DNA from: a candidate division WOR-3 bacterium
GTDB taxonomy: Bacteria; Hydrothermota; Hydrothermia; B15-G9; WFZT01
NCBI GenBank assembly: GCA_027053075.1
Contig: JALUEE010000035.1
Coordinates: 1 to 16,722, forward strand
Reading direction: 5' to 3'
DNA length: 16,722 nt
Positions 1 through 16,722 of this stretch are shown here, piece by piece. Position numbers and translations under genes: made by a program. A model generated the notes under the pieces. The model saw nothing but the letters and a program-made list of their open reading frames with translations. It did not search any database and had not been told where the DNA came from. Numbering within the stretch: position 1 is the stretch's first letter; every line of letters starts with the position of its first letter.

Positions 1-2
1 TG

Positions 3-419
3 TTTACCCTTCCACTTGCAATAATCGGGGTTATCATCTTGCTCTTCCTGACACATACAACAATCTCTGTGCCGTCCTTAATGGGAACACTAATCCTTTC
101 CGGAATTGCGGTGAACAATGCAATAGTAATGATTGACTTCATCCGTCAGCTCATGGCAAAGGGCTTAGATAGATTTGAAGCGGTGCTTGAGGGAGCCTCC
201 ATAAGGTTGAGACCCATCCTGATAACGGCGTTGACTACTATATTTGGAATGCTGCCCATGGCATTAAGTCATTCTGAGGGTTCAGAGATGCGCGCCCCAA
301 TGGCAATAGCCGTGATAGGTGGATTGTTGACAACGACTTTCCTGACCCTTTATCTGATTCCAACAGTATTCACCATTTTCGAAGGTATCCGCCATCCGGA
401 GAGAAGAAAGAAAGAATAA
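3..419 (+). CDS. RND efflux transporter permease (AcrB/AcrD/AcrF family), C-terminal fragment; 5' end outside window
   Basis: Frame is open from base 3 (FTLPLAIIGVIIL...). Contains GIAVNNAIVMIDF, RLRPILITALTTIFGMLPMAL and PMAIAVIGGL, typical of the last RND transmembrane helices. Confidence 0.93.
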   Translation, partial: FTLPLAIIGVIILLFLTHTTISVPSLMGTLILSGIAVNNAIVMIDFIRQLMAKGLDRFEAVLEGASIRLRPILITALTTIFGMLPMALSHSEGSEMRAPMAIAVIGGLLTTTFLTLYLIPTVFTIFEGIRHPERRKKE

Positions 420-442
420 GAAATTGGCTATGGGGGGACTCA

Positions 443-507
443 GATTTCAAGATTTCAAGCGGCCCCCCCACACTTGATCCCTCCCCCGCGCAAAGCGCAG
501 GGGAGGG
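443..507 (+). repeat. Hairpin repeat, subfamily B (TTTCAAGCGG..CCCCC leader + GC-rich hairpin)
   Basis: Stem CCCTCCCC-C-GCGC (479-491), loop AAA, GCGC-A-GGGGAGGG (495-507). Aligns by eye with 6676-6745 (reverse strand) and 13000-13057. Confidence 0.75.
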
Positions 508-574
508 AAAAACTTTTGGGTTGATAACACTCGCTTCGCGAGTTATGGTCACCTGTTCTGGCCCCTGACAATTG

Positions 575-632
575 TCCAAAATTCCATGCCCGTTAAAGTT
601 AACCTGAACGGGGAGTGCATCGAATTTTTGGA
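575..632. repeat. Long imperfect palindrome
   Basis: TCCAAAATTCCATGC (575-589) pairs with GCATCGAATTTTTGGA (617-632), enclosing the near-palindrome CCGTTAAAGTT|AACCTGAACGG. Confidence 0.65.
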
Positions 633-666
633 ATTCAGAGATTTATTCTGCCACTGATAAAAAATT

Positions 667-711
667 CCCTCTCCCCGCATAAATTCCTGCGGGGAGAGGT
701 CAGGTGAGGGG
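667..711 (+). repeat. Hairpin + G-tail repeat, subfamily A (BoxC/REP-like)
   Basis: 12-bp stem CCTCTCCCCGCA (668-679) / TGCGGGGAGAGG (688-699), then tail TCAGGTGAGGGG. Reverse-complement homolog at 6507-6552. Confidence 0.8.
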
Positions 712-728
712 CTACACATGCATCAACT

Positions 729-769
729 CAAATTCATCAATCTCCCTCCTCTACGAACAGGAAAGGGGT
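729..769 (+). repeat. Degenerate subfamily A hairpin repeat
   Basis: CAAATTCATCAATCTCCCTCCTCTACGAACAGGAAAGGGGT aligns with AAAATCCTTCAATCTCCCTCTCCCGCAATCGGGAGAGGGGT at 12928-12968. Confidence 0.55.
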
Positions 770-813
770 CATTCTCTATTTTCCTATTTTCGGGTGAAAT
801 GCCCATTCTTGTG

Positions 814-844
814 GGTGGCCCTCAAGCGAAGCTTGAGGGCCACC
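814..844. repeat. Perfect 14-bp hairpin with GAA loop
   Basis: GGTGGCCCTCAAGC-GAA-GCTTGAGGGCCACC; no U-tract on either side. Confidence 0.85.
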
Positions 845-874
845 ATTATCACCTCAGCCGTATTCCCGATGAGC

Positions 875-903
875 TTCATGTAACCCCTGATTTACATTAA
901 AAT
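875..903 (+). promoter_or_regulatory. Putative sigma70 promoter for the SdhE-like/lpxB operon (probably leaderless)
   Basis: TTCATG (875-880), 17 nt, TAAAAT (898-903), then 6 nt to ATG 910. No Shine-Dalgarno; -35 is weak. Confidence 0.45.
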
Positions 904-909
904 TTTGAA

Positions 910-1161
910 ATGACATCAGATAAGTTCCGCAGACTTAAATTTCTGGCTATGCAGCGGGGGGACCTCATTACTGAAGATTTTCTACTGTCTTTCATCCAGA
1001 AAAACAGAGAATTAATTGAATCTTCGGACGTTGAGGGACTTGTGAAAATCATGGAACTGGAAGACCCAATCTTTAAAGACCTCGTGTTTGGCGGCAAAGA
1101 TATTGAAGGGATGGAATTTGACAAATTCTGGCTCGATAAGCTGAGAAGTTTCAAGCTATGA
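910..1161 (+). CDS. Small protein resembling SdhE/Sdh5 (succinate dehydrogenase flavinylation/assembly factor), divergent
   Basis: 83 aa; RRLKF..QRG..., a central helix and ELEDPIF.D.V.G match the SdhE pattern by eye. Stop overlaps the lpxB start (ATGA), supporting a real gene. Confidence 0.55.
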   Translation: MTSDKFRRLKFLAMQRGDLITEDFLLSFIQKNRELIESSDVEGLVKIMELEDPIFKDLVFGGKDIEGMEFDKFWLDKLRSFKL

Positions 1162-2252
1162 CAAAAATTCTGATATCCGCTGGAGAACCTTCTGGTGATT
1201 TACACGCTGCGAGGCTGGTAAGAGAGATAAAAAAAATCCTCCCGGGGGCTGAATTTGTAGGTCTCGGTGGAAAATTGATGAAAGAGGAAGGGGTGAGACT
1301 CCTCTACTCAATCGAAGACCTTGATATCGTAGGATTTCAGGAAGCAATACTCAAATACAAAAGGATCAATGAGATTCTTAAAAGCATGGTCCGAACCTCA
1401 AACGATGGGGTTACTCATGCCATCATGGTTGATTACCCTGGATTCAATCTGAAGCTTGCAGGCAAAATTCACAGATTGGGCATAAAAACCTTTTACTATA
1501 TTGTTCCTCAAGTATGGGCATGGGGACGCTGGCGCGTGGGACTCCTCAAAAAGTACATTGATAAAGCCATCGTTATTCTACCCTTTGAAGAGCCATTCTT
1601 AAAGATGTACGGCATCAATGCAAACTATGTCGGTCATCCAATAATCGATATTATCAACGAAGACAAAGATGAAATTGGGCGTGAAAACGGAAAAATTCAT
1701 ATTGCACTTCTACCTGGCTCCAGAAAAGACGAGATTCGGAGACTGCTCCCAAAGATGCTTCAGATAAAGCATTACATCGAAAAAAAATTGCCAGAAACCG
1801 TCTTTCTCCTTTCATACATGCTGGACGAAATACCTGAGTTTTTAAAAAGAGAGCAGAATTTGAAAATATTCAAGGGGCGTGCACGGGGGATAATCAGGGC
1901 GTCTGATTTTGTGATTGTGGCCTCCGGAACAGCGTCTCTCGAAGCGGGATTGCTTGGAAAACCCATGGTGGTTCTTTACATGTTGAGTGAGCTTTCATGG
2001 TGGCTCGCCAACATAATTGCCCGTGTTCCCTATGCCAGTCTCGTAAATCTTTTGCTTGGCAGAGAAGTGGTACCCGAAATCCTTCAGCACATCGACCCGG
2101 TCAGGGTTGCCGATTGGGTTGTGGAAACTTTAAAAGACCAGGAGCGTTACAATAAAATTAAGAATGAGCTTTCAAAACTTCCTGTGATTCTCAAGGGAGG
2201 AGGCGCTGCCCATCGTGCAGCTCAAATAATTTCACAGGAGATAGGAGGTTAA
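1158..2252 (+). CDS. lpxB: Lipid-A-disaccharide synthase
   Basis: ISAGEPSGDLHAA, VDYPGFN, YYIVPQVWAW, ILPFE, VGHP, LLPGSR, ASGTASLE motifs. Confidence 0.97.
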   Translation: MTKILISAGEPSGDLHAARLVREIKKILPGAEFVGLGGKLMKEEGVRLLYSIEDLDIVGFQEAILKYKRINEILKSMVRTSNDGVTHAIMVDYPGFNLKLAGKIHRLGIKTFYYIVPQVWAWGRWRVGLLKKYIDKAIVILPFEEPFLKMYGINANYVGHPIIDIINEDKDEIGRENGKIHIALLPGSRKDEIRRLLPKMLQIKHYIEKKLPETVFLLSYMLDEIPEFLKREQNLKIFKGRARGIIRASDFVIVASGTASLEAGLLGKPMVVLYMLSELSWWLANIIARVPYASLVNLLLGREVVPEILQHIDPVRVADWVVETLKDQERYNKIKNELSKLPVILKGGGAAHRAAQIISQEIGG

Positions 2253-2254
2253 CA

Positions 2255-3238
2255 ATGCTTGAATTAATAAAAAAATTACCAGATGAAATTGAGGAGGCGT
2301 TGGAGTTTGACCTACCAGAGTTTAAAGGTGTAAAAAATATCGTATTTGGCGGAATGGGAGGCTCTGGCATATCTGGAGACCTTGTGAGTGCCTATTTCTC
2401 CGATGCTGAAATTCCCATGAAAAGTGTCCACGACTACGATATCCCGCATTATGTAGATAAAGATTCACTCGTGATTGTTACAAGCTACTCAGGGAATACA
2501 GAGGAGGCACTGAGTATATTTGAAAAGGCAAGCTCAAAAGGAGCCCGGGTAATGGCAATCTCAAGTGACGGCAAACTTGAAACTGCTGCTAAGGGCAAGG
2601 GTATTCCTTTCATCAAAATTCCTTCTGGTTTTCCACCACGTACGGCACTCGGCTGGCTTTTTGTCCCTTCCTTTCTTACAGTTGCCTCTATTCTTGGTAA
2701 AGATGTGGAGGATTTGAAAAAACAACTCCGGGATGTTGCGGATTTCCTGCGCAGGTTGCAGCCCGAATTTGAAGACCTCGATTCGCTTGCCCATGATCTT
2801 GCCAACAAATTCTATCTAAGGATTCCCGTCGTTTACAGCTCTTCAAAATTCTATCCTACAGTTTACAGATGGAAAACTCAGATCAATGAAAATGCCAAGG
2901 CCTTTGCACATGTAGCCGAGCTTCCGGAGATGGACCACAATGAAATTACGGGTCTCATTAATCCCAAAGAGCTTGTCGAGCTTCTATGGGTGGTTTTCAT
3001 CATGGACAGAGAAGACCATGAGAGAGTTAAAATACGTGTTAAAGAAACAGAGGACCTGATTAAAGATTCGGTTATGGGAACTACCATAATCGAGCCTGAG
3101 GGGGAAACTCTGATTGAGAGAATGTTTTACGTGATTTATTTAGGGGATTACATCAGCTATTTTCTCTCGTTGAATTACAACGTGGACCCAATTTCAATTC
3201 CGCGTATTGACGAACTTAAGAGGAGGCTCTCAAAATGA
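2255..3238 (+). CDS. Bifunctional phosphoglucose/phosphomannose isomerase (SIS domain)
   Basis: GMGGSGISG, SYSGNTEE, PPR, RWKTQINENAK, PEMDHNEI motifs; SD AGGAGG upstream. Confidence 0.93.
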   Translation: MLELIKKLPDEIEEALEFDLPEFKGVKNIVFGGMGGSGISGDLVSAYFSDAEIPMKSVHDYDIPHYVDKDSLVIVTSYSGNTEEALSIFEKASSKGARVMAISSDGKLETAAKGKGIPFIKIPSGFPPRTALGWLFVPSFLTVASILGKDVEDLKKQLRDVADFLRRLQPEFEDLDSLAHDLANKFYLRIPVVYSSSKFYPTVYRWKTQINENAKAFAHVAELPEMDHNEITGLINPKELVELLWVVFIMDREDHERVKIRVKETEDLIKDSVMGTTIIEPEGETLIERMFYVIYLGDYISYFLSLNYNVDPISIPRIDELKRRLSK

Positions 3239-4236
3239 AAGCCGTTATTCCAGTAGCAGGAGCGGGAACGAGGCTGAGGCCTCACACCCTCACCACTCCC
3301 AAACCCCTTTTGCCTGTTGCAGGAAAACCCATTATCGATCACATAATAGAATCAATCAGCGATCTGAAATTTGATTCCCTGATCCTTGTTACCGGGCCTG
3401 ATAACGGTGAAATCTTTACGCATGTTAAAACTACATGGCGTGGAAAATTTGAGGTCTTGCGCGCAGTCCAAGACGAGAAATTAGGGCTTGGACACGCAAT
3501 TTTTCAGGCAAGAAACTTTTTTGAAAGGGGGGAGGACATATTCATCATACTTGGTGACACCATCATTGAAGGAAAATTTTCTGACCTTGTTGAGCAGAAA
3601 AAAGATTTCCTTGCTGTAAAAAAGGTGGAAGATCCCTCAAGCTACGGAATTGTGGAGATCGACGAAGATGGGCATATAGTCTCGCTTGAGGAGAAGCCAC
3701 AACATCCAAAGAGTAATCTTGCCATTGTGGGTGTTTACTACGTCAGCGATGCAGCCGCTCTCTTCGAAGCTGTTCAGTACATTATTGCAAATGACATAAA
3801 AACCAAAAATGAATACCAGATCACGGACGCTCTGAAAAAGATGGTGGAGTCCGGATGGATTTTCTATACAAGAGAAATTGACAACTGGTACGACTGCGGT
3901 CGTGTCTCGGAAATTCTCAAGACAAACAGGTTTCTCCTCCAGAAAAGAGGCGGGTACATGGATAAAAGCGTAAAAATCGAAAATTCTATCATCATCGACC
4001 CTGTCTTTATTGACCGGGGAGCAAAGATTACAAACTCAATTATTGGTCCTTATGTTCATATTTCTACCGGCGTTTCCTTTGAAAATACAATGGTCAAGAA
4101 CTCCATCATCCTCGAGAATGCTGACGTTGAAGATTCACACCTTGAGATGTCCATTGTCGGTAAAAACGCGAAGGTAAAAGGCGCGCCCCTGAAGCTTAAC
4201 ATTGGCGATTATTCCGAATTAGATATGAAAAGATGA
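3235..4236 (+). CDS. Sugar-phosphate nucleotidyltransferase (long-form glucose-1-phosphate thymidylyltransferase-like, C-terminal hexapeptide region)
   Basis: AGAGTRLRPHT..PKPLLPVAGKP, LGLGHAI, LGD, EEKP, EYQITDAL, WYDCG motifs. Confidence 0.92.
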   Translation: MKAVIPVAGAGTRLRPHTLTTPKPLLPVAGKPIIDHIIESISDLKFDSLILVTGPDNGEIFTHVKTTWRGKFEVLRAVQDEKLGLGHAIFQARNFFERGEDIFIILGDTIIEGKFSDLVEQKKDFLAVKKVEDPSSYGIVEIDEDGHIVSLEEKPQHPKSNLAIVGVYYVSDAAALFEAVQYIIANDIKTKNEYQITDALKKMVESGWIFYTREIDNWYDCGRVSEILKTNRFLLQKRGGYMDKSVKIENSIIIDPVFIDRGAKITNSIIGPYVHISTGVSFENTMVKNSIILENADVEDSHLEMSIVGKNAKVKGAPLKLNIGDYSELDMKR

Positions 4237-4814
4237 AGCTTTTCCTCGTTTCAAAGTCACCAAGAAGAGCTGAAATACTTTCGAAGTTTGGCTATAGTTT
4301 CGAAGTGGTAAAGCCAATAAATGAAGACCGCATGAGCTTAAAAAAATTTGACCCTGTTGAGGTCCTGAGAGTTGCCCGCACTAAATTATCAGGGATAGAA
4401 AAGCAGGGAGTTTTGCTGGCAGCAGATACGGTTGTGGTAATAGACAATCAGCTTTTACCTAAACCATCATCTCTAAGTGAAGCGAGAAAATTTTTGAAAA
4501 AACTCTCTAACAGGGTTCACAGGGTTTACACGGGTTATGTCTTAAGAAAGCTACCTGGTGGTCGAGAATTCGGAAAAACAGAGTGCACAGAGGTCAAATT
4601 TAAAGACTTGAGCGACGCAGAAATTGAGTGGCTCATCAAAATGGATAATCCACTTGATAAGGCGGGAGGATATGCAATCCAGGGGGCAGCAGGTCTCTTT
4701 ATCGAATGGATAAAGGGAGATTACTACAATGTGATTGGGCTCCCTATTTCTTCAGTTTACAAATCTTTAAAGGACTTTGGGGTTTTACCTCAAGGCCTTA
4801 AGGTGGGTAAATAA
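4233..4814 (+). CDS. maf: Maf family nucleoside triphosphate pyrophosphatase (YhdE-type signature)
   Basis: SKSPRR, AADTVV, HRVYTG, DKAGGYAIQG, GDYYNVIGLP motifs. Confidence 0.93.
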   Translation: MKLFLVSKSPRRAEILSKFGYSFEVVKPINEDRMSLKKFDPVEVLRVARTKLSGIEKQGVLLAADTVVVIDNQLLPKPSSLSEARKFLKKLSNRVHRVYTGYVLRKLPGGREFGKTECTEVKFKDLSDAEIEWLIKMDNPLDKAGGYAIQGAAGLFIEWIKGDYYNVIGLPISSVYKSLKDFGVLPQGLKVGK

Positions 4815-5409
4815 ATCCTCTGGTCGTTTTCTTGATACGGAGAATTCCTTCCCAGACACCGGTATTTATATTGTTTACTTCGCTGGTGTCCCCAAGCTCC
4901 GGACCGCTTACTACAGTAAGTTCGAGTCTCAGTGTATCCCTATTCACAGGAAATCTCACTAAAGTGTCGGGAGTCTCGCTGCTAAATATCACGCTATCTC
5001 CTCTCAAAATCCTGACATTGTAGTAGGTGGCAAAGTTAGCCTTTTGCCATCTAAGAAAGAGAGTATCACCAGAAAATTCATACTCGTAATTAACATTACG
5101 AGGCTCCGGGGCATGCTCGGTGAAGTTTAAAAGCTCATCCATCCCTTCAATCCTCAAGTGAAAGGTATCAGCAGGATTGATATTTCCTCTGTATTCTCCA
5201 GGTCCTTCTTCGTCTAAAAAGACCGAGTTTAGATAAACATTGGCAAACATTACGGGATTTCCCATGTACTTTTTGACAAGCCTAACCGTGGCAACCGAGC
5301 TATCCAAATCAACGGTGGCATCGACACTAATAGTGTCCGGCACAAGCCCCCAGTATTTCATCTCACATCCAGTGAAAAGAACCAATAGAAGTATAAAAAG
5401 CCTTTTCAT
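4798..5409 (-). CDS. Hypothetical lipoprotein, beta-rich
   Basis: Signal peptide with lipobox (MKRLFILLLVLFTG-C); start overlaps the pspC stop; 203-aa ORF. Confidence 0.75.
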   Translation of the reverse strand: MKRLFILLLVLFTGCEMKYWGLVPDTISVDATVDLDSSVATVRLVKKYMGNPVMFANVYLNSVFLDEEGPGEYRGNINPADTFHLRIEGMDELLNFTEHAPEPRNVNYEYEFSGDTLFLRWQKANFATYYNVRILRGDSVIFSSETPDTLVRFPVNRDTLRLELTVVSGPELGDTSEVNNINTGVWEGILRIKKTTRGFIYPP

Positions 5410-5786
5410 TCTTTTAGCAAAATGTAAATGCCGGCTGCTATGATTGTTAGAGGAACGATTATTTTCCAGATAAAGCTCATGCTGTAGAAAGCACCAAAGA
5501 GCAGGACTATTCCGGTGATGATCAGAATGATCGCGCCTACCCTTTCCCGTTTCTTTTTATCCTCAACGGTATCTACAACAACTTCCTCCACTTCCACTTT
5601 TTCGGGAGGCTCCATGGGAATCATTATCCAGGCAAGAATATAGATGATGACCCCTACTCCATAGATAAACAGTAGGACCATAAGCAACCTGACAATCACA
5701 GGATCGATATCGAAATATTCAGCAAGGCCTCCGCAGACACCTGCTATGATTTTTTCCTTTCTTGATCTGTAAAGTCTTCTTGTCAT
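5406..5786 (-). CDS. pspC: PspC domain membrane protein
   Basis: RRLYRSRKEKIIAGVCGGLAEYFDIDPVIVR..YILAWIMIP motif. Start placed at ATG 5786 because GAGGTG lies 6 nt upstream. Confidence 0.9.
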   Translation of the reverse strand: MTRRLYRSRKEKIIAGVCGGLAEYFDIDPVIVRLLMVLLFIYGVGVIIYILAWIMIPMEPPEKVEVEEVVVDTVEDKKKRERVGAIILIITGIVLLFGAFYSMSFIWKIIVPLTIIAAGIYILLKE

Positions 5787-5808
5787 AATCGGCACCTCGC
5801 CTTAAATT
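5780..5808 (+). promoter_or_regulatory. Putative sigma70 promoter for the macrodomain gene
   Basis: TTGTCA (5780-5785), 17 nt, TAAATT (5803-5808). Confidence 0.5.
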
Positions 5809-5814
5809 TTTTTA

Positions 5815-5844
5815 ATACTAAACGAAAGGAGGTGAATTATGCAA
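5815..5844 (-). promoter_or_regulatory. Putative sigma70 promoter for pspC
   Basis: Minus strand TTGCAT (5844-5839), 18 nt, TAGTAT (5820-5815). Confidence 0.45.
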
Positions 5845-6393
5845 GAGCTCCTTGAGGTTCCGATAGATGGCAAAAGGATAAAGATTGTTCAGGGTGATAT
5901 AACTGAGGAGCATGTCGATGCGATAGTAAATGCAGCAAACTCCTATCTAAAACATGGAGGTGGAGTGGCAGGCGCCATTGTAAGAAAAGGTGGAAGAATT
6001 ATTCAGGAGGAAAGTGATAAAATTGGCTATGTTCCAGTGGGGAAAGCAGCAATCACCACGGCTGGAAAGCTACCTGCAAAATACGTGATTCATGCGGTAG
6101 GGCCAAGGTGGGGCGAAGGCGATGAAGATAATAAGCTAAGGAGTGCTGTTTGGAGTGCCCTTGAACTTGCGACCGAGAAAGGCTTAAAGAGCATCTCTCT
6201 ACCAGCGATTTCTTCAGGAATTTTCGGTTTTCCAAAAGAGCGGGCAACTAAAATTATCTTTGAAACTGTAGTTGATTTCCTGAAAAATGTTCCAACAACA
6301 CTTGAAGAGGTGAGACTGTGCAACATCGACCGCTACACCTCTGATCTCTTTGTCAAAGTGGCAAAGGAGCATATCCAGAAAAACCAAAACTGA
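5839..6393 (+). CDS. Macrodomain protein (O-acetyl-ADP-ribose deacetylase / ADP-ribosylhydrolase family)
   Basis: [39 protein letters not shown] motifs; strong SD AAGGAGGTG. Confidence 0.95.
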
Positions 6394-6506
6394 CAAATTT
6401 TTAAGAATTCCTTTCAACTCAATTTTTCATAAATAGGAGTCGAAGTTCCGCAGAGTAAAGGGACAAATGAGATTCTCGTTGTTTTAAATGTCCAGTAATT
6501 ATGTTA

Positions 6507-6552
6507 CCCCTCACCTCAATCTTCTCCCCGCAAAAATTTATGCGGAGGTGGA
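6507..6552 (-). repeat. Subfamily A hairpin + tail repeat
   Basis: CCCCTCACCTCAATCTTCTCCCCGCAAAAATTTATGCGG.. matches the reverse complement of 667-711 (CCCCTCACCTGACCTCTCCCCGCAGGAATTTATGCGG..). A further half-copy lies at 6635-6664. Confidence 0.75.
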
Positions 6553-6675
6553 AGTTTTCTTTTGCGAACGAGGTAGCAAAAACTTGAATATATAAAAGTC
6601 ATTTTCCAAACTTTTACATGGAATAAGTTCCAGATGTAGCGTCTCACCTAACCTCACCTCGCAAGCTCAAAATAG

Positions 6676-6745
6676 TCCCCACCCCCGCTTGCTTCGCAAG
6701 CGGGGGAGGGCGAGGGAGGGGGCATTCCGCTTAAAAACTAAAAAT
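6676..6745 (-). repeat. Subfamily B hairpin + G-tail repeat
   Basis: Stem CCCCCGCTTGC (6682-6692), TTC, GCAAGCGGGGG (6696-6706), tail AGGGCGAGGGAGGGGG, then CATTCCGCTT. A degenerate copy lies at 6825-6864 (GGGGCAATTCCGCT). Confidence 0.8.
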
Positions 6746-6868
6746 CTTCAGATGTGGCTCCTTTGCTGAACCTCTTAAAAACTTTACTTCACATGCGAAG
6801 CCCGTACCAAAATTATAAAAAAACTTCCCCATCGCTTTTAGCGGGTTAGGGGCAATTCCGCTCACCAT

Positions 6869-7987
6869 TCAATGACTATTGTAAGTAGAAAGGAAGTCAT
6901 TTGCCCATTCGGCGAAATAACCTCCTTTGATTGCCTCGCGAATCTTCCTCATTAGTGAAATGTAGAAATATATGTTGTGATAAGTGGAAAGCACGGCCGC
7001 GAGCACCTCACCGGTATTGAAGAGATGCCTAATATACGACCTTGTGAAATTTCTACATACATAACAGTCACATTTCGGGTCAGGAGGACCAAAATCCCTT
7101 GAATATTTTGCATTTTTAATGACAAGTTTCCCTTCTGATGTGAAAAGCGATCCCGTCCGCCCATTACGTGTCGGAAGCACACAGTCAAACATATCTACTC
7201 CGTGCATTACGGCCCCTACGATATCCTCAGGGTATCCCACCCCCATTACATATCTTGGCTTTTCATTGGGCAACAATGGTGTGATCTCACGAATCACCCG
7301 GTCCATTTCAACTTTGGGCTCACCGAGGGCAAGGCCACCAAGGGCATAACCATCAAAATCAAGCTTTATAAGCTCCTCTGCTGCCCTACGCCTCAAATCA
7401 ACATATACACTCCCCTGAACAATTCCAAAAAGGGCCTGGTTAGAACCGATTTTTTCCTTGTGTTTCTTAGCCCTTATTGCCCATTTAAGAGTGAGCTCCA
7501 CATCCCGCGCCGCATCCTTCTTTGTAACCGGATAGGGTGAGGGATGGTCAAAAATCATGATGATATCTGCCCCTATGGCCTTTTCTATCTCCATCACCTT
7601 TTCAGGGGTGAAGACTACCGTACTTCCATCAATGTGAGACTTAAACTCCACCCCATCCTCACTGACTTTCCTCAAATCTGCAAGGCTGTGCACCTGGAAT
7701 CCACCAGAATCTGTCAATATCCCTCGTTTCCAGTTCATAAATTTATGAATTCCACCGGCTTCCTCGATAAGCTTTTCACCTGGACGAAGATGAAGATGGT
7801 AGGTGTTGGAAACAATGATATCCACACCGATTTCCTCGAGGTCCTTTGGCATCATGGTTTTAACCGTCGCCTGGGTAGCCACAGGCATAAAGGCTGGCGT
7901 CTCGAAAGAGTATCTCTCTGTCGTTATCCTGCCTACACGTGCACCGGTCTTTGAATCCTCTGCTATAATTTCAAATTTAATCGCCAT
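6869..7987 (-). CDS. tgt: Queuine tRNA-ribosyltransferase (tRNA-guanine transglycosylase)
   Basis: TPAFMPVAT, NTYHL, TDSGGFQV, GIVQG, KPRYVMGVG, DMFDCVLPTRNGR and zinc motif CDCYVC..HN. Confidence 0.98.
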   Translation of the reverse strand: MAIKFEIIAEDSKTGARVGRITTERYSFETPAFMPVATQATVKTMMPKDLEEIGVDIIVSNTYHLHLRPGEKLIEEAGGIHKFMNWKRGILTDSGGFQVHSLADLRKVSEDGVEFKSHIDGSTVVFTPEKVMEIEKAIGADIIMIFDHPSPYPVTKKDAARDVELTLKWAIRAKKHKEKIGSNQALFGIVQGSVYVDLRRRAAEELIKLDFDGYALGGLALGEPKVEMDRVIREITPLLPNEKPRYVMGVGYPEDIVGAVMHGVDMFDCVLPTRNGRTGSLFTSEGKLVIKNAKYSRDFGPPDPKCDCYVCRNFTRSYIRHLFNTGEVLAAVLSTYHNIYFYISLMRKIREAIKGGYFAEWANDFLSTYNSH

Positions 7988-8183
7988 CTTCTATCTCCGT
8001 ATAAACCAGGTATTCTCCATCTTTATCTTCCACTTCTACAATCTGCCCTTCGAAAAGGACTTTAAACCCTTCCATCTGGATATTTTTATAGCTAACGTTA
8101 ATCCTCTCCCCGGTTTCTAAGATTTTGAGCAACCCCCTCCCTCTGTTGTCATCAAAGAAAAGGACTTTAGCCCTTTTTCTCAT
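7977..8183 (-). CDS. Cold-shock (OB-fold) domain-like protein, divergent
   Basis: 68 aa; AKVLFFDDNRGRGLL..E.I.V.Y..IQMEGFKVLFEGQ.VE resembles a cold-shock domain; overlaps both neighbours. Confidence 0.7.
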   Translation of the reverse strand: MRKRAKVLFFDDNRGRGLLKILETGERINVSYKNIQMEGFKVLFEGQIVEVEDKDGEYLVYTEIEDGD

Positions 8184-9399
8184 TAACTTTTGTAGTATCC
8201 TGCTGTGGAAGCAGAATCTTTACTTCATGTCTCTTGTAAAGGTCTTTTTTGAACTTATTCCACAGCTCCCTCTCTTTCTGCCTCTTTAATTTGTTAACTA
8301 TGAGAAGTCTGACCTCCTTCAAACTCTTTACTCTCGGAGGTCTCCTCTTTTCAACTTTCAAAATCATGTATTCGCCATTTTTCAATGGGATAACACCGGA
8401 GATTTCTCCAACCTTTAGCTTAAAAGCCCATTTTGCAAGCTCCTTCGGCCTTGCTTTTGATGTGATTCCCATTATCAAACCGCCTTTGCTCGCATCAGGA
8501 GTTACAGAATATTTCCTGGCAAGAGAATCAAATGGCGCTCCTTTCTTGAGTTCCTCGAGAATTTTCTCGGCGAGCTTCTTATCCTTTACCACAATTCTCC
8601 TGACATCCGCTGTTCCCGGCACCTTAAACTCATCTTTGTGCTCGTTGTAATACTTTTTAACCTCGTCATCTGAGACTTTAACCTTATTTTTTACCTCTTC
8701 TTCATAAAGGGCACGCTGAAGAATCCTTGCGCGAGCATCTTCGATCTGCTTTCTAACTTTAGATTTCAGGTAAAGTTTCTTCGCCTCGGCCTCTTCTACC
8801 ATGAGTCTTTTCTCTATCATCAAATTAAGGAGCTCCCTTTTGCCCTCTGGAGTTTCATACCTTTTTCTGACAAAAGGAGGTAGATTCTCGAGCTGCTCAT
8901 CAAACTCAAGTTTGGTGATGGGCTTTCCATCCACAATTGCAACATACTCTTTAAAATTCTTCTTGAAGCATCTTTCAACCCCATCGAGTGCGTCCTCATA
9001 GTACTTGCTATTCCTGTACCTTGTTGCAACCTTTTCGTAACTCTTGGCCGCATCCACGTATTTGCCCATAGCCTCGTAAATCACACCCAGCCTGTAATAG
9101 ACCTCATCCATGCGAGAATAGTTGTCAGAAAAGAGTGATTTTGCTTCCAGGACATACTTCAAGGCTGAATCCGGCTGGTTAAGCTTGTCGAGAGAAATAT
9201 CCGCCATATCCAGAAGAGCCTCAAATTTGTCTTTTTTGGGGATATCAGCGGAATTTACGGCCTTTCTATACATTTCAAGTGCGTCCTGATACATACCCTG
9301 TTTTTCAAGCTGTTTTGCTTCCTTTATGTAGTTTTTATAGCCCTTAGCACTAAGAACAGACGCCACAAGCAAAAGGACTATCGCTGCCTTTGCTCTCAT
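8167..9399 (-). CDS. Exported TPR + SurA/PrsA-like parvulin peptidyl-prolyl isomerase
   Basis: Signal peptide, TPR helices (YYRLGVIYEAMGKYVDAAKSYEKV), then VAIVDGKPIT, F..LARKYS..D..KGG, LKVGEISG. Start at ATG 9399 has SD AGGAGG 8 nt upstream. Confidence 0.85.
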   Translation of the reverse strand: MRAKAAIVLLLVASVLSAKGYKNYIKEAKQLEKQGMYQDALEMYRKAVNSADIPKKDKFEALLDMADISLDKLNQPDSALKYVLEAKSLFSDNYSRMDEVYYRLGVIYEAMGKYVDAAKSYEKVATRYRNSKYYEDALDGVERCFKKNFKEYVAIVDGKPITKLEFDEQLENLPPFVRKRYETPEGKRELLNLMIEKRLMVEEAEAKKLYLKSKVRKQIEDARARILQRALYEEEVKNKVKVSDDEVKKYYNEHKDEFKVPGTADVRRIVVKDKKLAEKILEELKKGAPFDSLARKYSVTPDASKGGLIMGITSKARPKELAKWAFKLKVGEISGVIPLKNGEYMILKVEKRRPPRVKSLKEVRLLIVNKLKRQKERELWNKFKKDLYKRHEVKILLPQQDTTKVNEKKG

Positions 9400-9411
9400 A
9401 ATCACAACCTC

Positions 9412-10041
9412 CTATGTTAGTATTTTCAGAATCTGTAAAAAAATTGCCGTCCCAACCGGGATGGTAATGTTGTCGTCTATTTTTGTAATTAACAATTCAA
9501 TAGACGTTGCTACAAGAGCAGATGAAACTCTCCACCAGAATGGAATTCCTCTGTAAAGTATTGCAATTATAATAGAAACCGCAAGGAATGATAAAGAACC
9601 TTCAAGGGTTTTCTTATCGCGTATTCTCCTTCTACCCAATGCCTGTCCAACTATACTTGCCACACCATCACCCAAAATTGTGTAAAAAAGAACAAGAGCC
9701 GCAATCTCTTTCGGAAACACAAGTGCCACGAAGAATGCTGAGCCAGCAAGGGTAGTTGCACCGGTTATCCCATTATTTTCATAATCCCTCATGTAACGGC
9801 CAAAAATGGACATAAAAATACACCTGACCCAGTCCACTTTTAACCTGAGAACGTCCACGGTAAGAAAAAGGAGAAACCCTGTACCAAGGAGAATTTTTAT
9901 TGTCCTATAGGGAATATAGAAAAAGGAAACGGGTACAAAAACACCGGAGAGATGGATCAGCTTCCTTGTAAGCTCTCCAGTGGTGAGATGATTAGAATTT
10001 GAATGCAACTGAGAATTTGTTTGATGGGCCAAGGTCAGCAT
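9412..10041 (-). CDS. CTP-dependent isoprenoid/diacylglycerol kinase family (dolichol/phytol kinase-like) membrane protein
   Basis: ELTRKLIH, LGDGVASIVG..LGR, KKTLEGS, DDNITIP motifs. The true start may be TTG 10008. Confidence 0.85.
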   Translation of the reverse strand: MLTLAHQTNSQLHSNSNHLTTGELTRKLIHLSGVFVPVSFFYIPYRTIKILLGTGFLLFLTVDVLRLKVDWVRCIFMSIFGRYMRDYENNGITGATTLAGSAFFVALVFPKEIAALVLFYTILGDGVASIVGQALGRRRIRDKKTLEGSLSFLAVSIIIAILYRGIPFWWRVSSALVATSIELLITKIDDNITIPVGTAIFLQILKILT

Positions 10042-10903
10042 GTCCCACGTAACCGTAATCGAAGATCAACCTTTTGACGCTAAATCCAAAACCAAATGTA
10101 AACCTTCCTCTGTCAATTCCAATTCTGACTCCCGCATGCCTTTTAAATCGGTATTCGAAACCAAAGTGAGGCTCAAATGAGACACGACCGACATTATAAG
10201 TAGCACTCCTCTCTCTTCCTTCAAAATACACATCAAACTGAGTCCCAAGAACTATGCGTTTCTTAATCGTAGCTGTGGCCCCAAGGTTTATCGAGGGATA
10301 AACATACTCGCTATGTCCTTTCCAGAAAATGGGAGTTCCAGTGACATCCCTTAACACTATACCAAGGGCGAAAGGCCCGCTGGCTTTAAATATTCCCACA
10401 TCCAGGCCAAATCCATTTCCAGCAGTGACAGCGAGGTTTTCATGGAGAATTTTCAACTTTATCCCGGCATCGAATTGGGAGAATTTTTTTACAAAACTCA
10501 TCGTCACAAGAAAAGTTGAGTATGAGAGCATGTCTTTGATGTAAATATTACCTTCGGAAATCCCCTGAGCAGAATCTCTAAGAGCTGTTTCCTTTATGTT
10601 TCCAGCAGAGATTATGGAAATCCCAATAGCAGCCCCTCTCCCACTCTGGTTCCTTTTAGAAAAACCGATGAAATTATACGTGGCAAGACCGCTGAAAAGG
10701 GATGTGTAATTGAAAAGCCCGGTTTTACCTTCAGATATTAATGCGGGGTTGAAGTAAAAACCGAAGGGAGAGGAATTGAGGGCCACGCCAACTCCCCCGA
10801 ATCCCGTGGCCCTCACTCCTGGATTCAATTCAAATATTTCACCTGCGTATTTTGTTGCAAAAAGCGGTAAAGCTAAAAGTATCAAAAAGAAGGATTTTTT
10901 CAT
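9992..10903 (-). CDS. PorV/PorQ-like outer-membrane beta-barrel protein
   Basis: Signal peptide, KYAGE.F...PGVRA.GFGG..VA...NPA N-terminus, GFGLDVG, amphipathic strands, C-terminal Phe. Confidence 0.75.
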
Positions 10904-12300
10904 CCTTCAGCTTTGGCTTCCTCCTTTTGAGGAAGGTACTTGTCAATGTATTCTCTTCTAATACGGGCAAGCTCGGACCTCGGGAACATGGAGAGTAGCT
11001 CCCATCCCACTGCAAGTGTTTCTTCGATGGTCCTCGCCTTCTCACCCTGATTGATCATTTCCCATTCAAATCTTTCGGCAAATTTGAGATATTTTCTGTC
11101 AATTTCAGAGAGGGCATCTTCACCAACAATAGCCACAAGTCTTCTCATATCTTTACCACGTGCGTAAGAGGCGTAAAGCTGGTTGGCAAGCTCCCTGTGG
11201 TCCTCCCTCGTTTTCCCTTTCCCGATTCCAAGATTCATCAAACGGGAAAGTGAAAGGAGAACATCAATTGGAGGGAAAACACCGATTCTGTGCAATTCAC
11301 GTGAGAGTACGATCTGACCCTCTGTGATGTAACCTGTTAGGTCAGGAATAGGATGCGTCATGTCATCATCTGGCATGGTGAGAATGGGAATCTGTGTGAC
11401 AGAGCCCTTTCTCCCTTTAATCCTTCCAGCCCTTTCATAAATCGTGGCAAGGTCTGTATACATGTAGCCCGGATATCCACGACGTCCAGGCACCTCTTCC
11501 CTTGCTGCACCGATCTCACGCAACGCCTCACAGTAGTTGGTCATGTCCGTGAGGATAACAAGAACGTGGTAGTCAAGCTCAAAGGCAAAGTACTCAGCAA
11601 CTGTGAGTGCGTATCTTGGCGTAAGAAGCCTCTCAATTGTTGGGTCATCGGCAAGGTTAATAAACGCAATCAGCTTTGAAAGTGCTCCGGTCTTTTCAAA
11701 TTCCTGCAGGAAGTAAGTATACTCTCTCTGCGTAATTCCAATAGCTCCAAATACCACAAGGAATTCCTCACCTTCGCCCCTCACTTCAGCATTACGGATA
11801 ATCATTGCAGCAATTTCGTTAGCTGGCAGACCTGCGCCAGAGAAAATAGGCAACTTCTGCCCACGAACAAGTGTATTAAACCCGTCAATCGCAGAAATTC
11901 CAGTCTGAATAAAGTCTGAAGGCTTATCCCTTGCGATTGGGTTTATTGGTAAACCGATGATGGGCAATCTCTTCTCTGGAATAACAGGTGGAAGTCCATC
12001 AATGGGCTCTCCCCTTCCGTTGAAGATTCTACCGATCATGTCCCTTGAAACACCGAATCTCACCACGTCCTCGAGCAGTCTAATTCTTGTGGTCTTTACA
12101 TCAAGGCCAAGGGTACCTTCCAGAACCTGAATAACTGCATAGTCTTCAGTGACTTCCAGCACCTGGCCTGATTTCTTCTGATCTTCTCCAACAAGTATCT
12201 CTACCTGCGCGCCATAGGAGAGTTCTTTGGCCTTCTCAACAATTAAAATTGGTCCGGATATATAAGTTACGTTGGTATATTCCTTTGTGGTTAAATCCAT
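10900..12300 (-). CDS. atpB: V/A-type ATP synthase subunit B
   Basis: [72 protein letters not shown]-terminus resembles Thermus-type subunit B. Confidence 0.97.
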
Positions 12301-12333
12301 ATTTCCTCTCCCTCAGGTTTTGTAAGTTTTTCA

Positions 12334-12362
12334 AGCTTAAAGAGTGTCCCTTTATATGTCAA
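12334..12362 (-). promoter_or_regulatory. Sigma70 promoter for atpB
   Basis: Minus strand TTGACA (12362-12357), 17 nt, TAAGCT (12339-12334); purine-rich RBS GAGGGAGAGG just before the ATG. Confidence 0.7.
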
Positions 12363-12370
12363 GCTAACAT

Positions 12371-12741
12371 GAGTGTGTTCGAAAATATCGCCTCTATTTA
12401 TCCTTTTGTGCAGTGTAAGTGAGGTGAGTAGAAATGAGATGTTAAAAATTAACTAATTCCAGATTTTCCAGTTTGAACATAATAAGTAGCAAAACTCCCT
12501 CCCTTCCTCTGGAAGGGAGGTTGGGGTGGAATGGAAAAAATTAATTTAACAAAGGTATCCAAGCATAATTAGGAATATTATTTCCTTGGATATTCTGAAG
12601 AATGTTAAACTTACCCCATTCTCCCCTGACCCTCCTTCCCGCAGGGAAGGAGGGGGAATTTACTAACTGATCTGCAATTATCAGTTATAAAGGCCCGTTG
12701 AACAAGGCAGGAACTAAAATTTGGATTTTTAGAACAACCTC
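12371..12741. mobile_element. MITE-like non-autonomous element (371 bp) with 15-bp imperfect TIRs and 9-bp target-site duplication
   Basis: Left end GAGTGTGTTCGAAAA (12371-12385); right end TTTTAGAACAACCTC (12727-12741; revcomp GAGGTTGTTCTAAAA). Flanked by identical AGCTAACAT (12362-12370 and 12742-12750). Homologous copy from 16277. Confidence 0.75.
12498..12654. repeat. Inverted doublet of subfamily C hairpin + tail repeats
   Basis: CCTCCCTTCC-TCT-GGAAGGGAGG + tail TTGGGGTGGAATGG, and the inverted unit CCCCATTCTCCCCTGA + CCCTCCTTCCC-GCA-GGGAAGGAGGG. Confidence 0.8.
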
Positions 12742-12942
12742 AGCTAACATGAGTGAGAATATTTTCAAACTTAAAATACTCCTTTCCCCGCTCAAATACT
12801 TGTAGGGAGAGAAGATTAAAGGAGAGCGACCACAGCTGGCAAAATTCCGATTAAAGTACATAAATCCGCTCTTCCACAAATTTAAAGAGGAGCAAGGTGA
12901 GGGTCAACATCTTAAAATTTCTAATCAAAAATCCTTCAATCT

Positions 12943-12978
12943 CCCTCTCCCGCAATCGGGAGAGGGGTGGGGTGAGGG
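12943..12978 (+). repeat. Subfamily A hairpin + G-tail repeat (canonical G4 pattern)
   Basis: CCCTCTCCCG-CAAT-CGGGAGAGGG followed by GTGGGGTGAGGG. Confidence 0.85.
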
Positions 12979-12999
12979 CTTTCATCTAAAATTTTTATA

Positions 13000-13057
13000 G
13001 ATTTTCAAGCGGAATGCCCCCCAAATCCATCCCCACTTGCTTTGCAAGTGAGGATGG
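13000..13057 (+). repeat. Subfamily B hairpin repeat
   Basis: TTTTCAAGCGGAATGCCCCCC leader; stem CCATCCCCACTTGC-TTT-GCAAGTGAGGATGG (13027-13057, one mismatch). Confidence 0.8.
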
Positions 13058-13126
13058 CGAACTTAGACCCAGCTATTCCACAAATGTAGATATAGAGAAT
13101 GATTTTTCGAACAGACTCTCCTTACC

Positions 13127-13155
13127 TTGACGGCATAGGGATGCGAAGTTATAAT
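13127..13155 (+). promoter_or_regulatory. Near-consensus sigma70 promoter for nfeD (probably leaderless)
   Basis: TTGACG (13127-13132), 17 nt, TATAAT (13150-13155), then 6 nt to ATG 13162. Confidence 0.75.
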
Positions 13156-13161
13156 CCCATA

Positions 13162-14424
13162 ATGATGGCATTTTTGCTGCTAATATTCCTCAGTGTGCCA
13201 AAGATTTTCGTCGCGGACTACCAGGGGATTATCAGTCCTATAGCTGCAGAGTACATGACTCGAGTCATATCAGAGGCTGAAGACTCCCATGCGGAATTGG
13301 TCATCTTTACCCTCGACACTCCCGGTGGACTCGATCAGTCCATGAGAATGATTGTCAAGAAGATAATGAACTCCTCGGTCCCCGTTTGCGTTTACGTCTA
13401 TCCTCCAGGGGCAAGAGCCGCTTCTGCCGGTGTTTTCATCACACTCGCAGCCCATATCGCCGCCATGGCACCTGGCACCAATATCGGTGCAGCCCATCCC
13501 GTATCATTTGGTCAAAAAATGGATTCCACGATGGTTGAGAAGGTAACCAATGACGCCGTTGCATACATAAAATCCATTGCAAAAGAAAGAGGACGTAACG
13601 AGAAGTGGGCAGAAGACGCGGTCAGAAAATCAGTTTCCATTCCCGCTGATGAAGCAGTGAAGAAAAAGGTTGTTGACCTCATTGCGACCAGCATAGATGA
13701 CCTGCTTAAAAAAATTGACGGTAGAAAGGTCGAGGTCAACGGCAGGACAGTGGAACTCCATACAGCCAATGCTCAGCTTATAAAGATTCATATGGGATTC
13801 AGAGAGAAATTACTTGCCATCCTCGCAAATCCCAACGTTAGCTACATTCTCATGATTCTTGGATTCTATGGCCTGTTCTTCGAGCTCTCGCATCCCGGAT
13901 CAATTTTACCGGGTGTCATCGGAGCCATCAGCCTAATCCTTGCTTTTTACTCTTTCCAGGCATTACCGGTTAACTATGCCGGTGTATTCCTCATTCTCCT
14001 TGCAATGATATTTTTCATCGCAGAGGTAAAGGTTCAAAGTCATGGACTCCTTGCAACTGGAGGTGTAATTTCCCTTATACTTGGCTCACTCATGCTCTAC
14101 AACACAAGTGCCTCATTTATGCGTGTAAATTATTCCACGATCGCAGTTGTCGTTGCATTGACCCTCGCCTTTTTCCTCTTTGTAATTGCCAAAAGTGTTG
14201 AGGCCCTGAGAAGAAAACCTGTTACCGGCTTCAATGGCCTCGTTGGTTTGAAAGGTATAGTCAAAACAAAGATTACCCCTGAAAAACCCGGCACAGTTCT
14301 TGTGCACGGAGAGCTCTGGACGGCAAAGTCCGGCCAGGTCATCAATAAGGGAGAAGAAATTAAAGTTGTGGATACAGAAGGATTCACCCTTATTGTTAAA
14401 AAATTGAAGGAGGAAGAAAAATGA
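13162..14424 (+). CDS. nfeD: NfeD-family membrane-bound serine protease (long form: ClpP-like domain, TM region, OB domain)
   Basis: LDTPGG, RAASAG (Ser), APGTNIGAAHPV, EKVTND (Lys), ELSHPG, GTVLVHGELWTA. Start moved to 13162/13165 because the ORF-track extension runs through the promoter and TIR. Confidence 0.93.
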   Translation: MMAFLLLIFLSVPKIFVADYQGIISPIAAEYMTRVISEAEDSHAELVIFTLDTPGGLDQSMRMIVKKIMNSSVPVCVYVYPPGARAASAGVFITLAAHIAAMAPGTNIGAAHPVSFGQKMDSTMVEKVTNDAVAYIKSIAKERGRNEKWAEDAVRKSVSIPADEAVKKKVVDLIATSIDDLLKKIDGRKVEVNGRTVELHTANAQLIKIHMGFREKLLAILANPNVSYILMILGFYGLFFELSHPGSILPGVIGAISLILAFYSFQALPVNYAGVFLILLAMIFFIAEVKVQSHGLLATGGVISLILGSLMLYNTSASFMRVNYSTIAVVVALTLAFFLFVIAKSVEALRRKPVTGFNGLVGLKGIVKTKITPEKPGTVLVHGELWTAKSGQVINKGEEIKVVDTEGFTLIVKKLKEEEK

Positions 14425-15014
14425 AAAAATTGGGCATTCTTTTGATTGCAGCTCTATTGATTGCAGGAGGGTGTGTAACAAGGGTTAAGAGAGTTCCGCC
14501 AAAGCAGGTGATTGACCTCTCAGGCCGCTGGAACGACACAGATTCACGCCTCGTGGCTCAGGCTATGGTAAACGATTGCCTTAAAAAACCATGGCTCAGC
14601 CATTTTATGGCTAAATGTGGGCGTAAACCCGTCATAGTAGTGGGAGAGATTAGAAATCTCTCGAGCGAGCATATCCCTGTCCAGACATTTATAAATGATA
14701 TTGAGCGCGCATTTGTCAATTCCGGTGAAATCAGAGTGGTTGCAGATGCTGCTGAAAGACTCCAGCTTCGAAAAGAGCGCAAGGAGCAGATCGACTGGGC
14801 ATCACCCCAGACGAGAAAGAGACTCAGAAACGAGCTTGGAGCCGATTTTATGATGTTAGGTGATATCTCCTCGATAGAGGACAGGGAAGGGGGCAAGAAG
14901 GTCATTTTTTATCAGGTTGATCTGGAGCTCATTAACCTCGAGACAAACGAAAAGGTCTGGATCGGCACGAAGAAGATTAAAAAATACATTTCTCGCAGCA
15001 TCGTAAAGCCGTAA
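14421..15014 (+). CDS. LpoB-like (penicillin-binding protein activator family) lipoprotein
   Basis: Lipobox IAGG-C; DLSGRWNDTD, IRNLSSEHI, GADFMMLG.I, YQVDLELINLETNEKVW motifs. Confidence 0.8.
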   Translation: MKKLGILLIAALLIAGGCVTRVKRVPPKQVIDLSGRWNDTDSRLVAQAMVNDCLKKPWLSHFMAKCGRKPVIVVGEIRNLSSEHIPVQTFINDIERAFVNSGEIRVVADAAERLQLRKERKEQIDWASPQTRKRLRNELGADFMMLGDISSIEDREGGKKVIFYQVDLELINLETNEKVWIGTKKIKKYISRSIVKP

Positions 15015-15015
15015 G

Positions 15016-16272
15016 GTGAGATTCAGACTTTTAGTAATTTTTTCTCTCTTTTTCACGTCCTGCACGGTAAGGTATTCTGTCAGGATCGGCGGAGTTTTAT
15101 ACAATCTAAAGGAAGGCAACTTCGAATTTGCCAGCGAGGCTGTAAAAAATAACCTCAAAAAGGGCTCCCTGCTGTACAATCTCGAGCTCGGTACAGTCGA
15201 ACACTACGCAAAAAATTACAGAGAATCCAACAAACTCTTTGATGCCGCTGAAAATCGCGCAGAAGAGCTTTACACAAGGTCAATCAGCAAGCAGACGGCT
15301 TCAGTTTTTACAAATGAAAACGTCAAACCCTACCGTCCGGAGGATTACGAATATGTTTTCATCAACTACTTCAAAGCCTTCAACTACTATTTTTCCGGTA
15401 AAATCAACGATGCGGTCGTCGAAGCTCGAAAGGTGGACAACAAGCTGAAATTTTTAAATGATAAACAGAAAAGAACCTACAGGGACGACGCTTTCATGGA
15501 ATTTTTATCCGGTATTTTCCATGAAATAGCAGGTGAATACAACGATGCACTGATCTCATACAGACGGGCCTATAAGAGTTACATTGAAGAATACCATAAA
15601 TTTTACGGTATCGGGGTGCCTGAGTTTCTCTTTAAATCATTCAAATGGGCAGCTTACAGGACCGGGATTGAGCTTGCTTTTCTGGATACAGTCAAGTTTT
15701 CACCAGAAAATGGAGCTGTGATTGTAATCCTCGAATACGGCTTTATTCCTCAGAAAAGAGAGGGTTTTACTGATGTGCTGTGGGACGATGAGCACGGGCA
15801 CCGGAGGTGGATCAGAGTTGCATTCCCCTATCTGCCTGACACTGAGATAACTCTGCCTCCTTCAATCAGCGTGATGCTGGGTGGTCAAAAAGGGGCTCCT
15901 GAGATAGCAGAGCCCCTTTATCGCATTGCAAAAAGAAGTCTTGAGGACAAAAAGGGACGAATAATCGCAAAAGCACTCCTGAGGACTGCTGTAAAATACG
16001 GCACACAGATGGAGATTGAGAAAAAGCTCAAAAAGAAATCAGAGGTGCTATCTGATATAGTTGGTTCCATTATCAATATTTTCAATGTGGCAACAGAGAG
16101 GGCAGATACGAGAGAATGGGGAACATTGCCAGCTCTCATCTCTGTGGCATATTTTGACGTCTCTCCCGGAACTTACCCCTTGCATGTCAGCGTGGGGAAC
16201 CGTTTAATTTTAGAAGATACAGTGAAGGTTAGAACCGGAGAGATTAAACTATTTAAAGTTCGAGCTTTTTGA
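15016..16272 (+). CDS. COG3014-like TPR lipoprotein
   Basis: Lipobox FTS-C; LLYNLELG, Y.ESN..F..AE, Y..EDYE, A.VEAR, ERADTREW.TLP motifs; adjacent to an lpoB-like gene. Confidence 0.75.
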   Translation: MRFRLLVIFSLFFTSCTVRYSVRIGGVLYNLKEGNFEFASEAVKNNLKKGSLLYNLELGTVEHYAKNYRESNKLFDAAENRAEELYTRSISKQTASVFTNENVKPYRPEDYEYVFINYFKAFNYYFSGKINDAVVEARKVDNKLKFLNDKQKRTYRDDAFMEFLSGIFHEIAGEYNDALISYRRAYKSYIEEYHKFYGIGVPEFLFKSFKWAAYRTGIELAFLDTVKFSPENGAVIVILEYGFIPQKREGFTDVLWDDEHGHRRWIRVAFPYLPDTEITLPPSISVMLGGQKGAPEIAEPLYRIAKRSLEDKKGRIIAKALLRTAVKYGTQMEIEKKLKKKSEVLSDIVGSIINIFNVATERADTREWGTLPALISVAYFDVSPGTYPLHVSVGNRLILEDTVKVRTGEIKLFKVRAF

Positions 16273-16276
16273 CAGT

Positions 16277-16517
16277 GAGACTGTTCGAAAATGTTCCCCT
16301 GGTTATTTTGTAGCTGTGAATAGATTGACCAGAAAAGTGAGGTCAAACAAGTTTCTTTAAGCATGTTAAGTAGCAAACTCCCTCCCTTCCGCTGGAAGGG
16401 AGGGTTGGGGTGGAATGGATAAATTTAGTGCTATGTTCTGGAATATCGATCCATTAGATATTCTAAAGATTGTAAATCTTACCCCATTCTCCCCTGACTC
16501 CTCCTTCCTCAAGGAAG
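16277..16517. mobile_element. Second copy of the MITE-like element (left TIR + subfamily C doublet), right part truncated or replaced
   Basis: GAGACTGTTCGAAAA at 16277-16291; colinear similarity to about 12371-12650, including TAAGTAGCAAA(A)CTCCCTCCCTTCC..GGAAGGGAGG..TTGGGGTGGAATGGA and CTTACCCCATTCTCCCCTGAC. Confidence 0.75.
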
Positions 16518-16524
16518 ATAACAA

Positions 16525-16634
16525 TAATATTTGTCAAGATTGATAATAACAGTGTCATAAAATCTGATATTACTGATATCGTAAAATATTTTTAACACTG
16601 CTTTCCATTGCCTTTGTGATTTTTGACAATATTA
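16525..16634. repeat. AT-rich nested imperfect palindrome
   Basis: TAATATTTGTCAA (16525-16537) / TTGACAATATTA (16623-16634); CAGTGTCATAAAAT (16550-16563) / ATTTTTAACACTG (16588-16600); GATAT/ATATC core. Confidence 0.55.
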
Positions 16635-16722
16635 CCCCCCTTTTAAACTGCTAAACTGCTGGACAAAACCTTAATTTTTTCCTCTTTCTGCCTGCCTAAA
16701 ATATGTTTACATCTGTTTCACT

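Follow-up and report, generated by a model that had tools for sequence, protein, structure and literature searches.

In the literature searched, the only bacterial elements described as targeting promoters are Mutator-like. According to the available parts of the sources, TnGBS, ISLre2 and ISKra4 elements (p-MULT 3/4) use sites that lie a fixed distance upstream of a sigmaA promoter (PMC3942029; PMC9208149), with 13-17 bp between the element and the -35 box and with 8-9-bp duplications, and those with near-perfect inverted repeats insert both ways; their transposases are Mutator-like, with an insert of 99-138 aa and a C/D(2)H motif (PMC3942029). The targeting mechanism of these elements is a proposal (Guerillot et al., 2014; PMC3942029). 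In the IS5 family, the miniature element MITEAba12 shares its ends with the co-resident ISAba12, is flanked by 9-bp duplications, and inserts into AT-rich targets without a sequence trend (PMC6382973), and the targets of ISAba13 are guided by H-NS (PMC11335895; ISAba13/IS903). ISTth7 is an active element in laboratory Thermus thermophilus and is listed in the ISH1 subgroup of the IS5 family (PMC6352166, Table 2), with an 8-bp duplication for ISTth7/ISH1 (PMC6352166); in the available part of that source the word “promoter” occurs 0 times and promoter targeting by ISTth7 is not mentioned. A promoter register for IS5-type elements was not found in the literature searched, and ISfinder or the original ISTth7 paper may describe it.

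The window analyzed here is the entire contig C35, 16,722 nucleotides in length, of G000, the 2.44-Mb source assembly (95% complete) of a candidate division WOR-3 bacterium. It contains a 371-bp miniature inverted-repeat transposable element (MITE), whose anatomy and internal hairpins are, on their own, unremarkable. IS5-family MITE anatomy is known; what was not found in the literature searched is the target rule, a register set by the -35 box. This fixed position against -35 boxes is the unusual feature of the locus, and it was overlooked by the original prediction. In the available parts of the sources on MITEAba12 and ISAba13 no fixed promoter register is described, unlike in the present family; in addition, MITEAba12 has one conserved 113-bp body, whereas the MITEs here carry several types of cargo.

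Anatomy of the element and its neighborhood

The features of the window are as follows.

10900..12300, minus strand: gene encoding subunit B of the V/A-type ATP synthase, the host gene that follows the targeted promoter
12334..12362, minus strand: putative sigma70-type promoter of the V/A-type ATPase B gene (TTGACA at 12362-12357, 17-bp spacer, TAAGCT at 12339-12334)
12362..12370, plus strand: left copy of the target-site duplication; on the minus strand, the -35 hexamer has its first T at base 12362
12371..12741, no strand assigned: MITE of 371 bp, in the 336-377-bp subfamily, supported by an empty site
12371..12385, plus strand: left terminal inverted repeat, on the promoter side; identical to the partner IS end at 13 of 15 bases
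12498..12532, plus strand: hairpin 1 with a G-rich tail, a cargo resembling BoxC/triplex motifs
12614..12654, minus strand: hairpin 2 with tail, inverted relative to hairpin 1
12727..12741, minus strand: right terminal inverted repeat; identical to the partner IS end at 12 of 15 bases
12742..12750, plus strand: right copy of the target-site duplication
12751..13118, no strand assigned: older element of another subfamily; left end worn, right end intact (13104-13118)
13127..13155, plus strand: promoter-like site of nfeD (TTGACG, 17-bp spacer, TATAAT; 11 of 12 positions)
13165..14424, plus strand: nfeD gene, a host gene
16277..16517, plus strand: second copy of the 336-377-bp subfamily, its hairpin 2 interrupted by IS110-like sequence (~16513-16722)

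The original prediction described a segment bounded by inverted repeats and flanked by a perfect duplication, and this description was borne out. The MITE occupies the gap between two divergent genes, V/A-type ATPase B and nfeD; it has inverted ends of 15 bp, which read GAGTGTGTTCGAAAA on the left and GAGGTTGTTCTAAAA on the right (reverse complement), and is flanked on both sides by a perfect 9-bp duplication, AGCTAACAT (12362-12370 and 12742-12750). No ATG-started ORF of at least 25 aa is present inside it. The empty-site allele sought in relatives exists in G004, a genome of the same genus, which has a single AGCTAACAT; contigs of two of the four sequencing runs compared (X2 and X7) also skip exactly 380 bases, and this evidence is possibly not independent of G004, which may share source material with a run. 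The 380 skipped bases (371 + 9) rule out a duplication of 14 bp; the direct repeat appears to be 14 bp because the MITE was inserted at the junction of the older element and abuts its worn left end.

The end motif recurs throughout the source genome, with 229 matches at no more than one mismatch (77 exact), compared with 24, 11 and 18 matches (2, 0 and 0 exact) in three shuffles. A duplication with at most one mismatch flanks 42 of the 388 facing end pairs, being 9 bp in 33 and 10 bp in nine of them; any other length between 6 and 13 bp is found in at most three pairs. In a set of 208 facing pairs, 17 have a perfect 9-bp duplication. The copies comprise 21 of 120-127 bp, four of ~350 bp, three of ~300 bp, six singletons, and eight duplication-flanked members of the 336-377-bp class, into which the 371-bp MITE falls. 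The exact end motif also occurs in all five other genomes of the genus, in all four of another family in the order, and in 11 of 41 genomes overall. Thus, further copies bounded by inverted repeats and duplications do exist, and these copies together with the empty site support the proposal that a DDE-mobilized MITE has carried hairpin repeats aboard.

The consensus scan did not list the putative ATPase B promoter, whose -10 box matches at three of six positions. Its -35 and -10 boxes are retained in four relatives (G001, G002, G004 and G005), with a variable spacer, and two of these four have other end-like sequences just upstream of the boxes. The right end of the older element lies 8 bp upstream of the promoter-like site of nfeD, in the same register, so that both divergent promoters in the window bear elements: a new MITE at ATPase B and the older element at nfeD. 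The older element, which is also present in G004, lacks a matching duplication, and its two ends abut different promoter targets. ATPase B and nfeD are adjacent in G000 and G004; in G001, G002 and G005 they lie on separate contigs with other flanking DNA. This difference among genomes suggests an element-mediated rearrangement. The ATPase B gene is preceded by a putative promoter of its own and followed by unrelated-looking genes, and no other ATPase subunit was recognized in the ORF list of the window.

The partner insertion sequence

A DDE transposase was reached by way of rare ends in relatives, and a search with that protein led to the partner. A full insertion sequence with the same ends, for which IS5 had been among the candidate families named beforehand, was found in G004 (L042) and is IS5-like: it is a complete element of 1,061 bp, with identical 15-bp ends, a 10-bp duplication and one ORF of 309 aa. 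The source genome contains two decayed, internally deleted copies of this type (C33, 85%; C75, 76%), and no intact partner transposase was found in that 95% complete assembly. The MITE and the L042-type element have no common sequence beyond their ends. Judging from these ends, a 1-kb IS5-like element probably supplied the transposase that mobilized the MITE in trans.

The L042 transposase has the residues D112/D188/E246, a triad that is invariant in all ten aligned proteins, and a YREK motif (Y239, R242, E246 and K253). PF01609 scores above its cut-off for L025, a homologue. Among the transposase profiles, NF033579 (IS5) is the best family, matched by all ten proteins at 104-107 bits against a cut-off of 140, and, for the IS4 family, NF033592 gives the partner 33 bits against a cut-off of 115. 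The nearest named relatives are ISAae1 (38% identity), annotated as IS5-like ISAae1 and the closest named protein, and ISTth7 (~27%). A homologue was matched by 274 representatives (50% identity clusters, E<=0.001), and the elements with homologous transposases are mostly 950-1,120 bp in length, with a single ORF of ~300 aa. The structure prediction is moderate (pLDDT 69) and matches generic DDE folds; its top Foldseek hit, the IS256-family ISCth4, reaches a TM score of only 0.46.

Similarly to the partner, ISAae1 of the Aquifex aeolicus plasmid ece1 and ISTth7 are ~1 kb in length, generate 9-bp duplications and occupy the -35 register; ISAae1 has nearly the same ends, whereas those of ISTth7 differ, and the partner clade differs from both in that its duplications range from 9 to 11 bp. 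The IS4 family, as described in the available part of its source, has the YREK motif, a size of 1,150 bp or more and the end signatures CAT, CA, CT, CW, -AATR and YT (PMC2266710); the partner shares the YREK motif, but its 1,061 bp and GAG ends fall outside this description. A fixed distance to the promoter is common to the partner and p-MULT 3/4. However, compared with the available descriptions of p-MULT 3/4, the partner has a D2-E spacing of 58 aa, a YREK motif and no C/D(2)H motif instead of the insert and the motif, and its end lies 8-10 bp from the -35 box, with the duplication overlapping that box, instead of 13-17 bp away. An unrelated DDE transposase of ~310 aa thus shows a register that is tighter than, and different from, that of Mutator-like elements.

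Other candidate partners in the source genome were set aside. The ends of the IS256 element at C46 differ; this element (L001:520-1718) contains an internal stop and is nested among transposase fragments. The four full-length DDE_Tnp_1 genes are not bounded by MITE ends, and the single DUF559 gene is surrounded by hairpin repeats, without MITE ends. A profile search found no DUF772 in G000; the UPF0236 profile also had no match there, but its positive control matched nowhere, so this result carries no weight.

Insertion register at the -35 box

Outward from 196 element ends in the source genome, TTGAC starts at position 9 in 26 cases and at position 10 in 14, and at every other position in no more than three. 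The register, and the -10 background comparison given below, were followed in 41 elements, namely the 42 duplication-flanked pairs minus one 93-bp pair. Some of the sites in the analysis are not independent: L100 and L125 resemble one site, as do L132 and L157. For 9-bp and 10-bp duplications alike, a TTGACA-like hexamer begins on the last duplicated base: a match of at least 5/6 is found there in 22 of the 41 elements, compared with 0-2 at each of nine other offsets (-4 to +5). In addition, TAnnnT lies exactly 17 bp beyond the hexamer in 21 of 41 elements (0-6 at other offsets), and a -10 box at 16-18 bp occurs on the promoter side in 26 and on the far side in three, the side having been picked by the -35 score. 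With promoters recognized from sequence and genes called as crude ORFs of at least 100 aa, the neighboring gene on the promoter side starts there in 30 cases, ends there in nine and is missing in two. The MITEs land in both orientations relative to the promoter. At two of the 41 sites the hexamer matches at no more than 2/6 and a -10 box is absent. A symmetric target of the IS903 type was not seen, the far side having no mirror motif.

The MITE family thus settles next to promoter-like sequences, against their upstream edge and always in the same position, and, with the mechanism left aside, the segment in the window is very probably a MITE with a -35-anchored target. Across the source genome, an element end lies 8-10 bp upstream of 56 of 339 strong non-coding promoter-like sites, so that the elements mark such sites at single-base resolution in uncultured lineages. 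Elements also stack: ten of the 16 back-to-back end pairs are 8-11 bp apart, which is about one shared duplication.

If insertion were nearly random and selection retained only the copies upstream of promoters, the survivors would be expected to be intergenic, as nearly all of them are (only three of the 41 lie inside crude ORFs), and TTGAC in coding DNA is indeed occupied at about the level of chance (15 of 4,567). However, selection cannot produce a single-base register, and the peak at offset 0 follows the duplication whether its length is 9, 10 or 11 bp, and stacked elements lie 8-11 bp apart; an account by selection alone is therefore very improbable.

The same register recurs in other lineages. 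Homologous insertion sequences were collected from 23 genome loci (Thermodesulfobacteriaceae and Thermosulfurimonas, Aquificota, a spirochaete MAG and one unclassified MAG) and 50 metagenome loci, and their ends were placed by motif anchoring for 108 distinct end flanks. TTGACA with at most one mismatch begins at position 9, 10, 11 or 12 in 8, 16, 15 and 4 flanks, respectively, a total of 43 of the 108, and at any other position in no more than two. A duplication is present in ten of the 37 listed pairs of full copies; the copies without one, in MAG and metagenome contigs, possibly reflect collapsed assemblies or rearrangement. Among 11 full copies with a 9-, 10- or 11-bp duplication, the hexamer matches at 5/6 or better in eight and at 4/6 or better in all, and a -10 box accompanies nine of the 11 sites, two of which may be one site. 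In Thermosulfurimonas dismutans the 5′ end of the transposase gene faces the promoter in all four duplication-bearing copies (L059, L061, L062 and L063); in the other members either end does so. ISAae1 on the Aquifex plasmid fits the -35 register. For ISTth7, 13 of 18 distinct plasmid sites, a subset of 94 listed places, are in register, 12 of them at 5/6 or better, and none uses any offset from -4 to +5 except 0; a 9-bp duplication was measured at 13 of the 18 sites, and position 9 was assumed for the five without a duplication. A -10 box occurs at only five of the 13 in-register ISTth7 sites, TAnnnT being absent at the other eight, and one insertion lies in register at TTGACG within the ago gene, with no -10 box.

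As the best explanation of these observations, we lean towards an IS5-like transposase that reads the -35 hexamer directly and moves the MITE in trans, with the hairpins as passengers. An arm of the transposase complex would bind a TTGAC(A)-like sequence, and the promoter-side cut would then fall between the first and the second T; the far cut would float, which would give duplications of 9-11 bp. Four points favor direct reading: the promoter-side cut is fixed inside a hexamer that sigma would be expected to cover, the far cut has no fixed position, the motif occurs on one side only, and -35-like sites with no -10 box are used by ISTth7.

The influence of the -10 box is more readily explained if the transposase is tethered at promoters by the sigma70 RNA polymerase holoenzyme, the register being the footprint of the polymerase, as proposed for the Mutator-like TnGBS/ISLre2 elements by Guerillot et al. 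Non-coding TTGAC sites are occupied at 38 of 186 with a -10 box and at 14 of 609 without one, about a ninefold increase, and the increase is larger for weaker hexamers. At sites matching at 5/6, a -10 box occurs in 13 of 15, compared with 132 of 850 (15.5%) in the most promoter-like background (p 4e-9), and at 4/6 in six of 13, compared with 263 of 3,839; at 6/6, on the other hand, the excess is not significant (5/7 compared with 95/177, p 0.30). The promoter-side cut also falls within the -35 hexamer, the presumed seat of sigma region 4, so that sigma, once bound, should stand in its way, and the ISTth7 insertion inside ago is in register with no -10 box. Tethering thus appears less likely than direct reading, albeit well worth consideration. 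A predicted complex of the transposase with sigma region 4 (score 0.02) carries no weight either way.

Direct reading is itself opposed by the -10 box, which matters more than the reading of a bare hexamer predicts, and is further qualified by the five of 18 ISTth7 sites that are out of register and by the confinement of MITE-IS identity to the ends. A mixed model of direct reading and tethering is possible. Under direct reading, the roughly ninefold preference for true promoters over bare hexamers would likely stem from the state of promoter DNA or from polymerase traffic, together with selection. Insertion would leave the -35 and -10 boxes intact, and the host gene would retain its promoter; only DNA upstream of the -35 box would be displaced, and several elements could stack at one promoter. 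Since ISTth7 shares the register and is active in laboratory Thermus thermophilus, the choice between DNA reading and polymerase tethering is directly testable.

The chances are evenly balanced that the IS5/ISH1-like clade of the partner, ISAae1 and ISTth7 evolved a sigma-mimicking rule, by which elements land flush against promoters and leave them unbroken. This would represent a second origin of promoter targeting in bacteria, independent of the Mutator-like elements. If so, the MITEs of this genus have taken about one-sixth of strong promoter-like sites, replaced the DNA upstream of them and joined unrelated promoters back to back.

Hairpins carried by the elements

As far as the available description goes, the hairpins resemble the BoxC/PIT/TMECO repeats (Holder et al., 2015; PMC4666352): both are intergenic, G/C-rich hairpin-plus-tail units, often in inverted pairs. 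TMECO was not found with mobile elements in the available part of that source (PMC4666352), whereas 55 of the 331 units detected in the source genome ride MITEs. The two inverted hairpins predicted inside the segment both fold as claimed, at -10.6 kcal/mol for hairpin 1 (12498-12520) and at -12.8 kcal/mol for hairpin 2 (12630-12654). The small GAATAT..ATATTC stem is weak: the fold predicted for this region, at -1.9 kcal/mol, is in a different register, and both arms are whole in only two of four aligned copies. Three Rfam hits, all far below gathering, give no support for a structured RNA.

The 331 units, of which 41 lie inside crude ORFs, compare with none in one shuffle. It had been proposed that these are functional REP/REPIN repeats, linked to HUH (RAYT) transposases and spread as cargo by a DDE MITE. 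MITEs do spread hairpins, in that the 55 units lie within duplication-flanked elements and 80 units are bordered on either side by facing ends, and the doublet arrangement is preserved in the 336-377-bp subfamily. However, 164 units have no element end within 400 bp, elements of G002 and G003 have the same ends with different hairpins between them, and the complete insertion sequence shares no inner sequence with the MITE. REP/REPIN units carry a GTAG/CGTC tag directly 5′ of the hairpin; here no tag abuts either hairpin, GTAG occurring several bases before arm 1 and not at all before arm 2. In addition, no Y1_Tnp (RAYT) gene was found in any of the five genomes of the genus (MAGs, 85-96% complete; control positive in 6 of 14). 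The REP/REPIN-RAYT side of the hybrid is thus not supported, and the hybrid as a whole is improbable. More likely, the hairpins are cargo that the MITEs picked up from a BoxC-like repeat family dispersed through the genome.

The single DUF559 gene (L007; C26:16548-17018) lies within a dense run of hairpin-plus-tail units and might have a connection with the dispersal of the free hairpins. Further units of this broad family occur in other intergenic gaps of the window at 461-509, 667-716, 6500-6740 and 12942-12983. The hairpins of the MITEs also act as landing sites for an element that we take, from its translated sequence, to be IS110-like: at the end of the window, where its sequence matches 11 other contigs, and at C14:7052-8919, where a ~1.7-kb element containing a long ORF interrupts a MITE of the 123-bp type that is still bordered by a 10-bp duplication.
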